Notes under the pieces: generated by a model
The model's database searches: none
Seen by the model: the letters and a program-made list of their open reading frames with translations, nothing else
Told to the model about the DNA's origin: nothing
Shown: positions 1-64,000 of the stretch, piece after piece
How the letters are laid out: every line of letters begins with the position of its first letter
Position numbering within the stretch: position 1 is the stretch's first letter
Source: a virus
Direction: 5' to 3' (one strand)
Virus record (IMG/VR): IMGVR_UViG_3300049215_000686
Location: 64,001 to 128,000 of that record
Length of the DNA stretch: 64,000 nucleotides
Made by a program: the position numbers and the translations under genes

Positions 1-367
1 GTCCCTTTTGATCCATTCCCTTTTGTTCAATTCCATTTTTCCAAACCGTCAATCGATTGGGCCGTTGTCGCTCGATCGAAATCTCATCCGGTCCGAATCT
101 TTCGGTAATCTTGACCCGAGTTGCGCCGGCTGGTTGATTGTATTTTCGTCGGATTACCGCGTCTGACTGACCGCCTTTAGGCCCCTTCCACCTTGGGAGC
201 CATCCATACCGGCACCAAAACCAGCAATCCAAAAGAGAACTTTTGCCGCAAGCATTACTTCCTCCAGTATCTTTATTAAAGCCATCAATCAAAGTGAGAC
301 CTTCAGGAAGTTCCCAATCAATCTTTGGAAATGACCGAAAATTCTCGGCCTCGATTCTAAGGCTCAT
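1..367 (-). CDS. SbcC/Rad50 (gp46-like) ATPase, N-terminal part; runs off the window
   Basis: Manual translation from ATG at 367: MSLRIEAENFRSFPKIDWELPEGLTLIDGFNKDTGGSNACGKSSLLDCWFW. NFRS motif and G..N..GKSS Walker A are typical of Rad50/SbcC. Not in the ORF track. Confidence 0.85.
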   Translation of the reverse strand, partial: MSLRIEAENFRSFPKIDWELPEGLTLIDGFNKDTGGSNACGKSSLLDCWFWCRYGWLPRWKGPKGGQSDAVIRRKYNQPAGATRVKITERFGPDEISIERQRPNRLTVWKNGIEQKGMDQKG

Positions 368-1710
368 TTTTGTTCCACCGGAATTTGAATTTGTCGATTC
401 TTATCGTCATTTGCAAAAAGGTGGGTCGCACATCGATCATAAGAACTCACGCACTGAACAGCGACCGGACAATGGCCGTTTCTGACCTTATCCAAAAGAA
501 AAACGATTCGGTTCTCTTCCACATCCGATTCCGAGCGGTTCATAGTAATGACGTTGCTTGATTTTTTTACCGTCCCCCAAGAATCGCCAACATCTGTACA
601 GCGTAAAAGATCCGCCCCCGAGCGATTCATTTTGTGGGCAAGGCGATTTACTTGAGCACCGCCCGCTCCTGCAACATTCAGTTCACAGCAAAGTTGTTTC
701 AATTCCCCGGTGACATGCTCATGAAGGCTATAAAGGCTGTCCATCGTCTTAAAGGCTTTGGTCTTGAGACATTGAAGATAGTCATCGATCAGCAAGTGAT
801 ATTCCCATTGATCCAACATTCTTCGGGCTTGATCACAAACACTTTCAACGAAGGCCTCCTTGCCGTACATAAACCGTAAAATAACGTACTCTTTGATCAG
901 TTCATCCGCCTCTTTGATCTTTTTATTATCCTCTTCCGATCGCATCGATTTTGGCAGAACCAATCGATTATACGGAACTTCAGAAAAACATGAAAGGTAT
1001 CTCAGTTTTGTCGGGATCTCCTCGTCTTCATGAATCATGACAAAGGTTCGCTTTTTTTTGAGTAAACAAGCCGCTTTAGCCAAATTCGGACAAAGCATGG
1101 ATTTTCCGACGTTGGATCCCCCCAAAAAGGTCGTCCAGGTTTGGGGCATCATCCCACCTTGCATCGACTGATCAATAATGTGGATGCCAGTAGGGATCGT
1201 CTCTTTCGTTTGTAAGGCGGCTAATTCCAAAAGTCGATCAGCATCACCGAATCGAACCAAGCGGTCATTCTCAAAATCAGCGTCATGAAGTTCCGCGAGT
1301 TTGTTTCGGATAAAATCATAACAAGATTGCCGATTGCCCGAATTATAAAGATCCACACTTTCTTTAATCGAACTCACAAAGATGTTGGCCTGAATGAACG
1401 CGGTCAATTCCTTTTTCAAATAGTCTCGACCTATGCTTTCAGTCGCCAGGATCGAGTCCAACTCTTTTCGATAAAGGTCTTGCTGGTCCTTATGTTTAAG
1501 AATCTCGCCCGCTAATTCTTCTGACCCCGGCGAGCGGCCAAATTCCTTAAAGAAATCAGTCACTTTTCTATAAAACCACGACAATTCTCCGCTAAAAAAG
1601 TCATCTCGAAGGTAATTTGAAGCCTTAGAGCAAAATACCCGATCAGCAAGCATGGTCTTTATGACGCATCTCTGAAATTCAGGACCATGTCGAAGGGTGA
1701 TTGATGACAT
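364..1710 (-). CDS. DnaB-like replicative helicase
   Basis: IPTGI..ID...GG, Walker A GGSNVGKS, LLIDDYLQ, QVNR and LDKVRNG motifs. Confidence 0.9.
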   Translation of the reverse strand: MSSITLRHGPEFQRCVIKTMLADRVFCSKASNYLRDDFFSGELSWFYRKVTDFFKEFGRSPGSEELAGEILKHKDQQDLYRKELDSILATESIGRDYLKKELTAFIQANIFVSSIKESVDLYNSGNRQSCYDFIRNKLAELHDADFENDRLVRFGDADRLLELAALQTKETIPTGIHIIDQSMQGGMMPQTWTTFLGGSNVGKSMLCPNLAKAACLLKKKRTFVMIHEDEEIPTKLRYLSCFSEVPYNRLVLPKSMRSEEDNKKIKEADELIKEYVILRFMYGKEAFVESVCDQARRMLDQWEYHLLIDDYLQCLKTKAFKTMDSLYSLHEHVTGELKQLCCELNVAGAGGAQVNRLAHKMNRSGADLLRCTDVGDSWGTVKKSSNVITMNRSESDVEENRIVFLLDKVRNGHCPVAVQCVSSYDRCATHLFANDDKNRQIQIPVEQK

Positions 1711-1823
1711 GAAAATGATCTCCTTTAATCAATATACGTTTATTGAATTTTGGCTTAAGCATCTAAATTGGTCTTGTTTTTTTGAATCAATTGACCTATA
1801 CAATCAACGAAAGAGGTATTTGA

Positions 1824-2165
1824 ATGAGTAAGCGTAAGAAGTGGACGCCCGAGGAAAAGGAGCAAATTCTTCAAAAGATTAAAGAATTAAAAGCCCAAAT
1901 GCCGCTGGTTAAGGCCTGCAAAGAAGCCGGGATCAATTACAATACTTATTTCACCTGGAACAATCCTCGCAACAAGAAGAAATACCGGAAGCGTAAGCCT
2001 GTAATGGTTACTTCTTTAGTGGCAACAGATCCCATACCTCAAAGCCCAGACTATTTCAGACAGTCCTTGGGCGAAAACCCCAATAAACCTACCACAAACC
2101 AAGTCGCAGAAATGCTTGCCGTAATGAATGCGCACGCTTTAAGGACGCTGCTTTCAGGAGAATAA
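1824..2165 (+). CDS. HTH protein resembling IS66 TnpA
   Basis: RKKWTPEEKEQI...ACKEAGINYNTYFTW transposase-type HTH. Confidence 0.65.
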   Translation: MSKRKKWTPEEKEQILQKIKELKAQMPLVKACKEAGINYNTYFTWNNPRNKKKYRKRKPVMVTSLVATDPIPQSPDYFRQSLGENPNKPTTNQVAEMLAVMNAHALRTLLSGE

Positions 2166-2168
2166 TCC

Positions 2169-2627
2169 ATGACTCAAACAGCAACCGAAAAAAAGAAAAA
2201 CAAAAACCAATTGATCTTTGACTTTTCTCTCGCTCGATCGCCCGAAAAGGTCGCAGATAAAAAAGTCCCTGTAGGAACTTATTTTCGGAAACAAACCTTT
2301 TTCAATATCGACTTCAGATTTCGTCATCGGGGCTTTAACGAAATTTCCCGTCAAGCAGGAATTAACCTCAAGGAACTTTCGCCAGGCAATGTGGTTGTTT
2401 TCTTAAATACAGCCCAAACCCAAATCATCATCGCCTTTAGCGACCAAGGAATGTACCATTGGAATAATGGTAAAAGAAAAATTGAACTTCGAGCCATTGA
2501 CGATATGATCATCCGCTTCAATCGAATCGGCAAAATGGCTTACGAAGATGGATTGGCTGATTTCTTAATTAAGCGCGGACATGGCGTTGAAGACGAAAAA
2601 GTAAAAAAGAATTCGAAACTCAATTAA
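2169..2627 (+). CDS. IS66 TnpB (Orf2)-like protein
   Basis: DFRFRHRGFNEI...SPGNVVVFLNTAQTQIIIAFSDQG parallels the TnpB pattern DMRKGFDGL...SGxLFVFxNRRRDRIKILxWDGDG. Confidence 0.55.
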   Translation: MTQTATEKKKNKNQLIFDFSLARSPEKVADKKVPVGTYFRKQTFFNIDFRFRHRGFNEISRQAGINLKELSPGNVVVFLNTAQTQIIIAFSDQGMYHWNNGKRKIELRAIDDMIIRFNRIGKMAYEDGLADFLIKRGHGVEDEKVKKNSKLN

Positions 2628-2899
2628 GGCTTTTTGTTCTTAATGATGTTTTCAATATCGCCCTCGGATGACTGCCCATCCTGTCCGACAGTCTTATTTT
2701 GATCATCAATTTGAGATTGGGTATCAGTTCGGTCTTGCTGGGTGGCCGTGTTAGCGGCAGCGTCTTTTTCGCCTTTGATCCAGCGCATAAAGAAAAACGC
2801 TCCGATCCCAATCCCCAATCCAAAAACAAGTTTTAGGATGATTGTTACCAAATCACCCCCAAAAACGTTGCTCAAGATATTCAATAAATCCATGACCAT
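2624..2899 (-). CDS. small membrane-anchored protein (possible lysis-related)
   Basis: One hydrophobic segment followed by a polar tail. Confidence 0.5.
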   Translation of the reverse strand: MVMDLLNILSNVFGGDLVTIILKLVFGLGIGIGAFFFMRWIKGEKDAAANTATQQDRTDTQSQIDDQNKTVGQDGQSSEGDIENIIKNKKP

Positions 2900-3867
2900 T
2901 TTCCTTTAACGGGATCATATTCACCGATGACAGATCGCCCATGGATAGTTAAAAGCCGCAAAACGTGGAATCGAGCGGGATCAAAATCAAAAATTGCTTC
3001 ACGATCAATTTTAAAATCAGAATCAAGCGCGATTACTGAAACATTCTCATCGCCTGAGATTTCAATTTTTGAATCTTTTTGGACGATTGCCGGAATGGGT
3101 AAAGGGAGAAATTTCGTATCGTAGCCATCAATGAACCAACTGATTCTAAGCGGTCCAGAAGGTAAAAAAGCAACCCCATTGAGAACACAGGTCTTCACTC
3201 CCACTTCATCTATAAATTTATTGAGCGGAATATTTAAAATACCATTTTCAACGGGAAGGTTTACCGGATTTGGCTGAACTCCACAAAGGGAACTTTCAAA
3301 AGCCACTTGAACCTGAGAAGCGTCTCCTACGTCCGGAATCACCGCAATTTGAGTTGGATTTTTACCAGCGGCCACCTTATCGGCGAATCCCATAAAAGAC
3401 TGTCCAGCGTTAAGAACTCGAATCCACAAATGTCCAACAAACGAATGAATAACGAGCCCGCTCGAATCTTCCTCAGGAAACTCGGGAGAAACAACAAAAC
3501 TAATAAGACAACTTTGAGAAGCCTTGCCCGCCAAATAATAGGGAACCAAATTGTTGCTTAAATAACGCACGGAATCAGGCAAGGGATTATCCAGTCGGCA
3601 ATTCGTCGAAACGCGAATTGTGCCTTGGTAATATCCTTGAATTGCAAATCCCACATTATCAAGATCTTGCTCGGTTAAAACCGGACAAATCCCGATCCCG
3701 TGGAAACGCTTCCCACAAGCAGAAAATTCAGCAGAATGGTAATTGGCTTGAGTAGAGGGAATCACGGAATCATTTCTGATCTGATTCCCTCCACAAGAAC
3801 TGAGAAAAAGACTTAAGAAGAGGAACCAGAAGCCGGAGGTGCAGGCGGGGCGGGAGGATTTTGCCAT
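2881..3867 (-). CDS. putative lipoprotein
   Basis: Hydrophobic stretch plus lipobox LSSC; 328-aa ORF. Confidence 0.6.
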   Translation of the reverse strand: MAKSSRPACTSGFWFLFLSLFLSSCGGNQIRNDSVIPSTQANYHSAEFSACGKRFHGIGICPVLTEQDLDNVGFAIQGYYQGTIRVSTNCRLDNPLPDSVRYLSNNLVPYYLAGKASQSCLISFVVSPEFPEEDSSGLVIHSFVGHLWIRVLNAGQSFMGFADKVAAGKNPTQIAVIPDVGDASQVQVAFESSLCGVQPNPVNLPVENGILNIPLNKFIDEVGVKTCVLNGVAFLPSGPLRISWFIDGYDTKFLPLPIPAIVQKDSKIEISGDENVSVIALDSDFKIDREAIFDFDPARFHVLRLLTIHGRSVIGEYDPVKGKWSWIY

Positions 3868-4190
3868 CCAGAAATTGCTCCTTTAATTGCTGACACAGCA
3901 CGCATCATATAATCCATCACCTTAAGCATCGTTGCGGAAAGTGGGATATTCGCATGAGGGAATACTTCAAGAACAGGCAACACGTAAGTCTGCCAAACAG
4001 TTACAATTTTTGCCGCAAGTTCATCATCAGTCTTTGACGCGGTGAGCGAAACAATAAATTGTAAGAGTTCAATGAGGATCGTCATTACAGGAACAAATGC
4101 GATCCCGTAAGCGCCAATAATGCCCAAAATACCGAATTTTGCACCCAGCATGGCAAGAAGTGGCTGAAGAATAGAAGAAATAATGTCCAT
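3813..4190 (-). CDS. membrane protein, holin-like
   Basis: SD GGAGG upstream; 2-3 hydrophobic helices; SKTDD motif. Confidence 0.5.
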   Translation of the reverse strand: MDIISSILQPLLAMLGAKFGILGIIGAYGIAFVPVMTILIELLQFIVSLTASKTDDELAAKIVTVWQTYVLPVLEVFPHANIPLSATMLKVMDYMMRAVSAIKGAISGWQNPPAPPAPPASGSSS

Positions 4191-4247
4191 AAAAACCTCC
4201 TTAATGGAATGAACCCATTATCGAAGGCAAAAGGCAGATTGAGATTT

Positions 4248-4323
4248 TGGAGCCGCTGGACCGACTTGAACGGTCATCACAATCGTACCGGGATTGTGTT
4301 TTTACCAGTTAAACTACAGCGGC
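4248..4323 (-). tRNA. tRNA-Thr(GGT)
   Basis: Cloverleaf GCCGCTG..CAGCGGC-T-CCA; anticodon loop CCGGTAC; TTCAAG T-loop. Confidence 0.9.
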
Positions 4324-4324
4324 A

Positions 4325-4410
4325 TGGAGCCGATAGGATGATTCGAACATCCGTGGGATCTCTCCGCTCGTTTACAAAACGAGTGCAATCGTCCTCTATG
4401 CGATATCGGC
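4325..4410 (-). tRNA. tRNA-Thr(TGT) with long variable arm
   Basis: GCCGATA acceptor; CTCGT-TTTGTAA-ACGAG anticodon arm; GGA-GAGA-TCC extra arm; CCA encoded. Confidence 0.85.
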
Positions 4411-4427
4411 AATAACATCGGCGAATT

Positions 4428-4501
4428 TGGAGCCTCGTGGCTGAATCGAACAGCCGATTGCTGAATACGAATCAGCAGTTATACCGTTTAACTAACGAGG
4501 C
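4428..4501 (-). tRNA. tRNA-Thr(CGT)
   Basis: GCTGA-TTCGTAT-TCAGC anticodon arm; CCA end. Confidence 0.9.
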
Positions 4502-4516
4502 AAAGATCAGCAAATT

Positions 4517-4591
4517 TGGTGCGCGAGCCGGGAATTGAACCCGAATCTCATGACTGGCAGTCACGCATCATAGCCTTTAGACCACTCACGC
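4517..4591 (-). tRNA. tRNA-Gly(GCC)
   Basis: Anticodon loop CTGCCAG; GCGTGAG/CTCGCGC acceptor; A73. Confidence 0.9.
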
Positions 4592-4593
4592 AT

Positions 4594-4668
4594 TGGACCG
4601 GGTAGCGGGAATCGAACCCGCGAATCGACGTTGGAAGCGTCGCGTGTTACCACTAGCACTACACCCGG
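4594..4668 (-). tRNA. tRNA-Gly(TCC)
   Basis: CGACG-CTTCCAA-CGTCG anticodon arm; CCA end. Confidence 0.92.
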
Positions 4669-4727
4669 AAAGAAAACTATCTTTTACAAAATCCCCCATT
4701 TTGGATAAAATAGTTTCCATTTTTAAA

Positions 4728-4808
4728 TGGCGGGGTACACGGAAGTCGAATCCGTCTGATCTCTCGCGTGACAGGCGAGTGGCCACTCCCATCGCAGCCC
4801 CGTACCCC
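4728..4808 (-). tRNA. tRNA-Asp(GTC)
   Basis: CTCGC-CTGTCAC-GCGAG anticodon arm; G73; CCA. Confidence 0.9.
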
Positions 4809-4848
4809 AAAAACAAAAACCCCAGGAACCTTTCGGCACCTGGGGTTT
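4809..4848 (-). terminator. attenuator 1 intrinsic terminator
   Basis: AAACCCCAGGTGCC-GAAA-GGTTCCTGGGG followed by TTTTTGTTTTT, abutting the 5' end of tRNA-Asp. Confidence 0.9.
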
Positions 4849-4874
4849 GGAAACTTTTTGTTATTAAGCAAAAG

Positions 4875-4952
4875 TTACACAATCACCCCAGGAAGATTTG
4901 TATCTCCGTCCGTACCGGTTCCAGTGATGGTGTTTGTAATGAATTTGCTCAT
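4875..4952 (-). CDS. Thr/Gly/Asp-rich leader peptide MSKFITNTITGTGTDGDTNLPGVIV
   Basis: ATG..TAA, 25 aa; codons 10-18 are all T/G/D; 3' part contains TTCCTGGGGT, complementary to the terminator 5' arm. Confidence 0.85.
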   Translation of the reverse strand: MSKFITNTITGTGTDGDTNLPGVIV

Positions 4953-4958
4953 ATGTTT

Positions 4959-4987
4959 ATAATACCAAAATGAGTTCAGACCCACAA
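4959..4987 (-). promoter_or_regulatory. sigma70-type promoter for leader 1 (leaderless transcript)
   Basis: TTGTGG-17 nt-TATTAT with TG extension; ATG 6 nt after the -10; no SD. Confidence 0.6.
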
Positions 4988-5002
4988 CGGTATAGTACAG
5001 AT

Positions 5003-5194
5003 ATGCCTGACATTACCATGTGCGACAATGAAAAATGTGCGCTGCGGCAAGACTGTTACCGCTTTACGGCTCAGCCTTCTCGATTTCAGTCTTATGCCCA
5101 TTTTGAGCCCCTAGACGAAACATGTTGCGATCATTTCTGGTGCAACAGTTCAGAAAAATTGGCACCGGACACAGGAGTCGAACCCGTTTCTTGA
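5003..5194 (+). CDS. small Cys-rich phage protein (MPDITMC...CYRFTA type)
   Basis: Probable leaderless start 6 nt after TATAGT; C-terminus overlaps tRNA-Trp antisense. Confidence 0.6.
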   Translation: MPDITMCDNEKCALRQDCYRFTAQPSRFQSYAHFEPLDETCCDHFWCNSSEKLAPDTGVEPVS

Positions 5195-5230
5195 ATTTTG
5201 GAGGTTCAATTGCGCCCCGCGCTATCCGGT
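5160..5230 (-). tRNA. tRNA-Trp(CCA) with reduced D-arm
   Basis: Anticodon loop CTCCAAA; T-arm ACGGG-TTCGACT-CCTGT; G73-CCA; D-arm only GCGC-GGG-GCGC. Confidence 0.75.
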
Positions 5231-5280
5231 GTCTTATCCCTTATAGGTAATAAACTGGCTTTATAACCTATGGGTAATAA

Positions 5281-5358
5281 TGGTGCCGCAGATCCGAATC
5301 GAACGGATATTATGTCTGATCTTCAGTCAGATGCCATGACCACGTAGGCGACTGCGGC
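5281..5358 (-). tRNA. tRNA-Phe(GAA)
   Basis: TCTGA-CTGAAGA-TCAGA anticodon arm; CCA. Confidence 0.9.
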
Positions 5359-5363
5359 AAATT

Positions 5364-5439
5364 TGGTGGACCGACCCGGACTTGAACCGGGAATCCCTCG
5401 GTGCAAGCGAGGAGTTTTACCAATTAACACTATCAGCCC
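5364..5439 (-). tRNA. tRNA-Ala(TGC)
   Basis: G3:U70 pair; loop CTTGCAC; CCA. Confidence 0.93.
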
Positions 5440-5444
5440 AATTT

Positions 5445-5530
5445 TGGTCGGAGGAGCAGGACTCGAACCTGCGAAGCCCAAAGACGCGTGATTTACAGTC
5501 ACGTGGGTTAGCCGCTCCCACCATCCTCCG
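5445..5530 (-). tRNA. tRNA-Tyr(GTA)
   Basis: Loop CTGTAAA; long variable region; C1:G72 acceptor; A73. Confidence 0.88.
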
Positions 5531-5735
5531 AAATTTTCACATCAACTCCGAGTTCAAACCATCCCTTCCAGTGTTCGCCATTCCAAGTTTTTCTCTCAGA
5601 CTGAAATAGCCGCTTATTATCCCGAGATCTTCCTCCAAAAATCAAGAACATGTATTCTCCGTGTTCATGAATCCGGTTTTTGGCTCGATGGCTAATTGGG
5701 ATGAGTTTGACTTTGATACCTTTGTCCATTTCCAT
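5508..5735 (-). CDS. hypothetical protein within the tRNA operon
   Basis: ORF track; 3' end runs into tRNA-Tyr. Confidence 0.5.
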   Translation of the reverse strand: MEMDKGIKVKLIPISHRAKNRIHEHGEYMFLIFGGRSRDNKRLFQSERKTWNGEHWKGWFELGVDVKISEDGGSG

Positions 5736-5914
5736 AAATCACTTTTCCGAATTGAAATCGCCTGCATCCGTCCTTGATAAACTCGTAAAGTCCGGTTCCA
5801 ATAACTCACGATCAAGGAAATCAGTTCGTCACTTTCTCCAAGAACTTTTTGAATTTCGAAATCAATATCGAGACAACTCATGTGTCGATAAAGATGGCCA
5901 GATTTAATTTTCAT
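5642..5914 (-). CDS. hypothetical protein within the tRNA operon
   Basis: ORF track; start overlaps the previous stop. Confidence 0.45.
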   Translation of the reverse strand: MKIKSGHLYRHMSCLDIDFEIQKVLGESDELISLIVSYWNRTLRVYQGRMQAISIRKSDLWKWTKVSKSNSSQLAIEPKTGFMNTENTCS

Positions 5915-6104
5915 TTTTTGGCTTCCATCGCGTCTTTCGATACCGTTTCCAAGATCTCCGAGACCTAGACCATCCTCGCTTTGAATTTTCTCCTCGATTC
6001 GGCGGACAAATAGGGCATCGAAGTTTTACCCGCGAAGCCTTCTTATAAACCGCGCTATTGGTCGTTCCCGTTAATTCGTTATGATTTCGTCTTTTATCAC
6101 CCAT
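5904..6104 (-). CDS. small very basic protein (CPICPP..N / SWKRYRKTRWK)
   Basis: SD GGGAGG upstream, sequestered in a hairpin; R/K-rich. Confidence 0.7.
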   Translation of the reverse strand: MGDKRRNHNELTGTTNSAVYKKASRVKLRCPICPPNRGENSKRGWSRSRRSWKRYRKTRWKPKNEN

Positions 6105-6118
6105 TGCATGAATCCTCC

Positions 6119-6154
6119 CTAGTGGAAGGTCATGCGTCCTCGAATGTGCTTCAT
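6119..6154 (-). CDS. micro-ORF MKHIRGRMTFH (candidate translational leader)
   Basis: TAG stop lies at the apex of the hairpin 6106-6135 that hides the downstream SD. Confidence 0.5.
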   Translation of the reverse strand: MKHIRGRMTFH

Positions 6155-6161
6155 AATTTTT

Positions 6162-6236
6162 TGGTGGGGCCGAAGAGAATCGAACTCTTTCCTGGCAGAT
6201 TAAAAGTCTGCGGTGCCGCCTTTACACCACGACCCC
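6162..6236 (-). tRNA. tRNA-Lys(TTT)
   Basis: GCAGA-CTTTTAA-TCTGC; CCA. Confidence 0.93.
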
Positions 6237-6240
6237 AATT

Positions 6241-6315
6241 TGGCGGGATCGCAGAGACTTGAACTCTGATACACGGATTAAGAGTCCGCTGTAATAGCCG
6301 TTATACGACGATCCC
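6241..6315 (-). tRNA. tRNA-Lys(CTT)
   Basis: GCGGA-CTCTTAA-TCCGT; CCA. Confidence 0.93.
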
Positions 6316-6351
6316 CAATTTTTCCTTTCGTTTTCGTTTGTGTCGTTTCAT
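6301..6351 (-). CDS. Lys/Arg micro-ORF MKRHKRKRKEKLGIVV
   Basis: SD AAAGGA; AAA-CGA codon repeats; reads into the 5' end of tRNA-Lys(CTT). Confidence 0.5.
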   Translation of the reverse strand: MKRHKRKRKEKLGIVV

Positions 6352-6368
6352 ATCGTTCCTTTAAATTT

Positions 6369-6443
6369 TGGCTCCAGGGGCAGGTTACGCTCCTGCATAT
6401 GACGCGTTAACAGCGCGTTCCTTTACTAGTCAGGCACCCTGGA
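6369..6443 (-). tRNA. tRNA-Asn(GTT) with non-canonical T-loop
   Basis: ACGCG-CTGTTAA-CGCGT; TCCAGGG acceptor; G73; T-loop AGCGTAA. Confidence 0.82.
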
Positions 6444-6885
6444 ATATATCTTTTCTTAAGCCCCGAATCTTACACGAACTGAAAGTCCCTCTCGCCATCC
6501 CAACAATTTTACAAGCATCATGTTCTGAATGTCCTAATTCTATAAGTTCAAGAACCTTAATGAACTTTTCATCAGAAATAGTCCTGGCTTCGGACTGGGG
6601 AATATCTTTAAATCTCTCACTCAAGTCTTTCTTTGTTTTTTCTAAATGGCATGACCGACAAAGCACTTGACATTTTTTAAGTTCCGCGTCTCTTTTAGAT
6701 TGAGTCCAACTCCAAATACGTGAAGAAACTTTAGTTTTAGGATCAATATGATCTAATTCCAATTCTTGCCATGATCCACATTGAACACAAGGTCCCTTTG
6801 CATCAAACCATTCCTTACGTCTTCTCGCCATCCATTCCCTTTGATACTTTCAAAGGTACTCCCTTCTTTCTTCCCTGATCGGCAT
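6430..6885 (-). CDS. HNH homing endonuclease (in-frame TGA at codon 12; ORF track starts at 6831)
   Basis: CVQCG..LELDHIDP...CQVLCRSCH; upstream in-frame MPIREERREYL*KYQREW. Confidence 0.8.
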
Positions 6886-6906
6886 ATATACAACATACCG
6901 ATCGCC

Positions 6907-6949
6907 AAAAAACGAAAACCCCGCTCAATCTTTTACGACTGGCGGGGTT
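6907..6949 (-). terminator. attenuator 2 intrinsic terminator
   Basis: AACCCCGC-CAGTC-GTAAAA-GATTG-A-GCGGGGTT followed by TTCGTTTTTT. Confidence 0.88.
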
Positions 6950-6976
6950 CTTAGAATCTTTTTTGTTTAAACAAAC

Positions 6977-7057
6977 TTACAAGAAAGATTTCACCCCGCG
7001 AGCCACCCAATTGGTCGCATTATTTTTAAAGTTATAGGCGAAATAATTCTTGTTCAT
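6977..7057 (-). CDS. Asn/Lys/Tyr/Phe/Ala/Trp-rich leader peptide MNKNYFAYNFKNNATNWVARGVKSFL
   Basis: ATG..TAA, 26 aa; 15 of residues 2-17 are N/K/Y/F/A/W; GCGGGGT in the 3' part is complementary to the terminator 5' arm. Confidence 0.85.
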   Translation of the reverse strand: MNKNYFAYNFKNNATNWVARGVKSFL

Positions 7058-7066
7058 ATATTTACT

Positions 7067-7093
7067 ATTATACCTTTTTTTGCTAGATCGCAA
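7067..7093 (-). promoter_or_regulatory. promoter for leader 2
   Basis: TTGCGA...GG-TATAAT, 9 nt before the leader ATG (15-nt spacer, so the -35 is uncertain); no SD. Confidence 0.55.
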
Positions 7094-7101
7094 CTTTATT
7101 T

Positions 7102-7371
7102 TCACTTTTTTACAGCAGGTGACGGACTCGGAGCGGGAGCCGGCGACGCATTGGAAGCAACGGGCTTACTCCAGCAAACTTCTCCGCCCTTTGAAAGGTA
7201 ACAAATCACCTCAGTCGTTTCGCACCGAGAAAAACCAACCTTTTTATCTAACTGCAAACAAAACTTTCCCTGGATTACGGGCTTTTCTTCTTTCTTTGAT
7301 TCTTTTGCAAAGGCCAGCGAAGAAACCAACATCATTAAAAAAATCCATTTTCGCATAATGTTCTCTCTCAT
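7102..7371 (-). CDS. small secreted protein
   Basis: Signal peptide MRKWIFLMMLVSSLAFA; Cys-containing core; Pro-rich tail. Confidence 0.6.
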   Translation of the reverse strand: MRENIMRKWIFLMMLVSSLAFAKESKKEEKPVIQGKFCLQLDKKVGFSRCETTEVICYLSKGGEVCWSKPVASNASPAPAPSPSPAVKK

Positions 7372-7379
7372 TCTAAAAA

Positions 7380-7800
7380 TGGTGGAGGTGGGCGGAATTG
7401 AACCGCCGTCCAGAATCTTTCAGTCACCAAGTCATTCACACGCATATCTGGTTTTACGATCCAGCAATCAGGGTACGACCCGTTTTACCGAGTCTCCACC
7501 ACTTGGTTTATGTCCAAGAACAGGAGAGGCGTTTCCGCGTCCACCAGCCGCCAGTTTAACGTCTCGACGACCCGACGTTTTTGCCTTTCTTCTGTTTCTC
7601 GGCTCAGGCAGCCTCATTGTTTCCTAACCTAGGTCAGGCTACAAGGCGGAGATCAGCCTTACGGCTGAAATCCACGCGAACGACGTTGTCATTAGCATTT
7701 GTTGTTTGCATCTTTGTTTCCGGGGAATCCCCAAGGCAGCCTCATGCTCTGCCTGCGCGCACTCAATTTCCTCGTTATCCTGTCGAAACCTGTCACCCCC
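7380..7800 (-). ncRNA. ssrA: tmRNA; tag ANDNVVRVDFSRKADLRLVA (7634-7696)
   Basis: 5' GGGGGTGACAGGTTTCGAC; 3' GACGGCGGTTCAATTCCGCCCACCTCCACCA with G3:U70; ANDN resume motif; LVA end. Confidence 0.95.
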
Positions 7801-7810
7801 ACATTAAAAG

Positions 7811-8035
7811 TTATCCCTCTAATTCTAAATCAATTTCGGAGACCTTCTCTTTTGTTGCTTCATTGAGATGCCCCGCCCACTCGATTTCTTGCTTTAACCA
7901 AGGGTAAAGATATAGGCGAAAAAACGCAAGAACATCTCGACTCTTTGTTTGGGCCGCCTGATCATAAATCTCAATCAGTTTTTCTACCCGAATCGCCGCT
8001 TCACTCATCTCAATGATTTCGGTGAGAGCGCCCAT
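7811..8035 (-). CDS. hypothetical protein
   Basis: ORF track; GGTATATT promoter-like site near 8070. Confidence 0.55.
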   Translation of the reverse strand: MGALTEIIEMSEAAIRVEKLIEIYDQAAQTKSRDVLAFFRLYLYPWLKQEIEWAGHLNEATKEKVSEIDLELEG

Positions 8036-8158
8036 TTTATGGTCCCCTTATTTCGTTGATTCACAATGTTAATATACCAAAACGGCTATTTTATAAGAGT
8101 TCCAGGCGTGTCCAACTTGACACATTGTATAAATTGGGCGTTGCGTTATTCTTGGGAT

Positions 8159-9670
8159 ATGAAGATCCAACGTCTTTTAATAATTTTGGTCAGTGGGTTC
8201 CTTATTGAGATCACGCTTTCGGCCTGTAATGCACCTACCGATGCGAACACTCAAACCAATGATTCTTCTCAATCTTCGACACAAGACGATGTTTCCAGCA
8301 GCCCTGGCAATTCAGCCGATCAAGGAAATTCACAATCTTCAAATGCAAATTCGAACTCAAGTAATTCCCCTAAAGGAAAAGGACCATCTCAGCCAGTCCC
8401 CAATCCTTCATCTACGGCTTCACCTTCCCCTACACCAACGCCGACTCCTACACCAACTCCTACGCCAACGAATTCAGCGCCGGTAATGAGCACTCTCAAT
8501 CAATCGGGAGCAGAAAATAGCGCATTGGTATTTAATTTGGTCGCCAACGATGCCGACAACGATCCTTTAACTTATTCTTGTGTGTCAAGTTGTCCTGCCG
8601 GGCTGACAGTTGATGGGCCGACCGGCAATGTGGAATGGACGCCTGCTTTTGGTACAGCCGGGACCTATCATGTCAACTTCGGAGTATCTGATGGAGTGAA
8701 CCCCCAAGTCACCCAGTCAGTCCAAATTACAATCGCTCACACCAATCGGCCCCCTGTCATTCAGCCGCTTACGTCTCAAAGCGTGAGTACTGGACAGACT
8801 TTAACCATCACTCCCGTTATTTCAGATCCAGACCAGGATGCCTTAACTTTAACCATGAATAACCCTCTGCCCGCCAACTCTGCTTTTAATGGTACTTCTT
8901 TCAGTTTTAGCCCCACCAACGCACAAGCCGGACAATATACCGTGACCTTTAATCTCAGCGATGGTGTTTTAACGACTTCTGAAAGAGTGACTATCACATC
9001 AAACTCGGTGAACATCGCGCCGCAAATGGCTTCGATCGCCAGCCAAAGTATTTCCCAACAACAGCCCATTACATTTGCCGTTTCCGCGACCGATGCGAAC
9101 AATGATCCGTTAGTCTACAGCAGCGCGAATCTTCCAGCAGGAGCGACTTTTGCTAATAATCAATTCTCTTGGACACCTTCTTGCGGACAAAACGGGACTT
9201 ATACGCCGACCTTTACGGTAACCGATACCGGAGGTTTGACGGATACAAAATCGCCCACAATCACGGTTTCAGCCAGCGACTATTACACAGTTACTTGGAA
9301 CTCCAACATTGCTCCCTCATTATCGGGAACAAACGGAAACTCGACAAATGCCTATGCGGGAATCGGGTTTTATCTCGGAGCAGGAGGACTGACCTATTCC
9401 TATGTTGCTGAATTCGATTGTAATAACAAGACATGGAATAAGGCATGGAATGCTGGAACAAGGACGCTTTCGGTAACAAATCCGTTTGGGAGTCTCGATC
9501 CCGGCAAACATTCCTTCTTGGTCTATGTTCAAGACTCTTGTGGAACGAAATATTACCGCTTCATTCAGGTCACGGGATATAACGGCAGTTTCTCGATTCA
9601 GAAATCAGACCAAGGAGCGACTTATTCAACCGCTGGACTTTGTGGTGGAGGCCATGTTTATCAGCATTAA
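8159..9670 (+). CDS. lipoprotein with Ser/Pro-Thr linker and tandem Ig/cadherin-like domains
   Basis: MKIQRLLIILV...LSAC lipobox; PTPTPT linker; repeated N.AP...D.D.D.LTY...WTP...G.Y...V.D units. Confidence 0.85.
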   Translation: MKIQRLLIILVSGFLIEITLSACNAPTDANTQTNDSSQSSTQDDVSSSPGNSADQGNSQSSNANSNSSNSPKGKGPSQPVPNPSSTASPSPTPTPTPTPTPTPTNSAPVMSTLNQSGAENSALVFNLVANDADNDPLTYSCVSSCPAGLTVDGPTGNVEWTPAFGTAGTYHVNFGVSDGVNPQVTQSVQITIAHTNRPPVIQPLTSQSVSTGQTLTITPVISDPDQDALTLTMNNPLPANSAFNGTSFSFSPTNAQAGQYTVTFNLSDGVLTTSERVTITSNSVNIAPQMASIASQSISQQQPITFAVSATDANNDPLVYSSANLPAGATFANNQFSWTPSCGQNGTYTPTFTVTDTGGLTDTKSPTITVSASDYYTVTWNSNIAPSLSGTNGNSTNAYAGIGFYLGAGGLTYSYVAEFDCNNKTWNKAWNAGTRTLSVTNPFGSLDPGKHSFLVYVQDSCGTKYYRFIQVTGYNGSFSIQKSDQGATYSTAGLCGGGHVYQH

Positions 9671-9708
9671 AAAAAGGCCAGATCGACTTCTTGCAAATCG
9701 ATCTGGCC
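9669..9708. terminator. hairpin, probable terminator
   Basis: GGCCAGATCGA...TCGATCTGGCC with a flanking A-run. Confidence 0.6.
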
Positions 9709-9832
9709 CCGAGAGAGAGGAGTAGTATGAGCCGCTTCTTGCGGAACTCATCCACTCTGAGCGAGCAGCCATAAAAAAGCAAATGAAAAACTCTTATTTA
9801 AAGATATCAGACACAATGGTATTTTTAAAAAA

Positions 9833-11392
9833 ATGAAAGCAAATGAAATCCCAATTGGCACCCCTTTCGGAGACTGGATAACGCTAAGCGTCTATGATCC
9901 TGTCACGAAACGAATTCTTTGCCGTTGTGTTTGCCAAACGGTTAAATCGATATCTGCCGGATCTCTCATCAATAAAGACTCCACTGGATGTGGCTGTAAG
10001 GCCAAAGAAAAGCGCCGTCAAACTCGAATCAACCAAGGAGACTTTCAAGACTTAACCGGAAAACGTTTCGGTAACTGGTTAGTCCTTTCAAAATCAATAG
10101 CCCCCAATAAATATTGGGTTCAATGCGAAGGCTGCCAAAATGTAAAAAAAGAAGTTTGGGCAGGATCCTTACTTCAAGGAAAGTCAAAGGGCTGTAATAA
10201 GTGTGGGGTCAAGCAGTATCGAGAAACTATGAAGAAAAAGTACGGTGAAGAACATCCGCTTCGATTAAAGGAATTTAAGGAAAAACAAATTCAAACTAAT
10301 TTACAGCGCTATGAAAAAGAAAACCCGGCCCAAAATTCTATCATTAAAAAAAAGATGGAATCGACACTCTTTCTCCGTCACGGCGTAAAAAACGCAATGC
10401 AATGTCCTAAAATCAGACAAAAAGCCGAGCAAACAACTTTAGCAAAATATGGAGTAAAAAATATCCTTCAGTCCGAATCCGTTCGGGAAAAACTTCTTAA
10501 AGAATCTTCCCAAGGAGAAAAAGACATTCAAGCGTTCCTTCATTCTTTAAATATCCAAACCCACTCTAAAATTTGCCAAATAGGGGATAAAGTTCATCAA
10601 TTTGATCTTTATGATGATCAAACAAAAATCGCCATCGAATACAATGGAGAATACTGGCATAGCGAATCGGCAAAAAGAGGAAGGAATTACCATCAAGACA
10701 AAAACCGCGATGCAGAAACCCTCGGAATTCGACTTATTCACATTTTCGAATTGGAATGGAAATCAAAAAAAGAGCAGATTAAAGGATTCCTTAAAAGCGC
10801 ATTTGGTAAAAACGAAATTCGGATCTTTGCTCGAAAATGTGAAATCAAAAAAACAGAAAAAGAATCCGCCCGTGAGTTCTTAAATCAATATCATATTCAA
10901 GGAGCAGGTCCGGGAGGATTTCACTACGGGCTCTTCTATGATCAAGCCCTCATCGCAATTATGACGATTAGCAACCATCACCGAATCCCCCATGAAAAAA
11001 TCATGTCTCGCTGGTGTGTAAAAAATAACATCACAATAAGTGGCGGGCTCAGCCGTCTGATTGAATTTGCGATGCGAGATCTTAATATTACAGAAATTAC
11101 AACTTGGGCTGACTTACGCTGGAGTACCGGTAACGGTTATCTAAAATCCGGCTGGGAACTCATCTCAAGAATTCCTCCCGATTACTTTTATTATGACGCA
11201 TCTGCTCGGAAAATAATATCAAAACAAAGTAGGAGAAAATCAGCAGTCGGAACACCGCCAGGAATGACGGAAAGAGAACATGCCGTCCAAGATGGACTTC
11301 ATCGAATTTGGGATTGTGGCAAATTAAAACTTTGTTATCGCTTAAAAAATAAAAAAGGGACGCCAGATATTCCGGCGTCCCCAATCTATTAG
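9833..11392 (+). CDS. homing-endonuclease-like protein (KYG repeats + PD-(D/E)xK/Vsr-like + GNAT-like C-terminus)
   Basis: DLTGKRFG, KYGVKN repeats, FDLY..KIAIEYNGEYWHS, IFARKC, WADLRWS, RIWDCG; opposite strand to the head genes. Confidence 0.8.
   Translation: MKANEIPIGTPFGDWITLSVYDPVTKRILCRCVCQTVKSISAGSLINKDSTGCGCKAKEKRRQTRINQGDFQDLTGKRFGNWLVLSKSIAPNKYWVQCEGCQNVKKEVWAGSLLQGKSKGCNKCGVKQYRETMKKKYGEEHPLRLKEFKEKQIQTNLQRYEKENPAQNSIIKKKMESTLFLRHGVKNAMQCPKIRQKAEQTTLAKYGVKNILQSESVREKLLKESSQGEKDIQAFLHSLNIQTHSKICQIGDKVHQFDLYDDQTKIAIEYNGEYWHSESAKRGRNYHQDKNRDAETLGIRLIHIFELEWKSKKEQIKGFLKSAFGKNEIRIFARKCEIKKTEKESAREFLNQYHIQGAGPGGFHYGLFYDQALIAIMTISNHHRIPHEKIMSRWCVKNNITISGGLSRLIEFAMRDLNITEITTWADLRWSTGNGYLKSGWELISRIPPDYFYYDASARKIISKQSRRKSAVGTPPGMTEREHAVQDGLHRIWDCGKLKLCYRLKNKKGTPDIPASPIY
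11351..11382 (-). terminator. intrinsic terminator after the major capsid gene
   Basis: GGGACGCCGG-AATAT-CTGGCGTCCC-TTTTTT. Confidence 0.8.
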
Positions 11393-11406
11393 AGAACAGA
11401 ATTCGC

Positions 11407-12921
11407 TTAGGCGACTCCGATGTTCTCGATGACGCCGCTCTTACGAGGGGCGAAGAGAATCAATGCGCCAGCAAGCCAGAGCAAGAATTCCTTAGCGGTA
11501 GAAATCGCCGCTAGATTGATTTTGAGCAGTGGGCTCAATTGTCTCCAAATCATCACTTCCGGACGCATATCCAGCATATAAGCCGAAGCAGCACCAGGAG
11601 CGCGATTTCCAAGATCCGTGAACAGCGTAGCGCTGCCGGTTCTTGCGACATAACCGATGAACAACGCCGAGCCAGTGCCCAAGTTGTTCGTGCGGTAAAC
11701 CGCGTAATGAGTCGGCTGATTGCCAGCAGACGGATCGGAGATCTTGAAGGTAACATTGTTACCATCCGTAGCGATCGTAACCGCTACAGAAGTAATGAAT
11801 GCAGCGCTTTCGCCCTGCTCATTCACCGAGGTAACGCTGTAGACGTAAACGTCACCAGCCTTCAATTTCGAACTAGCCGCAGTCTGATCCATGCTGTTTC
11901 CAGAACCCGCAGCGACCGAAGCCGCAGCAGCGTTCTTGAGGTCAGCAGGAGCGCCAGGCACACCCATACGATCCGGATTCGCCTTGGTTCCCTGTTTTTG
12001 TTTCAGGAACACGTTCGGACGAAGTTGAATTCCTCCAGCCGTGGTCACCATCTCGCGAACGATATAACCCGCACGGCCACTTTCGACGCCGAGTTGGTTT
12101 ACGCGTTCTTTTGGATAGAACTGCTTAATGAAATCCGACAACTGCTTCGGAGGAAGGTGCAATTCCGAAGGGCGACCGAAGTTCTCAACCAACACGTTGG
12201 CTTCGAATTCGATATCGCTTTCGTTCAGAATGTCCCCATCTTTCGAAAGGATTACGGTCTGACTTCCGCCGTATCCATCAAAAGCGCGGGCCTGAGCAGC
12301 GAAATCACCATCGCCAGAACGGATCTGTTGCTCGATACCATTCAGGTTAAGATTCTGCATCTTGATCGGGATCGCAGCGACCAATCCATCGAACTTACCG
12401 GCGTTGCTGTAATCAGCATTACCTTTGTAAAGTTCGCGCTCAAGTTTCTCAAGCATCCAAAGCGTCCCGTTCTGGGTCTCAAGCGACTCGATGTCATTGC
12501 CGAAATTCTGGCGAACCAGAGTTGCAGCAAGCGAAACACCACGTCGGGTCGAGAAGAACATGACCTTTTGTGCATGCCGATTATACTCGGCGTCGTTCAT
12601 CACAGGCGAGCCGCTTTCAGGGATGTATGGCGAGCCACCATCACCGTAGGCGGTCGTGCGAACATATTGCTCAGCGAGCGAATATGCGCGATCTTGGCTA
12701 ATTGACGGCCACATGACCAAATTCGTCGCATCGTAAGTCACGCTTTTAAGCGTTCCATCAATGCTTTCCACACCCAAAGCACCACCACCCACCAATTGGG
12801 TAGGAGCACCAAGATAGCCATGACCCACCTGAAGAGTCTTTAACAACTCCTCACCCTGGTTCGAGTCCATCGCTTGCGATGCACCGGCTCCGATTTCTAC
12901 TGAAAAAAGATCATCAAACAT
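11407..12921 (-). CDS. major capsid protein (SPO1/Twort-like)
   Basis: ELLKTL..G..GGGALGVESIDGTLK N-terminus; GALILFAPRK..VIENIG C-terminus; position after protease and scaffold. Confidence 0.9.
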   Translation of the reverse strand: MFDDLFSVEIGAGASQAMDSNQGEELLKTLQVGHGYLGAPTQLVGGGALGVESIDGTLKSVTYDATNLVMWPSISQDRAYSLAEQYVRTTAYGDGGSPYIPESGSPVMNDAEYNRHAQKVMFFSTRRGVSLAATLVRQNFGNDIESLETQNGTLWMLEKLERELYKGNADYSNAGKFDGLVAAIPIKMQNLNLNGIEQQIRSGDGDFAAQARAFDGYGGSQTVILSKDGDILNESDIEFEANVLVENFGRPSELHLPPKQLSDFIKQFYPKERVNQLGVESGRAGYIVREMVTTAGGIQLRPNVFLKQKQGTKANPDRMGVPGAPADLKNAAAASVAAGSGNSMDQTAASSKLKAGDVYVYSVTSVNEQGESAAFITSVAVTIATDGNNVTFKISDPSAGNQPTHYAVYRTNNLGTGSALFIGYVARTGSATLFTDLGNRAPGAASAYMLDMRPEVMIWRQLSPLLKINLAAISTAKEFLLWLAGALILFAPRKSGVIENIGVA

Positions 12922-12949
12922 TTACGTTTTCCTCCTGATCTCGGCCCGG

Positions 12950-13684
12950 TTATTCGCTAAGAATGCCCAAGGCTTTTAGTTTTTCGTCGTCCCCCTTCAT
13001 CAACCGTCCTTGCTCGACTCGGGTAATGAAAGTGGTGTCCACACGCGGATCTCCGGACTTTTTGAGTTCCAGGAGTTTGCCGACAAGTTCACCCTTACGG
13101 AGTGGTGCCGGTCCCTCGTTTTTCTTAAGAGGCTGATATCCAGCAAGACCTTTGCGCTCTTTCGGTTGAGCCGCGATTTTCTTGACGGTTTCAGCAACAT
13201 TTTGAACTGTCTTTGCGAGAGCCTCAAAACGATCATCGAAAGATTTACGAAGATCCGAAAACTGTTCGCCAGCCTCTTCGGATTTCTTCATAGATGGTTT
13301 TTCTGCGGCTTTTTCGACTTTCGCCATCAAGCCACGCTTTTCCATCTTAGTGATGAGGGATTTGTAAGTTGCCATCAACTTATCGTCGTCTTCCTCTTCT
13401 TCGCTTTCTTTCTCTTTATCTTTCTTGTCTTCTTTGTCGCCTTCTTTAGCCATGATTCCAGCCGTAGAAGCGTCACCGATTCCGGGAGTAGACACGGGCT
13501 TTGGCTTCACTTGCATGCCACCGCTCACATCCATCGCATCATCGATACCCATCTGGGCCTTTTTCATGTCACCAGAAGAACCCACTTCGGTTTCATAAAT
13601 TGCCAAAGCCTCGTCCAGAACATCTGCGACGGCCTTAAGCAATTCTTCTTGCGAAGTTTTCTTTTCGGTATTTTCTGTAGCCAT
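12950..13684 (-). CDS. putative scaffolding protein
   Basis: Charged, KS/KA repeats, P.ERK motif, directly upstream of the MCP. Confidence 0.7.
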   Translation of the reverse strand: MATENTEKKTSQEELLKAVADVLDEALAIYETEVGSSGDMKKAQMGIDDAMDVSGGMQVKPKPVSTPGIGDASTAGIMAKEGDKEDKKDKEKESEEEEDDDKLMATYKSLITKMEKRGLMAKVEKAAEKPSMKKSEEAGEQFSDLRKSFDDRFEALAKTVQNVAETVKKIAAQPKERKGLAGYQPLKKNEGPAPLRKGELVGKLLELKKSGDPRVDTTFITRVEQGRLMKGDDEKLKALGILSE

Positions 13685-13713
13685 TTATATTGACTCCTGT
13701 CCTTAAATTTAGA

Positions 13714-14172
13714 TTACTGTCCAGAAGCGCCGAGACGAGCATCGTTCGGCAATTCATAAGCGACAGCAGCATCAGTCATGTGGGCTTCATCAAGATTACC
13801 GACCGCCACAAAACCAAACTTCACAGAACTCGTGCCGAGCCTTTTGACAATGGCAGCGATCAATGCAGTATCAGTTTGTGAAGCAGCAGTGCTGATCAAC
13901 ACATAAGCCACATGCTCAGGCAAGCCTTCCGCAGCAGACGAAGACAATTCAGCAACAACGTTGAATGAATTATAGTGTCTCTGAGAAATGCAAATTGCCG
14001 CCTTATTCGTTCCGCCCAATGAAACCATTAAAAACGGATCATTGGCTTGCGGAGCACCACCGGAACCAGTTCCAGCGGTCAGTGATGAAACCACTGCATA
14101 ACCGTTGGTCAACTGGAGGTCCGCTTGCAGTCTTTCCGCCAATTGAAAACGTGTATTAGTTGCTAAAGCCAT
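13714..14172 (-). CDS. head-associated hypothetical protein
   Basis: Strong SD; within the head operon. Confidence 0.6.
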   Translation of the reverse strand: MALATNTRFQLAERLQADLQLTNGYAVVSSLTAGTGSGGAPQANDPFLMVSLGGTNKAAICISQRHYNSFNVVAELSSSAAEGLPEHVAYVLISTAASQTDTALIAAIVKRLGTSSVKFGFVAVGNLDEAHMTDAAVAYELPNDARLGASGQ

Positions 14173-14190
14173 TTTTTTATTCCTCCAACT

Positions 14191-14925
14191 TTAGGCTGTT
14201 TTGGCCATTAAGTTTTTGATTCTTTCCAATTGCGCCTGACATTTCATCAAACGAGTCTTAGAATCATTTTCCTCACGATTTGCCTTTAACTCTTTAATAA
14301 GTTCTCTGGCATTCACCGCAAGATCATAAAGACGCTCAATTGGGCTCGCGTTCTTTTGTTCAATAAAAACAGGGACAGTATCGCTTTCGCTTTTAATTAA
14401 TGCCTCAGAGGCGCCCATACTTTTCACGATTCCAACCACATCGGTTCTTGTCGTTCGGTTAGCCGGATGAACTGTGAGCGCCACTCCTTTAATTAAAGTG
14501 CGCTTAAGGACACCGTTTTTTCCTCTTTCGATCGTTTTGCCTTCTACAGACAATTTGACCGGCGGCTCTTCACCCTTCGAATGGTAGTAATTGTAAATAG
14601 AACCAATCGCGTCCGCTTCTTTGTGCCCGTGACCATCCCAGAGTTCGATCTTGGTCCACAAAAAGGGCTTTTTCATTTCATTGAAATATTTGATTTGGGA
14701 CGGGGTTTCGCAATCCGAAAGATCTTTAATCTTTTTTGCTCCAACTATCCGACCTACCAAATGTTCAAAACGACCTGAATGATCTGAATTAGCAAAACCG
14801 CGTCCCTCAAGAAGAGGGCTGATATCGGCCCCATCAATGTCGAGACTCTCGCCCTGCTGATCTCTCGCAGAAGTCGCAGCCACCCCTTCAATAATGGTCG
14901 CCTTTTTCAAATCCATTGGCCCCAT
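14191..14925 (-). CDS. prohead protease
   Basis: IEGVAA...DQQGE, NSDH, LSVEG, VALTVHPAN motifs. Confidence 0.9.
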   Translation of the reverse strand: MGPMDLKKATIIEGVAATSARDQQGESLDIDGADISPLLEGRGFANSDHSGRFEHLVGRIVGAKKIKDLSDCETPSQIKYFNEMKKPFLWTKIELWDGHGHKEADAIGSIYNYYHSKGEEPPVKLSVEGKTIERGKNGVLKRTLIKGVALTVHPANRTTRTDVVGIVKSMGASEALIKSESDTVPVFIEQKNASPIERLYDLAVNARELIKELKANREENDSKTRLMKCQAQLERIKNLMAKTA

Positions 14926-14962
14926 ATCGAAAGAGTTTGACGAAAAAAAGTTAGACTGAATT

Positions 14963-15271
14963 TTACAAGTCTAAAAAATCTTCAGGTTCTTGAGATTCGG
15001 TTGAATTTGGACTCATCTTTCGACGAAAAGACTGAAGGACTCGTTTGACTTCATTGTCATCCATCATCAAAAGGCGAGCAATGCGATGAGTGGAAGCGGT
15101 TTGGCCATTATCGGCCATGTATTTAAAGAAGCAATAATTAGATTCGGCATCAGCCACAAACCAGGGGCAGCCGCCTTGTTTGCCCTGCCGGGATAAATCA
15201 ATTGCCTTTCGGCCTTCCGGGCAAGCAGAGCAAGGTAATTTTTTGAGGTTTCTTGGGCATCTCGGATCCAT
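14963..15271 (-). CDS. Cys-rich protein with C-terminal HTH
   Basis: CPR..PC..C, CPW, NYCF, IARLL. Confidence 0.55.
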   Translation of the reverse strand: MDPRCPRNLKKLPCSACPEGRKAIDLSRQGKQGGCPWFVADAESNYCFFKYMADNGQTASTHRIARLLMMDDNEVKRVLQSFRRKMSPNSTESQEPEDFLDL

Positions 15272-15518
15272 CTTGGTTCCTTTTTTTGAGTTCTTCCTTG
15301 AATGTAGAAATCAAGGCTTTTATTTTTCGATAGAACGGAAGACTGATGATTTTCGCTTGCCCCGATTCAAGAAAAAAAACGTTCTCTTGAAGGTCAATTA
15401 AGGTTTCTTTGAGTTGTCGGTCGCTGTAATCAGCCAGATTTTCTTTCACGGAAACTGCAAGAAGAACAGAAAGTGTATTTATACCTTCCGAATTCGACTT
15501 CTCCTGTTGATTCGCCAC
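15198..15518 (-). CDS. hypothetical protein
   Basis: ORF track. Confidence 0.45.
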   Translation of the reverse strand: MANQQEKSNSEGINTLSVLLAVSVKENLADYSDRQLKETLIDLQENVFFLESGQAKIISLPFYRKIKALISTFKEELKKRNQDGSEMPKKPQKITLLCLPGRPKGN

Positions 15519-15735
15519 ATTTTGGGCATAAATCTTTTGTTTTTTCTTTCGGCTCAGGCTCCTTCGAAAGTTTTTCTTCTGATACTTCAGCAGTAAATCC
15601 CTGATACGTCATTGAATTTACTGCCGCATTTAATCTTTGAAGTTGCTTCCTAAGACGCGCGTTCTCACGGCGGAGTTGCTGGTTATCGGAATGAGTCCGT
15701 TTACGATCACTTCTCCCACGGGTTCTTTCATCCAA
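15430..15735 (-). CDS. coiled-coil + Zn-ribbon protein
   Basis: LRRENARLRKQL; CPKC...CSSC. Confidence 0.65.
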   Translation of the reverse strand: MDERTRGRSDRKRTHSDNQQLRRENARLRKQLQRLNAAVNSMTYQGFTAEVSEEKLSKEPEPKEKTKDLCPKCGESTGEVEFGRYKYTFCSSCSFRERKSG

Positions 15736-15786
15736 AGCCTTAAGCCCCCTTTTCTTTAGTTTAGGGGCGCTTAAGTAGGCTGAATT

Positions 15787-16449
15787 CTAGGCTGGAGTGG
15801 GGTCTTGCGCGCTTTCCGGATGCTCGGTCGGCTTCTCTTCCTGAGGTTTAGGTTTCCGAAGTCCTAAAAGACAGATCTCAGCCATATCTGTTTGACCCTG
15901 AAGACCCAGCGGGAAAACTTTTACTTCTCCGACTTTCATCCCCTTCAATACATCGTCCAGTTCAGGGAAAAGTTCATAATCGCCAACATTCACGCGACAT
16001 CGAGGCTTTCTCTCTTGAATCAGTTCTTCACCTTTATTGAAGAATTTAATGGAAAAAATTGCTGAATACCCCTTTTCGGCAATGTCCTCATCCGCGATTT
16101 GCATTCCTCTGGCGATGTCTTCATCGTCGCTTTCTTTATTAAATTCTTCGATCTTCAATTGCTCGGCAAGTTGTACAATTTGTTCCTCACTCGGGAATTG
16201 AGGGATATTCATTTTTGTACACTGATCGAGAAGTTTCATGATCGCCAAAGAGCGCCATTCCGCCTGGTCTGCGTATAGGCACATCTTTGAAAGCATTTTA
16301 TTTACGTTGCGCTCAAATTTGAAATAACGACCGCTCAATTCCAAAATCAATTGGAACAATTGATTAATCTGTTTTTGGATATTTTCGGCGTTAATCTGCG
16401 CCTCTTTTAAATTCCTTTTTCTAAAATCCGTCATCCTTGAATTACTCAT
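15787..16449 (-). CDS. protein with C-terminal FKBP/trigger-factor-like domain
   Basis: VNVGDYELFPELDDVLKGMKVGEVKVF resembles the FKBP motif G...IPG.E..L.GMK.GE. Confidence 0.6.
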   Translation of the reverse strand: MSNSRMTDFRKRNLKEAQINAENIQKQINQLFQLILELSGRYFKFERNVNKMLSKMCLYADQAEWRSLAIMKLLDQCTKMNIPQFPSEEQIVQLAEQLKIEEFNKESDDEDIARGMQIADEDIAEKGYSAIFSIKFFNKGEELIQERKPRCRVNVGDYELFPELDDVLKGMKVGEVKVFPLGLQGQTDMAEICLLGLRKPKPQEEKPTEHPESAQDPTPA

Positions 16450-17108
16450 TAAAATTCAGGTCCTTCCCTTTCCATTTTTGAAAGTTGTAAAAGTAGTTCT
16501 TTTTGGGCCTTTTGAAACGCATCCGTATCAACACCCGGATTGAGCCCCGATGGAATAGACTTATTCCCCATTGGCTTTGCGCTACCTGGATTAAACATAA
16601 CTGGCTTAGAAGGCGCAACGGCCACGGGCTGAGGTACTTGGGTTTGTCGTTGAAGAATGGTTTGCGCTAAAACCTTAATGGCCTGAGTTTCTTCAACCGT
16701 AAATCCAGAAAGGCTAAGAGATGTTTTTGGAGGAGCAAGGATCTTCTCCATCATTTCATCAACCCAAGCCAGATATAAAACAGTAATCATCTCTCGAATG
16801 GATTCATCTGAAACTTTTGGGGGCCGATTCCTGATTTTTCTAAAAGCATTCAAAACAGAGATCTTCTCATCCAAAGACATTTGTTCAATGTCTTTTATTG
16901 ATCTCGTTCCCACTGACTGAATAATTTTAGATACTTTCTTAGGCTCTCCATCGGAATGACCTGATCGCACTCCGGGCAATCCGCTGACTCCAGAAATATC
17001 GGGGACCGTTGTGGCAGGATCAGTTCCCTGCACCTCGGGCACTCCACTTGGGGTTCCCCCGTCTCGGGATGAAGATAAACCGGCAGTTGTCTCACGTTTC
17101 TTTCCCAT
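16449..17108 (-). CDS. hypothetical protein (start uncertain)
   Basis: ORF track; ATG 8 nt after TATAAT. Confidence 0.55.
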   Translation of the reverse strand: MGKKRETTAGLSSSRDGGTPSGVPEVQGTDPATTVPDISGVSGLPGVRSGHSDGEPKKVSKIIQSVGTRSIKDIEQMSLDEKISVLNAFRKIRNRPPKVSDESIREMITVLYLAWVDEMMEKILAPPKTSLSLSGFTVEETQAIKVLAQTILQRQTQVPQPVAVAPSKPVMFNPGSAKPMGNKSIPSGLNPGVDTDAFQKAQKELLLQLSKMEREGPEF

Positions 17109-17131
17109 ATGTCTTCATTATACAAAACCGC

Positions 17132-17983
17132 CTATTTTAGCCTTCCACTCCGTTGCCTGGCAAATTCGTCATGAGATTTACTGATATAGACCTTTTTGTT
17201 ACCTGAGAATCCCCAGCCCGGCTTGAGTTCCTGAAGAATAAAATGGCGCTCATTCGGGTGGGTGTTATCTATCGTAGGCTTCCAATCCCGTCGCTTACGC
17301 CCAATATTCGATCCGCCCGCAATCAGTTCACTCATTTTATAGACACGCGGCGTTATACCATCATTCCAAAACCAAAATTTCTTACACTCATCACAAACCG
17401 CGCCATCCATGGGACCGACTTTATAAACCACTATCTCTTCAGGGGGATTCTCCTTGTTGTTGTATAAGATCGCGTCCATGGCTCCGTAATTGGATGCCCG
17501 AGCAAGTTCCGTATCCACAATCAACTTCCAACGATTCCGCCATTCCTTGACCGTATCGTTGAGTGCATGGCCTAAGTATTTTTGGGCCTGATCCTTATCT
17601 CGAAGAAGATCGTAAACGTGAGCGCCTTCTTGTCGATTAGTGAACGGCATGAGTTGTGCCTCGATTCTTCCCAACAAATCAGAAGTGAATTGCTCAGCCG
17701 CCTTATCCGCATATCTGGAAAACATCCTTTCCAAAAAATCAATTGCACCCTCACGCACATCTTTGGGTGCCGGAACAACGGAAGACTGAGAATGAGTCGT
17801 CAAATAAGACCTTGCCACCGCAGCCTTAGGGGCCTGAGCAGAAGTAATCAGCCCCGAACGAACCAAATCCTTCAGTTCCGCTCGACTTAAAGCGTGCGGC
17901 CCAACCGAGCGGTATTTTAACCAAGAAACGAATCTCTTCATCGCTTGGGTAATTTTAGATGCGGTTTTAGGTTTGAGCGCCAT
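17132..17983 (-). CDS. head morphogenesis (MuF/gp7-like) protein
   Basis: IVDTELARA, VCDEC, HPN motif; follows the portal. Confidence 0.75.
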   Translation of the reverse strand: MALKPKTASKITQAMKRFVSWLKYRSVGPHALSRAELKDLVRSGLITSAQAPKAAVARSYLTTHSQSSVVPAPKDVREGAIDFLERMFSRYADKAAEQFTSDLLGRIEAQLMPFTNRQEGAHVYDLLRDKDQAQKYLGHALNDTVKEWRNRWKLIVDTELARASNYGAMDAILYNNKENPPEEIVVYKVGPMDGAVCDECKKFWFWNDGITPRVYKMSELIAGGSNIGRKRRDWKPTIDNTHPNERHFILQELKPGWGFSGNKKVYISKSHDEFARQRSGRLK

Positions 17984-19998
17984 TATTCAGGTTTCTTCTT
18001 GTCGTCATCTCTCTCGCCGACATCGTCTTTCAAGGCTTCAATAATATCTTTCACCAAGAAATTCGCTCCACGTTCGAAATCAGAAATAAGCCCTTCTCTT
18101 AGCCGGTCGATATGTTCGGCATTGGCTTCAGATTTTGCATCAGCCTTACTGAGGTTCTCGTGGAAACTCTTAAAGAGTTCTGGATTGGCTTCAATAAACC
18201 GATCAATTGCCATAGACTGTCCCTGGGCTTGAGCCTGTTGCTCCATGTGACTATCCATCGCTTGTTCATGCTCAGCCTTGCGATCCATCTTTTTGGCTTT
18301 TTTAGGGTCTTCGGGGCGTTTTTTAGGTTCCTCAGGCGGCTCTTTCTGCATTGAGGCTTCGGCTTGTGATTGTTGCTGAAGCATCGTCATCTGCATTTGC
18401 TGCCATTGGAACCAAAATTGATCAGGGATATATTGAAGATCTGGACGATTCGAAGCACCCGGAATATTCATGAACTTCTCCATAAACATCCCTTTGGGCA
18501 TATTCTTCTCAAGATACTGAAGCAAAAGAGCATTCAGAATCAATCCGCCACCTACTTCAAGAGGCGTAAGGTCGGCTTGTTTTCGCGCTTCGTCGAGGGT
18601 TGTGTGCAACTGGACTTCGTTTTGAAGACGCTGAATTTCTTCATTGCGAGTCTCAGCATCCAGCCCCACAAAACAAATCTGATAACGCTCCGCATAATCC
18701 CTTCTCCATGCTGGAAGGATGTCTTCATTAAGAATTTGTTCCAAACGATTCAAAAGTGGGCGCAAGCCTCGGTCTCTGGAAGCGGTGATTTTCCACTCGT
18801 TTGAACTCTCCGAAAGCGCTCGCTGCTCTACTCCCTTTGAAAGGTAACCAAAGCCGGTTTCTTCTGGATCGATCGCAAAGCAAGAATGAATCGTCCGAAT
18901 CACGTGATCCTGATAAGCCGCATATTCCATGTCGCGATTAGTGGCCGTAAGCGGCTGCCATTGAACGGCTTTAATACCGGCCAAAATAGGCGTCCGCCAA
19001 GCCGATTGCGGACCAGTCGTTTGCTGCGTCCATTGAGCCTGAAGCGTTCGCATTTGATTCGGCGTGACATCGCCCTGAATAACTAAAAGCCCTTTAGAAG
19101 CGACGCCGTGCGTAAAAAACATCTTTTGATGGTTTTCGATTTGAAGGTGAGCCGTGATCATCGAAATCGCGCGCTCCAAGGGGCCAATCGAATAGCCATT
19201 TAAATCAATATCGGTTTGAAGGGCGAACCGAGCAAAGATCAATTCCGAAGCAGTAAACCCCTCCACGACCTTGCCATTGATCACTTGCAGCCAAGTATAA
19301 TCGTGTTCTGGGCTTTCAAAATCTTGGCCTAGATCTTCACCATTCATTTTTCGATATGCTTCTTTATAGGAATCGATCGTATTTTGAATGGTGTTTTTAT
19401 CGATTAGTTTTTTATTAGCGTAATAAATCGTCTCAGCCGGAAGAGGCAAGAAGGCGTAAAGATTACCTTCCATATCGTGAACCTTTTCAATCGTGCAATG
19501 TCCATATGTAAGCATGTCAAAGGCAAGGGCATATGCCAACTGATCCAATGTCAGCGTATCGTCCTTGGATCGATTATCGGTTCGGCCTGTATTTAAAATA
19601 AATTCTTCAATCTCTTTGACTTCTTCGGCATTACCTTCCACTACGCCGTCCCGAGGTTTGACCTCAATGCCGGTATCAAAACGATTCGAAGGCATCCTAC
19701 AAAATGCAGCGACCTGAGTGGCTCGGGTATGAAGGATCGTTGAAACAATGGGATCTCGGCGAGAAATCAGTTTTAGGATCAGATTTGATATAAATCCTGA
19801 TCCCGCACCTCTTGGCTTATAAACTCCCCCAGAATATCCAACATCAGTGAACGGATCGAAAATCAGACCCTTTCGCCCGTAACCGTCTTCTTTCAACCGT
19901 TTTTCAAGGGGTTCGCCGCTTTCAGGGAGATTATATTCCGCCAATCGGTCATCAAGTTGCTGTTCAATGACTCCTGTGATTTGGTTAATGATACTCAT
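17983..19998 (-). CDS. portal protein
   Basis: IL.TR..QV..F, GYSIGPLE, FFTHG..SKGLL, DMEY, FAIDPEE.G, GLRPLL. Confidence 0.92.
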   Translation of the reverse strand: MSIINQITGVIEQQLDDRLAEYNLPESGEPLEKRLKEDGYGRKGLIFDPFTDVGYSGGVYKPRGAGSGFISNLILKLISRRDPIVSTILHTRATQVAAFCRMPSNRFDTGIEVKPRDGVVEGNAEEVKEIEEFILNTGRTDNRSKDDTLTLDQLAYALAFDMLTYGHCTIEKVHDMEGNLYAFLPLPAETIYYANKKLIDKNTIQNTIDSYKEAYRKMNGEDLGQDFESPEHDYTWLQVINGKVVEGFTASELIFARFALQTDIDLNGYSIGPLERAISMITAHLQIENHQKMFFTHGVASKGLLVIQGDVTPNQMRTLQAQWTQQTTGPQSAWRTPILAGIKAVQWQPLTATNRDMEYAAYQDHVIRTIHSCFAIDPEETGFGYLSKGVEQRALSESSNEWKITASRDRGLRPLLNRLEQILNEDILPAWRRDYAERYQICFVGLDAETRNEEIQRLQNEVQLHTTLDEARKQADLTPLEVGGGLILNALLLQYLEKNMPKGMFMEKFMNIPGASNRPDLQYIPDQFWFQWQQMQMTMLQQQSQAEASMQKEPPEEPKKRPEDPKKAKKMDRKAEHEQAMDSHMEQQAQAQGQSMAIDRFIEANPELFKSFHENLSKADAKSEANAEHIDRLREGLISDFERGANFLVKDIIEALKDDVGERDDDKKKPE

Positions 19999-20645
19999 TT
20001 TTCTTCACTCCCCGTTCCGCCAAACAACGTCCCATCACAAAGGGAGCACCCTCTGATGTAGGCAAGCCCGATCAAAACGGCATCACAGGCATCGTTCATA
20101 TTTAGAGGAAGTTCGTAACCAAAATGTTCCTTAAAACATCGCAACGCCGCATGCTTACGGGTAATTTTTCCAACCACTTTGCCATCGATTTTGGCGAGCC
20201 GTTGACCGGTCTGTTTTTTGATTCTGGAGATTTTAACGTTGAGTCTTTTTTCTTCGTCATTGAGGTTAGCCCCAACTTTCGAGCGCCAAATACCAGTTCG
20301 GATATAACTGACCCTAACTTTTTTGGACTGTAACCCCGTAAGAACAGCATAATGGATAAAATCCAGTATCTTTTGGGAATATGGGTTCTTACCGGCTGTG
20401 ACCTCTTCGATCACCACTTCCACGTCAGGATGATTAACCTGAATCAGTGAAACTTCAGAAACGATCCTAATACCAACGTCTTTGGCAAAATCGGTGTAAT
20501 TAAAAGGATATTTTCCGTACTCTTTGATCTGCTTTTTCGGAAACAAGGTCTCAAAATGAAGGCTTTTAATGTCGCCATCTTTGATATGAAAGCGCGCGAT
20601 TCCAGACTTTGTTGAGAGATCAAGAGACACAATGGTTCTTTCCAT
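19995..20645 (-). CDS. RuvC-like Holliday junction resolvase
   Basis: SLDLSTKSG, VVIEE, WR..VG, DACDAVLIG. Confidence 0.85.
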   Translation of the reverse strand: MERTIVSLDLSTKSGIARFHIKDGDIKSLHFETLFPKKQIKEYGKYPFNYTDFAKDVGIRIVSEVSLIQVNHPDVEVVIEEVTAGKNPYSQKILDFIHYAVLTGLQSKKVRVSYIRTGIWRSKVGANLNDEEKRLNVKISRIKKQTGQRLAKIDGKVVGKITRKHAALRCFKEHFGYELPLNMNDACDAVLIGLAYIRGCSLCDGTLFGGTGSEEK

Positions 20646-21566
20646 TTATTCCGCAAAAAAGACAAAGCCGGTAGCCACATTGATTCCCGGATTAAAAAGG
20701 TTGAGTTGATAAATCTTTCCACGCTTCAAAAGTATTCCAGGGTTTCCTGCAAGATCACCATTCACGGGAGGCTCAATTACAACACCACTTCCCGAGTCCC
20801 CGTTGAATTGGGCACTCACCACATGATCAATCGCCAAAAGCATCCATTTGATGGCCTCTGGATAGATGACTACTCCGGTCGTAATTCCTGAAATCGTTTC
20901 TTCAATTGCGGCTGGATTTGAAAACTGAACGAATTCATCAGTGACTCGGGTGATTTTAAATTGACCTTGATTAGGAAAACTAAAATTAGAATTGCTAATG
21001 TCTAAAACATCTCCCACCTGAACTGGGCCACTGGAGTAAACATCGACTTGACCCACAACCGTTTCTGCCATCCCAATTGGATTTACAAACTCGATATAAT
21101 CCGAGCCCTTATTTACTATGACAAAATCTCCTTGGTTGAAGGTGTTGAAAGGAGATCCAAGGGTCACTCCGTCTCCGATTTGAATGCTGGCAAAAGTCGG
21201 GGCGGTCCCTGTACCGCTAAATTTTGCCTGGATTATCGAATTCGTCTTAATGATTTGCCATTCAGTAGTTCCATCACCATCGAGTCTTCCCGTTCGCTGT
21301 TCCAAAGACGCCTGGAGTTGAACATCAGAAGAACCCGGTACTTGCGCAATACTAAACGAAGTCGCTCCGTTAAAACTAATCGAGCGCGTCACCGACATGA
21401 TGGCCTTTGTTTCTCCTGGAGAAAGAGTCACCGGAACCATTTGAGGAGAGTCAGTGGGCATTCCCAACATCGACCATTTCAGATCCGTAAACTTCACAGA
21501 AGGATTCACAGTCTTTAAGGCATCTGCATAACAGACCAAATTTAAAGAAACATTAATCAGTGACAT
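20646..21566 (-). CDS. putative virion structural protein
   Basis: Beta-rich; duplicated GD.L....F...NQG.F.I motif; strong SD. Confidence 0.55.
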   Translation of the reverse strand: MSLINVSLNLVCYADALKTVNPSVKFTDLKWSMLGMPTDSPQMVPVTLSPGETKAIMSVTRSISFNGATSFSIAQVPGSSDVQLQASLEQRTGRLDGDGTTEWQIIKTNSIIQAKFSGTGTAPTFASIQIGDGVTLGSPFNTFNQGDFVIVNKGSDYIEFVNPIGMAETVVGQVDVYSSGPVQVGDVLDISNSNFSFPNQGQFKITRVTDEFVQFSNPAAIEETISGITTGVVIYPEAIKWMLLAIDHVVSAQFNGDSGSGVVIEPPVNGDLAGNPGILLKRGKIYQLNLFNPGINVATGFVFFAE

Positions 21567-21606
21567 TGCAATCTCCTGTTAGGATTGTAAGCCGGAATAT
21601 TTATAA

Positions 21607-23448
21607 TCAAGTCCAACTCCACAATGGCCCGCTTGGTTTAAAGCCTTCTCCGTCCGAATCGACCTGTCCGGGCTCCCGGTTATCCATGAACTGAAGGCCA
21701 TGTTCTCTGGCGATTTGATCTAAAGAAGGGATGTTTGACTCAGTGCGTCCAGTGGTCGGGGTATGAAAATCAGAACCGACTTTCATTCTCATTCTTCCAA
21801 AAAGCCACCAAATCATATAACGAAGGGGATCCAGATAGTGGTCATTGCCCTCTTCCGGGGGTTCGTTGTCCAGGATCTTGCCGGTCGGATCCTGTTTCTT
21901 CTTATAAATTTCGAATTCTTCAATAATCCCTGGAATACCAGGAATATTACTTTGGAGATCGGGTGCCAAAAAGATTCTTGATTGCCCATTGGTCCCCGGA
22001 ATCCTCAAAAGCCCCTTAACGAGGTTTAAGCCCAATGGGATAGATTTATCGATTTCATCAGTCGTAGGAAGTCCGGCTTGCTTTAAAAGCGCATTTCCAG
22101 AGCCATTCGCCAAATCAGGGCAATACATTTGAATATCATATTGTCGGTGAACGGTTGTTCGAATGAGTTCAATGAATTCTGGATCTGGAGTAAAAGTTCG
22201 ACCAACCGCGTCGATAATATAACAATACTCTCGCCGATCGACTGCCATCACCACGCAAGTCGAAGGACTTGACCAACCCCAGTCCACTCCAGCATAAAAA
22301 GTCGCTCGCCGTCTTTTAAGTTCAGCAATAAAAGAATCTCGATTAGCAAAAGGGTTTTCCTCACCCGTTAAAACTTTCCACATGATGTCCCATCCCGGAA
22401 CATGGATTTGACGATCAAACTCAAAGTAAATGAGTCCTTCCGAAGAAGGTTTCATGGACATAATTTGGGCAACACCCCAGTCCCATGAACCAGACATTCG
22501 GATTTTGTTAATTACGTCATCGATTTTTCTTAACAAAACGCTCTTACTTTTTTGTTTCTTAAGATCACCCAAACAGAATGCCGCAATTGGACACTCTCGG
22601 CATTTATCAAAAGTGTCATCGGTCCGCTGAAACCCGTCCGTTTTTCCGGCAGGAAGACCCATGAATTCTTGTTCAGTAAATTTAGTCCCTTTCAGAGGAT
22701 GGACATAAAGAGGAGTCGGAATAGTCCCGGATCGCTCATCCGGACATCGTTCGGTAGAGTCTAATGTGGTCCATTTCAAAACCTCAATTCCGGTTTTGGC
22801 AGCATCTCTGAGTTCTTGCTCGGCCAGAGAATGCCCCTTTTGGCGGGAAGTAATCTTCACAATAACGCCGGGCTTGCCTTTGGTTGAACTTCCCACGATA
22901 CCGTGAGCATCCGCATAGGCCCGAATATTCGAAGGCTCCATAGAAGAAGCCAACTCGTCAAAAGTCAAAAGAGAGCAATGCGCGCCTTGCACGGCTTTAG
23001 GGGTTGCCGGAAGGACTTCAAGGCCAACATCTTCACCGTTAATATTAAGCCTGATTTCTCTCGTATTTTGTTTAGTAATCGATTGCCGAATCAAGAGTTC
23101 CTTATTGATGAATTTTTCTAGATAGTTTCTGGCACGAGATGCCTGTTGAGTCGTCATCGCGATATGAACCGTATTTCGGCAATCGTGAAGAAAGGATAAA
23201 AGATCGATGATCGAAAGGCTCAAAGTTTTCATTGAATCTCGACCTGCAACAGCCAAAAATCCCGCAGAATCTCCGTCCATAATCGCGCGATAGACTCTCC
23301 AAACAAAATCTAAAGGATTGCTGTTTGAAAAACGAGAAATGGTCTGATTCGGAAAATCAAGACCTGTATATCTTTTAATCCATGCCTTAAGATGCTCCGG
23401 ATCCCCGCAAGGACTCATAAGCATTTGCAGTTCGCTGATGTTGCTCAT
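21607..23448 (-). CDS. terminase large subunit
   Basis: AGRDSMKT Walker A variant; LTFDE Walker B; GVDWGW and NDHYLDPLRY nuclease motifs. Confidence 0.92.
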   Translation of the reverse strand: MSNISELQMLMSPCGDPEHLKAWIKRYTGLDFPNQTISRFSNSNPLDFVWRVYRAIMDGDSAGFLAVAGRDSMKTLSLSIIDLLSFLHDCRNTVHIAMTTQQASRARNYLEKFINKELLIRQSITKQNTREIRLNINGEDVGLEVLPATPKAVQGAHCSLLTFDELASSMEPSNIRAYADAHGIVGSSTKGKPGVIVKITSRQKGHSLAEQELRDAAKTGIEVLKWTTLDSTERCPDERSGTIPTPLYVHPLKGTKFTEQEFMGLPAGKTDGFQRTDDTFDKCRECPIAAFCLGDLKKQKSKSVLLRKIDDVINKIRMSGSWDWGVAQIMSMKPSSEGLIYFEFDRQIHVPGWDIMWKVLTGEENPFANRDSFIAELKRRRATFYAGVDWGWSSPSTCVVMAVDRREYCYIIDAVGRTFTPDPEFIELIRTTVHRQYDIQMYCPDLANGSGNALLKQAGLPTTDEIDKSIPLGLNLVKGLLRIPGTNGQSRIFLAPDLQSNIPGIPGIIEEFEIYKKKQDPTGKILDNEPPEEGNDHYLDPLRYMIWWLFGRMRMKVGSDFHTPTTGRTESNIPSLDQIAREHGLQFMDNREPGQVDSDGEGFKPSGPLWSWT

Positions 23449-24062
23449 TTCTTATCCGCCTCTGCCATTAAGGCTTTCTTAATGTCATCAGCCCCGTTTT
23501 GGGTAAGAACGATTTCGGGCTTATCTTGATTATTCACAGTCACCGAGACAAGAGGAGTCGATTTGTCAGTCAAGTTTTTATCTTGAACAGGAGAAGTGAT
23601 CTCCTTCAACATGCTGATCAAGTAGCCATAAGAATGAATATTGTCGGGAATGATCTTTTTAGGGGCCTCATTCTTGTCTGGATCTGCAATAAAATTAAGA
23701 ATTTCTTTTCGATACTTAACGTGAGTCGCCGTGATTACATCCGCCAAAAATCGAATACTTTCCATCCTAGCGGAAAGAGCCGCGTTTAAGGTCTCTTGCT
23801 GCACGACTTTACGGTATTGGGCGCGAGTGTCGTCCCAGTTATAAGAGATCTTTGCCCATAAAAGAACTTCGATTGGATATTCTGGGAACCATCGCTTAAT
23901 GTCTTCGCAAGAATAGCCCAAGCAATAAATCTCGCCTAAGCGTTCGGCTTTGTATTTAGCGAGCCCCGGTTTCCCGTCCTCAATCCAATTCGAAAGGAGT
24001 TTAGCCTCTTCTTCAGTGAGCCCCTTTTTTACAAGATCGGGAATTTGATTATTCGATGACAT
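23445..24062 (-). CDS. possible terminase small subunit
   Basis: Helical N-terminus; directly upstream of TerL. Confidence 0.4.
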   Translation of the reverse strand: MSSNNQIPDLVKKGLTEEEAKLLSNWIEDGKPGLAKYKAERLGEIYCLGYSCEDIKRWFPEYPIEVLLWAKISYNWDDTRAQYRKVVQQETLNAALSARMESIRFLADVITATHVKYRKEILNFIADPDKNEAPKKIIPDNIHSYGYLISMLKEITSPVQDKNLTDKSTPLVSVTVNNQDKPEIVLTQNGADDIKKALMAEADKK

Positions 24063-24540
24063 GCACTTCCACCTGATATTGAGGCGGCAAATATTCTTTT
24101 GCCAAAACCTTAATATTTTCTTCTATCCCGTAAGGAGCCCCGGCCTTCGCCAATGCCAAAAAGGCCGCCTTTTTTAATGTGGGGTTTTTGATCGTTTGCT
24201 GAACCTTATTTAAGGCTTTCCATTTAAGAAGGGCGCCTGGTTCTAATTTTATTTTATAGGTTACTTTAGGATTCTTGCCGTTATTAGCATCATCGCGATC
24301 AATCTCAAGAACGACGCCTTTGTGATAAACGCCTTTTTGGGAGTATGCATAAAGAAGAAGCGTATCAATCGCGCTTTCTGGGATGACTCCGGCACTGACC
24401 AGCCATTGTTCGGCCAACCATTGCTGAGAAGTCTCATTCAAAAATAAGGCTTCCTGCGGAGACAATAAGTCGCTCGACTGGCGTTCTCCATTTCTTTCCT
24501 TGTATAAAGGATTCAAGTTTTTCACGTTTTGTCTTTCCAT
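24049..24540 (-). CDS. hypothetical protein
   Basis: ORF track. Confidence 0.55.
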   Translation of the reverse strand: MERQNVKNLNPLYKERNGERQSSDLLSPQEALFLNETSQQWLAEQWLVSAGVIPESAIDTLLLYAYSQKGVYHKGVVLEIDRDDANNGKNPKVTYKIKLEPGALLKWKALNKVQQTIKNPTLKKAAFLALAKAGAPYGIEENIKVLAKEYLPPQYQVEVHVIE

Positions 24541-25444
24541 GATTTCCTGGGATATTCACTGCGCCTCTTTCCGGTATCAGCGCATCCACTACCCGTCTTG
24601 ACCCAGAACGGAGAGCCTTGGCTTTCGGAGTCTTCCAAAATTCGGCGATCTCCATCGGAGTCCCTCGGCCCATGATTTTATAAGAACTCTTAGGATTGGG
24701 ATTCGGCAAAGCCTCAAGTAAGGAATCCACGAGCGGTTTGGAAATGTCTTGAGGCTGAATCACCTCAAATCGAGGCATGTCCAAATCATGCTCCTTAATT
24801 AAGGTGTATCCTGTTTGGCTTAAATGGATCGTAAATACCCGCTTTTCTTGACCCGCTTCACCAAAACTGTGCTGAAAAGGCGTACCAGGATACCAAACAT
24901 TTTGAATTTGCTGACGCTTATGAACATGACCCGAGATCACAGCCCCCAAATGGGCAACGCATCCAGGATCAACTCCATGGGGATCAAAATACCCATTTTC
25001 AAAAGTCGCCCCTGTAAATGATTGATGACAGAAAAGAACAGACTGCTTCGGTAAAGACCGACAAGCCAATTCAAATTCCTTACTATCTCTAAAAAAAGGA
25101 AGAAAATAGACTCCAGCGAAACAAGAGGGAATTTTACTATCCACAACTTGAATCTTTCCTTTAAAGACCTCAAGGGCATGACTTCCGCCGCTTTGACCTG
25201 CAAAATCATGATTACCGACAAGCGTGATCACTTGGGTTTTGTTGTGAACATGTTGGAAAAACTCATTCCAAAGGCTTAAAATCTCACTCCTCACCACTGC
25301 AAACGTATGAAAGAGATCTCCAAGTAAAATCAGCGTTTCATGCTGAATCGACAAATCGTATAACCGCTCAATGAACTTTCTTCCGTCATCAATGCGCTGG
25401 ATTTGAAGATGGGGATCTCCAACGATTAAACTCTTAAGTCCCAT
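24434..25444 (-). CDS. SbcD/Mre11 (gp47-like) nuclease
   Basis: GDPH, LGDLFH, GNHD, CHQ, SGHVH, YPGTP. Confidence 0.9.
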   Translation of the reverse strand: MGLKSLIVGDPHLQIQRIDDGRKFIERLYDLSIQHETLILLGDLFHTFAVVRSEILSLWNEFFQHVHNKTQVITLVGNHDFAGQSGGSHALEVFKGKIQVVDSKIPSCFAGVYFLPFFRDSKEFELACRSLPKQSVLFCHQSFTGATFENGYFDPHGVDPGCVAHLGAVISGHVHKRQQIQNVWYPGTPFQHSFGEAGQEKRVFTIHLSQTGYTLIKEHDLDMPRFEVIQPQDISKPLVDSLLEALPNPNPKSSYKIMGRGTPMEIAEFWKTPKAKALRSGSRRVVDALIPERGAVNIPGNHGKTKREKLESFIQGKKWRTPVERLIVSAGSLIFE

Positions 25445-26303
25445 TGGCGTCGTCTACCAATTCGATCCCATCCGAAGTGATCTTCAAAAAGAAATCTTTA
25501 CGGCCAGGGTTCATTTTATCAATATGGTTCTTGAATAACTGCCACTTTACGATCGCGCCCTTCCTGACCTTCTCTCCATCAACAGTTTTTTCTAACCACT
25601 TCACACGACTCGTTTGATAAGTAAGTGAAGAAAATAAGTTGACCGCCTTTCCTCCGGCATTCGTTTTCCCATGAGACCCGATATTATCATAAGTGTAATT
25701 CACGATCAAAAAAGCGATGTTTCCTTCGTCTCTTTTAATGACCATTTTATTCAAGCCCAGGCGATTAATCTTCCCCTTACTTCCAGGCTGCTGAGAATGG
25801 GTCACCATATTCATCTCGGCATCATGCAACCCAACCGTATTTCCAATTGAGTCAAAAACGACCAACAATTTACCATCGGGATTGAGTCCTTGTGCGGCAT
25901 CAATCGTCTGAAACATGGCCTCAAAAGCATATTCGGCTCGCCCATCCTTAATCAGACAAATCTGAGTAGGATCTACTCCCCATTCTTGAAGATCATGAGT
26001 CGTCGTCTTTCCTTCGGTCTCAACGTAAATAATTCCATAACCCTGAGACTGTGCTGCTTTCATAGCGACAATGGCTGCGGAAGTTTTACCTGAATCAGAA
26101 TCTCCGGCAATCATCGTGATCCTCCCAAGATAAATCCCACGAGTATTAGTCGCCGCTTGCCACCATTCCGGCATTTCAATACATTCACCCGACTTTGGGT
26201 CAGGAAGATCCGATCCAATTCCGATACATTTAGCCAAATCCGGGTCCGTTTTACTCAGTTTCTTTTTGAGCGTTTCTGCTATTTCAGCCATGTTAAATGC
26301 CAT
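25434..26303 (-). CDS. recA: RecA/UvsX recombinase
   Basis: GRITMIAGDSDSGKT, YVETE, VFDSI, AGGKAV.LFSS. Confidence 0.88.
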   Translation of the reverse strand: MAFNMAEIAETLKKKLSKTDPDLAKCIGIGSDLPDPKSGECIEMPEWWQAATNTRGIYLGRITMIAGDSDSGKTSAAIVAMKAAQSQGYGIIYVETEGKTTTHDLQEWGVDPTQICLIKDGRAEYAFEAMFQTIDAAQGLNPDGKLLVVFDSIGNTVGLHDAEMNMVTHSQQPGSKGKINRLGLNKMVIKRDEGNIAFLIVNYTYDNIGSHGKTNAGGKAVNLFSSLTYQTSRVKWLEKTVDGEKVRKGAIVKWQLFKNHIDKMNPGRKDFFLKITSDGIELVDDANGT

Positions 26304-26706
26304 TGCTACGAATCTCCTTTTGAATCTGAGAGTAAATTTGTCGGTATAAAATGTGAGCGTTATTAAAAATGTCGTAATGCTGTCTTAAAAAATCGATATC
26401 GTTCTGAAGTTCTGCCGCCTTCTTTGTCGCTAAAACATATTCAGGATCGGCTTCGGCAATGACCTTTCGTTCAGTGATGTTCTTCCCTTCAGCCCGAATA
26501 ATAGCCAATTTATAAGCCGTACTTTGCTCGGCAACCGCACCGACATGCTGATTTGAGAATAGATGCCGCATATGGGCCACATAGGAGCATGCCCGGAGAA
26601 ACTCAATAGCCCGGAACTCTGCCTCATCCGGGGTGACCATCTTCTTTTCTTCAGATATTTGAAGAAGATCAATGAAACGAGAAAGTGTTTCGCGAAGATC
26701 CGCCAT
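26293..26706 (-). CDS. UvsY-like recombination mediator
   Basis: Helical; ERK..AEADPEY motif; between SSB and RecA. Confidence 0.6.
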   Translation of the reverse strand: MADLRETLSRFIDLLQISEEKKMVTPDEAEFRAIEFLRACSYVAHMRHLFSNQHVGAVAEQSTAYKLAIIRAEGKNITERKVIAEADPEYVLATKKAAELQNDIDFLRQHYDIFNNAHILYRQIYSQIQKEIRSNGI

Positions 26707-26780
26707 AATCGGGTTCCAATAAGAGTTGATTTAGAAAGAGGCCGACCCATAAAGAGCCGGCCCAATTCAGGGAGTCGATC

Positions 26781-27653
26781 TTAGACGTTTGTTGCCTTAA
26801 GAAGATTCAAACGATCAATTTCAGACTGGATGTCACCCACCTTATTAGAAACAGCCGGCGCTTTTGCAGGCTGCTCGGCAGATTCCCCACCATTTAGCAT
26901 CTTCTTTAATTCAATTGCGGTTACAGGATCATGTGCAGTATGAATATCCTGCATGAGGCTTCCATATTGGACCTCGCCAGAATTCTTCAACTCTTCTCGG
27001 ATTTGAGCCAAAAGTTCCGGAGGGAGCGGCGAACGATCGGGTTTATCCGCAACACTTCCATCTTCCAAAGTGACCGAAGTTTTCTTGAAATCAACCGAAT
27101 ATTCGGTATCAAACATCTTGCCAGTCCGAGTAAATTCAAACCAAACGCCACTTTCAAGAGAAACCGGATCAAAAGCGCCCACCTTGCGACGACAAGCCTC
27201 TAGGATCTTCTTCGCCAAGGCATCATGGGCAGTTTTACCAAGTTCAAGCATCACAACTCGACCATCTGAAGTCACGGCATTGTAGAGCCAGAAACGACGG
27301 GCGCGAAACTTTGAAATATATTCCTTGAGTTCTTTTGCTGAAGAATCATTCCCATTAGCCTCAGCACGCTTCAATTCATCCTCAGCCTGTCTGACTTGAG
27401 CACAAACCGGGCAAAAACCCTCATGTGGATAGGAACAGCCAACGCTTCTCTCTTTTCCATTGTTCCCAATAAATCCCCAATGCATGGTGTACTTATGAAA
27501 CAAAGATCCACCATGATTCGTTCCAAAGGGAGGGAGAATTCGGTAACAGGAAACCCCGTCCTTAATCCTCTCTCGGCGTCTTACAAAATTACCGGAAGAA
27601 TTCTCGATACCATCGATATTAAAACTCAAATTTAAGTTATTTAAATCACTCAT
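26781..27653 (-). CDS. gp32-like single-stranded DNA-binding protein
   Basis: RILPP, H.G, C....CPVC, FDP...G.....RTG...DTEY. Confidence 0.85.
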   Translation of the reverse strand: MSDLNNLNLSFNIDGIENSSGNFVRRRERIKDGVSCYRILPPFGTNHGGSLFHKYTMHWGFIGNNGKERSVGCSYPHEGFCPVCAQVRQAEDELKRAEANGNDSSAKELKEYISKFRARRFWLYNAVTSDGRVVMLELGKTAHDALAKKILEACRRKVGAFDPVSLESGVWFEFTRTGKMFDTEYSVDFKKTSVTLEDGSVADKPDRSPLPPELLAQIREELKNSGEVQYGSLMQDIHTAHDPVTAIELKKMLNGGESAEQPAKAPAVSNKVGDIQSEIDRLNLLKATNV

Positions 27654-28260
27654 TTACTTGTCTCCTCATCTCTATTTGGTTAGTTTTTTCCATGATTGCT
27701 TTGGCCACCTTCTTGATAGCCCCTGCACTTGAATTGGGTTTTAGAAAATAATCGGACTTCACTTTATCCGGATCTTCACCCACAAATATTGTGACGAACT
27801 GTTTTCCTAACAGTCGCTTAAGTTCTAAAATTTCATTGGCACCAACATTGGTGACAATATGAATTCCATCCTTTTGATCTTCGAAATACGAAACCAATTG
27901 ATCAAGAAGCCAATATTCACCAAAGGACTGAACTCCCACATAATAAATGAAAAAATAAATAGCCTCTGCTGGCGTGCCCAATACCTTTCCTACAAAGTTC
28001 TGAACGGGGCGAATGCCTAAACTCAGTTTTGAGAAGAAGTGCCTCACATGCGAATCATTCACAACGAGAGGGGTTTTAAAGGGATGATCAAGTGATCTTC
28101 CAATTGACTTAGACAATGCGTCCAAAACCAATTGCTCAATAGGGAAAATAGACGCGGCATGAGGAGTGAGGCCAGAAATTATCCCCTGAATCTGTTCTTG
28201 CTCCAAACTGTGGTCATAAGCGACGGCAACCAATTTTTTTATATTAGCCGGTTTTTTCAC
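27646..28260 (-). CDS. hypothetical protein, degenerate dNMP-kinase-like
   Basis: FGEYWL...IVTNV..NE pattern; no P-loop. Confidence 0.35.
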   Translation of the reverse strand: MKKPANIKKLVAVAYDHSLEQEQIQGIISGLTPHAASIFPIEQLVLDALSKSIGRSLDHPFKTPLVVNDSHVRHFFSKLSLGIRPVQNFVGKVLGTPAEAIYFFIYYVGVQSFGEYWLLDQLVSYFEDQKDGIHIVTNVGANEILELKRLLGKQFVTIFVGEDPDKVKSDYFLKPNSSAGAIKKVAKAIMEKTNQIEMRRQVNE

Positions 28261-28660
28261 GAGAGATCTCCTTGCTGCAATTTAGATAAACTTCCGTTTG
28301 TGTCTCAATAAACTTAGGAAAATCAATTCGACTACGGTCTAAAATGATGACGGAAACACCAATTTGAATTCGGTCCCCATCTTCATTGTTTTGAAAAACC
28401 GGCTTATCTAAGCGATCTTCTTTTTCAAGAATATAAGCCAATTGATGCGCCAATATTTTGGCTGAGGCTTGTTCTTCCATTCTTGCATCCCGCGCGGTCT
28501 CACAAATCATCCGCCTCTCAAGCAAAAACATGTAATCCATATTGCCATTCACCGGCAAATTGACATGAACACCCGAAATCACGTATCCATTCTTCAATTC
28601 CGAATGAAAGATGGATCTCTCCACCAAACGAAGTAACTCATTAAAACGATTTTGGTCCAT
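28244..28660 (-). CDS. hypothetical protein
   Basis: ORF track. Confidence 0.55.
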   Translation of the reverse strand: MDQNRFNELLRLVERSIFHSELKNGYVISGVHVNLPVNGNMDYMFLLERRMICETARDARMEEQASAKILAHQLAYILEKEDRLDKPVFQNNEDGDRIQIGVSVIILDRSRIDFPKFIETQTEVYLNCSKEISREKTG

Positions 28661-28672
28661 TGATGTCGCCCT

Positions 28673-31600
28673 TCAAAATTGATTGATTGCCTGGACCGAT
28701 AAAGACCACTTTCCAGGTTCTCGGCTTTCTCTTAATATACCTTTTACGAAAATTATCTTTCCGTCCTTAGGCGCCCCAATTTTGGCGTACAAATCAGGCC
28801 AGAGTATGCATTCCAGGGAATCCCCGTCATTAACGATCTGACATCGAAGGGCAGTTACTTGCTGGTTGGTTTTTTTGTCCTTATACCTAAATTCTTCGTG
28901 CTTCTGGACAAGACCAACCCATCCCACTTGAGGAGTCTTTAGTGTGGGAATTTGTCTTAAATTCCGAATTACACGAATTGTTTCATTATTAATCCGGCCC
29001 GAAATTCTTCCCGTGTCATCATAAAGGAAGTATTTCTTCATCAATAAATCTTTAAAATAGTCGTGAACATCCATCCGATAAATGGGGAGGAGTTGTAGTC
29101 TTAAAATCTCAAGTTCGACATCGTCCGAATAAAGAATCGGGACATCGACCTTCTTCCCCGATTTGAGATAGGCCTCAACCGCTGCAAAAAGTTCTTGTCC
29201 CCTTTTTCCACGACCGATCTTCAAATCTTCTACGCGCCTAAACGCATGATAGAGCCACAATAGTTCTTTGGGTTTAGCAGTCGCGATCGGATCAAAGGCG
29301 CCACATAAGACAAGAGCATGCATGATCTTTTGATCCACGGCTTGTTTATCGATTCGGTCATAGAAATCTTGAAAACTCTTAAAATCGCCGCCCGCCTGTC
29401 TGGCATTTCGAATACTTTGACATGCCGAATCACCAATGCCGTCAATCAAATAAAGGGGCGCATGAACTTTCCCATCTCGCAATTCGAAGGTATCCGTTGG
29501 GCCATTAACGTGAGGCAAAACAAGCAAGTCCTTAATCGCGTAAGCGTAGCCTTTGTCTCGAATATCATCGGTCTTTGCGTTTTGAAGAACAGCCGTCCAC
29601 CACTCCAGGGGATAGTAATGCTTCAGGAACATGCATTGATACGCAACAGTTGCATAACTAGCGGAGTGCGCTTTATTGAAAGAATAACTTGCCGACGCAA
29701 CGCACAAATCGATTAAAACTTTAATCTGCGCTTCCGTCCAATTTCGCTCATGAAGGCGCTTGCGGATCTCTGGAAGAGTTTTTTCCATGTCCTGCTTTTT
29801 CTTTTTTGCAATCAGTTCTCTGATTTGATCGGCTTCTTCGGGAGAATAGCCCGCGAGGTCTGAGAAAATTTGTTGGAGTTGCTCCTGATAGACCGCAACC
29901 CCATAGGTCTCTTTTAAAATGGGCTCAAGGCCAGGATGGACATAACTCTCGCCTAATTTGCCATCACGACGAGCGATGAACGCTTCCGTCATGGTATAAG
30001 AGCCTTCTTCCGGATTAGGGATGCCAGTATCAGCCGTCAAGGGTCCAGGTCGCACTAAGGCGACAATCGCGCTCAAATCTTTAAGAGAGCGCGGACGAAT
30101 TCGTTTACAGAATGCGGTAAGAAGAGGAGTATTCATTTGAAAAACAGTTTCAGTTTTGCCTAAATCAAAATCTTTAAAAACGGCTTCTTCTGCGGGTAAT
30201 TGATAAATATCGAGGATTTTTCCATCCGGCATTGGAACCTGGTCAACACCCAGGTCACCTTGCCAAATATCAAAACTCTCCGATTGGATCGTTATTTTGT
30301 CGCGATTTACTTTATAGCCTAAACGTTTTTGTACGAGGCGAACACACGCCGAAATATCCGAAAGAGTATTTACTCTGAGAAAATCGAATTTGATTAAACC
30401 AGCCTTCTCGCTCGGAACCGCCGTGTATTGAGTAACAATATTACCGCCGATATTGCAGGTCGGAACCGATTCCCAAATCGGACGATCTGAAATAAAAAAA
30501 GCCGACGCATGCCTCCCAACGCTTCGCGGTATCCCCAACAATTTCAGGACCATGCGGAATACATCGTCATATTCCTGAAAGAACTTTTTCAGCACTGGAT
30601 TTTGATCAAGATGTCCTTGATGGATATGCCCTTCGGCATCGGTATATCCCACCAAAAAATCCTCATCAGCAACACCAGTCGGTGTATTGGGGATGGTTTT
30701 GGTTACTGCATCAACTTTAGGATCTTGAGAATTCATTCCCAAAAGGACGCGGCAAGCGTCCTTAATCGCTGACTTAATCTTCAGCGTTCCATGAGTTGAA
30801 CATTGAGCGAATTGATTACCATAAGTTTCCGAAAGTTTTGCGATCAAAAGATCTCGTTGACCCAAATCCCAATCAATATCTGGGAACTTCCCGCGTTTTA
30901 ACCTTCCCATTGACAGAAACCGCTCAAAGGGCAGGTTTAGATCAAAAGGATTAAGATGCGTAATTTTCAATAAATAACATAACAAACTGCCAGCCCCAGA
31001 CCCGCGACCGGGAGCAGATAAAATAGAGTGATCACGAGTCCACCGACCCCAAAACTCCAAGAACAAAAAGTACCGAGAGAAATCAATAATCCCATTATCG
31101 CAGATAATCGTAATTTCTTTAGACAGCCGGCCAACATATTTCGGATCATTCCAATCCATCCTTCCGTTCTCTTGAACTCTTTTCATCAAAAGAACTTTAA
31201 ATTTATCAGCATCAGGAATCTGTGCAGTCTCAATCTCTACAGGCAAAGAGATTTCAGGCTGCTTAAATTCGTCCTGGATTTGAAATCCCTTAGCCCGATC
31301 GGCGATTTCATGGTTGGATTGAACCGCCTCTAAAAAAAGAGACGACTCTTTCTTGCCGCTCCCAATGTGTTTTGACCAGTGTTCCCATGCTTCTTGGGTC
31401 GTCATCATGTGGTAAGAATTATAAAACCTCCAACCATCGGGATCTCCGTTTTGTAAAAGAACGTCTTGAACCGCCTTTTGCTCTGGAGAAACAAAATGAG
31501 AATCAATTGTCAACAAAAGAGGAAGATGATACTTTGCAGCAAAATCAATATTGCGAAGATTGCATGCCTTTTGAAGGTCTCCTTCAGGAGAAAAATCAGT

Positions 31601-32257
31601 GCATTCATTCTGGATAAACTTTTTCAATTTTCGGTCATAATTATGAGTTACACAATGCGGCATGACCTCTAAATAAAAGCGCCCCTTAAATACATCGAGC
31701 AATTTAATAAGGTTTTGCTCCGCGCCATCATATTCACCTTGTAAAAGAGATTTATTAATTGCGCCGATCAGGCACCCAGAACCCAGAACCAATCCTTCAT
31801 GATACTGAAACAATTCATTAAAAGTGATTCTCGGTTTTTCCGATCCAACCTTTTTAACAACTCGTTTTGACCCATCCGGAAGTTTTTCATCAAAAGAAAT
31901 TGAGCCCAAACGAAGAAGATTTCGATATCCCACGTCATTCGTCGCCCACGCAGTGATATGGTAATAATCGTAAGGTTTGCCTACAAATTGGTAATTCTTT
32001 TCAGGACAAACGTAAAATTCAACACCCGGAAGTGGCGTAATTCCGGCTGCCTGGCTCTTCTTAATAAGGTCCAAAAGACCGATCATCCATCCATGATCAG
32101 TAATCCCTAAAGCAGAAGCGCCATTTTCCTTACACCAATCAATATAGTCATCAATCCCGCTTGCTCCATCGAGCACGGAATAACTGGTGTGGGTATGGAG
32201 CGGAAGAAGTTGAAGATCAGTTGGACACTTCATCGGGTTCCTTTTCGATCTCCCCAA
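28673..32257 (-). CDS. dnaE: DNA polymerase III alpha subunit
   Basis: PHP HTHTSYS.LDG/TDHG/DSH; GRGSGAGSL; FPDIDWD; GLIKFDFL; YSFNKAHS. Confidence 0.97.
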   Translation of the reverse strand: MGRSKRNPMKCPTDLQLLPLHTHTSYSVLDGASGIDDYIDWCKENGASALGITDHGWMIGLLDLIKKSQAAGITPLPGVEFYVCPEKNYQFVGKPYDYYHITAWATNDVGYRNLLRLGSISFDEKLPDGSKRVVKKVGSEKPRITFNELFQYHEGLVLGSGCLIGAINKSLLQGEYDGAEQNLIKLLDVFKGRFYLEVMPHCVTHNYDRKLKKFIQNECTDFSPEGDLQKACNLRNIDFAAKYHLPLLLTIDSHFVSPEQKAVQDVLLQNGDPDGWRFYNSYHMMTTQEAWEHWSKHIGSGKKESSLFLEAVQSNHEIADRAKGFQIQDEFKQPEISLPVEIETAQIPDADKFKVLLMKRVQENGRMDWNDPKYVGRLSKEITIICDNGIIDFSRYFLFLEFWGRWTRDHSILSAPGRGSGAGSLLCYLLKITHLNPFDLNLPFERFLSMGRLKRGKFPDIDWDLGQRDLLIAKLSETYGNQFAQCSTHGTLKIKSAIKDACRVLLGMNSQDPKVDAVTKTIPNTPTGVADEDFLVGYTDAEGHIHQGHLDQNPVLKKFFQEYDDVFRMVLKLLGIPRSVGRHASAFFISDRPIWESVPTCNIGGNIVTQYTAVPSEKAGLIKFDFLRVNTLSDISACVRLVQKRLGYKVNRDKITIQSESFDIWQGDLGVDQVPMPDGKILDIYQLPAEEAVFKDFDLGKTETVFQMNTPLLTAFCKRIRPRSLKDLSAIVALVRPGPLTADTGIPNPEEGSYTMTEAFIARRDGKLGESYVHPGLEPILKETYGVAVYQEQLQQIFSDLAGYSPEEADQIRELIAKKKKQDMEKTLPEIRKRLHERNWTEAQIKVLIDLCVASASYSFNKAHSASYATVAYQCMFLKHYYPLEWWTAVLQNAKTDDIRDKGYAYAIKDLLVLPHVNGPTDTFELRDGKVHAPLYLIDGIGDSACQSIRNARQAGGDFKSFQDFYDRIDKQAVDQKIMHALVLCGAFDPIATAKPKELLWLYHAFRRVEDLKIGRGKRGQELFAAVEAYLKSGKKVDVPILYSDDVELEILRLQLLPIYRMDVHDYFKDLLMKKYFLYDDTGRISGRINNETIRVIRNLRQIPTLKTPQVGWVGLVQKHEEFRYKDKKTNQQVTALRCQIVNDGDSLECILWPDLYAKIGAPKDGKIIFVKGILRESREPGKWSLSVQAINQF

Positions 32258-32444
32258 AAACAGCAGGAACTTTACCCTTCACCAATACGTCCATATCGAA
32301 CTCGGTTGGAAAGTGACGAAGACACCAATACGCCTGGCGACGGATCTCTTTGGGTACTCGCGAAGTTTGTTTAGGATCTAGGAGTGAGCGAAGGAAGACT
32401 CTCGCGTTCCTGATCGCGCGGGTGCGCTCGTTAGGAAGCGTCAT
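32217..32444 (-). CDS. small conserved hypothetical protein (MTLP.ERTRA...LRHFP type)
   Basis: Recognisable motif. Confidence 0.7.
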   Translation of the reverse strand: MTLPNERTRAIRNARVFLRSLLDPKQTSRVPKEIRRQAYWCLRHFPTEFDMDVLVKGKVPAVFGEIEKEPDEVSN

Positions 32445-32797
32445 TACCGCGTTCTCGCCCGGCGGATCTGCCGCGTTTCGCGAACGATATTCTCTTTCCT
32501 TCCGCCTTGGATATACTTGGCCAAATCGGGGCGAGCCATCACAGGGACTTCACGGCGATCGTCTTGCTTCAAAACAATCCGTCCCGACGGAGTTCGCATT
32601 TCTACCAATCCCGGCGATTTTATCTTTTCGCCGGTCGGTATCAAAATAATCCCGAGTTGCATCCCTTCATTGTATTTTTTTATCTCAGAGTGGAGGGATT
32701 GATGAGCCTCTTCTTTTGTATGACCAACACCCTTTAAAAGAGTGCCGGTTAGTCTCATATATCTCGTTAGGACGTACTTTCCTTGGCTATCACGCAT
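32444..32797 (-). CDS. hypothetical protein
   Basis: ORF track. Confidence 0.5.
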   Translation of the reverse strand: MRDSQGKYVLTRYMRLTGTLLKGVGHTKEEAHQSLHSEIKKYNEGMQLGIILIPTGEKIKSPGLVEMRTPSGRIVLKQDDRREVPVMARPDLAKYIQGGRKENIVRETRQIRRARTR

Positions 32798-33327
32798 GAT
32801 TGTTCCCCTTCCTTAGGAAAATTTAAACTAGCATACTCTCCAAACAATTCTCTCGCCGCTCGATCATAAGCGTGAGCAGCATCTTCTTCTAAGATAAATA
32901 TACCTAAATGCTTCGTTTTCCATCTACCGGCTGTATAGCAAATAACTGCTTTCCATTTTTTATCAGCCTTAGACCAGCAAACACCCTTATATTTGGAAGC
33001 AGAATCCTGGCGTTTCCTAGAATTCCTCGCATTCTCTGCCCGTGTTGCGATTCTCAAATTGGATTTTTGATTATTCAAACCATTGCGGTCTTTGTGATCC
33101 AGAAAAACGTTTGGATCCGTGACTCCAAAAATTTCTCTATGCATTAAAACGAACTTTCTTACCCCATCAATATCAGAATGACGCCTTGCGTAAATGCCTC
33201 TTGGCCATTTTACAATATGCCATGTCCATCTCATTAAACGATCATAATCTTCATCATCAATAAGGACAGAAAATTCACCAAATTTTTTGCTATAAATCTT
33301 GATCTCTTTCATTATTTCAATTTCCAT
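32767..33327 (-). CDS. HNH-AP2 homing endonuclease
   Basis: MHREI..DHKDRNGLNNQKSNLR; SKYKGV...LG.F..EEDAA.AYD.AA..LFG. Confidence 0.92.
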   Translation of the reverse strand: MEIEIMKEIKIYSKKFGEFSVLIDDEDYDRLMRWTWHIVKWPRGIYARRHSDIDGVRKFVLMHREIFGVTDPNVFLDHKDRNGLNNQKSNLRIATRAENARNSRKRQDSASKYKGVCWSKADKKWKAVICYTAGRWKTKHLGIFILEEDAAHAYDRAARELFGEYASLNFPKEGEQSCVIAKESTS

Positions 33328-34855
33328 GAACGTATCGAGCGTGAAGATCCCTTTTCATCGTTTTAATCTTGGAACTGAAAATTTCCTTAGGCATCGGAAA
33401 CGAGTGGAACTCCTCTCGGACGCGATTCCTAACTTCTCTAAAGTCTTCCCGGTAACATAAACCGCTGCCATCTATACCATCAAACCAAAGCACCAATTCA
33501 TCTTGTCCTGATTCATCTATTGATCGAACCGTCGGAAGAAGTTCGTGCCGATCACTCAGTTCCCGGACGATTTTAACCAATCCAGGCACCGAACCCTTCC
33601 CAGGCGTGTGGCTGAATTTCATCACCGGACGCTTTTGCTCTCCCACCGCACACAACTTCATAGTTGCCCCGAAGTTGTCTCGACTGAGGCAATTCCTTAA
33701 ATATCCGCCGATGCCATAGACCAAGCATCCGGCAGGATTAAACCCCTTTTTCAAAAGAGCCTCATTGATCTCTAAAATAGACTTAAATGTCATCCCATCG
33801 CCCTGGATCGCGCGTAAACAGGTCATACTGATCAGGCCATTTGAGTTTTTTACATAAAGCCCAGCATCAACTGCGGCCTCCAAAACATAGAGAATTTGCT
33901 CCAGAGGATCTCCTGAATCCGGACGAGCGACAATGACTCCTCCCGTCTCCTTTGCTTTTTTGGCGAGAGGAACTAGATAAGAATCCACTGCGGTATAAAA
34001 ATTGTAACAATCCGCGACATGAGAAGTGAATGTATTGGGCTCGGCGTAATAAAGGGCAAGATAGGAATCTTCTTCTTCATCGAATCCCTGAACAATGCGG
34101 TGAGCCAAAGCCTTAATCGAACATCCCCAAGGGGTTTCACCCGAGGCTTTCCAGGCAAGATAGGCAGCAACCGTTGTGTCGGTCCCAAAATGACTGGTCA
34201 AATGAGCCAGTCCCAGAACTTCACTTTCTTGAGGGCAGGATCCGGCACGATCGCCAAAATCATGTGTCATCAAGGCGGCCAGGATATTTAAGTCATTTTC
34301 ACTTAAATATCCTGGCGAATGCTCCTTGACTAATTTGCGGTTATAATCTAACCAGTGCCGCATAAGGGTGGCGCGCTCACTGGGTGCCCAAACTTGAAGG
34401 AGTTTGCTCTCGAAATAGCCAGCAAACTCCCCAAAACCATCCTTGGCTTCGATTTGAATGACAGGCTCGCCCGGCAGGCAAGTTGCTCCGTCTTTCATCG
34501 CCCATATCCTTATGGGTATTAAACCTTTTTTCTCAGTAACAACGCGATCCCAAATCGTACGGTCGTATTTAAACGGGAGCGCGCCCGCATGGAAGGTCGA
34601 TAAAAACCGATCCGCTTCTTCTACCTCTTCCATGGTAACTGGCTTGCTAAAAAGATCAACTAAAATTCTTTGCAGACCGTGAAAAATAAAACGAGACTCA
34701 CATCCCAAGATCTCCATCCATTCAGGTCGCTTACGGAAGATCACCTGATAAGCCGAGTATTCTTTGGCCTTTGAAGATACATGGGGACCACTTCCAACCG
34801 TATAGGCATCTGCCAACAGAATCCTTGGGATTATATTGCCGTTTCCTTTGAGCAA
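33317..34855 (-). CDS. nadV: nicotinamide phosphoribosyltransferase
   Basis: LADAY...H, HDFGDR, AHL..FGTDT, RPDSGDP, IQGDG, G.GG.L. Confidence 0.9.
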   Translation of the reverse strand: MLKGNGNIIPRILLADAYTVGSGPHVSSKAKEYSAYQVIFRKRPEWMEILGCESRFIFHGLQRILVDLFSKPVTMEEVEEADRFLSTFHAGALPFKYDRTIWDRVVTEKKGLIPIRIWAMKDGATCLPGEPVIQIEAKDGFGEFAGYFESKLLQVWAPSERATLMRHWLDYNRKLVKEHSPGYLSENDLNILAALMTHDFGDRAGSCPQESEVLGLAHLTSHFGTDTTVAAYLAWKASGETPWGCSIKALAHRIVQGFDEEEDSYLALYYAEPNTFTSHVADCYNFYTAVDSYLVPLAKKAKETGGVIVARPDSGDPLEQILYVLEAAVDAGLYVKNSNGLISMTCLRAIQGDGMTFKSILEINEALLKKGFNPAGCLVYGIGGYLRNCLSRDNFGATMKLCAVGEQKRPVMKFSHTPGKGSVPGLVKIVRELSDRHELLPTVRSIDESGQDELVLWFDGIDGSGLCYREDFREVRNRVREEFHSFPMPKEIFSSKIKTMKRDLHARYVHGN

Positions 34856-35739
34856 GAATATTTTTGAATAAGTTCCTGAAACAATTCTTTGTGGGTATCG
34901 ACCAGATTGGGAATCGACTCATGAGACACCGGAAACCATGAGACTTCTTGAAGATCGTCTCCGGCTTTCGGAACTCCGTCGAATAAGGTCGTAGCGAACA
35001 GTACAGTCGTAATTACCCCATCATCAGCATGCCGATAGCGCCAATCCCGATTCCGATGGCTGCAAACATATTCAAGATCATAAACATGAACACCGGTTTC
35101 TTCTTCGGCTTCTCTGGCAGCAGCGTCTTCTAATCGTTCATCTGATTGATCGACAAATCCTCCAGGAAAACACCAAAGAGTATTATTGGGTTTTTTCCCC
35201 AAAAGGACTTTGCCATCACGGATAATGGCGATATCAACCGTTGGAAAAACTCGCTGATAAGTATTCGCGTAAGCGTAAATTACTCCGGCCCGAAAATCGG
35301 CTGAAACCCGAATCCGATTGGCCGTGATTCTCCTCAATTCCGTCCCGCTTGTGGAATATTCGAGTTCGATCTCATGAGTAGGATACTTTCCTTTATAATG
35401 CGGAATAAAAGAATCACGCCCTCCATAAAGAACCACTCTCCCAATCGGGCAGGCCAATTGTACGATGGAATCGAGTTGCTGAGACCAAGAATCATCGGTC
35501 GGCATATCCGCCAATGGAGCGACCAAAATGTCTGAATAAGCCGCCTTAAGCATCTTCTCTCGTGTCGGATAATCCAAGGGATGACGCTTAGAGCCTAGGA
35601 CTTGTGAACAGCCCAATAGAACCAAAACCTGGCCGTGCTGATCGCGGATGTGTTCGATGAGTTTTCGATGCCCATCGTGAAGTTCTGGAACCTGAAAACG
35701 TACTACAATCACTCCTAATTGTATCGATCCTCCGATCAA
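34831..35739 (-). CDS. bifunctional NMN adenylyltransferase / Nudix hydrolase (NadM-Nudix)
   Basis: RFQ...HDGH, STSGTELR, PGGFVD..AAREAEEETG Nudix box. Confidence 0.92.
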   Translation of the reverse strand: MIGGSIQLGVIVVRFQVPELHDGHRKLIEHIRDQHGQVLVLLGCSQVLGSKRHPLDYPTREKMLKAAYSDILVAPLADMPTDDSWSQQLDSIVQLACPIGRVVLYGGRDSFIPHYKGKYPTHEIELEYSTSGTELRRITANRIRVSADFRAGVIYAYANTYQRVFPTVDIAIIRDGKVLLGKKPNNTLWCFPGGFVDQSDERLEDAAAREAEEETGVHVYDLEYVCSHRNRDWRYRHADDGVITTVLFATTLFDGVPKAGDDLQEVSWFPVSHESIPNLVDTHKELFQELIQKYSCSKETAI

Positions 35740-36530
35740 AAAGTGCTTAATTCAGTCCAACGATTCTCAGATTCTCGGAAAAGGATATCTTTTATCGTGT
35801 CCCTAGAATCACGATCCAATTCAAAAAAAGCCTTTTTAACGGCTTCTGGACCCTGTTTTTCCAAGATCTCAAGCAATTGATCCTTTTGGACTTCCATCCT
35901 AAAAGAAGACCCCAATGGATCCACGTTGCTCTCGGTATAAAGCGAATAGCGATATTCAATATTGTGTCCGTTCTCGGATTCACGGTCAAGCAATTGATCG
36001 ATGCTCCAAGTGATTCCCCCTAATTGCTCGGGATGATACTTCCAAGAAGAACGCCGCAGATAGTCACGAAGCCTTCCATAAACAATACTTTGTTCCAATT
36101 TCCGAATCTCAAGTTCCATTTGTTCTTTGGAGCGCTCTCGATGATCCATCACCTTAAACGGATCAAATCCATTTAAAATAGCCAAAAAAACCTCGACCCG
36201 ACATTGATTCACAAAATCATCGTAAGAATACCCGGTATCGCGAAGAGAAAGCACCGGATAGAATTTTCTCACCATGAAATGACACATGGGTTCGTAGCGA
36301 TCGACCCGTTCTTGAGTGATCAGTTGCCCGGCTTTACAGAAAAACTTATTGTTACGAAGTTGCCCACGCTCAGCATATCGCTGCATCCGTCTTGTGTGCT
36401 TTAAAAAAGACTGCCGTTCGGAAGGAGGCTTAGAATTTACCCTCCACTGCCAAAGCAATCTCTTTTGCTTTTTCTTTTGTCTGGTTCTTTTTGGAACAAA
36501 AAAGACATCCTTGTCTTTATCTTGGTTCAT
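35736..36530 (-). CDS. phage sigma-factor-like protein (region 2)
   Basis: YEPMCHFMVRKF...YDDFVNQCR...FDP...GRLRDYLRRSSW resembles sigma region 2.1-2.4. Confidence 0.6.
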   Translation of the reverse strand: MNQDKDKDVFFVPKRTRQKKKQKRLLWQWRVNSKPPSERQSFLKHTRRMQRYAERGQLRNNKFFCKAGQLITQERVDRYEPMCHFMVRKFYPVLSLRDTGYSYDDFVNQCRVEVFLAILNGFDPFKVMDHRERSKEQMELEIRKLEQSIVYGRLRDYLRRSSWKYHPEQLGGITWSIDQLLDRESENGHNIEYRYSLYTESNVDPLGSSFRMEVQKDQLLEILEKQGPEAVKKAFFELDRDSRDTIKDILFRESENRWTELSTF

Positions 36531-36545
36531 AAAATGACCTCAATC

Positions 36546-37499
36546 TTATTTAAAATAAACCTCTAAAAAATCTGATGGCCCGGTAATGGGCCTCGACGAA
36601 TAAAGCGCCTCAATGGTTTCTTCATGAGAGCACTCACCAAAATCTTTCCTCCCGTTTGGCGGTAAAACTCGATAAATTCTTTTTCCCAATCCGATCCTTT
36701 TCACTACCTCATAGACTTCTTCAGCGGCATCGGGATCTAACCCTAAATAAATATCTTGCGCCGGCAGATCGACAACTAACTTAATTTGATCACGACTCAC
36801 GCCCTTCCCAAGACTTGCCACCCCAGAAAATCCATGTGATCTCTTGTCCACACTCACACAATCAAATGGCCCCTCAACTAGAACAACTTTTTCGCTAGTT
36901 TTCGCAAAATCCCAATTAAGTAAGAATTTTGATTTAGAAAACATGTGAGAAATTAAGCGAAGTTCACCCTCTTTTGGCTCAATTCTTCTGGCTTGCCAGC
37001 CGTAAATTTTAGAGTTTTTCTTAATCGGAAAGACCACCGCATCCATCATGGCGTGATACCGAAGATCATAAGAGTAAATAATTTCTGGATCACAAGCATT
37101 CCGCTTGGCTAAATAAGAAAGCCCTCTCGGTGAGAGATGAACCGAAACAAAGTCTGGACCAAGAGAAATTTCTGGTTCTCCTTTTTCTAGAGAAAATTCC
37201 TCTGGATCATCAAGGATGACTTCAAGTCTTTCAACACCAGAATCTCCTGCCCCTGATCCAAAAAAAGTGGAATAAGAATCTTGAATGTGACAATTGGCGA
37301 TGATTGAAACGACCCGGCGCCAAGACCACTTACCTCCACAACGGAAGCAGATGGCGGCGCCATCGTTTTTCCAGATATAGCAGTGCTGTTCCTTGCCGCA
37401 AGACGGGCTCAAGCAATCCGTGACAAATGCACGTTTACTTGACGAATACGTCACGCCATGCTTGTCAAGGAATCGCTGAAGCCTCCATGCCAGCGACAT
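36546..37499 (-). CDS. DNA primase (Zn finger + TOPRIM)
   Basis: C..C..H..C..C; YLAKR; VVFP..GWQAR; VEGPFD; LDPDA; KDFGE. Confidence 0.9.
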   Translation of the reverse strand: MSLAWRLQRFLDKHGVTYSSSKRAFVTDCLSPSCGKEQHCYIWKNDGAAICFRCGGKWSWRRVVSIIANCHIQDSYSTFFGSGAGDSGVERLEVILDDPEEFSLEKGEPEISLGPDFVSVHLSPRGLSYLAKRNACDPEIIYSYDLRYHAMMDAVVFPIKKNSKIYGWQARRIEPKEGELRLISHMFSKSKFLLNWDFAKTSEKVVLVEGPFDCVSVDKRSHGFSGVASLGKGVSRDQIKLVVDLPAQDIYLGLDPDAAEEVYEVVKRIGLGKRIYRVLPPNGRKDFGECSHEETIEALYSSRPITGPSDFLEVYFK

Positions 37500-37579
37500 T
37501 CCCCATCTCCCTCATGTCCATACAACCGATATGATTAAATTTTTACCTAAATTTTACATAAGTACAAGGAATAAAATAC

Positions 37580-38026
37580 CTAGTGAGATGAAAAATATTC
37601 CTTCCACTCACTCCGCGTCCAGGCATACTGACCGATCAATTCAGAAGCCTGAGCATAAGGCAAAGACCAATAAGACTGGAAGATGGAAGTCGCCCATCTG
37701 ACCGCAGATTTATCGGCTTTTACTCCTAAATCAGCGAGTTCTTCAATCAAGTCTTCTTCGGTATCACGCCATGAGGAAATGTCGTCTCCAAACAAAAGCC
37801 CAAAGACGGGATCTTTTCTCAACAACAAATGGCCCACCTGAAAAAGAAGGGAAGGGATAGCCTCTAAAGACTCTCTCGTTTCTCCCACTTCAATAGTCTT
37901 TTTTGTTACATCTAAGACGCTTTCTCCCGGAGAGATTTCATGACTGGCCAAAAGCCGATAATCAGGAGCAAGAGCCCGAACGATCCTTCTAACGACATGA
38001 AAATCGTTCATTTGCTCTATGCTCAC
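37580..38026 (-). CDS. hypothetical protein
   Basis: ORF track. Confidence 0.55.
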   Translation of the reverse strand: MSIEQMNDFHVVRRIVRALAPDYRLLASHEISPGESVLDVTKKTIEVGETRESLEAIPSLLFQVGHLLLRKDPVFGLLFGDDISSWRDTEEDLIEELADLGVKADKSAVRWATSIFQSYWSLPYAQASELIGQYAWTRSEWKEYFSSH

Positions 38027-38352
38027 AATGCGCCCATCTCTTTTAAACGATCCACCATGTATTTCAGACGGTTATTGCCGGATTTGATCGCATCGTTGAT
38101 GGGGCCAACGATTTGACTCAGATTTTCTCTGGCTTCCAGGATCTCGGTCTTTGTCTTTTTGAACTCCTTAGAATCTTCAATCCCTTTTTGGGTCTGAATC
38201 ATCTCGGCCTTAATTTCATCAACTGATGCCGCATTAATTTTATCGGTAAATTCCGGACTCAATCCAATAGGCAACTTCTTTTCTTTCTTCATAGATATGT
38301 CTCCCTGAAAAGAATCATACCTTTCTTTGTTTTTTATCCAGGCAATCACCAC
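38023..38352 (-). CDS. hypothetical coiled-coil protein
   Basis: ORF track; probable start MKKEKK. Confidence 0.6.
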   Translation of the reverse strand: MVIAWIKNKERYDSFQGDISMKKEKKLPIGLSPEFTDKINAASVDEIKAEMIQTQKGIEDSKEFKKTKTEILEARENLSQIVGPINDAIKSGNNRLKYMVDRLKEMGAL

Positions 38353-38439
38353 AAACTTCCGGTTGAACGCCCTTTTCCATCCCAGGAAAGGTCATTTGCC
38401 CACAAAGAGGACAGGCATGGATCTCTTTGTCTTCGGAAT

Positions 38440-38874
38440 TCACTTGGGCCGCCCGTCCTGATCCAGGAACCCTTGCTGTTTACACCATTCGATACCCTTT
38501 TCAGAAACGAGCCGAGGCAGGTCATGTTTATTGAAATAGTCTCTAGCCCGAGCGTCGAGTTTCTTTTCAATATCGTTTACAACCGTTTTGCCGCGATAAT
38601 CATCTGCTGTTTCAACGATATGTGCTTCCGGCATCCCCAAAACTTGAGTTAAAGGCTGTCCACAAACCTTACACGCGCCAGAAAAGGCATCGGCTTCTTC
38701 TTTTTTCAAGAGCCGCCTTTCTTCGCGATTACAAGGCTTACAAATAAATCGATAAATTGGCATATCTGCTTTCTTCTGGTTTTTGGACCATTCCTCCATC
38801 AATGCTTTAAGTTCGGGCCGGGTGTCGTCCATGATTGACCTCAAAAGAAAACTAAGAAGAAAAATACAGCCCAA
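38440..38874 (-). CDS. FmdB-type zinc-ribbon protein
   Basis: MPIYRFICKPC...CKVCG. Confidence 0.7.
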   Translation of the reverse strand: MGCIFLLSFLLRSIMDDTRPELKALMEEWSKNQKKADMPIYRFICKPCNREERRLLKKEEADAFSGACKVCGQPLTQVLGMPEAHIVETADDYRGKTVVNDIEKKLDARARDYFNKHDLPRLVSEKGIEWCKQQGFLDQDGRPK

Positions 38875-38962
38875 AACGCTTCAATATAAGGAACTTTGCC
38901 AGTATAGACCAAAAATGCAGCCGCAAGAATCCCTGTGGCCCTAACGGTATTTGCGCTCATTC

Positions 38963-39145
38963 TCATTCCACCAAACAAGACGGCTTCACCATTGAGCGAA
39001 CCTCTTCTTTAACAAGAGACTCATATGACATCTTGTAATGAACCCAACGGGTCACGTAAAAATCCGCCAAATAAAGACCGCCCAATACTGTGACGATTGC
39101 GATCCCACCAAGCCATAGTCTCCAATGTTTCATATGCTTTCCCAT
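38963..39145 (-). CDS. small membrane protein
   Basis: One TM segment. Confidence 0.5.
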   Translation of the reverse strand: MGKHMKHWRLWLGGIAIVTVLGGLYLADFYVTRWVHYKMSYESLVKEEVRSMVKPSCLVE

Positions 39146-39597
39146 TTCTTAATTTGTTCGGCTAAATCAGCCAATGAATAGACAACCTTAAGTTCAGGCA
39201 ACATGAGCCCCATCTGGATTTCAATATCTTCGCGTCGCCAAAACTGTGGGTCCACTCCGACAAAAATCGGCTTACTATTGAAAACACGAGAGAAACTTGC
39301 CCAAGCCCCAAGTTCATAAAGAGTAATTGCGCATTTGGCTGGATATGGGAACCAAAACGAAACGGCATCAGCAATATGAAGATGACGGAACTCCCATTCA
39401 ATCTGTTCGCGACTAAGTCCTGAATTGTTCACATCAAAGGATGTTCGCCTCGGATCAAAAACGGTCAAATCCGTAGGATCAAGAAGACCGCTCAACTCAG
39501 TTTGCCAATCCGGAGCCCCCGTAATTCCTCCCGCCAAAAACAAACATAAATCATGTGGCTGCCTAATGTATCGTTCCGGAGCAATGATCTTTTTCAT
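39130..39597 (-). CDS. nucleoside 2-deoxyribosyltransferase-like protein
   Basis: FLAGGITGAPDWQ, PRR, QIEWE, ITLYELG. Confidence 0.85.
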   Translation of the reverse strand: MKKIIAPERYIRQPHDLCLFLAGGITGAPDWQTELSGLLDPTDLTVFDPRRTSFDVNNSGLSREQIEWEFRHLHIADAVSFWFPYPAKCAITLYELGAWASFSRVFNSKPIFVGVDPQFWRREDIEIQMGLMLPELKVVYSLADLAEQIKKWESI

Positions 39598-40112
39598 AGG
39601 CTCACCAATAAATAGACAATAAGCAAATCGGTTAAACCATGAACAAGTTGATCTAAGCCCAAAGACCACCAAAAGAAGGTGTTGCCTCTCAGTTCAGCAC
39701 CGAACTTCTCCCGGACACCCTCCTCGCCCAACCTGGGGAGATAGGATAAAATATGTCTCATTTTTTCTTCAGAAAGAGCCTTAAATCTTCCCAAATAACG
39801 CGGCCCTGCCTTGATTCGGTCCATGATGAAATGGCAAATGAAATCAATCCCAGCCAAAATAGGGGGTAAAAGGCAATAATCGGCCAACATCCCGAAGTGA
39901 TCGAGCCACCAACAAGAAATTAAAAACGTAAAGCCAGCATGAACAAGGCAATGACTTGCAAGGGGTAAAACGAAATCCCAATTAGGGGAAAACTTTTTCA
40001 GCATCCACGGGCGTTGAAGGGGAAAATCCGCCAGGAAGTGTTTCAGAAGAAAGACCGCTAATAGAAGAAATATCGGATTCGACGGAAAGCATATTACGTG
40101 GATTAATTCCAT
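39594..40112 (-). CDS. DUF3307-like membrane protein
   Basis: KHFLADFPLQ, H..VH, HF.MD..K, GLDQLVH. Confidence 0.8.
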   Translation of the reverse strand: MELIHVICFPSNPIFLLLAVFLLKHFLADFPLQRPWMLKKFSPNWDFVLPLASHCLVHAGFTFLISCWWLDHFGMLADYCLLPPILAGIDFICHFIMDRIKAGPRYLGRFKALSEEKMRHILSYLPRLGEEGVREKFGAELRGNTFFWWSLGLDQLVHGLTDLLIVYLLVSL

Positions 40113-40335
40113 TTTTTGCGTCCTCTATGTCTTCATTGATCTCGACCCTATAATGCGAACTGCCCACCATCTCGCTTAAGATGTAGTTCAGTGCCCGCTC
40201 GGCTGTAACGACGATATTCTCTAATGATGTCTTAAACCGGTTGTTGCCGTCAAATTCAAAAACGTTCGGTTCGCGACGAGTCTCATTAGACCGAATCACC
40301 CATCCGTTTTGTGCTTCTTCAATTTCGATTCTCAC
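39982..40335 (-). CDS. hypothetical protein
   Basis: IEIEEAQNGWVI start motif. Confidence 0.55.
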   Translation of the reverse strand: MRIEIEEAQNGWVIRSNETRREPNVFEFDGNNRFKTSLENIVVTAERALNYILSEMVGSSHYRVEINEDIEDAKNGINPRNMLSVESDISSISGLSSETLPGGFSPSTPVDAEKVFP

Positions 40336-42062
40336 CCAAGAGCCTCACTCTCAATGGCTTTCATCAGCCCTTCTTGCATCGCTTTTACCTGCTCGACGTT
40401 CTCAGTCCGTTCAAGAACAATCGCGCCACCCAGCGTCATAAGCAACTGAGCGACCGACAATGCATTTTCAAGGGCTGAAAGGGTAACTCGGGTTGGATCC
40501 ATGATCCCGCCAACCCACCACTCAACCAATTCACGCTTCAATGCATCGTATACATAAAAGTTATCAGTATCATTAACCGGAGGGCCAATTTGCTCTAAAA
40601 GAGATTTCACTTCGCCAATACCCGCGTTCTCCAAAATCCGAACAAACGGCTGTTTCAAAGCGTTCACAAAAATCGTGAATGGAGATTTGTTTTTTGAAGC
40701 GAAATAAATATCTTTTTCAAGATGATTTGCAATCAAAGCGAGTGTCGATCCACCACCGGGAACGACTCCCATCATCAAGGCCGACCTTACCGCACAAATT
40801 GCATCAGTCACCCGTGCGTGACGTTCTTTGGCTTCCAGTTGAGTCTTACCCCCCGCAAAGATCGTAGAGACTCCGCCCGTCAAGCGGCCAATACGGTAAC
40901 GAATGAGATCGCAATCAAACTCTGAAGCCCCTTGCATCTGCTTTTTAAGATCCGCGATCCTGCCCTCGACTCGTTCAAGTTCAGATTCCCCGATAATAAC
41001 GCCTTCGCTTCTTCCCAATTTCATGGTTTCACAAAAACCAAGTTGCGGAAGTTGCGATTCAGTCAGAGGAGAGCCTTGGGGATCAAAGACAAAGCCGCCC
41101 GTATAAGCCGCCACATCATGCAAAAACTCACTTCGACCATTGGCTTGGCCATTTCGTGGAGTAATCACGGGAACAACCGTAAGAGTTCCCCGACGAAAGT
41201 TCTGTGCCATCATTTTAAGGACTTGATCACTGAAGCGGTGACTGAACACAATCAAAGGGGCTTTAATTGATCGACCAGCGGAATCGAGTTCAGATCCAAC
41301 TCTTTGCATCAGAGGAACAATAGTTCCAATATCATTGATTTCCCCGTCATAGAGGCACACATAGGCGCCTTCGACCATGCAATCGCCCAAATCGTTACGA
41401 TTCACAAAAGAAGGGCCTGCTGACCCCCCAAGATCGGTAAGTCCAGAATTGAAAGAAAAACCTTTTTCGAAAGAAACGCGGCATTCGGCGCCCGCTCCTT
41501 CTTCAGCGATACAGATGCCGTCTTCACCGACTCCCTCGACCGCTTCGGCCACTGCCTGAGCAATTTCAGTGTCTCCATTGGCGCTAATCAAAGCCACATG
41601 CTCGATCGCTTTTTTGGCTTCCTCTTTGGCAAGATCTCGGATGGATACCGATTTTTCAAGGATCGCGGGGCGGATTCTTAAATTGTAAATGTTTTTCAAT
41701 TCACGAGAAAGAAGTTGCGGAGAATATCCAGGATTTGCCTCTAAGAATTTTTGGCCTTCTTCAACCAAAGCCGCGCCTAAAACAATGGCCGTGGTCGTTC
41801 CATCACCAGCATCTCGAACCGTTCTTTCACAAATTTCAATCGCAGAGCGAGCAACGACATCTTCGAGATCTCCTGATCCCTGAAAATGACGCGCAACAGT
41901 AACGCCGTCTTTTGTAGATAAAGGAGGCCGATTTTCAACTTCCAGAAGAATGGGTCTGCCGCCCGGGCCGAGAGTCGCTGCCACGATCTGGGAGAGATCC
42001 TGAATCGCCTTCAGAACAATCTTCTTCGTCGCTTCGTTGCCATGATAAGTCTTCATTTTCAT
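40332..42062 (-). CDS. groEL: GroEL-like chaperonin
   Basis: TLGPGGR, TKDGVTVA, AGDGTTTA, ISANGD, GVVPGGG, IMDP. Confidence 0.95.
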   Translation of the reverse strand: MKMKTYHGNEATKKIVLKAIQDLSQIVAATLGPGGRPILLEVENRPPLSTKDGVTVARHFQGSGDLEDVVARSAIEICERTVRDAGDGTTTAIVLGAALVEEGQKFLEANPGYSPQLLSRELKNIYNLRIRPAILEKSVSIRDLAKEEAKKAIEHVALISANGDTEIAQAVAEAVEGVGEDGICIAEEGAGAECRVSFEKGFSFNSGLTDLGGSAGPSFVNRNDLGDCMVEGAYVCLYDGEINDIGTIVPLMQRVGSELDSAGRSIKAPLIVFSHRFSDQVLKMMAQNFRRGTLTVVPVITPRNGQANGRSEFLHDVAAYTGGFVFDPQGSPLTESQLPQLGFCETMKLGRSEGVIIGESELERVEGRIADLKKQMQGASEFDCDLIRYRIGRLTGGVSTIFAGGKTQLEAKERHARVTDAICAVRSALMMGVVPGGGSTLALIANHLEKDIYFASKNKSPFTIFVNALKQPFVRILENAGIGEVKSLLEQIGPPVNDTDNFYVYDALKRELVEWWVGGIMDPTRVTLSALENALSVAQLLMTLGGAIVLERTENVEQVKAMQEGLMKAIESEALG

Positions 42063-42702
42063 AATCGCCTGACTCCATTGAGTTTTTTGCGTTTCTGGCG
42101 GAGTTTTGCAGCCCACCATCGATATATTCCCAGCCTAAAAACTTACACGCATCGCGAATCCCAGGGTTACCATACGGATCCAGAACCCGATCACCTGGTT
42201 GAAGATCGGCGAGTTGTCCGCAATTGAGGACTAGAGCCGCCGGCAAAAATCGTCGATCCCGCCTGTCATTCCTTAACGGCCAGTGATCTCCAATACAGGT
42301 TGCGTATTCGTCTTCATCAAAAGTTCCTTCGCGCCCTTCAAAACCTTTTTTGATCTTCGTGGCGGCTTCGCGGTTAATGTGATAATTTTTTTGCTTCGCT
42401 AATACGCCCAAAACTTCCCAGGTATTCGTCAGTCTTTTTGATTTCGTCGTGACAATCGATCGATCCCGATACCAGCAAATTTTTGCCGCAATTACCAGCC
42501 CAGCGTCTTCCAATTCACAAAGGAGGCGCCCGCCGTTATTGGGGAATTCCACATGAATCGGCATCGAGACAAACATGAGCCCGCGAGCATCAACAAATTT
42601 TGCCATTTCCAAAACAGGCTTGATATCGAAGCGGGAGCAATAAGGAAGACGGGTGATTAATGCTTGGCAATTAGGGATCTTCATCTTGACATGGCGCTCC
42701 AT
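41935..42702 (-). CDS. degenerate DNA methyltransferase-like protein
   Basis: PGDRVLDPYG motif-I-like; catalytic motif altered (TRLPY). Confidence 0.5.
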   Translation of the reverse strand: MERHVKMKIPNCQALITRLPYCSRFDIKPVLEMAKFVDARGLMFVSMPIHVEFPNNGGRLLCELEDAGLVIAAKICWYRDRSIVTTKSKRLTNTWEVLGVLAKQKNYHINREAATKIKKGFEGREGTFDEDEYATCIGDHWPLRNDRRDRRFLPAALVLNCGQLADLQPGDRVLDPYGNPGIRDACKFLGWEYIDGGLQNSARNAKNSMESGDYENEDLSWQRSDEEDCSEGDSGSLPDRGSDSRPGRQTHSSGS

Positions 42703-42761
42703 GACTTGGCTAAAATTAGGGTCACAAGAGTATTATACAAAAAGGGAGATTTATTGATTTT

Positions 42762-43016
42762 ATGGAGAAGGACCTAAAGAAACTTTGGAAGATCTACCGA
42801 TCAAAAGCGCCCGTAAACCGGCAAACCTCTCAAATCCGAGCATTTCAGGCATATCAGGTAATTAAGCCCTATTTAACCAAAGAAGAAATCAGTAAAATAG
42901 AGACTGCTCTTGGCCATGCCCTTTTTGTGGGAGAAGGCCGAAGAGAATTTGATCACATTTGCACCGAGATCGAAAAACGCCTATTTCAAACCCAACCATT
43001 CTTGTCTAAGTCTTAA
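42762..43016 (+). CDS. hypothetical protein
   Basis: ORF track with SD GGGAG. Confidence 0.55.
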   Translation: MEKDLKKLWKIYRSKAPVNRQTSQIRAFQAYQVIKPYLTKEEISKIETALGHALFVGEGRREFDHICTEIEKRLFQTQPFLSKS

Positions 43017-44021
43017 TCCAATTCTTTCCCAGTCTTCATGATTCTTTTGAGAAAACCGAATTAAAGATTGGCGAGAAAGACCTCTTTCGGCAAATTCAAC
43101 TGCTTTTAAAAATCGATCCTTAGTAAAAGAATAAGACTCTACCGAGAAATCTCCAAAATCATATTCTTTGCAATAAAGAGCCGTCTTCCGGGTAACCCCA
43201 ATATTGACAAAGGGAACCCCTGCAATCGTCGCAAAAATGAGCCCGTGATATTTCATACTGACAACCAAATCCACCGACTCCCGAAGAGTATTTATTAAAT
43301 CCGTCGTATCGCATCCGCTTTTATAGATAAGATCCTCAGGCATAATTCCGACGTTTCGATTGCTTCGCATCCTCGACATCACATCATAATGCATTGCGAT
43401 ATCGTAGGCATAACGTCCATTCGATAGATGAAGAAACCCGATGTCATACCATTGGTTCAGATAATCCAGAGACTTCGCTAATTCCCATTTGAAATATTCG
43501 AAATAAGAAACTTCGGCGAACTCTTTGGCGGTAATATCCGGATGAATTGCTGAATTCGCAAGAATTACTACCATCTTTTTTCGAGGAGAACCCTGCCGAA
43601 CAGGGGCCTCTCCGAAGCCAGGAATAGCAAAAGCCAAATCAGGACAGAGTTTTGCCGGCAACCCTCTTCGGGCACCCATAAGATAATCCGCGTAATTCCT
43701 GAAATAAATCTTTTGGCATGGCCCATCAAGCAAATCCAATTCGCTCTCATACCCCAGACCAACACCTAACGCATAAAAAGGCCGATCTTTAGGCAAAAGG
43801 GAAAGGTAATAAGGCTTGATGACATCTCCGCCACCTAGAATCAAAAGCGGATTATCCAAACCCTCCATCAAAGAGGTCGAACTAAAATAAAGAGGATTTT
43901 CAGGAAAGAGGTGTTGAAACGCTAATTTAAAAGACTCATCGCCTAAATTATTTCGTCCGTACCAACCCAAAATATTTATAGGGCGCTGAATTCTTGATTG
44001 CTCTTCACGCTGAGATACCAT
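42981..44021 (-). CDS. polysaccharide pyruvyl transferase family protein
   Basis: GWYGRNNLGDE, GGGD, GVG, PDLAF, MKYHGLIFA. Confidence 0.88.
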   Translation of the reverse strand: MVSQREEQSRIQRPINILGWYGRNNLGDESFKLAFQHLFPENPLYFSSTSLMEGLDNPLLILGGGDVIKPYYLSLLPKDRPFYALGVGLGYESELDLLDGPCQKIYFRNYADYLMGARRGLPAKLCPDLAFAIPGFGEAPVRQGSPRKKMVVILANSAIHPDITAKEFAEVSYFEYFKWELAKSLDYLNQWYDIGFLHLSNGRYAYDIAMHYDVMSRMRSNRNVGIMPEDLIYKSGCDTTDLINTLRESVDLVVSMKYHGLIFATIAGVPFVNIGVTRKTALYCKEYDFGDFSVESYSFTKDRFLKAVEFAERGLSRQSLIRFSQKNHEDWERIGLRLRQEWLGLK

Positions 44022-45262
44022 TTTGCGATCTTATCCCAGGTTCTTTGTTCGATAAAGTCAGTAGTCTTTTCTTTGATTGATTTTTCATAAACCGGATCTT
44101 CAAATATCCGAGATATTTCGTCAACATATTGAGAAATATCGGAACACACGGGGACTGCTCCCTTAAACTCCTGAAAAAAAGGAACATCTCCTAAAACAGT
44201 AGGAATGCCGCTCGCTAAAACCATTCGAATGGCGCCCGAAGCCCCATGAACCTTCCACTCCGGATGATTCCAATAAGGGAAGAGCCCAACCCGCGATTGC
44301 CGAAGGTAACTCAATAAGACCTCTTCGGATCTAAACCCTTTATGTAAAACAAAATTGTTAGTGAGATCTTTTTCTCGAACGATCTCCATGAGTTTATCGT
44401 AATAAGAATTGCCGAAATTTTCACTAAACCGGGACACATTAAAAATCCCGATATAAAGAACATCAGGATAGAATTCCTTTAAGTTCTCGACAATCTGAAT
44501 CGCTTGATCCCAGCCCTTATATTCGAACCCAAATCCATATTGAAAAAGAACGTGCGAATTCGACATTTGAGAAAACCTCATATCAATATGAGGAATCTTT
44601 AAACAGCCATGAGGAACATAATGAATCGGGCAATGAGTTATCTTTCTTTTTTTAAGTAAGTCTCTGCCGCTTTTGGAATGGACGATAACTTCTTTGCAAG
44701 GCGCCTCAAAGATAAGTTTGTCCACGTGATCGTAAACGCTATGAAGGACCACAATGGTACGCCAGCGAGACAAATGTCCTAAAAGCAAGTTCCAGTTGCC
44801 GCCATGATTAAAACAGCCGTATTCATGTTGAACATAAATGATATCCGGGTCAAAGGTTTCAATTTGAGAGATGATTCCGGAATAGTTTCCACTTCGATCC
44901 CAACAGCGAATCACTCCGTCTTTTTCATCATCCACGTAGTCTTGTAGGCTTGAGAATTCGGAAAAAATCTTGAGTTCTTTCACTAAAGGACGCATTTCGT
45001 CGCAAAGGTATTTAGTATAGGTCGCGATCCCACAATTGATGCCATAAGAGGCGATCATCGCGACCCTAAGGTCTTGCCAAGGCTGGTTTTCCGCATCTGA
45101 TTTAAGAATCAGCCGACCTCTCCAAACCTCATATTGGTCAATGATTTCTTCAGGACTTAAATGGCAAAGTTCGTAAGGCCGCTCGATTATTTCGCAGTTT
45201 TCAAACCGAAACCTTTCAGTTCCAACCGCTAAGATTTTCTTCCCACGGTACGCGATATACAT
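43976..45262 (-). CDS. GT-B (family 4) glycosyltransferase
   Basis: CGIATYT, VQHEYG, VPHG, FGF..KG, GASGA..LASG.P. Confidence 0.88.
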   Translation of the reverse strand: MYIAYRGKKILAVGTERFRFENCEIIERPYELCHLSPEEIIDQYEVWRGRLILKSDAENQPWQDLRVAMIASYGINCGIATYTKYLCDEMRPLVKELKIFSEFSSLQDYVDDEKDGVIRCWDRSGNYSGIISQIETFDPDIIYVQHEYGCFNHGGNWNLLLGHLSRWRTIVVLHSVYDHVDKLIFEAPCKEVIVHSKSGRDLLKKRKITHCPIHYVPHGCLKIPHIDMRFSQMSNSHVLFQYGFGFEYKGWDQAIQIVENLKEFYPDVLYIGIFNVSRFSENFGNSYYDKLMEIVREKDLTNNFVLHKGFRSEEVLLSYLRQSRVGLFPYWNHPEWKVHGASGAIRMVLASGIPTVLGDVPFFQEFKGAVPVCSDISQYVDEISRIFEDPVYEKSIKEKTTDFIEQRTWDKIAKWYLSVKSNQEFSAL

Positions 45263-45296
45263 CTCAAAAACGCCTTACTCATGGCTGGCGAACTCA

Positions 45297-45602
45297 TTAA
45301 CGTGAAATTTTCCACCAAATCTTTCTTGGCTTAGAAACAACCCACTGAATGTGAAGATAATACTTCTCTCGATGATGATGTTTTATCCTCCGAATGCTGC
45401 CAAAAACTTGGTCGGGTTGCTGATGAGAACACGAGCAATGCGATTGATCGCTAAGCCCATCAACAAACATCACCTCAACCATTCCGGGACAAAAAGGAAT
45501 CGCAAATTCCGTATCCCCCGTTTCTGTCACAGTCAAGTTCCCATGTGTTTTCATGAAATTACTCCGAAATAATGCCAACGCGGCGGACAACTTTTTCAAC
45601 AT
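45297..45602 (-). CDS. hypothetical protein
   Basis: ORF track. Confidence 0.5.
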   Translation of the reverse strand: MLKKLSAALALFRSNFMKTHGNLTVTETGDTEFAIPFCPGMVEVMFVDGLSDQSHCSCSHQQPDQVFGSIRRIKHHHREKYYLHIQWVVSKPRKIWWKISR

Positions 45603-45712
45603 AAATCAATGTAGAAAGGTTTTAGCGGCGGATCAAATTGTTCCGACATTTGATAAATCCGGCGAGCAATTGGACACTTGCTGGTTTGACCGGAATCCGC
45701 CACCAAAACTAA

Positions 45713-47896
45713 CTAAAACTCCACTTTCGTCTCATCAACACTCAAAGTATATTCGATCCCATTCAGAGTGAGCGTCGATTTTTCTCTGGACGGAAACTCA
45801 TCAAACCACTTTTTACCCAAAATAATTGCAAACTTTGTCTCTTGGATATCAGAGCGGACCAAGATCAATTCTCGCTTGAGTTTAGAAATTTCATCATCCA
45901 AGAAGGCAATCCTTACCGTGTCGGATGCGGTCTTTGACAAATTCTGGTCAAATAAATCGAGCCCAGACTTCACCAAAAGCATACCGGGAGTCAATTTTCC
46001 TCCCTTTTTGTTCTTCTCAAGCACGTCCTTAACCGAAGGCAACGAAGACAACCCCTTCATCTTGATCTCAAATTCTTTGGCCATATAGAAATCAGTGGCC
46101 TCGACCTTTTCAACCGGAGGGCTAAATCCGTTTCGACCAATCCCCTGGCTTTCAAGGTAGAGTTCCTGGTCAGAGGTCAACGAGCCCCTTCCAAGTTTCG
46201 ATTTGCCATCCGGATCGATCTCGTTTCTCAAATAATTGAGAGCCTTAAGTTGAGCCTCAAGTTCGAGTTCACGATGAGCCTTTTGGCAAAGCGTCCTTGC
46301 TGAAGTCTTCCCCTCAGCGATTTGGCGATTAATAATCGGGATTCGGTCCAGATGAAGGACAACTGGCGATCCACCATCTCCATACCGAACATAATCCTCA
46401 ATCACACCTTGACCATACAGAAGATCAAACGTGGTTCGAGAAAGTGTCACGGGCAGCCGGTCAACATTCAGAAAACCATCTTTTACAAGTGCGTAGTTTC
46501 TCCAAACATAAGTAGGATAGGGGTTAGTAAAGCCCTGTTTTCGGTAATCCCCTTGAAGTTCCACATGGCCTTTAATCTGAGCCAAGACCGATAAATTCAA
46601 TTTCGTCTTGTTCCAACTGAGTTTATTAAGCGCACATTTCACATTCCGGTCTGGGGCAAATTCGGGATATCCCGCCTTGACCTTAGATCCCGACCCAATT
46701 CGTTTATATTCAAAATCAGGATGATAGGGATAAAAGTGGGATTGTTCATCTTGCATCAGAGCCTTAAGAGCATCGAGCACGCAAAACGCATCGGATTTAG
46801 GTAAATAAGAACGATCAATCCCCTGGATGAAACGGCGTTTAGGATTGGCCATCGCTTCTTGGATCTTCCCTTCTGCTCGCCCGTATTCGGTATTAGTGAA
46901 CGCGTTATTGACCGAATCAATCAATTCACGATCACCAATCACTCCCAATACCTCCAGCGCGACATCAGATTTGGCTCTTTGCGTCAACAAATAAGCCGCG
47001 CCGTATAGCCCCCGAATCATCGATTCTCGGTTAGTGGGACGCTTCAGATCGCTTTCAGGCAAAGAAATCTCTTCTCCTCCAGTGGGAGCCCGATCGGTCA
47101 AGATATAAATTGAATCACGATTGCCTCGCGTAGGAACGAATTCAACGGCTCGATCAATAACGGAATACAAATTGATTTGTTTTCCATTGATCCCAAAGGT
47201 CAGGGCGTCTTTTGAAACCGGGATATCAAGATCAACTTTCATTTTTAACCCGTTTTCACGAGAATCTTTCATGAAGCCGTCGAGTTGTGCGGAGAAAGTC
47301 GGCAAACTTTCCGAATGAATGAGCGAGCCGCCTAACCTTTCAGCCATTTGGCTCATCAATTCTTTATTGTAATAATCTCCGTAACCCACGAGAAGACTGG
47401 AAGCGATTCGAGAACCAATTTTTTCAATCGCAGAATGAATCGCTGTGATCTCTCGCGAATAATTCGAAACAACCGGGTATCCATCTGTGAAAAAGCAAAG
47501 CGCAAAATTGGATGAAATATTCGAAAGATCTTTGAGCACTTGATCGGTGTCATTCAAAATCTCACTGAAACAAGTAGTGGTCAATGAATGCTTGTTCCGA
47601 TTAATCGTGTCTTCAAGAACCTTATAGTCACGATTTTCGGTGATTTTGTAGCCCTTCAACATGAAATTGCTCTCGCCCTCACCAGAAAACCAACCCAGCG
47701 TGATCGTGTCTCCTACTGGGATGTCTTTGGCTTTTACAACGAGATCTCGGGCCAATTGTGGAAGAACTCCCGACATGGACCCTGATCTGTCATAAATCCA
47801 AACATGATTGATATGAGACGGGCGAGATTGTGTTGGGTGACTGTTGACGAACTGCTCGACCAGATAAAGATCTGGCTTAATTTTAAAATAGCGCAT
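45713..47896 (-). CDS. vWA-domain protein
   Basis: YDRSGSM MIDAS; FTDG. Confidence 0.85.
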   Translation of the reverse strand: MRYFKIKPDLYLVEQFVNSHPTQSRPSHINHVWIYDRSGSMSGVLPQLARDLVVKAKDIPVGDTITLGWFSGEGESNFMLKGYKITENRDYKVLEDTINRNKHSLTTTCFSEILNDTDQVLKDLSNISSNFALCFFTDGYPVVSNYSREITAIHSAIEKIGSRIASSLLVGYGDYYNKELMSQMAERLGGSLIHSESLPTFSAQLDGFMKDSRENGLKMKVDLDIPVSKDALTFGINGKQINLYSVIDRAVEFVPTRGNRDSIYILTDRAPTGGEEISLPESDLKRPTNRESMIRGLYGAAYLLTQRAKSDVALEVLGVIGDRELIDSVNNAFTNTEYGRAEGKIQEAMANPKRRFIQGIDRSYLPKSDAFCVLDALKALMQDEQSHFYPYHPDFEYKRIGSGSKVKAGYPEFAPDRNVKCALNKLSWNKTKLNLSVLAQIKGHVELQGDYRKQGFTNPYPTYVWRNYALVKDGFLNVDRLPVTLSRTTFDLLYGQGVIEDYVRYGDGGSPVVLHLDRIPIINRQIAEGKTSARTLCQKAHRELELEAQLKALNYLRNEIDPDGKSKLGRGSLTSDQELYLESQGIGRNGFSPPVEKVEATDFYMAKEFEIKMKGLSSLPSVKDVLEKNKKGGKLTPGMLLVKSGLDLFDQNLSKTASDTVRIAFLDDEISKLKRELILVRSDIQETKFAIILGKKWFDEFPSREKSTLTLNGIEYTLSVDETKVEF

Positions 47897-47914
47897 CCTT
47901 GCTCCTTAATTGTT

Positions 47915-48907
47915 TTAAGACGTGGAAAATCCGATAGGTGATCCTGAATGGGCCGAATTGGGCTTCACTTTCATCTTCTTAAGACGAGACAAAACATCTG
48001 TCGCCGAATTCCCTTGGCACCAAACTCCGACAATGAGTTCCCTTAAATGGGCGATCGACATCCCTTTAGTCTCGGCAACAAGATCAATTCCATCAGGAGA
48101 GAAAGTCGTCTGGATCTTGGCTTCCAAATACATCCTCCTGGCCTCATCATTCGGAGTATCGATCTTTTCAATTCGATCGAATCGACTTGGGCGATTAGTG
48201 ATTCGAGAATCCAGTTTTTCAGGGTAATTGGTCGTAGCGATGAAAACGATATTATCGATTTGAGATTCGCCGTCTAGGATACTCAACACTTCGGATTCTC
48301 CGAAACGTTCGATCACAGCATCGAGGTCTTCCCAAATCTCAATCATTTCCCGCTGAGGCTCAATGGAACGAACCTGAGACAGAATGTATCCTAAAAGATC
48401 AGGGCTTTCCGCAATAAGAACCAATCCGCCCTTTGAAACCATTTTCTTAACCAAAATGGCTACCGTACAAGTCTTGCCCGAACCGGGAGGTCCCCAAAGC
48501 AAAAATCCTCGCTTATGGCTAAAACCAAATTCTTTAAATTTTCTCTTTAACTCCCAGAACTTTTCGACTTCAGCGATAATCGAATCTGATTTTGTGTCAG
48601 GAAACTGAATCAGCGAATCAGTAATCAAATTAATAGGATCAAGCCATACACCAAGATTGCTTATATGAGGCTTATAGCAACCTGAAGGGAGGCTCTGAAT
48701 GGTCGCTGTGGTGGCCATATATCCTGTGCCGAATAAAGCGTATTGGCACAGTTTCCCAGGCTCGGGCTTCTTTGCTCCTTTTGACTCGTCCGCGACCTCA
48801 TTCGTGAGATCCGCGAGGGGGCTACGGCTTCGTTTCTTTTCGGCAACCTTTTCGGTTCCTACTTTTTCATAAAACTCGTCCAGACTTCCGGTGTCCGGGG
48901 TATCCAT
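47915..48907 (-). CDS. AAA+ ATPase
   Basis: GPPGSGKT, WEDLD, TTNYPEKLD.RI..RPSRFD. Confidence 0.92.
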   Translation of the reverse strand: MDTPDTGSLDEFYEKVGTEKVAEKKRSRSPLADLTNEVADESKGAKKPEPGKLCQYALFGTGYMATTATIQSLPSGCYKPHISNLGVWLDPINLITDSLIQFPDTKSDSIIAEVEKFWELKRKFKEFGFSHKRGFLLWGPPGSGKTCTVAILVKKMVSKGGLVLIAESPDLLGYILSQVRSIEPQREMIEIWEDLDAVIERFGESEVLSILDGESQIDNIVFIATTNYPEKLDSRITNRPSRFDRIEKIDTPNDEARRMYLEAKIQTTFSPDGIDLVAETKGMSIAHLRELIVGVWCQGNSATDVLSRLKKMKVKPNSAHSGSPIGFSTS

Positions 48908-48936
48908 CGAATGCTCCTATCCTTGGAGTAAGTGTT

Positions 48937-49432
48937 TTACCGCTTCGGAGGCTTTCTTGATTTCTTGCTTACTGCTTTTGAATTGGTTCCAAGAGCCCTT
49001 CTCACCGCCCGCCCCATTTCCGCTGGAGCAGATTCGAAAAGAGGCTGAGGATCCCGGACATCCTGTCCAATTCCACCTAGTCCGATCGCGGCAGCCAAAT
49101 CTGTAAGATTTAAGTGTGGATCAAAAATCCTTTGACCACAATAAATAAAATTTTCCTGAAGTTCGTGGAGTTCCGCTGCCTCGATTGCCTTATAAGCCGT
49201 CCGGATGATCTCGCTTTCGCATGCGTGAGAGGAGAGATACCACTTCCGGCATTTTTGCAATTTCACTTCTCCCGTCATCCGATCTTTCAGTTGAAAGGTC
49301 ACCTGAAGAAGAAAACCCGTCGCCCTTCGAATGGATCTGAAATCGCCAGTCTTTGTAGTTGATCTTGGAAACGATTAATGAAATCCACCGTTTCATAGAA
49401 GCGCTGCCATCGAGGTGACGAAGGTGAGTCAT
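48937..49432 (-). pseudogene. phage hypothetical gene split by a +1 frameshift at 49312-49315
   Basis: ...KGDGF | LLQVTFQLKD...QKCRKWYLS joins if one T of GGGTTTT is skipped. Confidence 0.6.
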
Positions 49433-49449
49433 GCGGTTCCTCCGCCAAA

Positions 49450-49692
49450 TCAGGGATTATCTTTCATTGCCTCATGAAGAGCGTCTGTGAACTTTTTCTC
49501 TTGCTTAGGCGATATCCGAGACTTTACCGCTTCGGTCGCCATTTTCACTGAACTCAAAAGACTATCGAGTTGATCATGCGTTGCCTGCTCGGCTTGCTGC
49601 TCTTCTCTCCGTTGTTGATTAAGCATCAGCGCATACAAGCCAACGCCCATTACAAATAAACCCACCACCAAAAGAACTGTCCCGGTACCCAT
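49450..49692 (-). CDS. small membrane protein
   Basis: TM segment, SD GGAGG, GGTATAAT promoter upstream. Confidence 0.65.
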   Translation of the reverse strand: MGTGTVLLVVGLFVMGVGLYALMLNQQRREEQQAEQATHDQLDSLLSSVKMATEAVKSRISPKQEKKFTDALHEAMKDNP

Positions 49693-49726
49693 CGATTGAA
49701 TCCTCCAACGTTATTATACCGTTTTC

Positions 49727-50710
49727 CTATTTCAGAAGTTTTGCACGTTTTCGCGGCAAATAATTCAGCCGAATAAAGGGTTGATATCGAGCATAATCAA
49801 GCCCAATTTGAGCCAAAAGATCTCTAAATTGTGAAACCCCTCGGTCCTTCTGAGCCATTCCCTTGATGTCTTCAAGAGAGCAGATTTTGAGCGGAATCAT
49901 TTTCCCTCGCCGAGATATCTTTTCAATATGACGAAGGTACTTATCCACAAATTCCAAATGGCACTCGATCTCTTCAAAATTGCGCTTGGTGTCAAAAAAC
50001 CTAAACTCCAAAGTTTCCGGTTTTTTAATACGTTCGTATGACTGCTTGTCGCTTACTTTGATTGCATAACCTTTTGTGATATCGAAAACGTCGAGGATAT
50101 CCGAAGTTTTGAAATCACGAGGAACTTTGGGATTTTTGTCAAAAATAAGGCGTTCGAATGTGGGCGAAGTCGCTAAATCAAATCCGTGAGCGCCGTAGAG
50201 CGTTCGTTTTACTTTCCATTCCACCAAACTTCTCGCCGATTGGATGTTTCCATAATCATTGAAAACCCAATTCAAATAAGGTCGGTTGGTAATGTCCCGA
50301 AAAACATTGATTAAAAATACCAAAAGAAGCGTGCGATCTTTCTTGATAGAGGACGGGATCGCTACATGAATATGGCCTCCGCCTGAAACCGTATCAGAAC
50401 GATGGGTAACAAGCGGCTTTCCCGTAAATAAAGAAAGCCTCGAAATTTCCGGCATCAATCGGGAATAATAAGCCTTAACTTCCCCGAGATTCGAAAACGG
50501 CGGTGTAGCGACTTCCAAAGCACTCGCGTCGTTGTAAATCCGATAAAAAGGGATCCCTCGATCCCGAAAAAACCCCTTCAGCAAATTGCTATAGCCGTAA
50601 GCATAAGTGTCTTCATTTCTTTTGGTCCAATGAAGCCAGGTCAACTCCATTCCCATCTTGGAATAAAAAGGCTGAGTTTCGATCATTTCAACTCCAAACT
50701 TCGTGAACAA
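49727..50710 (-). CDS. amidoligase / carboxylate-amine ligase-like protein
   Basis: GMEL, D.SALEVATP, GGGHIHV, TLEFRFF. Confidence 0.7.
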   Translation of the reverse strand: MFTKFGVEMIETQPFYSKMGMELTWLHWTKRNEDTYAYGYSNLLKGFFRDRGIPFYRIYNDASALEVATPPFSNLGEVKAYYSRLMPEISRLSLFTGKPLVTHRSDTVSGGGHIHVAIPSSIKKDRTLLLVFLINVFRDITNRPYLNWVFNDYGNIQSARSLVEWKVKRTLYGAHGFDLATSPTFERLIFDKNPKVPRDFKTSDILDVFDITKGYAIKVSDKQSYERIKKPETLEFRFFDTKRNFEEIECHLEFVDKYLRHIEKISRRGKMIPLKICSLEDIKGMAQKDRGVSQFRDLLAQIGLDYARYQPFIRLNYLPRKRAKLLK

Positions 50711-50940
50711 TCAGCGCGCCAATTCGGCAAATTCTTCTCGCGAACGTACTTTAAACGACGGTACTCTTTCTCGAAAATTTCCTTTCGTCTGGCTTCAAGT
50801 TTCCCCATGAATTGCTCATAACAGGGGGACCGATGGAAGATCAGCATCGTCTTCTCGTCCGGATAGAAACGCTCTAATAGATGCATTCCCACGGTCAATC
50901 GCCTTCCACATTGGCAACACGTTTCTTTTTTTTGGATCAT
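50683..50940 (-). CDS. hypothetical protein
   Basis: ORF track. Confidence 0.4.
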   Translation of the reverse strand: MIQKKETCCQCGRRLTVGMHLLERFYPDEKTMLIFHRSPCYEQFMGKLEARRKEIFEKEYRRLKYVREKNLPNWRADCSRSLELK

Positions 50941-51145
50941 ATTGCAAATTGAAACGGATCATTTCAGAATGGTCAAGAGATAAAAAACGAAAAGGTATTA
51001 TTCCGGTATACGCAGCGGAACCAAAAATCTGATCCACCGAAGGACAGATTGATCTGCCGCGTTCAGTTTTCCCAGGAGGAGACATGGTCGAATGGCAGTG
51101 GTGGGTCTTTATTTTTCTCGTCTCAATTATCGGGACTCTTTCCAT
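50816..51145 (-). CDS. hypothetical protein
   Basis: ORF track. Confidence 0.4.
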   Translation of the reverse strand: MERVPIIETRKIKTHHCHSTMSPPGKTERGRSICPSVDQIFGSAAYTGIIPFRFLSLDHSEMIRFNLQYDPKKRNVLPMWKAIDRGNASIRAFLSGREDDADLPSVPLL

Positions 51146-51357
51146 CTACGTAAATCTTCCCTGGGACATGACCGCAATGATCGGCCTGAGTCTCCTTTTC
51201 CTTTACTGGTTTGGGTTCTCCTGCTTCTTGGCCGCTCGCATCATTTTCGGGCACTAAGATATTTTTAAACAAACGCAACCGCAGCAAGTTAACAATTTGA
51301 CATCAAGCGTCTTAACTTTAAGCGAGGCGTTCAATGCACCGAGTCTTAATAATCTTT

Positions 51358-51386
51358 TTGACAGTCCACCAAAACGACTTCACGAT
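51358..51386 (+). promoter_or_regulatory. sigma70-type promoter
   Basis: TTGACA-17 nt-CACGAT. Confidence 0.6.
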
Positions 51387-51392
51387 GGAGGA

Positions 51393-51780
51393 CGTAGAAT
51401 TTTGAAGTTGGAGTTTTGACGGACCTTTCTTCTCAAAAAAGGCCGAAAGTTGGCGAATGCGCCAAGCGAAAGTCCCTGGCATGGGAAGCCGGGAGACCGG
51501 ACAAGGAAGTAGGAATTACCGGTTTCGCGAAAAACCAGTTCAGGCAGAAAAATTCGTTCTTGTAAATGTAGGTCCGAGGCCGTGGAAAAGCCAATGCTTC
51601 TTCCACCAAAGGGAGCGGTAGTTAGCGGTGACACAGTGACGCTTGGTAGCGGACGGGTAGGGCAAGAAAGGGTTTTTGGGTCAAAAGCAAAGATCGCGGC
51701 ATAGTCGAGAACGCAATGTGACTGACTATGTCTAGTCGAATCTTCTACTAAGAGAAAGACCCTATGTGTTCTTTTTTTTA
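51393..51780 (+). ncRNA. candidate structured ncRNA / origin-associated RNA
   Basis: No credible ORF; many hairpins; promoter before it and T8 run after it. Confidence 0.4.
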
Positions 51781-51871
51781 GTTGGGGATTCGAAGATCAA
51801 GCCAAGGCCAACTACGCAAGAAAAATGGAAAACCACTACAAAAGAGTAGGTAGGTAAAAGAGAGGTTCGCC

Positions 51872-52555
51872 TTGAGAGCAAAGAGGACAGGGATTGTCGG
51901 ATTTAAGAAGTTCAGGAAAATAAAAATTGTCGGAGAATGGGAATATTTGGCCGGCGGAATCGATGCGGCGCTCGATGAGCATGGTTATTACCGCCTAAAG
52001 AATAAAACCCTTCTGCATCGAGAAGTTTATAAACAAGCCTACGGAACAATCCCGGCAGGCTGGGTCGTTCATCATATTGATTTTGACAAAAAGAACAATG
52101 ACCCGATAAATTTGATTGCTCTTCCAGACTGGTTTCATGACCAAATCCACGGAAATATGAAAGCCCAAGGCCGTAAATTTGATCGAGTGGAAATCATTCG
52201 TCTTTTAAAAGCAGAAGTTAAAGTTCATACCGATGATTTTTGCGCAATGCTTCACGAAAAATCTGAATTGGAAAGGCTTTTTGGAGAAAAGATCAGACGA
52301 TATCTCTCTTTGGAAAATAATATTAAAAAACTGATCAGTCCACGGATTTCAATTATTGAGGGGATTAATCACATAAGCGTTCTTGATCAGCCACCTAAGC
52401 CTTATTCGTTAGAGGTTAAGCCAAAAAAGAAAAGCAAACGAGCAACTGATTCTTTTCTGGAGGAAGCCAGAATAAGAGATGTTTGCGAAGCCATGGCGAA
52501 GATCGAAGCGGTTAAGGTGAAAGTCATTTTGAGAAAAAAAAGCACTTCTGTATAA
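51872..52555 (+). CDS. HNH endonuclease
   Basis: LHREVY....G.IP.G.VVHHID.DK.NN...NL. Confidence 0.85.
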   Translation: MRAKRTGIVGFKKFRKIKIVGEWEYLAGGIDAALDEHGYYRLKNKTLLHREVYKQAYGTIPAGWVVHHIDFDKKNNDPINLIALPDWFHDQIHGNMKAQGRKFDRVEIIRLLKAEVKVHTDDFCAMLHEKSELERLFGEKIRRYLSLENNIKKLISPRISIIEGINHISVLDQPPKPYSLEVKPKKKSKRATDSFLEEARIRDVCEAMAKIEAVKVKVILRKKSTSV

Positions 52556-52620
52556 TTAAAGGGCTTGCTTTTATTTGAAGTCACGGCTTCAATCTTTAAA
52601 TCAAACAGAAAGGAGTAGTC

Positions 52621-52713
52621 ATGGCCATCAAGAAGAAGGCTGCGACGACTGCGAAAACTTCTGCAAAGAAGACCGCATCTAGCGCCAAAAAGAAAACCCA
52701 GAAAACTCAGTAA
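52621..52713 (+). CDS. histone-H1-like basic micropeptide MAIKKKAATTAKTSAKKTASSAKKKTQKTQ
   Basis: SD AGGAG; K/A/T/S-rich; below the ORF-track cutoff. Confidence 0.7.
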   Translation: MAIKKKAATTAKTSAKKTASSAKKKTQKTQ

Positions 52714-52742
52714 AAGTCTTAGAAACCAAGGAAGGAATTACA

Positions 52743-53426
52743 ATGAACTTACCTCAAAACGCAAATCCACATCTGGTTGATAGGGATTTTACGGTCATTA
52801 TCGATCGCAGTGGCAGTATGGCCGATCCGGCTCTTGCCGGTAAGGCTCGAACCCGCTGGGAAGCATCTGAAGAGGCGACCATCGCGTTGGCTCGCGAATG
52901 CAATAAGTATGATCCGGATGGAATCACGGTTTATACTTTTGGATCAAATTTCCATCGTTTCGACAATACCACTGAAAGCAAAGTCGGCGAAATCTTCCGT
53001 CAGGTACGGCCCAATGGCAGCACTCGATTGGCAGAAGTCCTTGAAGATGCATTCTTTGGAGCCAATGGCTACATCGCGCGTAAAAAGCGCGGTCAGGCCA
53101 AGAAAAACGGCGAACTGTTCTGTGTGGTGACTGATGGTCAACCCGATGACCAGCAAGCCGTGGCCGATGTGATCATTCGTGCGAGTCACGAACTCACCGA
53201 CCCGAATGAGGTGAACATCACTTTCATTCAGGTAGGGGATGATCGCAAAGCCAAGGAGTTTCTCGTTAACTTGGATGACAAGTTGGAGGCTCCCGAAGGT
53301 CAGCAAGGCAATAGCCGTTATGCGAAGTACGACATCGTGGATACTTTGACCATCGATCAACTCGGCGGCAAAGATCTCACCGAAGTTCTCGTCGCAGCGG
53401 TGACTGAACATAAGCAATCGGTCTGA
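52743..53426 (+). CDS. vWA-domain protein
   Basis: IIDRSGSM, GST, VTDGQP, FIQVG, LDD. Confidence 0.88.
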   Translation: MNLPQNANPHLVDRDFTVIIDRSGSMADPALAGKARTRWEASEEATIALARECNKYDPDGITVYTFGSNFHRFDNTTESKVGEIFRQVRPNGSTRLAEVLEDAFFGANGYIARKKRGQAKKNGELFCVVTDGQPDDQQAVADVIIRASHELTDPNEVNITFIQVGDDRKAKEFLVNLDDKLEAPEGQQGNSRYAKYDIVDTLTIDQLGGKDLTEVLVAAVTEHKQSV

Positions 53427-53433
53427 GTCAGAA

Positions 53434-53547
53434 ATGATTCTCATGATTGTTGGATTCGGATTGGGACTTGCGACGCGGCATTATTCACAAGCCTTGGTTG
53501 AAAAACTCAAGGATGTGGAAGCCAAAATCAGCAACATCCTAAAGTAA
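53434..53547 (+). CDS. small membrane peptide
   Basis: MILMIVGFGLGLATRHYSQALVEKLKDVEAKISNILK. Confidence 0.5.
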   Translation: MILMIVGFGLGLATRHYSQALVEKLKDVEAKISNILK

Positions 53548-53567
53548 GTTGAGCTTCCCCCGGAAAG

Positions 53568-54314
53568 TTGAAGCGTTTTGGATTTAAGTCTCCCTGTGTC
53601 ACAATAGTGGGCCTAAAGCCCACTGGCAAGGGTCCATTTCCTGCGGTGCTATACAATCATGGTAGTGCGCCTGGGATGTTGAATAGTCAGGCCGCTGAAT
53701 TGCTGGGACCTTTGTACGTAAGCCGTGGTTGGGTGTTCTTCATGCCCTATCGTCGTGGGCAAGGTTTGAGTCAATCGGCAGGTCCGTACATTATGGACGA
53801 GATCGCCGCTGCCGAGAGAGCAGGTGGGGTTAAAGCGGCTGCGGAAACGATGACTCGCTTACTTACGACGGATCATTTGAACGACCAACTCGCCGCGCTT
53901 GCTTGGCTTAGAAATGCAGACTTTGTGCAAACTAAGCGTATAGCGGTGTCGGGGAACTCCTTTGGAGGCATTGAGACGGTTCTTGGCGCTGAGAAAGGAA
54001 CCTATTGCGCGGCCGTAGATGCGTCGGGAGCTGCTCAAAGTTGGGCAACTTCACCCGCGATTCAAGCCATCATGACAGAGTCTGTACGACGTTCTCGGGC
54101 TCCGATTTTCTTCTTCCAGGCTGAGAACGATTTTGACCTATCGCCAAGTAAGGTGCTGTCTGCCGCTATGAAAAATGCTGGCAAGGTGTCGCAGGTCAAG
54201 TTCTACCCGCCGTTCGGTAAATCGCCGAAAGATGGCCATACCTTCGCTTACCAGGGAAGTTCTGTATGGGCGGATGATGTGTTCGCATTTTTGCAACAAT
54301 ACTGCGGAAAATAA
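53568..54314 (+). pseudogene. dienelactone-hydrolase-type alpha/beta hydrolase, 5'-truncated
   Basis: KP.GKGPFPAVLYNHG, GNSFGG, END, DGH; normal N-terminus missing; TTG start without SD. Confidence 0.75.
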
Positions 54315-54410
54315 ACCCACAAACGACAGCTTGACGTGGCTCGTTGCGTCGCGCTCGCTGGATTAGTGTGTACTTGTGGTGGATATTAGTTATACTTACT
54401 TTTAATAAGT

Positions 54411-54605
54411 ATGGCATCCATTGAGCGAGAAATCATTGAGGAGCTTCAGAAGCCGCAAGACAGGAAGGAACGCTTTAATTTCACTCTCTCGAAAAGTACC
54501 AAAGAAGGTTTGGCTGCTTGGTGCAAGGAGCATGGATTTAAGGAATCGACTGCGTTGGACATCCTCATTCGAAAAGTGATTCCCGAAAAGTTCTTCAAGC
54601 GGTAA
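54411..54605 (+). CDS. ribbon-helix-helix-like regulator
   Basis: RFNFTLS...L..WC..HG.KES.ALD.LI. Confidence 0.65.
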   Translation: MASIEREIIEELQKPQDRKERFNFTLSKSTKEGLAAWCKEHGFKESTALDILIRKVIPEKFFKR

Positions 54606-54614
54606 TCAGGAGGA

Positions 54615-55304
54615 GTGGAATTGTTCAGGAAAGAACATGAGTTAGTTAGTGCGTTCTCCTCAAAGTCAGATGCCTTTCTGAAGGCATTACTGAACAAGTC
54701 CGTTTCTCGCTCATTCTTGCTTCACGAGTTCGACAGTTACTTTGGAGTAGCTGATGTCGTTTTGGGCGTCATCAAAGCAAGCGTTGCAAGACAGACGGCA
54801 AGGAAGCCGCTCAATCCAAATTGGCTTGTTCCCCTTGCCGCGATGAAGCGTGGGACAAAGGTCAGTGTTAGCGACTTTCAAAAGACATACAGTCTGTCGA
54901 AGTCAGGTGCGACAAAGCGCCTGACTGAGTACGAGGATGCAGGTTTTTTAGTTAAGCTTGAGGCGCAGACGTATAAGGTCGCCAAAGAGTACAAGCCGGT
55001 TGCTGACTTTGTGGTCTCCATAGAGGCAAAATTAAGGAACTGGCAAAAGGCGCTAGTACAGGCCCAACGTTATAGGAGATTTTCAGACTACTCTTTCGTG
55101 CTTCTCGACGGAGCCCAGGCTGCTTCGGCAATCGAGAACCTGAGTTCATTTGAAGAGAGGAACATCGGTCTGGTCTCACTGAGTGCCGACAAGCTTAATT
55201 TTCATTTCATTCCGGAAAAGAATGAGAGGAAAATCTCCGAGTACTATCTGCGCGTAAATGAGGTCGCTTACGACCAGTTCATTTCTGCGCAGACATCTTG
55301 CTAA
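54615..55304 (+). CDS. winged-helix + PD-(D/E)xK nuclease-like protein
   Basis: EF..GVADVV; IEAKLRNWQKALVQAQRY. Confidence 0.65.
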   Translation: MELFRKEHELVSAFSSKSDAFLKALLNKSVSRSFLLHEFDSYFGVADVVLGVIKASVARQTARKPLNPNWLVPLAAMKRGTKVSVSDFQKTYSLSKSGATKRLTEYEDAGFLVKLEAQTYKVAKEYKPVADFVVSIEAKLRNWQKALVQAQRYRRFSDYSFVLLDGAQAASAIENLSSFEERNIGLVSLSADKLNFHFIPEKNERKISEYYLRVNEVAYDQFISAQTSC

Positions 55305-56448
55305 CGACTCGGTTCCAGACGGGAAGATGATCTCCGCTACAGTTCCGGTCAAAGTACATGACGCCGGTTTCCTCAACACGGCGATATAAGCTATTGGCTT
55401 GAGTGATCATGTCTTTAACCGCTGCCGTTCGCGCTGCAATTTGCTTACTGCCAAGGTCTCGAAGTTGGTCACAGATTAGAAGGAAGTGATGTTTGTACAG
55501 CTCGGGTTTCGTAAAATGGGGACGGCCAGTATCGAAAATAGCATCTGAGTGTAAGGTCGGAATGTAGATTTCCTTCCATACTTCGGGGTGATCTTCCTTC
55601 AACTCAACAGCTGTATCGTATCTCATCCAATTGAGCAGCTTCGGGAAGTAAAGACGTGGCGCAGGGCCACGCTTGTCACTTTCTTCTTCCAGAAACTTAT
55701 CAATCGAAAAACCTCTAGTGTTTTCATACGCCCCAACCGCTACGGCATGAGGGTCGAGCAAAGACATGATTATCGACTCAGTATTGCAGTAGCCTATGAT
55801 TACTTTCAAATTCGCGCCCTGTAGGTCGCGTATAAAGTCTACATGAGCTTGGAGTTTTTCAAAGTTTCCGAGCTGCTTCGTGTTCTCCCGAAACTCATTG
55901 AGCAGGTAGACGCCCTGGATTTCCGGGTATGACGTAATCCAATTCAAGAGTTCATTTCGGTAGCCTTTGTCTTGCGTCATCGCAGTAGTGACTGGAAGCG
56001 AGAGGAAGACTTTCTTGTCCGTTTTTCTCTTTTGGAGTTCTGCAAGGAACGGCTCTACCGTAAACGCTTTCTGCTTCGCAACGTAGTCAGATACGAGTTC
56101 CGGAAAATAACGAGCGGGAACGATGATTGATTCGAAGTCGTTCTCGATCTGAAAATCCAGACACATCGCGGCCGACTGATGGGCGACTGCTTCAAAATCA
56201 GTTGTAGAAAATCCGTTTGTAATCTTTTCCGGAAAGAACTCGTAACTATGAAGCTTACTCTTTTGAGAGTCGGGGATATAAAATTGAGGATCGAACAAGC
56301 TGGCTTTGCGCACTTCAGGAAGCAGCTTGACCATTCTTTCTTTTGAATAGTGAACAGGGCTAAAAATGATCCCATCTGCGCAACTTTCGGATTGAAAGCT
56401 TTCCAAATTCCAACTCGTGTTGTGCCCCGCCTGATGAAAGACTTTCAT
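55279..56448 (-). CDS. uncharacterised TIM-barrel-like protein downstream of a kinase
   Basis: HQAGHN, GIIFSP, FDPQFY, LYKHH motifs; coupled to the kinase stop. Confidence 0.65.
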   Translation of the reverse strand: MKVFHQAGHNTSWNLESFQSESCADGIIFSPVHYSKERMVKLLPEVRKASLFDPQFYIPDSQKSKLHSYEFFPEKITNGFSTTDFEAVAHQSAAMCLDFQIENDFESIIVPARYFPELVSDYVAKQKAFTVEPFLAELQKRKTDKKVFLSLPVTTAMTQDKGYRNELLNWITSYPEIQGVYLLNEFRENTKQLGNFEKLQAHVDFIRDLQGANLKVIIGYCNTESIIMSLLDPHAVAVGAYENTRGFSIDKFLEEESDKRGPAPRLYFPKLLNWMRYDTAVELKEDHPEVWKEIYIPTLHSDAIFDTGRPHFTKPELYKHHFLLICDQLRDLGSKQIAARTAAVKDMITQANSLYRRVEETGVMYFDRNCSGDHLPVWNRVVSKMSAQK

Positions 56449-56900
56449 AGCTTCTCCTTAATGCCGTTGAGTTCCGCCAGGATCTCATCGACTGTTCGAA
56501 ATCTTTGGTAGGGATGGACTTTGATAAGCTTTTCAATCAGTTTTACAGTCCCATCGCTTACGTCTTTATTGTAGGTTCGTAGACTCTCAACCTTGCCAGA
56601 CAGGCAATTCTGAACAACGCCTTCCACGCCGATTTCGGCATCACTACCGTAGGGGAATTTTCCAGTGAGAACGAGGAAGGTGATTACACCGATCGCAAAC
56701 TGGTCAGTCTTGTAGGTTACCTCGGCCTTGTTATTCGTGAGTTGCTCAGGGGCGGCGAAGCGCGGCGTACATGGTGAAGGAAAAGCCGGATTTGTAATGA
56801 TCGTAGCGCCGTCGCTCATGCTCTTGGCGATTCCCAGATCAATGATGACGGGGGTGAGATGGGGGCGAACGAGTATGTTCTCGGGTTTTAAGTCCCGGTG
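56445..56900 (-). pseudogene. Ser/Thr protein kinase, C-lobe only (5'-truncated)
   Basis: HRDLKPENIL, IDLGIA, APEQ, D.FAIG; N-lobe absent. Confidence 0.85.
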
Positions 56901-56904
56901 GGGC

Positions 56905-58191
56905 GGCGAATACCATAAGCCTAATTGGAGAATTATCGCACAGGCCGCTTTTTGCGAATTAGATCCGAAATTGGCGCTTCGAGTTTTAAGACTCGCAAAT
57001 TCCAAACGCTCAATCGGATCTCGTAGAGAAGGAACTCATTTTTCTCGCCATCTTAAGACGGCTGCTAAAAAATACCTTCGTTACCGAGAAAGTAACCCTA
57101 AGATGCTTGAGGGTATTAAAAAGGCTGGATTGGGCAATACTCTGAAATCTATGTATCAAATTGCTCGAATCGCTCCGTCGATTGAGGCGGTTCAGATCTT
57201 ACGATGGAAACAAAAGCCGGGGTTTCCGGGCGCGAATATTAAGATCGAAAAATCAAAAATGTTCGATTTTTCTGGTCTGAGCGATCTTGATATCGCCTAC
57301 AAAATCAGAAACGAAAGACTTAAGCCTCAGGCAGTTCTTGGGGCGCTTTCTGATAAAATTTCACCCTGTATTGCTGCCGCTATTTTAGAACAATGTTCAG
57401 GAGATCAGGCGGTTGTTTTGACTTCTCTTTTTGAGGAACAAGGACTGCTTAAGAATAAAGATTTCAGAGAAGAATATGAACTCAAAATTAAGACAGCAAA
57501 ACAGGCGCTCGATCGCGTGGAGCGTATCAAACAAGAACTTGATGAAACGACCAAGCAAATGCTTCGAGATGCTAAAGCCCATGTCCGTAAAGAACAGGTC
57601 GGAGACATTGGAAAGATCTTTGTTCATTTGGATATTTCTGGATCCATGACCCAGGCGATCGATATTGCCAAAAACAAAGGGTCCATTATTGCTGAGTGCG
57701 TCAAAAAGCCTCAGGAAAACTTCCATTGGGGCGTCTTCAACAATCAGGGTGGAGTATTGAAACGTCCTGAGAAATTCACTAAAGATGCCTTCATAGCGGC
57801 TCTTTATGGAGTTCGTCCAGGGGGAGGCACCAACTGCTTAGCGCTTTTCCAATACGCGCGCCAGGAGGGCTGCGATACCGACATTTACATCACTGATGGA
57901 TATCATACAGATGGAGATGTGGCCTCTCTGCTTCGAGGTTTTCAATCAAAGGGGATCGCCTTTCCCAAACAAGTCGTCATCATTAAATGCGGAAATTACG
58001 CACCATACTTGGAAAATGGGTTTAAGACGGTCGGTATTCCGGTATCCACCATCAATGAAAGCCAACTTACTGAAAGCGCTCTTGTAACACAGGCAGTCAA
58101 GACTGCGGTCAAAGGGGCTCAAGCAGTGATTGATGAGATCTTGGCCACACCACTCTTGTCCCCTCCGAAATGGTGGGAAGTGGTGAAATAA
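56905..58191 (+). CDS. Ro60/TROVE-like vWA protein, 5'-truncated
   Basis: Helical domain plus VHLDISGSM, GGT, ITDG vWA; followed by Y RNA-like array; 5' end abuts the kinase fragment. Confidence 0.7.
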   Translation, partial: GEYHKPNWRIIAQAAFCELDPKLALRVLRLANSKRSIGSRREGTHFSRHLKTAAKKYLRYRESNPKMLEGIKKAGLGNTLKSMYQIARIAPSIEAVQILRWKQKPGFPGANIKIEKSKMFDFSGLSDLDIAYKIRNERLKPQAVLGALSDKISPCIAAAILEQCSGDQAVVLTSLFEEQGLLKNKDFREEYELKIKTAKQALDRVERIKQELDETTKQMLRDAKAHVRKEQVGDIGKIFVHLDISGSMTQAIDIAKNKGSIIAECVKKPQENFHWGVFNNQGGVLKRPEKFTKDAFIAALYGVRPGGGTNCLALFQYARQEGCDTDIYITDGYHTDGDVASLLRGFQSKGIAFPKQVVIIKCGNYAPYLENGFKTVGIPVSTINESQLTESALVTQAVKTAVKGAQAVIDEILATPLLSPPKWWEVVK

Positions 58192-58206
58192 AAATACACA
58201 GGGTTA

Positions 58207-58235
58207 TTGTACAATCTAGGTGAGAAAGGTATATT
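58207..58235 (+). promoter_or_regulatory. promoter for the ncRNA array
   Basis: TTGTAC-17 nt-TATATT. Confidence 0.7.
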
Positions 58236-58282
58236 AACAGTAAGGAAGTTCCTAAAATTTTAGAAGTATCGATCTTTGAAAA

Positions 58283-58473
58283 TTTGAGAGTTCCCCAGGT
58301 TATTGCTTACAAGCCGCTCCCGCAAGGGAGCAAAAGTTGGTTCGACTCCAACTTCCCCCACCTTAGCCCTCGACTCGTTCGAGGATTAAATTGGGGGAAA
58401 CGCCGTGTGGACGGCAACTGTCATTATCAGACAGAGTGAAAACTCGAAAGCAGCGGCCACTCGAACTCTCAAA
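58283..58473 (+). ncRNA. Y RNA-like 1 (YrlA-type) with permuted tRNA domain
   Basis: Terminal stem GAGAGTTC/GAACTCTC; CTTACAAGC; T-arm GTTGG-TTCGACT-CCAAC, closed acceptor, D-like and anticodon-like arms. Confidence 0.75.
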
Positions 58474-58479
58474 CAATTT

Positions 58480-58621
58480 TGGAAGTCCCCCAGATTTCAC
58501 TTACAAGCACGCTGGTTCGAATCCAGCCTTCTCCGGGGAAACTCGGGAGAGGTAGTCTAGTGGTTAAGACAATCGAATGTTAATCGATCAAAAACGAAAG
58601 TGATATCAACTTGGACTTCCA
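58480..58621 (+). ncRNA. Y RNA-like 2 with permuted tRNA-Asn-like domain
   Basis: GGAAGTCC/GGACTTCC; CTTACAAGC; GCTGG-TTCGAAT-CCAGC; TAGTCTAGTGGTTAAGAC D-arm; ATCGA-ATGTTAA-TCGAT. Confidence 0.8.
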
Positions 58622-58625
58622 TACA

Positions 58626-58721
58626 AGTTTGCCCGTCCCCTCTAATGACGCTTACAAGCAATCGTCCAATGGTAGGACATCTGTCACAAAAAAAAAGCGT
58701 TATTGACTTGGACGGGCAACT
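58626..58721 (+). ncRNA. Y RNA-like 3 (minimal)
   Basis: TGCCCGTCC/GGACGGGCA; CTTACAAGC; single D-arm-like hairpin. Confidence 0.7.
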
Positions 58722-58736
58722 CAAATTTAATCAGTT

Positions 58737-58856
58737 TGGGCGCTCCACCGCGAGTTACTTACAAGCAAATTTGGGGTCGTACCCCAGATCCCCGCCAATT
58801 TCGGGGATCTTCCTGCGAGGGAAATTGAATGAAAGTAATCTGCACTTGAGCGCCCA
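58737..58856 (+). ncRNA. Y RNA-like 4
   Basis: TGGGCGCTC/GAGCGCCCA; CTTACAAGC; three internal hairpins. Confidence 0.7.
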
Positions 58857-58877
58857 TATTTTTATGGAGAAACAAAA

Positions 58878-59189
58878 GTGGAAGAAGGAACTTTCGCAGT
58901 TATTGACGACAAATATTATGGCCCGGCTCAAGGCTTTGGCTCTTGGTTTTATTCAAAAGAAAAAGTCCCTTACGGAACCGTCCGCTGTATCCGAGGGATT
59001 CTTTTTTACGCTTATTCGATTTACGAAGAAGATCTTTGGTGGCTTCGTTCAAGAACTCACTGGATTCCAGTTGACGACAATTTAAATATACCAGAAAATT
59101 GGGAACACTTTTGGAATAGAGCCCTGCATGGAGCGACAACGATCCGGTTATGCTCGACTTTGAAAAACTTGCCAAACCCAGAAAAGTAA
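58878..59189 (+). CDS. hypothetical protein
   Basis: GTG start with SD GGAG. Confidence 0.5.
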   Translation: MEEGTFAVIDDKYYGPAQGFGSWFYSKEKVPYGTVRCIRGILFYAYSIYEEDLWWLRSRTHWIPVDDNLNIPENWEHFWNRALHGATTIRLCSTLKNLPNPEK

Positions 59190-59977
59190 TCGTCCCAGTT
59201 CGAGATCGTTCTTTTCTCTTTGAAAAAAGACGTTTTTCCTTACAAGCAGACGACGGCTGGCATCTCGTTGAAATCGAAAATCGATCCGCTAAGATGATCG
59301 AGCAAGTATCTGCCTCAAATCTCGATTATCCATCGATCCTGGGATATACCCACAACAATTCGATCATCTTTCAAAATTTTGATGTCGCTAAACGTAAATA
59401 CGGTTTAGGCCTCAACGCTCCTCTTTATTTCAACCGATCTTCTACTTTTGAACCGATTAAGGCGATCGTTTGGGAAGATCGACAAGTCTATTGGTGCGCG
59501 CCCAATTATGCGGATGCTAAAGCGCTTGAACTGAAAGATTTGGCCGAAAACAGCCAAGACATTAATGGCCAAATCGGCATTACTCCGGAACTGAGAACCA
59601 CTTATCTTTTTCACGCGATTGAGAAAGAAAGCCTAAGAAAAATTCTCCAAGAAACTAAACAAAAAGAAGAACTCGATCGTTTAATGGCTTCGATTCCCGG
59701 AAGGCTTAAAGTCACCTTTGATCGCGTGGGTGCGGAACTTGTGAATTATTCTTTGAGTGGAGATCGAATTGTTGTTGACTGGAAAATTAAGGGCTCCTAT
59801 ACTGAATACAATTCAATTATTGATTCTCGGACGTGGATGGTAGTTGAGGCTGGCTATTGCATGAGCGGAGATGACCGCAGGCATAATGTCACCTCACTCG
59901 TAAAAACCGCCCAAGAATACGAAGAAAGACGAGTGACTTTTATCACTCGAAGAAACGAAGATGATAACTGGGACTAA
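59150..59977 (+). CDS. uncharacterised protein upstream of JAB/E1 (AGYCMSGDD motif)
   Basis: 275-aa ORF. Confidence 0.7.
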   Translation: MLDFEKLAKPRKVIVPVRDRSFLFEKRRFSLQADDGWHLVEIENRSAKMIEQVSASNLDYPSILGYTHNNSIIFQNFDVAKRKYGLGLNAPLYFNRSSTFEPIKAIVWEDRQVYWCAPNYADAKALELKDLAENSQDINGQIGITPELRTTYLFHAIEKESLRKILQETKQKEELDRLMASIPGRLKVTFDRVGAELVNYSLSGDRIVVDWKIKGSYTEYNSIIDSRTWMVVEAGYCMSGDDRRHNVTSLVKTAQEYEERRVTFITRRNEDDNWD

Positions 59978-59985
59978 GGGGAAAA

Positions 59986-60243
59986 ATGATCAAGACACCA
60001 CATTTTTTTGCAGTCGTGAAGATGAAGGGTAGTTCTCAGCCATTAATTATGCGCGCGAAGACCTTGAAAGGACTCCAAAGGAGTGTCCGCGAATTCAATC
60101 AAAGCGAAACGGGCAAACGTTGGCCGATTAATCGCGTATTAACCGTTTTTCATGCAAATGGTCTTGAACTTTACTTCAACGATGTTGTCGATTTAAGGAA
60201 GACTCGCACTTATGGTAAAATTAAAAGATCTCAATCTGCTTGA
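59986..60243 (+). CDS. hypothetical protein
   Basis: ORF track. Confidence 0.5.
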   Translation: MIKTPHFFAVVKMKGSSQPLIMRAKTLKGLQRSVREFNQSETGKRWPINRVLTVFHANGLELYFNDVVDLRKTRTYGKIKRSQSA

Positions 60244-60796
60244 GATCGGTAACACGATCCAATTAACCGGTGCAATTTATTCGGGAAATGGCAAACACTT
60301 TCTTTGCTTTTTCCCGGATGAAAGCCCGGATTCCTTACCTTCGGATATCCTTCACATGACACGCGATGAATGGGAAACCTTCATACGCCAGACGGATCTA
60401 CTTGAAACTGAGATCATCGCCGAGCATCCTGAAAATAAACAAATGATCAAAGCGGTAATTCGCAAATCTCAACGTCAAATCGATCAAAATATCTCTTGGC
60501 AGGTTTATCGAAGGGATGGTTATCGATGCCGTTATTGCGGGAAAGATGACGTTCCTTTGACCGTCGATCATGTTGTTCTTTGGGAATCAGGCGGACCGTC
60601 GATTGAGTCCAACTTGATCTCTGCTTGCAAAAAATGCAACAGAACAAGAGGGAATACTGAATATTCCGAATGGCTGAAAAGTGATTATTACCGACGTGTT
60701 TCTCAAAACCTAGAGGAGCACACACGAGAAGGCAATCGAGAAGTTGTTCATTCCTTAGCGATGATCCCAAGGGTGGTCCATAAGAGGAATCGCTAA
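60212..60796 (+). CDS. HNH nuclease domain protein
   Basis: RDGYRCRYCG..LTVDHV...GG...NL..ACKKCN. Confidence 0.88.
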   Translation: MVKLKDLNLLEIGNTIQLTGAIYSGNGKHFLCFFPDESPDSLPSDILHMTRDEWETFIRQTDLLETEIIAEHPENKQMIKAVIRKSQRQIDQNISWQVYRRDGYRCRYCGKDDVPLTVDHVVLWESGGPSIESNLISACKKCNRTRGNTEYSEWLKSDYYRRVSQNLEEHTREGNREVVHSLAMIPRVVHKRNR

Positions 60797-61263
60797 TGCT
60801 TGAATCTTCGATGGTTCAATATGGTGGCAAAATTATCTCGGTAAGTAAGGGGAAGCCTGCTTCCGTAGAGTTCGACTTTGAAGCAGTTTGGCGCTTTAAG
60901 AAAGTTCTCGGGCACCGATTCGATCCATGCCTCTTAAGATGGATCCACGTTCATCCTACAGGCTTTGGGATTCTTCCCTCTCCCCAGGATGAACTTTGCG
61001 CCGAGGGGCTAGCAGCCGCCTTTAAATCATGCGAAAATTTTGTAATCCTTCGTTTTTTTAATCCTGGGTTTCAAGATATTTTCGGAGATCTGGCTATTTA
61101 CCGTTGGGATCTGAAAAAACTGGTTCTTACCGAGACTTCATCCGTTGAATTCGGATTATTTAAACGATATGCTTATATCTTAAAAACTCTTTCCTATGGT
61201 GATTTATGGACATCAGGCTCTATGGACTCGGAGCGATTGGGAGCAATCTCCTTGTCCAGTTAG
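60796..61263 (+). CDS. JAB/MPN+ metallopeptidase
   Basis: N-terminal E plus HVHP....LPSPQD JAMM motif. Confidence 0.8.
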   Translation: MLESSMVQYGGKIISVSKGKPASVEFDFEAVWRFKKVLGHRFDPCLLRWIHVHPTGFGILPSPQDELCAEGLAAAFKSCENFVILRFFNPGFQDIFGDLAIYRWDLKKLVLTETSSVEFGLFKRYAYILKTLSYGDLWTSGSMDSERLGAISLSS

Positions 61264-61790
61264 CAAAACAATTCCCCGATGCCAATTTCTACGGTATCGA
61301 TTTCGATAAAATCGAAGAACGAAACATCCGCACTCAAGCATACTTTCTGGAGCACGTGGGTCTCTATAAGGCCGATGCAATGCGAGTTATTTTGGGTCGG
61401 TATTTAAGAAAGCCCAAATATACTGCCGTCAAAACAAAGGTAGAAGGTTCTGTTTATATGGGAGTTCATGGTCCCGAAGGACTGGATGCCCATCTTGGGA
61501 TTGACTGTTTTGATAATACAAAATCTAGAAAACTTTTTCAAAATTCAGGACATGTTTTTCATGTTGGATTTTCCCCAGAATATTCAGCGGAAGGCATCTG
61601 GCACAATAAAGATTATGAAGTAGCAAACGACGTTGATCCGACAAAAAATGACATTTGTTCAATGACCGATGCCGTTCCTTTTATCCATTTTGTGGTGAAT
61701 TTAGCGGCGCTCAACATCGCCCGCTGGATTCAAACTAAAGAAAAACGAGACTTTTTAGTGACCGGCAAGCACAAGGTGAAATGGCTGTGA
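61206..61790 (+). CDS. ThiF/E1-like adenylyltransferase (minimal)
   Basis: GLGAIGS, DFDKIEERNI.TQ, KA, DCFDN..SR, DIC. Confidence 0.88.
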   Translation: MDIRLYGLGAIGSNLLVQLAKQFPDANFYGIDFDKIEERNIRTQAYFLEHVGLYKADAMRVILGRYLRKPKYTAVKTKVEGSVYMGVHGPEGLDAHLGIDCFDNTKSRKLFQNSGHVFHVGFSPEYSAEGIWHNKDYEVANDVDPTKNDICSMTDAVPFIHFVVNLAALNIARWIQTKEKRDFLVTGKHKVKWL

Positions 61791-62047
61791 TGTCGAATGA
61801 TTCCGCCCTGGAATCCGACCCTTTTATCAAAAGGCGATTCAAAGTAGGCGATAGGGTCGTACCTAAAGGTTGGACCCAGGTTATTTTTGAAATTAAGACT
61901 GTTCTGGAAGGATTGGCTATGCCTTACGAACTCAAACCGCTCTTTACAGGAAAAACCGGAACCCTTCGTGCAAACGAAGAAGAAATGCGTCTTGCTACTT
62001 CCGAGGAAATTGCAGCAGCGATAGGAAGGCGGTTAATCTCCAGTTGA
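61781..62047 (+). CDS. hypothetical protein (SH3-like)
   Basis: RFKVGDRV motif. Confidence 0.55.
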   Translation: MAVMSNDSALESDPFIKRRFKVGDRVVPKGWTQVIFEIKTVLEGLAMPYELKPLFTGKTGTLRANEEEMRLATSEEIAAAIGRRLISS

Positions 62048-62102
62048 GCCAAATGCGCCTGAACCTCGGCTAGTTTCGGCTAATTTTTCTACCTCCCTGA
62101 AC

Positions 62103-63626
62103 TCATTTCTGGGTTAAAAAATACCCTTGTTCCCAAGTCTGCCATGGAAAATACTTTGGAAGTTTTCCAAGTTCCGAAGCCTGGATTTTTGAATATTGAG
62201 CATATTGTCTCAAAAGTGCTTGTTGCTGAAGCGTCTTTCTCACGGCTGGATCAGGACAAAATGCAGCATACTGCGTCACATAGAGTGGAGTGCTGTTCCC
62301 TCCTGGAGCGAGGAACATTGAAGTCTGAGGTGTCGAAGGCACAAGGTAATAAGGAACAATGAGGTTGTAATTGGCACCTTGGGGATCGTAGAACGGATAA
62401 CCCACATAAGATAGCCATGCTTTATCAATGGTTAAACTCTGCTGAGCCAATGCAGGCTGATTTAAAACCCTTGCTGCGACATTCAGAGCATGAGTCAGCA
62501 TCATGTCTTGGTAAAGGCCTACGCCGTTGAAATGCTTAATGGTGTAAGAATTCGTATTATAGACCATCGGAGTCGTCGCACCAGGAGCGTAATAATTGGC
62601 GTTTTGCGGGAATAAAATCCTCAGATCTTGTCCGGCAGGAAGACCAGTGACACTCATTCCGTCACCCTGGTAAAAGTACATGGTGGTAAAGCCATTAACG
62701 ACCTTTGCTCCCGAGAGCCCTGCCAAAAACTCTTGGATCTTAGGCATCACATCAGCCGCTCGGATACCGATTTTTTCCATATAATATGTAAGCCCCATCA
62801 GACAGCGGGCGGTGACGCGAGTCTCTGTAAATGGGTTGCCTTTAATCTTTTGCTCAATGAAATCGATGATTCGATTAATTGCATCGAGTGTCGGCTGATC
62901 CTGATGGTCGACATACCAATCCACCAAGCCCATGAGATAGACATGCTCGGGCTCGATTACATTGTTTCCGCCTGCTTGCCAGTTGGAATAGGTGTTCACC
63001 ATGAAATTCCACCAACTTTGCGCTTGCTGCATGAAGGGTGCGTATCCGGTTCGCTTATACAGACGGTAGTAATTTCGAAGATTGTCAGATTCGGTGCCCC
63101 AAAGCACGTTCGTTGTCGTTGGATCGACCGGTTGATACACGAATTTCGTATAACTATTACGAAGATCCGTAAGCGTTACATTGAACCCCAAAGAGTTGAT
63201 CCAGGCCACTTCGTCCGTTTCGCTCATCCAAGAATTGCTCGCGGGATATGTGAGGGTTACCGGAATGGGTGATGAAGAAGGACTAGGTGAGGGAATGGGA
63301 CTTGGGCTTATTGAGGGACTTGGCGAAGGAGAGGCCGAAGGCACCGGAGAAGGCATTACTGATGGCGAAGGAGACGGCTTAGGGCTAGGTGAAGGTGAAG
63401 GAGTGGCCGTAGGTGATGGACTTGGAGTCGGGCTTACGCTGGGCGAAGCAGAGGGGCTAGGAGAGGGTTTGGGTGATGGTATTGGAGAAGGTGTGGGTGA
63501 CGGCGTAGGTGAAGGAGAAACACTCGGACAAGGCGAGGGCTTCGGTTTTGATGGTCCAAAAGTCTCTCCTGTATTGGGCGCACATGCGATCAGAATGGCT
63601 AAAAACGTTAAAACGTATTTTTTCAT
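62103..63626 (-). CDS. lipoprotein with Pro-Ser linker and helical (glycoside-hydrolase-like) domain
   Basis: MKKYVLTFLAILIAC lipobox; about 95-aa PS repeat; YYRLYKRTG-type helices. Confidence 0.75.
   Translation of the reverse strand: MKKYVLTFLAILIACAPNTGETFGPSKPKPSPCPSVSPSPTPSPTPSPIPSPKPSPSPSASPSVSPTPSPSPTATPSPSPSPKPSPSPSVMPSPVPSASPSPSPSISPSPIPSPSPSSSPIPVTLTYPASNSWMSETDEVAWINSLGFNVTLTDLRNSYTKFVYQPVDPTTTNVLWGTESDNLRNYYRLYKRTGYAPFMQQAQSWWNFMVNTYSNWQAGGNNVIEPEHVYLMGLVDWYVDHQDQPTLDAINRIIDFIEQKIKGNPFTETRVTARCLMGLTYYMEKIGIRAADVMPKIQEFLAGLSGAKVVNGFTTMYFYQGDGMSVTGLPAGQDLRILFPQNANYYAPGATTPMVYNTNSYTIKHFNGVGLYQDMMLTHALNVAARVLNQPALAQQSLTIDKAWLSYVGYPFYDPQGANYNLIVPYYLVPSTPQTSMFLAPGGNSTPLYVTQYAAFCPDPAVRKTLQQQALLRQYAQYSKIQASELGKLPKYFPWQTWEQGYFLTQK
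63262..63550 (-). repeat. (Pro-Ser)n coding repeat
   Basis: PSPSPTPSP... low-complexity tandem repeat. Confidence 0.85.
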
Positions 63627-63720
63627 AAATTTATCCTACGGTCATTGATTCTTTTCAGAGAAGATGTTCTCATTAAAATTATACAGTTTCGTATGATTGT
63701 CTTATGAGGGCGCTTTTTTC

Positions 63721-64000
63721 ATGAAGAAGATTGCAGCGATTGGTGATGTCCACGCGTGTATTGAAGAATTCGAACAACTTTTAAAACGCCTCGAATGGCT
63801 TTCTTTGGATGCGGTGTATCATCTTGGGGATTTAGTTGATCGTGGGCCGGACTCCGGCGCCGTTATCGCGATGTGTCGAGAAAAGGGCATCCGAGGAATT
63901 TTAGGCAATCACGAAGAAAGCATTCTCAAACACTACAAACGAGTGAGTGAGGGCGGAGAACCTCCGCAAAATGAGGATAAAAAAAGAACGCTTTCACAAC
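63721..64000 (+). CDS. metallophosphoesterase (PPP/ApaH-like), partial
   Basis: IGDVH, LGDLVDRGPDS, GNHE; runs off the window. Confidence 0.9.
   Translation, partial: MKKIAAIGDVHACIEEFEQLLKRLEWLSLDAVYHLGDLVDRGPDSGAVIAMCREKGIRGILGNHEESILKHYKRVSEGGEPPQNEDKKRTLSQ

Follow-up and report, generated by a model that had tools for sequence, protein, structure and literature searches.

Genes for tRNAs are regulated at their promoters, in response to growth rate and ppGpp, and by processing. Leader-peptide attenuation is known from amino-acid biosynthesis and from a few synthetase genes, and its multivalent forms in enterobacteria are the systems closest to the one presented here. In ilvL of the ilvGMEDA operon (Ile, Leu and Val) and thrL (Thr and Ile), as in trpL, hisL, pheL and leuL, a promoter-proximal short ORF is rich in regulatory codons. 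Attenuators of the ilvL/thrL type form mutually exclusive 1:2, 2:3 and 3:4 hairpins, have an intrinsic terminator before the first gene and a segment 2 that is covered when the ribosome is at the stop codon, and combine several amino acids in one leader. The pheST attenuator of E. coli, with its leader peptide pheM, controls a component of the translation apparatus instead of biosynthesis, but the regulated product is a protein, phenylalanyl-tRNA synthetase, the gene belongs to the host and a single amino acid is sensed. In T-box riboswitches, tRNA status likewise sets the choice between terminator and antiterminator before translation-related genes; this occurs, however, without an ORF, as uncharged tRNA is bound directly through a specifier codon and through the conserved sequence called the T-box.

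Clusters of tRNA genes in phages such as T4, T5, KVP40 and Mx1 lie among homing endonucleases and small ORFs, and the roles proposed for them are compensation of codon usage and escape from tRNA-targeting defences. We know of no description of leader-peptide control of phage tRNA clusters, and a literature search found no published case of such control for tRNA genes or phage tRNA clusters.

The locus described here comes from an uncultured phage of 157 kb with three tRNA gene clusters, each preceded by one leader module of its own (n = 3). Modules 1 and 2 are both on the minus strand of the window, by which the whole analysed stretch of 64,000 nucleotides is meant (positions 64,001 to 128,000 of IMG/VR record IMGVR_UViG_3300049215_000686); module 3 belongs to the same phage and lies outside the window. 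The modules are probably ribosome-mediated transcription attenuators of the trp/ilv style, which gate blocks of phage tRNA genes and thereby feed back on tRNA supply; translation and switching are inferred, and there are no expression data. Apart from the 1:2 pairing, on which the folds disagree, the anatomy of ilvL and thrL recurs in them as predicted from the sequence (Table 1), as does the clustering of tRNA genes with an endonuclease and small ORFs. In contrast to ilvL and thrL, the phage modules control tRNAs and not biosynthetic enzymes, with a product that acts directly on the sensor, they have an apparent leaderless start instead of a Shine-Dalgarno sequence, they address up to six amino acids per leader, and they are phage-encoded parallel copies that divide the tRNA set, without sequence similarity to the known leaders (Rfam His_leader, E = 4.2). 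Unlike that of a T-box, the phage signal is frame-specific and extends over many codons.

Table 1. Features of modules 1 and 2 and of the tRNA clusters behind them (positions in the window)
Feature	Position	Strand	Description	Basis or energy
Module 1, promoter-like region	7067-7093	minus	TTGCGA 7093-7088; GTATAAT box 7073-7067, 9 nt before ATG	sequence; promoter function inferred
Leader ORF 1	6977-7057	minus	ATG at 7057; 26 codons and stop; no Shine-Dalgarno	
Module 1, segment 2	6993-6999	minus	GCGGGGT, codons 20-22	duplex -15.5 kcal/mol
Intrinsic terminator 1	6906-6949	minus	hairpin, 5' arm 6949-6941; T-run 6918-6906	-23 kcal/mol
HNH endonuclease ORF	6430-6831	minus	between terminator 1 and tRNA-Asn	Pfam HNH
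tRNA cluster 1	5160-6443	minus		ARAGORN, Rfam, relaxed ARAGORN
tRNA-Asn(GTT)	6443-6372	minus	cluster 1	
tRNA-Lys(CTT)	6315-6241	minus	cluster 1	
tRNA-Lys(TTT)	6236-6162	minus	cluster 1	
Three small ORFs	6104-5508	minus	cluster 1	
tRNA-Tyr	5530-5445	minus	cluster 1	
tRNA-Ala	5439-5364	minus	cluster 1	
tRNA-Phe	5358-5281	minus	cluster 1	
tRNA-Trp(CCA)	5230-5160	minus	cluster 1, marginal	
Module 2, promoter-like region	4959-4987	minus	TTGTGG 4987-4982; 17 nt; TATTAT 4964-4959, 6 nt before ATG	sequence
Leader ORF 2	4875-4952	minus	ATG at 4952; 25 codons and stop; no Shine-Dalgarno	
Module 2, segment 2	4884-4892	minus	CCTGGGGTG, codons 21-23	duplex -16.2 kcal/mol
Intrinsic terminator 2	4809-4847	minus	hairpin, 5' arm 4847-4839; T-run 4819-4809	-23 kcal/mol
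tRNA cluster 2	4248-4808	minus	Asp(GTC), Gly(TCC), Gly(GCC), Thr(CGT), Thr(TGT), Thr(GGT)	ARAGORN, Rfam, sequence

The original prediction had counted 13 tRNAs in the window, a number that ARAGORN and Rfam bear out. ARAGORN with default settings found 11 minus-strand tRNAs (4248-6315), tRNA-Asn was added by Rfam and also by relaxed ARAGORN, and tRNA-Trp was seen at the relaxed ARAGORN threshold only, which makes it one of the two weak members of the set together with tRNA-Asp, not called by Rfam. Apart from tRNA and tmRNA, Rfam gave nothing in the window when matches had to reach a family's gathering score; for the third module it gave only sub-threshold matches at chance level, the rnk leader with 25.8 bits (cut-off 55) and His_leader with 20.6 (cut-off 49). 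A T-box riboswitch was considered and rejected: the Rfam model, which recognises the conserved Stem I with its specifier loop and the T-box sequence, has no match at positions 3500-8500 of the window (E <= 1) or in the third module (E <= 5).

The central observation is the match between leader codons and the tRNAs encoded behind them, which had been claimed for the two leaders of the window and is upheld by the counts. Leader ORF 1 contains six Asn, three Lys, two Tyr, three Phe, three Ala and one Trp, so that 18 of 25 residues are cognate (binomial p 3e-6), and leader ORF 2 contains six Thr, for which all four codons are used, four Gly and two Asp (12 of 24). Each ranks first for its own tRNA set among the 581 ORFs of 20-35 codons in this genome. 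Module 3, of the same design and located before tRNA-Arg, Met, Ile and Val (leader ORF at L005 2003-1926), ranks fourth of 581 with 12 of 24 cognate residues, supplied by Met, Arg, Val and Ile codons. When the three leaders are scored against the wrong clusters, only 2-5 residues match. The third module with its matching codons, absent from the original prediction, is one that the attenuator reading predicts. The grouping of tRNAs by leader is imperfect: the module 3 leader has five Ser codons, yet tRNA-Ser was not detected in the genome.

Over eight modules, which include five from two related phage contigs (portal 57-68% identical), the true assignment of leaders to tRNA sets is the single best among 40,320 permutations, with binomial p values per module from 3e-6 to 2e-3. 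The match is specific to the reading frame: the other two frames give 4 and 3 cognate residues in leader 1 and 3 and 3 in leader 2, and the pooled count is 96/180 in the ORF frame against 26/180 and 29/180. It is also concentrated in the sensing window, the codons at which a stalled ribosome would keep the antiterminator available; there 67 of 104 codons are cognate compared with 22 of 61 in the tail (Fisher p 4e-4). Short ORFs are common, as the background of 581 illustrates, and two unrelated phages (L191 and L197) have strong terminators before tRNA clusters without a clear codon match, so the ORFs could be imagined as chance frames or small functional peptides, the terminators as plain insulators and the codon match as coincidence or a by-product of composition. 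The ranks, the permutation result, the frame specificity and the enrichment in the sensing window leave this explanation hardly credible. A plain insulator would further be expected upstream of the promoter, whereas here the terminator lies between promoter and genes, and a functional peptide is at odds with orthologous modules in which composition and RNA pairing are conserved while the peptide sequence is not.

Comparison of orthologous modules agrees with the attenuator reading. The leader in the window has three Phe, one Gly and three Lys codons and is followed by tRNA-Phe and two tRNA-Lys; its counterpart in G011 has one Phe, three Gly and two Lys codons and is followed by tRNA-Gly and one tRNA-Lys; that in G012 has no Gly and one Lys codon, with neither tRNA-Gly nor tRNA-Lys behind it. 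Homologous clusters in which leader composition fails to track tRNA content would have refuted the original prediction; in these two relatives, with their differing tRNA sets, it does track. All eight modules come from one phage clade with common ancestry and are therefore not independent samples. Unrelated phages chosen via a generic terminator motif gave a mixed signal, and as negative controls the 37 tRNAs of Myxococcus phage Mx1 and single tRNAs within protein operons of the relatives lack such leaders.

A -10-like GTATAAT box 6-9 nt before an ATG occurs at seven sites in the genome and the box is present in all eight modules; the same arrangement is found at the head of long ORFs in this phage, and leaderless starts therefore look normal for it. 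As no Shine-Dalgarno sequence is present, translation of the leader ORFs depends on a promoter and a leaderless start that are both inferred. In module 2, tRNA-Asp starts at 4808, immediately past the T-run, and a promoter would not fit in between, which implies that cluster 2 can be transcribed only via read-through of the terminator.

With energies from -22 to -24 kcal/mol and T-runs behind them, the terminator hairpins of the three modules of this phage account for three of only five minus-strand terminators of this strength in 157 kb. An intrinsic terminator is present in seven of the eight modules; a Leu/Gln module of a relative has no recognisable one. The GGGGTG near the end of both ORFs in the window had been proposed to pair with the terminator 5' arm, and folds and a pairing test agree: it repeats the terminator 3' arm. 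In module 2 the copy of that arm is segment 2 (CCTGGGGTG), which pairs with the 5' arm; the partner of segment 2 in module 1 is likewise the 5' arm in the antiterminator, but codons 5-8 when the full-length RNA is folded. The paired sequences vary from module to module (for example GCGGGGU, CCUGGGGU and CCAUGAGGU) and covary with the terminator, and pairing is best when each ORF tail is matched to the terminator arm of its own module, the top arrangement among 5,040 permutations. In one module of a relative (G011_a) the antiterminator is weak.

The two leader regions of the window fold far more stably than shuffled sequences (z = -5.5 and -2.7). Together with the lack of a Shine-Dalgarno sequence, this structure would also suit small non-coding RNA genes, each with a promoter, a structured RNA of ~140 nt and a terminator, resembling the small stable RNAs (species 1 and 2) encoded in the T4 tRNA cluster; the ORFs would then be untranslated and the tRNAs made by leaky read-through. 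Such an origin is very unlikely, since it leaves unexplained the frame-specific codon match, the ATG spacing and open frame kept across eight diverged modules, and the covariation of leader composition with the tRNA set, and Rfam contains no family that scores meaningfully.

If the modules act as attenuators, transcription would start at the ATG or a few bases upstream of it and yield a leaderless mRNA, and a ribosome would translate the ORF of 25-26 codons while RNA polymerase proceeds. The first ~16 codons are mostly ones decoded by the tRNAs encoded downstream. With fast decoding, the ribosome would reach the ORF end and cover segment 2 (GGGGTG with its flanks); the terminator would then form and transcription would stop before the tRNA genes. 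With scarce cognate aminoacyl-tRNA, an early stall would leave segment 2 free to pair with the terminator 5' arm, allowing read-through, and the newly made tRNAs would relieve the stall, a negative feedback on supply for each amino-acid group. Constrained folds of the modelled nascent transcript are compatible with this order of events: with the A-site at codons 2-16, segment 2 holds the terminator 5' arm, and with the ribosome from codon 17 to the stop, segment 2 is masked and the arm is released. The in silico folds show such position-dependent switching in six of seven modules. In equilibrium folds the terminator is favoured in every modelled state, which implies that the switch must be kinetic. 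Helices of the 1:2 type, which as anti-antiterminators would bring about termination in the absence of a stalled ribosome, appear in full-length minimum-energy folds, while truncated untranslated RNA is predicted to form 2:3 instead; untranslated nascent RNA is thus also predicted to form the antiterminator, which leaves the basal state uncertain. Every prediction of the attenuator reading that could be tested in silico held (third module, relatives, frame specificity, covarying antiterminator); translation and stall-dependent read-through remain inferences.

The trigger is likewise inferred and may be decay of host tRNAs, a mismatch in codon usage or tRNA-cleaving defences. The connection to anticodon nucleases in particular (PrrC, PARIS), which had been suggested, has no supporting evidence here. 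The same anatomy fits a real ribosome-driven switch with a role other than the sensing of tRNA loss through host defences, either an auto-limiting timer that gives an early burst of tRNA and turns off as phage tRNAs build up, or a response to uncharged tRNA in amino-acid starvation; the sequence is silent on which condition slows decoding, and among the genes beside the modules none was identified as an anticodon nuclease or as a counter-defence gene. These roles are nonetheless unlikely, as extra tRNA is of no help when amino acids are lacking and the sorting of tRNAs by leader suggests that the supply of those tRNAs is the controlled variable. A wider reading can be offered only tentatively and falls short of being likely: codon-matched leader attenuators may be a general, undescribed homeostat of tRNA supply in several phage lineages, with blocks switched on by slow decoding of their own codons, also when the tRNAs are depleted by host defences (anticodon nucleases such as PrrC, PARIS-type or retron-linked tRNA cutters) or by a host shut-off that the phage induces. 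In that case, the block in which a phage tRNA gene lies would be explained by the sensor that controls it. Under the attenuator reading of the modules, the regulated product is the very molecule that the sensor reads, and no feedback loop on decoding capacity proposed so far would be more direct; it would explain the grouping of phage tRNA genes, the avoidance of unneeded tRNAs and a possible response to tRNA depletion in infection. The modules would also offer a programmable sensor, compact and portable, of how fast chosen codons are decoded.

The architecture described for both modules of the window (box, ORF without Shine-Dalgarno sequence, hairpin and terminator) is present in each, except that the first gene past terminator 1 is not a tRNA gene but the HNH ORF. 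This ORF is probably a mobile insertion; in the orthologous modules of the relatives it is absent and tRNA-Asn follows immediately after the terminator.

Both tRNA clusters of the window are preceded on the minus strand by a module in which a -10-like box is followed by a short leader ORF without a Shine-Dalgarno sequence, an intrinsic terminator and then the tRNA genes. Box, ORF, hairpin and T-run could be located in both modules (see the table), which bears out the two-module architecture of the original prediction. Its count of 13 tRNAs also holds, with two weak members: 11 are called by ARAGORN at default settings, a tRNA-Asn is added by Rfam and is also recovered by relaxed ARAGORN, and a marginal tRNA-Trp comes from relaxed ARAGORN. 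Across the entire genome, the minus strand has only five hairpin-plus-T-run sites as strong as the terminators of modules 1 and 2 (about -23 kcal/mol); those at window positions ~11356 and 9675 were examined and are not leader modules. A simple consensus terminator scan did not pick up terminators 1 and 2, as their loops are longer than its limit. The tRNA-Asp gene starts at 4808, immediately past terminator 2, and there is therefore no space for a promoter of its own before cluster 2. In module 1, an HNH endonuclease ORF lies between the terminator and tRNA-Asn, with a 14-nt overlap with the tRNA-Asn start. The related phages lack this ORF in their orthologous modules, so it probably represents a homing-endonuclease insertion that has come under attenuator control.

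Leader modules and neighbouring features (window coordinates unless a locus is named; L005 is a locus of the same genome, L037 belongs to the related phage G011, L038 and L039 to the related phage G012, and L192 is an unrelated viral contig)
Feature	Position	Strand	Basis or content
Module 1, -10-like box GTATAAT	7073-7067	-	sequence
Module 1, leader ORF, 26 codons	ATG 7057, to 6977	-	sequence
Module 1, terminator (long hairpin and T-run)	6949-6906	-	~-23 kcal/mol
Module 2, -10-like box TATTAT	4964-4959	-	sequence
Module 2, leader ORF, 25 codons	ATG 4952, to 4875	-	sequence
Module 2, terminator (hairpin and T-run)	4847-4809	-	~-23 kcal/mol
Module 3	L005 1859-2030 = genome 155858-156029, outside window	-	directly upstream of third tRNA cluster
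G011, module	L037		25-codon leader rich in Asn/Ala/Lys/Gly/Tyr/Trp; terminator; tRNA-Asn, Tyr, Lys, Trp, Gly, Ala
G011, second module	L037		Ser/Pro/Phe-rich leader; terminator; tRNA-Ser, contig end
G012, module	L038, L039		Asn/Tyr/Trp/Ala leader; ahead of tRNA-Asn, Tyr, Trp
G012, module	L038, L039		Ser/Pro/Phe/Ala leader; ahead of tRNA-Ala, Ser, Ser, Pro, Pro, Phe
G012, module	L038, L039		Leu/Gln leader; ahead of tRNA-Leu, Leu, Gln; no recognisable terminator
G012, Leu/Gln leader	~L039 4020-3970	-	TAG stop
G012, tRNA with CTA anticodon	L039 2725-2803	-	amber-suppressor type
11 tRNAs	4248-6315	-	ARAGORN, default
tRNA-Asn	6372-6443		Rfam, relaxed ARAGORN
tRNA-Trp, marginal	5160-5230		relaxed ARAGORN
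HNH endonuclease ORF	6831-6430	-
Three small ORFs inside cluster 1	5508-6104	-	66, 90, 75 aa
Small signal-peptide-like ORF	7371-7102
tmRNA	7380-7800	-	ARAGORN call; Rfam, 87 bits
Strong hairpin	9676-9715		T-run on minus strand only
99-nt tRNA-model match	58546-58644	+	Rfam, 34 bits; no ARAGORN call
Cluster 3, two tRNA-like remnants	L005 1046-1117, 1205-1257	-	uncalled by any tool
Leader outside the clade	L192 ~2510-2650	+	Tyr/Trp/Phe/Cys type

Module 3 was a blind prediction of the attenuator hypothesis, which held. The third tRNA cluster near the genome end encodes Arg-TCT, Met-CAT, Ile-GAT and Val-TAC, and is headed by TATAAT, 6 nt, an ATG, a 25-codon ORF with GGGGGTG near its end, and a strong terminator (L005 2003-1859), with tRNA-Arg starting a few bases past the T-run. 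The leader holds three internal Met, three Arg, three Val and three Ile codons, along with five Ser codons for which no counterpart tRNA-Ser was found in the genome. Cluster 3 also contains two tRNA-like remnants. One of them combines a 7-bp acceptor stem with a T-arm, CCA and a loop resembling an ACG anticodon, which would decode CGT and CGC in leader 3; in the other, acceptor, D-like and T-like arms are present and the anticodon arm is missing.

When leader residues are counted as cognate if their amino acid is carried by tRNAs encoded behind the same leader (start codon excluded), leaders 1, 2 and 3 reach 18/25, 12/24 and 12/24 for their own cluster, compared with 2-5 residues for the other two clusters. 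For their own set they rank 1st, 1st and 4th among the 581 ATG ORFs of 20-35 codons in the whole genome, with binomial p values against proteome composition of 3e-6, 6e-4 and 1e-3. With the five modules of the two related phages included, no other arrangement among the 40,320 permutations of eight leaders and tRNA sets matches as well as the true one. A signal at the RNA level could be an alternative explanation for such a match; over all eight modules the match is confined to the ORF frame (96/180, whereas the two remaining frames give 26/180 and 29/180), which argues for decoding by a ribosome.

These relatives came from a portal-based search that returned phage fragments of 45-68% identity, two of which carry tRNA clusters. 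Orthologous modules have kept the promoter box, the ATG spacing, the open frame and the terminator, and have not kept the peptide sequence. In the orthologous Asn-type leaders of this phage, G011 and G012, Phe codons number 3/1/0, Gly codons 1/3/0 and Lys codons 3/2/1, following the presence of tRNA-Phe, -Gly and -Lys in the same block. Homologous clusters in which leader composition does not track tRNA content would have refuted the original prediction, which passed this test. Exceptions exist: for the Ala codons of one G012 leader, the corresponding tRNA-Ala is found only past the following terminator, one module has no terminator and another only a weak antiterminator. The Leu/Gln leader of G012 ends in a TAG stop, and the cluster behind it includes the amber-suppressor type tRNA.

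Full-length leaders are predicted to fold into an upstream helix, in which the early ORF pairs with the late ORF, and the terminator, with far greater stability than shuffles (z of -5.5, -2.7 and -4.2 for leaders 1, 2 and 3). Equilibrium folding with a ribosome mask revealed no switch, the terminator being favoured in every case, as it likewise is in the trp attenuator. Nascent-transcript folds were therefore used to model the decision point, in which the transcript ended before the terminator 3' arm and a stretch of ~28 nt was masked about every codon that could occupy the A-site. For each of the three leaders, an A-site at codons 2 to 16-17 leaves the GGGGTG-containing segment of the late ORF (segment 2) holding the terminator 5' arm, and with the ribosome at codon 17-18 or beyond, up to the stop, the arm is free. 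Cognate codons cluster in this early sensing stretch, making up 67/104 there and 22/61 of the tail (Fisher p 4e-4). The antiterminator is also predicted for truncated RNA without any ribosome, so that thermodynamics cannot settle the untranslated state. Of 5,040 ways of combining ORF tails with terminator 5' arms, the native one gives the best pairing; the paired sequences themselves vary from module to module, which amounts to compensatory covariation.

The modules most likely work by attenuation in the style of trp and ilv, an interpretation already made in the original prediction and now supported in silico, with translation and switching still lacking experimental proof. A leader that is read fast would bring the ribosome to the stop codon, where it masks segment 2, allowing the terminator to form. 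Slow decoding of codons that belong to the downstream tRNAs would leave segment 2 free to hold the terminator 5' arm, letting the polymerase continue into the tRNA genes, and RNase P would excise the tRNAs from the read-through transcript. Since the tRNAs made in this way would restore the reading of the codons that the leader senses, each module would form a negative-feedback loop on one tRNA group. The supply could be lowered by decay of host tRNAs after shut-off, by phage codon use that does not match the tRNA pool of the host, or by defences that cleave tRNA; the sequence does not address which.

Judged by what can be read from the DNA, the modules meet the defining features of the leader-peptide attenuator class and would work like the multivalent attenuators of amino-acid operons and the pheST attenuator. 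They differ from known members in that they target tRNA genes, have an inferred leaderless start and occur as parallel copies that divide the tRNA set of the phage. A reading as T-boxes has no Rfam support, and the modules match no known Rfam leader family. Full-text literature searches turned up no account of tRNA genes being controlled by leader peptides.

The leaderless start is inferred from the leader ATGs, which lie 6-9 nt past the -10-like box, so that transcripts would begin at or adjoining the AUG. GTATAAT with the same spacing to an ATG also heads several long ORFs (window 17108 and genome 156965, 52842 and 13458, all minus strand), and leaderless starts therefore look normal for this phage. 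This suggests that the GTATAAT boxes are a phage promoter class giving leaderless mRNAs.

Outside this clade, the evidence is mixed. A generic terminator motif scan yielded 23 contigs, 6 with a tRNA cluster after the terminator, of which 5 were analysed (L203 duplicates L180). In L192, a leader core of alternating Trp/Tyr/Cys/Phe codons stands ahead of tRNA-Tyr, Trp, Phe and Cys (p 0.01), and L180/L203 (minus strand) has a plausible Lys/Thr/Glu/Asn/Gln/Ser leader core before tRNAs for those amino acids; a clear match is absent from L191 and L197. The leaders in these unrelated viral contigs are statistically marginal and suggestive only, so that firm evidence for the design is confined to a single clade. 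Myxococcus phage Mx1, the nearest cultured phage by portal protein with only 33% identity, carries 37 tRNAs, none of them behind a codon-matched leader; it is unsuitable as an experimental system and serves as negative control only. Single tRNAs inside protein operons of the relatives have no leaders. Among NadR-anchored loci of 80 diverse phages there were few tRNA clusters, those inspected (L080, L094, L065, L055, L113) had no leader module, and clusters in such unrelated loci have ordinary promoters. Further portal relatives gave new contigs, none with tRNAs, the exact tRNA-Asp pattern had no match in viral contigs, and blastn against cultured phages gave isolated tRNA matches only. A 328-aa neighbour protein, tried as a route to close relatives, led to homologues of 33-44% identity on contigs without tRNAs.

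The phage record in IMG/VR comprises 157,131 bp and is estimated to be 96% complete; the window, which is its bases 64001-128000, carries genes for a portal protein, a DnaE-type polymerase, a DnaB-like helicase, a GroEL-like chaperonin and NAD-salvage enzymes. The strong hairpin at 9676-9715 lies right behind the stop of a plus-strand Ig-domain gene; with its T-run on the minus strand only, it would act on antisense or convergent transcription and not as the terminator of this preceding gene. None of the three small ORFs inside tRNA cluster 1 has a Pfam match; the 66-aa ORF is strongly basic and contains a CxxC pair. The phage also encodes a tmRNA, just upstream of the small signal-peptide-like ORF and module 1, with an unusual 20-residue tag that has LVA at its end.

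Follow-up and report, generated by a model that had tools for sequence, protein, structure and literature searches.

How can the tRNA genes of a phage be transcribed when a strong intrinsic terminator stands directly before the first of them, and why is this terminator preceded by a short open reading frame (ORF) crowded with codons for the same amino acids? We addressed this question in a window of 64,000 nucleotides, which comprises bases 64001-128000 of a single 157,131-bp phage contig with a G+C content of 45%. Genes for a DnaB-like helicase and for HNH and homing endonucleases are present in the window, as is a long, dense block of genes on the minus strand; 16 tRNAs and one tmRNA were identified by ARAGORN in the 157-kb genome. 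The best match of the helicase was found in Myxococcus phage Mx1 (28% identity), and the phage has no close cultured relative. An earlier note on this DNA had interpreted the locus as an attenuator responding to Thr, Gly, and Asp codons, an interpretation that is supported by conservation, a coding signature, a predicted structural switch, covariation, and the codon sets of paralogous leaders. Judging from the anatomy, conservation, covariation, and codon-to-tRNA match of the element, we consider it likely that it is a ribosome-mediated transcription attenuator gating a phage tRNA operon. The phage would then probably make its Asp, Gly, and Thr tRNAs only while ribosomes read these codons slowly.

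The leader ORF and a putative promoter region upstream of tRNA-Asp

The genes downstream of the element are six tRNA genes on the minus strand (4248-4808), namely tRNA-Asp(gtc), Gly(tcc), Gly(gcc), Thr(cgt), Thr(tgt), and Thr(ggt). These ARAGORN calls agree with the earlier placement of the attenuator upstream of one Asp, two Gly, and three Thr tRNAs with the Thr anticodons TGT, GGT, and CGT. All of them except tRNA-Asp were confirmed by Rfam; the Rfam tRNA model reported no tRNA-Asp at E ≤ 1, while ARAGORN calls an 81-nt tRNA-Asp(gtc) at 4808-4728 as well as one in all five relatives described below.

The leader ORF (4952-4875, minus strand) runs from ATG to TAA (4877-4875) and comprises 25 codons. 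No Shine-Dalgarno sequence was found at this ORF, although ordinary genes of the phage have one. Codons 10-18 (4899-4925, minus strand) form the run of nine consecutive Thr/Gly/Asp codons that had been reported at this position, and further Thr codons are present at positions 6 and 8. As also described before, the leader uses all four Thr codons together with GGA, GGT, and GGG for Gly and GAC and GAT for Asp. Two Thr/Gly/Asp runs of at least nine codons, one of which is the leader ORF, were found in the six frames of the whole 157-kb genome against 0.004 expected, and a chance origin of the run was rejected. Moreover, Thr, Gly, and Asp codons fill 56-81% of the core of the six orthologous leaders, compared with 19% in the long ORFs of the phage. 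The locus thus has a short ORF with clustered codons of the amino acids that would be sensed, as is found in leader-peptide attenuators.

A promoter-like region (4959-4987, minus strand) precedes the ORF. It consists of a TTG-type -35 element (4987-4982) located 17 nt upstream of the -10 element, a conserved TCTA-type element (about 4981-4977), and an extended -10 element, TATTAT (4964-4959), the last base of which lies 6 nt before the ATG. The motif and a -10-to-ATG spacing of 6-9 nt are common to the 13 leaders tabulated in this study and two more in L022 (a contig stretch introduced below), and the spacing is exactly 6 nt in all six Asp/Gly/Thr orthologs. With this spacing, the 5' end of the transcript would lie at or next to the AUG, so that the transcript would be leaderless or nearly so; we infer from it both a leaderless transcript start and leaderless initiation at the AUG. 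The neighboring gene on the 5' side of the attenuator (5018-5194), which matches phrog_20586 from an internal Met, is encoded on the opposite strand. Therefore, the Asp/Gly/Thr unit needs its own promoter, with a start within the 65 bp between them. A regex search found only four occurrences of the promoter motif in the genome. One of these copies is situated at window position 58214 (plus strand), at the start of an array of non-coding RNAs (58207-58856) reported in the earlier note, and the motif may represent a promoter class for RNA genes.

Orthologous and paralogous leaders

Relatives were reached via helicase homologues, which led to metagenome contigs of 18-172 kb. Five related uncultured phages (L001, L002, L003, L008, and L010), whose helicases are 58-66% identical, keep the tRNA cluster with Asp first, followed by Gly and Thr, and with reduced sets in L008 and L010. 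The cluster was absent near the helicase of the more distant relatives L005-L007. Other searches were less productive: blastn of the region against phage records returned tRNA matches only, a single-protein helicase search of viral contigs gave no match, helicase-alignment searches of viral and metagenome contigs yielded just distant loci lacking the tRNA cluster, and the terminator loop region, used as an exact pattern, had no match in contigs of either kind. Myxococcus phage Mx1, the closest cultured relative, has approximately 29 tRNAs, with neither such leaders nor a match to the covariance model built from the orthologs.

The same module precedes tRNA-Asp in all five relatives, consisting of a -10 box, an ORF, a hairpin that starts at the stop codon, and a G+C-rich terminator whose U-tract directly adjoins the tRNA. 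The orthologous leader ORFs have 24-26 codons and are rich in Thr, Gly, and Asp. In a codon-wise alignment they share their start and stop columns, and the length of every indel is divisible by three. At several aligned codons, Thr, Gly, and Asp replace one another, which suggests that the leader codons are selected for membership of this set rather than for the peptide sequence. Variability by codon position (0.30, 0.41, and 0.44) does not follow the classical coding pattern, a point against the attenuator reading, although it fits selection on set membership. Another point against this reading is that the leaders of L008 and L010 use Thr and Gly codons beyond those read by their own reduced tRNA sets under strict wobble. 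The in-frame indels, the constancy of the start and stop columns, and the -10 box located 6-9 nt ahead of the AUG are indirect signs that the ORF may be translated.

A covariance model built from the six orthologs also detected elements before other tRNA operons. The second attenuator (window 6908-7105, minus strand) has an apparently leaderless ORF at 7056-6976 and a terminator extending to about 6908. It is followed by an HNH gene and then by tRNA-Asn, two tRNA-Lys, tRNA-Tyr, Ala, Phe, and Trp; its leader core consists of 89% Asn, Lys, Tyr, Ala, Phe, and Trp, and the element is kept in all five relatives. The third attenuator (minus strand; genome about 155,860-155,960, corresponding to L018 959-1051) precedes tRNA-Arg, Met, Ile, and Val, and its leader is rich in Arg, Met, Ile, Val, and Ser codons. 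No tRNA-Ser was found in the genome containing the window; in L022, another stretch of the contig of L001, the orthologous operon ends in a tRNA-Ser. The third-leader orthologue in L022 precedes tRNA-Arg, Met, Ile, Val, and Ser, and 89% of its core consists of these five amino acids. A fourth type was identified at L022 4468-4613, in which a leader rich in His, Glu, Cys, and Leu and a terminator precede tRNA-His, Glu, Cys, Leu, Leu, and Glu; the genome containing the window lacks the His, Glu, Cys, and Leu tRNAs of this type. Among the other covariance-model matches, those at L010 3679-3765 and L008 2876-2967 were rejected as ordinary terminators after a 504-aa gene, lacking the G-run strand, and those at window 2788-2871 and 37821-37924 as noise.

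Several additional features were observed around these operons. The HNH endonuclease gene (6430-6831, minus strand) is inserted between the second terminator and the first tRNA; it is absent in four relatives, and L002 has approximately 130 nt of other sequence at this site. A tRNA at window 6372-6443 (minus strand), found by Rfam only (45.7 bits) and with an anticodon read as GTT (Asn), extends over the final 14 bases of the HNH ORF. A Lys/Arg-rich mini-ORF (6316-6371, minus strand) is located in the spacer that separates tRNA-Asn from tRNA-Lys(ctt); it continues into the tRNA, lacks a terminator, and could be either a product of chance within the A-rich spacer or an additional site of sensing. 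A tRNA-Trp(CCA) at window positions about 5152-5226 (minus strand) was missed by both ARAGORN and Rfam at E ≤ 1; it aligns with the called tRNA-Trp of L003 and L010, with an identical anticodon loop, and it lies antisense to the 3' end of plus-strand gene 5018-5194, with which it overlaps. A tyrosine-phosphatase-like gene (L018 1145-1588, minus strand) was found upstream of the third attenuator; its two top-scoring named bacterial homologues belong to Bdellovibrionota (42-43% identity), a weak hint as to the host.

Across 15 leaders of four types, the mean fraction of codons belonging to the set of the leader's own operon was 0.75, compared with 0.08 for the sets of the other operons and a proteome background of 0.18-0.28. 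In our view, this match between paralogous leaders and their own tRNA sets is the strongest argument for reading the element as an attenuator. It also bears on the possibility that the ORF encodes a functional micropeptide and that the terminator merely ends a small gene. The conserved length of the ORF and the similar C-terminal residues of the orthologs (Gly-Val followed by hydrophobic residues) would be consistent with a micropeptide. However, the conserved C-terminus is encoded by the same stretch that forms the RNA pairing strand described below, the remaining peptide varies freely inside the Thr/Gly/Asp set, and paralogs share the RNA layout while their peptides are unrelated. Furthermore, a terminator with this function would deprive the tRNA operon of a promoter. 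A micropeptide therefore appears extremely improbable to us.

The terminator and a predicted competing structure

The intrinsic terminator (4847-4818, minus strand) consists of a 5' arm at 4847-4835, a GAAA loop at 4834-4831, and a 3' arm at 4830-4818, with a folding energy of -23.3 kcal/mol (z = -4.4). It is followed by a U-tract (4819-4809, minus strand) with 10 U in 11 nt. The earlier statement that the U-tract ends directly before nucleotide 1 of tRNA-Asp is accurate, as its last base is 4809 and the tRNA called by ARAGORN starts at 4808. Only six strong terminator-like sites were found in the 157-kb genome, and three of them belong to tRNA-operon attenuators. An intrinsic terminator thus lies between the leader ORF and the genes that would be regulated, and it is kept in the relatives.

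The ORF and the terminator are connected by a 10-nt repeat (4819-4828 and 4885-4894). This repeat, which had been noticed before, is exact, and its two copies are the only ones in the window, against 0.13 expected. The copy at 4885-4894 (minus strand; region 2), which reproduces exactly a part of the terminator 3' arm, corresponds to leader codons 20-23, is complementary to the terminator 5' arm, and represents the putative antiterminator strand. Between the two pairing strands, an inner hairpin (4876-4852, minus strand) begins inside the stop codon and would be enclosed by the antiterminator. The inner helix that had been proposed to extend the antiterminator is present at this position, yet it is weak on its own (-2.8 kcal/mol). 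The corresponding position is occupied by a hairpin in all orthologs, with differing sequences.

The switch was modeled by folding the RNA that exists before the terminator 3' arm is synthesized, with a ribosome footprint placed on it. With the footprint in the middle of the codon run, the last codons of the ORF and the terminator 5' arm were predicted to pair and to enclose the inner hairpin in all six orthologs (-20.6 to -32.5 kcal/mol). For the window, the nascent-RNA antiterminator had an energy of -20.6 kcal/mol (z = -3.5). The terminators of the six orthologs, folded as 62-nt tails, are comparable to the antiterminators (-21.9 to -31.1 kcal/mol). With the footprint at the stop codon, short local stems at most were predicted (0 to -4.7 kcal/mol), leaving the terminator 5' arm free of long-range pairing. 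These nascent folds, in which the alternative antiterminator is predicted in six of six cases, are in line with the claim that the strand of codons 20-23 (L-P-G-V) competes for the pairing of the terminator. The element is thus predicted to have an antiterminator that draws on the 5' arm of the terminator and is hidden once a ribosome sits on the stop codon, as in leader-peptide attenuators. A ribosome stalled up to codon ~16 leaves 4892-4885 free, and at codons 17-18 its footprint starts to cover the antiterminator strand. Thus, the effective control codons would be the earlier ones only.

In the nascent fold of the window, the antiterminator also formed without any ribosome, so that untranslated read-in transcripts would read through. 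No conserved 1:2 pairing that would enforce termination without translation was found in the nascent-RNA folds. A small hairpin within the ORF, directly 5' of the G-run (4892-4907, minus strand), was predicted at the corresponding position in all 13 attenuators and may, as a speculation, be a pause or 1:2-type element. When the complete leader was folded at equilibrium, with the ribosome footprint masked, the terminator was present in every case, even with a stalled ribosome. Therefore, any switch must be kinetic. The switch of the trp leader is likewise kinetic.

Comparison among the phages showed that the flanks of the shared G-run/C-run core vary while their complementarity is retained. In L001 and L008, the flank is a better pairing partner for the ORF strand than for the 3' arm of the terminator itself, which argues that the pairing is not a mere by-product of a duplicated arm. 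Duplexes between ORF strands and terminator arms had a mean energy of -17.6 kcal/mol for cognate pairs and -14.1 kcal/mol for non-cognate pairs across 13 attenuators (permutation p = 0.0002). For the six orthologs alone, the count in the same test was 29 of 720 permutations, and the covariation inside the Asp/Gly/Thr element by itself is modest. RNAalifold recovered only the terminator from a MAFFT alignment because the arms of L002 and L003 were misaligned; for this reason, the pairing arms were compared per sequence rather than by alignment columns. Terminators after long ORFs, of which there are two in the genome, were too few to serve as a control for pairing between ORF ends and terminators.

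These results can be weighed against the view that the hairpin acts constitutively, as a terminator or insulator, or serves the 5' processing or stability of the tRNA precursor, with an untranslated, irrelevant mini-ORF and with tRNAs produced by partial read-through or from another promoter. The strength of the terminator and its presence in every equilibrium fold would agree with this view, as would the lack of a Shine-Dalgarno sequence at the ORF and the similar terminators that end ordinary genes in the relatives. However, it would leave unexplained the conserved ORF with its fixed ends and in-frame indels, a leader composition that tracks the tRNA sets of four operon types, and the retained complementarity between the 3' end of the ORF and the terminator 5' arm. 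Another promoter would also have no space between the U-tract and tRNA-Asp, and the Asp-Gly tRNA spacers of the relatives are only 8-13 nt long. We thus regard a constitutive element as very unlikely.

Alternative terminator and antiterminator folds are also a hallmark of riboswitches and T-boxes, and the conserved small hairpins would equally suit an RNA-only switch that binds a protein, a small molecule, or, in a T-box-like manner, uncharged tRNA, with an incidental open frame. However, T-box and riboswitch models gave no match at E ≤ 10 in the region 4790-5010 or at E ≤ 1 in the region 3500-9000, and the control region is conserved by amino-acid class rather than by sequence or structure. 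Such a switch would also be at odds with indels in multiples of three, the fixed distance between the AUG and the -10 element, and four paralogous types that differ precisely by codon set. Accordingly, an RNA-only switch seems to us highly improbable, and the translated attenuator is retained as the preferred reading below.

Known attenuators and a possible role in tRNA supply

Leader-peptide attenuation is textbook knowledge for amino-acid operons. In ilvGMEDA, hisL, trpL, pheL, and leuL, the position of the ribosome on clustered regulatory codons selects the antiterminator or the terminator. The leader of the E. coli thr operon, thrL, the sequence of which was compared here, resembles the phage leader in several respects: it has a Thr-rich ORF ending in Gly codons, an intrinsic terminator directly downstream of the ORF, and an ORF 3' end that is repeated in the terminator 3' arm and can pair with the 5' arm. 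thrL senses Thr and Ile, and the sensing of several amino acids is thus a further parallel. In contrast to thrL, the phage element would control tRNA genes, is apparently leaderless without a Shine-Dalgarno sequence, and uses a Thr/Gly/Asp set that mirrors the tRNAs of its operon. Full-length sub-threshold alignments were obtained with Thr_leader (RF00506; 16.8 bits against a gathering threshold of 55) and, as the best sub-threshold Rfam match in a 221-nt region, with His_leader (RF00514; 23.7 bits against 49); neither score makes the element a member, and the alignments indicate architectural resemblance. A 5.5-kb scan (3500-9000) gave no match to these two families at E ≤ 1.

Unlike the operons of the enterobacterial leaders, the phage operon yields the decoding tRNAs themselves, which would close a loop on tRNA supply. 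The bacterial pheM leader of pheST attenuates an aminoacyl-tRNA synthetase operon in response to a single amino acid. In pheM and, as proposed here, in the phage element, leader-peptide attenuation acts on the translation machinery rather than on biosynthesis, but pheM controls a synthetase whereas the phage element would control tRNA genes. T-box riboswitches bind tRNA directly and need no translation; there, as proposed here, the decision between terminator and antiterminator reports the state of specific tRNAs, but the phage element has a coding signature and no T-box match. To our knowledge, the described leader-peptide attenuators all regulate amino-acid biosynthesis or synthetase genes, whereas the genes downstream of this leader are six tRNA genes. 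A full-text literature search did not turn up any account of tRNA genes controlled by leader-peptide attenuation. The transcription of tRNAs is generally taught as being under growth-rate or stringent control rather than gated codon by codon.

Based on these features, the following mechanism is proposed. Transcription would begin at the AUG or a few bases away from it, and a ribosome would load on the emerging 5' end. When Thr, Gly, and Asp codons are decoded fast, the ribosome would reach the stop codon, where its footprint would hide codons 20-23 together with the first strand of the inner hairpin; the terminator would then form, and the transcript would end in the U-tract, one base before tRNA-Asp. 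When decoding is slow, the ribosome would stall upstream, allowing codons 20-23 to pair with the terminator 5' arm in a helix stacked on the inner hairpin. This antiterminator would block the terminator, and RNA polymerase would enter the genes for tRNA-Asp, the two tRNA-Gly, and the three tRNA-Thr. The leader would later be removed from the tRNA transcript by RNase P.

Both the direction of this regulation and the nature of its signal are deduced. Since the control codons are read by the very tRNAs whose genes would be regulated, the signal is likely to be a shortage of those tRNAs during infection, which would result in a negative-feedback, on-demand supply. Alternatively, the same attenuator could report amino-acid supply through tRNA charging rather than the amount of tRNA, since stalling alone cannot separate an uncharged tRNA from a missing one and the layout is that of thrL. 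However, extra tRNA would give no relief from starvation, so that the feedback would be open, and each leader matches exactly its tRNA set, including multi-amino-acid sets without a shared biosynthetic pathway. The sequence cannot decide between the two signals; sensing of tRNA supply is the more sensible logic, and we consider sensing of amino-acid supply unlikely.

We lean slightly towards a broader proposal, in which this clade of phages runs closed-loop tRNA homeostats. Each tRNA operon would carry a leaderless test ORF written in the codons of its own tRNAs and would be transcribed only on slow decoding of this ORF, so that a depletion of particular host tRNAs during infection would be sensed and answered with the matching phage tRNAs. 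Such a depletion could arise from decay after host shut-off, from mismatched codon usage, or from cleavage by host anticodon nucleases. If this is true, phages gauge the decoding speed at specific codons and replenish only the matching tRNAs, which would bear on why phages carry tRNAs and on how they withstand a loss of host tRNAs or defenses that cleave tRNAs. In addition, the element is modular, multi-input, and approximately 180 nt long, and could be used to sense the availability of tRNAs. The variants in one phage clade, with their four codon sets, would represent a natural specificity-swap experiment.

Other features related to translation were also observed in these genomes. tRNAs with a CTA anticodon (amber suppressors, labeled Pyl by ARAGORN) are located at L002 5995-6153 and L003 3936-4009, and small genes with an RF-1 domain at L002 1008-1385 and L008 5461-5844; the leader ORF of L008 ends in TAG. 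The CTA tRNAs and RF-1-domain genes hint at reassignment or suppression of TAG in part of the clade. Additionally, the tmRNA of the phage (window 7380-7800, minus strand; 87 bits to RF00023) has an unusual tag ending in Leu-Val-Ala.

Follow-up and report, generated by a model that had tools for sequence, protein, structure and literature searches.

The leader-peptide attenuators of enterobacteria, such as thrL (Thr, Ile), the ilvGMEDA leader (Ile, Val, Leu), trpL, hisL, pheL and leuL, combine a promoter with a short ORF enriched in regulatory codons, an intrinsic terminator, and an antiterminator competing for the 5' arm of the terminator, and it is the position of the ribosome that decides between the two structures. 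The units described here, found in front of the tRNA genes of a phage, show the same layout, with a promoter that is putative and a role of the ribosome that is predicted by simulation. However, the enterobacterial attenuators control biosynthetic enzymes, whereas the phage units would control tRNAs. In addition, the mRNA of the phage units is probably leaderless, the last codons of the ORF include segment 2, as the upstream strand of the antiterminator is called here, there is no clear 1:2 protector or pause hairpin, and the untranslated leader is predicted to read through.

In the pheST operon of E. coli, the Phe codons of the pheM leader attenuate an aminoacyl-tRNA synthetase gene. As proposed for the phage units, pheM is a leader-peptide attenuator that adapts part of the decoding apparatus to how much charged tRNA is available, but it is monovalent, it controls a synthetase and not tRNA genes, and it is cellular and not viral. 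The T-box riboswitches of Firmicutes (RF00230) likewise sense tRNA supply through a terminator/antiterminator switch in the 5' leader, but they bind uncharged tRNA directly and are untranslated. Membership of the T-box family was considered and rejected, because no RF00230 match at E <= 1 was present in the first 12 kb of the window (i.e. the whole stretch of 64,000 nucleotides analysed in this work), at the locus of the third unit of this phage, or in its relatives. The only leader-type match in Rfam was a sub-threshold one to rnk (25.8 bits against a gathering threshold of 55, E = 0.46). Full-text literature searches returned no description of leader-peptide control of tRNA genes. A Phe-rich leader of E. 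coli pheV/pheU was evaluated as a possible precedent and discarded: upstream of pheV there is only a promoter-like stretch, and the paper on pheL is silent on such a leader.

The Att2 unit and its putative tRNA operon

The window belongs to one virus record of 157,131 bp (45% GC) from an uncultured phage, which encodes a tmRNA and no fewer than 19 tRNAs besides a major capsid protein, a DnaB-like helicase and HNH endonucleases. All three tRNA blocks of this phage are preceded by a unit of the same type, each matching its own tRNAs; these units are referred to as Att1, Att2 and Att3.

Att2 is located on the minus strand (window 7072-6907) and is composed, in this order, of a TATAAT box, 9 nt, an ORF, 25 nt, a hairpin and a T-run. 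The putative -10 box (TATAAT, 7072-7067) is preceded by AAAAAAAGG. The leader ORF (7057-6977) runs from an ATG at 7057-7055 through 26 sense codons to a TAA at 6979-6977, and its codons 18-22 contain segment 2 (7005-6992, core GCGGGGUG). The intrinsic terminator (6951-6907) is a 15-pair hairpin with one bulge (6951-6915; -23.1 kcal/mol) followed by UUUUCGUUUUUU, with the T-run at 6914-6907. The stretch GCGGGGT(G) at 6999-6992, in the last codons of the ORF, has the letters of the 3' arm of the terminator and is complementary to the 5' arm. A simple sigma-70 scan gave no match to a -35 element at Att2; it must be added that the simple sigma-70/terminator scan also failed to list the Att2 box and the Att2 terminator. 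The attenuator architecture of Att2 is confirmed, far beyond what chance would produce. An earlier note on this DNA had read the locus as a leader-peptide attenuator, and this reading is supported: the features of such an attenuator that could be tested at the sequence level turned out to be present, the promoter being putative, while the function itself is inferred.

A TATAAT-type box was found in all of the eight units identified so far, i.e. the three of this phage and five from two related phages (G001 and G005, see below). In six of the eight, the ATG follows the box by exactly 6 nt, the exceptions being Att2, with 9 nt, and unit D of G005, which has a 21-nt purine-rich leader. In every case, the ATG opens a frame of 16-26 codons that ends in a stop. 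Considering that no Shine-Dalgarno sequence precedes the ATG of Att2, and that the usual spacing between box and ATG, 6 nt, is what a transcript beginning at or beside the AUG would be expected to show, the mRNA is probably leaderless. Leaderless translation of the leaders is plausible, but it remains an inference, and in the absence of a Shine-Dalgarno sequence it is this inference on which translation of the leader depends. Genome-wide, 15 of the 27 sites combining such a box with an ATG open ORFs of at least 50 codons, compared with 25% of all ATGs. The motif AAAAAGGTATAATA, followed after 6 nt by an ATG, also stands outside the window, at contig C1 13,470-13,365 and 156,977, in front of ordinary genes (for example a 34-aa membrane peptide and a 91-codon ORF), which suggests a class of leaderless phage transcripts.

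Two features were noticed upstream of Att2. A GTG at window 7102-7105 (minus strand) overlaps the TGA of the upstream gene, which encodes an 89-aa lipoprotein-like product, in the form GTGA, and is in frame with the Att2 leader, of which it would give a 42-aa version; on transcripts that read through from the upstream gene, ribosomes finishing that gene could therefore gain access to the leader as well. The phage also encodes a tmRNA (Rfam, 87 bits), which is located at window 7380-7800 (minus strand), just upstream of the putatively gated tRNA blocks, and is kept in three relatives with differing tag peptides (L004 17069-17478, L050 10353-10710 and L005 2943-3309). There may be a functional link between this ribosome-rescue tmRNA and the adjacent leaders, if these sense stalling.

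Past the Att2 terminator, and on the same strand, an HNH endonuclease gene (6831-6430; Pfam PF01844, E = 2e-4) precedes tRNA-Asn (GTT, 6443-6369), which was identified by Rfam (RF00005, 45.7 bits) and by ARAGORN at a relaxed threshold only; the last codons of the HNH ORF overlap the 5' end of the tRNA gene (window 6430-6443). These genes are followed by tRNA-Lys (CTT) and tRNA-Lys (TTT) at 6315-6162, by three small ORFs of 66, 90 and 75 aa at 6104-5508, in which no Pfam family was found, by tRNA-Tyr (GTA), tRNA-Ala (TGC) and tRNA-Phe (GAA) at 5530-5281, and by a divergent tRNA-Trp (CCA) at 5230-5160, all on the minus strand. The two Lys tRNAs and the Tyr, Ala and Phe tRNAs are standard calls supported by Rfam. 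Since tRNA-Trp was found by relaxed ARAGORN alone, its call is probable rather than certain; Rfam did not identify it at E <= 1. The leader had been described as standing upstream of seven tRNAs. It does so, on the same strand, but not directly, because the HNH gene intervenes before tRNA-Asn, and the three small ORFs intervene between the Lys and Tyr tRNAs. In both G001 and G005, the terminator directly adjoins tRNA-Asn and the HNH gene is absent from that position; the HNH gene of the present phage therefore looks like a later insertion, and resembles a homing-endonuclease insertion at the junction between attenuator and tRNA.

No further TATAAT-type box is present on the coding strand from 6440 to 4964 (i.e. 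from tRNA-Asn to the Att1 box), and a simple scan revealed no convincing terminator between tRNA-Asn and the Att1 box, which is consistent with a single transcript from about 7060 to 5160. Just past the Att2 terminator, a TATATA box is found at 6890-6885, which could be a bypass promoter driving the operon independently; this represents the main local uncertainty. The box is contained in an imperfect inverted repeat, ATCGGTAT ... ATATGCCGAT (window 6903-6875, minus strand), which directly follows the T-run of Att2; an internal promoter, an operator and an endonuclease site are all conceivable functions. A second repeat, an imperfect direct one of 14-15 nt (TTATTACCCATAGG / TTATTACCTATAAGG, window 5236-5280, minus strand), lies between tRNA-Phe and the Trp-like tRNA.

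Codon content of the leaders and tRNA content of the blocks

After the initial Met, the Att2 leader contains six Asn, three Lys, three Phe, three Ala, two Tyr and one Trp, so that 18 of its 25 residues correspond to the tRNAs of its block (binomial P = 3e-6, with a background of 0.267 from the long ORFs of the phage). Among the 885 ATG ORFs of 20-40 codons present in the six frames of the whole genome, it ranks first for this amino acid set, and the other two frames of the same DNA score 4/25 and 3/25. The composition reported for residues 2-17 was reproduced, with 15 of 16 residues being Asn, Lys, Tyr, Phe, Ala or Trp, as was the presence of both Lys codons, AAG and AAA. Ile and Leu, which are equally AT-rich, are missing from residues 2-17, and base composition is therefore no explanation of the match.

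The Att1 unit (4964-4809, minus strand) has a TATTAT box at 4964-4959, a 25-codon ORF at 4952-4875, whose codons 21-23 provide segment 2 (CCUGGGGUG), and a terminator at 4848-4809. The tRNAs for Asp, Gly (TCC), Gly (GCC), Thr (CGT), Thr (TGT) and Thr (GGT), located at 4808-4248 on the minus strand, begin 1 nt past its T-run. Six Thr, four Gly and two Asp account for 12 of the 24 residues of this leader. Every Thr codon and both codons for Asp occur in it, together with GGA, GGT and GGG for Gly, and it is again first among the 885 small ORFs, in this case for Asp, Gly and Thr. The Att3 unit is outside the window (contig 156,014-155,860, with a 25-codon ORF at 156,002-155,925), ahead of tRNAs for Arg (TCT), Met, Ile and Val, and its leader contains three residues each of Met, Arg, Ile and Val (12/24). 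When the three leaders of this genome are tabulated against the three tRNA sets, the diagonal of the 3 x 3 table reads 12, 18 and 12, and the off-diagonal values are 2-5. A lone tRNA-Met elsewhere in the genome has a TATATT box 6 nt upstream of the tRNA and no leader, indicating that the putative gating belongs to the blocks and not to every tRNA.

The Att3 block also contains two tRNA-like remnants without an ARAGORN or Rfam call (contig C1, about 155,040-155,125 and 155,205-155,266). In one of them, an acceptor stem and a T-arm can be made out, together with what looks like an ACG (Arg) anticodon; the latter would fit the CGT/CGC codons of the leader.

The relatives G001 and G005 are IMG/VR fragments retrieved by a capsid search, their capsids being respectively 76% and 72% identical to that of the present phage (G000). 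Three units were found in G001, namely unit A, before Asn, Tyr and Trp-like tRNAs (leader with six Asn, two Tyr and one Trp, 9/21); unit B, before a Gly-like tRNA (called by eye only), Ala, Ser (TGA), Ser (GCT), two Pro and Phe tRNAs (five Ser, four Gly, four Ala, two Pro and two Phe, 17/24); and unit C, of 16 codons (L008, about 3040-2915, minus strand), before Leu (TAA), Leu (TAG) and Gln tRNAs (five Leu and two Gln, 7/15). In G005, unit D precedes Asn, Tyr, Lys, Trp, Gly and Ala tRNAs (five Asn, three Ala, three Gly, two Lys, one Tyr and one Trp, 15/24), and unit E precedes Ser and Pro tRNAs at the end of a contig (ten Ser and three Pro, 13/23).

Each of the eight units of the three genomes is enriched for its own set, with P values from 1.6e-3 to 5.5e-7 and a Fisher combined P of 1e-23. 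The true pairing of leaders and blocks is the best of the 40,320 permutations of eight leaders over eight sets, and the best of the 72 possible within genomes. The match is not perfect. When wobble is applied strictly, several units score lower by codons than by amino acids (9 compared with 12 for Att3, 7 compared with 13 for unit E). Some leader residues also lack a matching tRNA in the block, examples being the five Ser residues of Att3, the five Val of unit B and the four Ala of unit A.

The comparison of the orthologous, Asn-led units is informative about what is conserved. Those of G000 and G005 have promoter letters in common, whereas the leader peptides of the Asn-led units are just 20-40% identical. 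The block of unit A is without Lys and Phe tRNAs, and its leader has one Lys and no Phe, compared with three of each in Att2; the block of unit D has gained a Gly tRNA, and its leader carries three Gly. Because the leaders differ in step with the tRNAs while peptide identity stays low, selection acts on codon content and not on the peptide. Unit C of G001 has the shared promoter, but no recognisable intrinsic terminator was found before tRNA-Leu, and it may be a decayed or a differently working unit.

G001 also encodes, at L008 1725-1803 (minus strand), a tRNA whose anticodon, CTA, is that of an amber suppressor (Rfam, 63.8 bits); this tRNA has no leader unit and directly follows an ORF resembling, by eye, a peptidyl-tRNA hydrolase. 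This tRNA may serve TAG read-through or recoding.

Searches for additional examples covered several collections. There are no close cultured relatives among 50,697 phage records, where a blastn search with the region matched tRNAs only. The capsid is about 30% identical to those of SPO1-like phages and of Myxococcus phage Mx1. The latter, which has 29 tRNAs, was considered as a ready model and rejected, as a crude hairpin-plus-T-run scan showed no terminator just upstream of its blocks. Promoter-pattern scans of IMG/VR returned nothing beyond the already known relatives, and a capsid-profile scan of IMG/VR yielded eight loci, with tRNA blocks only in G001 and G005 and a lone tRNA-Arg without leader in G002. 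The same profile found 19 loci in metagenome contigs, none with a tRNA block within 10 kb, and no matches in species genomes. Finally, a nadM-Nudix-like gene (named from its sequence) flanks a unit in both G001 and G005, and the 80 IMG/VR loci around its homologues contained 34 tRNAs and no terminator-leader unit.

Alternative pairings of the leader RNA

The duplex between segment 2 and the 5' arm of the Att2 terminator has a calculated energy of -19.3 kcal/mol, which was reached by only one of 500 dinucleotide shuffles. The pairing of GCGGGGT with the 5' arm, suggested in the earlier note, is thereby borne out, its letters being identical to those of the 3' arm. The extended antiterminator is the minimum-energy fold of Att2 when the 3' arm is omitted, and it includes the AAUCUUU/AAAGAUU helix and an inner UUGU/ACAA helix, both of which had been anticipated, the inner one as TTTGT/ACAAA.

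Seven of the eight units carry, within the final eight codons of the ORF, a near duplicate of the 3' arm that pairs with the 5' arm. The duplex energies in these seven units range from -13.4 to -19.3 kcal/mol, and were reached by 0, 0, 1, 5, 11, 12 and 25 of 500 shuffles (-17.0 kcal/mol and 11 of 500 for Att1). Seven of the eight units have terminators with hairpins of -17 to -23 kcal/mol and canonical T-runs. Whole-leader folds were far more stable than those of shuffles, with z values of -6.0 for Att2 and -3.8 for Att1, a third value being -4.8. The letters of segment 2 vary by unit (GCGGGGU, CCUGGGGU, CGGGGGU, CCAUGAGGU, AGGGGUG, GGGUCAGGGU), but the three strands of each unit change in concert and the pairing is kept. 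Judged from the sequences, changed letters with preserved mutual compatibility are the pattern expected of an antiterminator/terminator pair under selection. Architecture, codon match, alternative pairings and co-variation in the relatives can all be read from the DNA itself.

The effect of a translating ribosome was simulated by keeping unpaired the A-site codon together with the 15 nt upstream and the 13 nt downstream of it, on an RNA ending just before the 3' arm. With the A site at codons 2 to about 16, the 5' arm was predicted to be sequestered with a probability of 0.5-0.97, and sequestration fell to 0.04-0.5 when the ribosome covered the last codons, the switch being at about codon 16-18. 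In Att2, the drop falls between Asn16 and Trp17. In the simulated leader, segment 2 is already masked when the ribosome waits at Trp codon 17, and the response to Trp is therefore probably weak. The leader has a single TGG, which is too near the switch to carry much weight. The breadth claimed for the leader, beyond that of thr and ilvGMEDA, is retained as five to six amino acids compared with two or three.

When the full terminator was included in equilibrium folding, it won at any ribosome position in four of seven units, and only unit A of G001 switched fully. As most units show no equilibrium switch, the decision must be kinetic, as it is in the classical attenuators, and the argument has to rely on the co-transcriptional simulation. 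In the co-transcriptional ensemble without ribosome, the antiterminator dominates in six of the seven units, i.e. the untranslated leader is predicted to read through. This suggests a logic in which complete translation switches the operon off, different from that of the 1:2 protector of the trp type. A robust 1:2 protector or pause hairpin is absent, although a 1:2-like pairing is seen in the full-length minimum-energy fold of Att2; the 1:2 protector, however, defines the trp subtype and not the class of attenuators.

Possible mechanism, alternative explanations and meaning

We regard it as likely, although short of certain, that Att2 is a ribosome-mediated leader-peptide transcription attenuator gating a phage tRNA operon, one of three in this genome. 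The phage would then probably make each tRNA set only while ribosomes read the matching codons slowly. The function is inferred, and so are the promoter, leaderless translation, the efficiency of termination and the response to tRNA supply.

In the proposed mechanism, transcription would start a few bases past the TATAAT box, placing the AUG at or near the 5' end of the RNA, and a ribosome would read the 26-codon frame as RNA polymerase advances. If reading is fast, segment 2 (codons 18-22) would be covered by the ribosome at the time when the 5' arm is made, leaving that arm to pair with the 3' arm, and transcription would stop at the T-run (6914-6907). If charged tRNA is scarce, the ribosome would wait at codons 2-16 (Asn, Lys, Tyr, Phe, Ala), leaving segment 2 free to take the 5' arm; no terminator would form, and polymerase would continue through the HNH gene and the seven tRNA genes. 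The fresh tRNAs would lift the stall, which amounts to negative feedback. Amino acid starvation would also trip the switch, a condition in which extra tRNA gives no help.

Among the alternatives, one is a general gate on translation status, where readthrough would occur whenever overall translation is slow or absent, as might follow host shut-off or a defence aimed at ribosomes, and the codon bias would add little set-specific control. The predicted preference for the antiterminator without ribosome (six of seven units) speaks in its favour, because any loss of translation should then open all three operons. As a full account we consider it unlikely, since it leaves unexplained why each leader uses the amino acids of its own block, and why leader composition tracks tRNA content across phages; moreover, it is compatible with the attenuator as an added mode of action and does not replace it.

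It is also conceivable, but in our opinion decidedly unlikely, that the unit is a constitutive 5' leader. The hairpin would be a weak terminator, a pause site or a processing/stability element, the ORF would encode a micro-protein or be a by-product, and the tRNAs would be made regardless, perhaps from the TATATA box. The possible internal -10 box (TATATA, 6890-6885), the HNH gene separating leader and tRNAs, the related unit without terminator (unit C) and the lone tRNA-Met with a promoter and no leader would all fit. However, strong hairpins (-17 to -23 kcal/mol) with canonical T-runs, an antiterminator pairing that survives changed letters, and a codon match with a combined P of 1e-23 speak against such an element, as do leader peptides that are not conserved in sequence.

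A third alternative is that tRNAs are sensed by the RNA itself without translation, with leader triplets binding anticodons in a T-box-like manner and stabilising the antiterminator. The missing Shine-Dalgarno sequence before the ATG is in line with this, and a direct contact between tRNA and RNA is conceivable where the regulated genes are themselves tRNAs. Nevertheless, ATG, open frame of 16-26 codons and stop are kept in all eight units, the match is confined to one frame, up to 16 triplets for six amino acids would need to be read, no T-box or other leader family exceeds the Rfam threshold, and the 6-nt spacing from box to ATG suits leaderless translation; untranslated sensing is, on balance, very improbable. 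Finally, an ordinary terminator of the upstream lipoprotein gene (7371-7102), which does need one, coupled by chance to a spurious ORF in an AT-rich spacer favouring Asn, Lys, Tyr and Phe codons, can hardly be entertained, given the first rank of the Att2 ORF among 885 small ORFs, the lack in residues 2-17 of Ile and Leu with their likewise AT-rich codons, sister units that are GC-richer and of other compositions (Thr/Gly/Asp, Arg/Met/Ile/Val), and five more units in the relatives.

If the units are leader-peptide attenuators, the question arises of what makes tRNAs scarce during infection. In the parts of the literature accessible to us, phage tRNAs are proposed or shown to replace host tRNAs cleaved during infection (PMC10264068; PMC11464382, for T5 tRNA-Lys against PARIS); the same parts of these two papers describe the tRNAs, but no regulation or gating element. 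The leading species of the Att2 block, Asn, Lys and Tyr, bear a likeness to such countermeasures against tRNA cleavage, and tRNA-cleaving defences are a plausible trigger of the units. A further step, which we put forward only tentatively and which may well prove wrong, is to regard the units as sensors of tRNA depletion evolved in the phage-host arms race, where the loss of particular host tRNAs (through host anticodon nucleases or phage-induced host shut-off) would stall ribosomes at precisely the affected leader codons and open only the matching block, which its own products would close again. If this were true, they would be the first known ribosome-mediated attenuators of tRNA genes, and would provide an on-demand, set-specific and self-limiting supply.

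The co-variation observed over three phages makes the attenuator hypothesis testable with a small reporter. If it is correct, the units would provide synthetic biology with a compact natural means of sensing tRNA availability, and would be a new sequence signature by which phage tRNA operons can be annotated. Classical attenuation would also be carried over to viruses and to RNA genes, with five or six amino acids sensed together. For fifty years there has been debate over the reasons for which large phages carry tRNA genes, and over the control of these genes (PMC10264068). If the attenuator reading holds, the phage would gauge decoding speed codon by codon and supply tRNAs on demand, which would favour the replacement of missing tRNAs over a simple compensation of codon usage.
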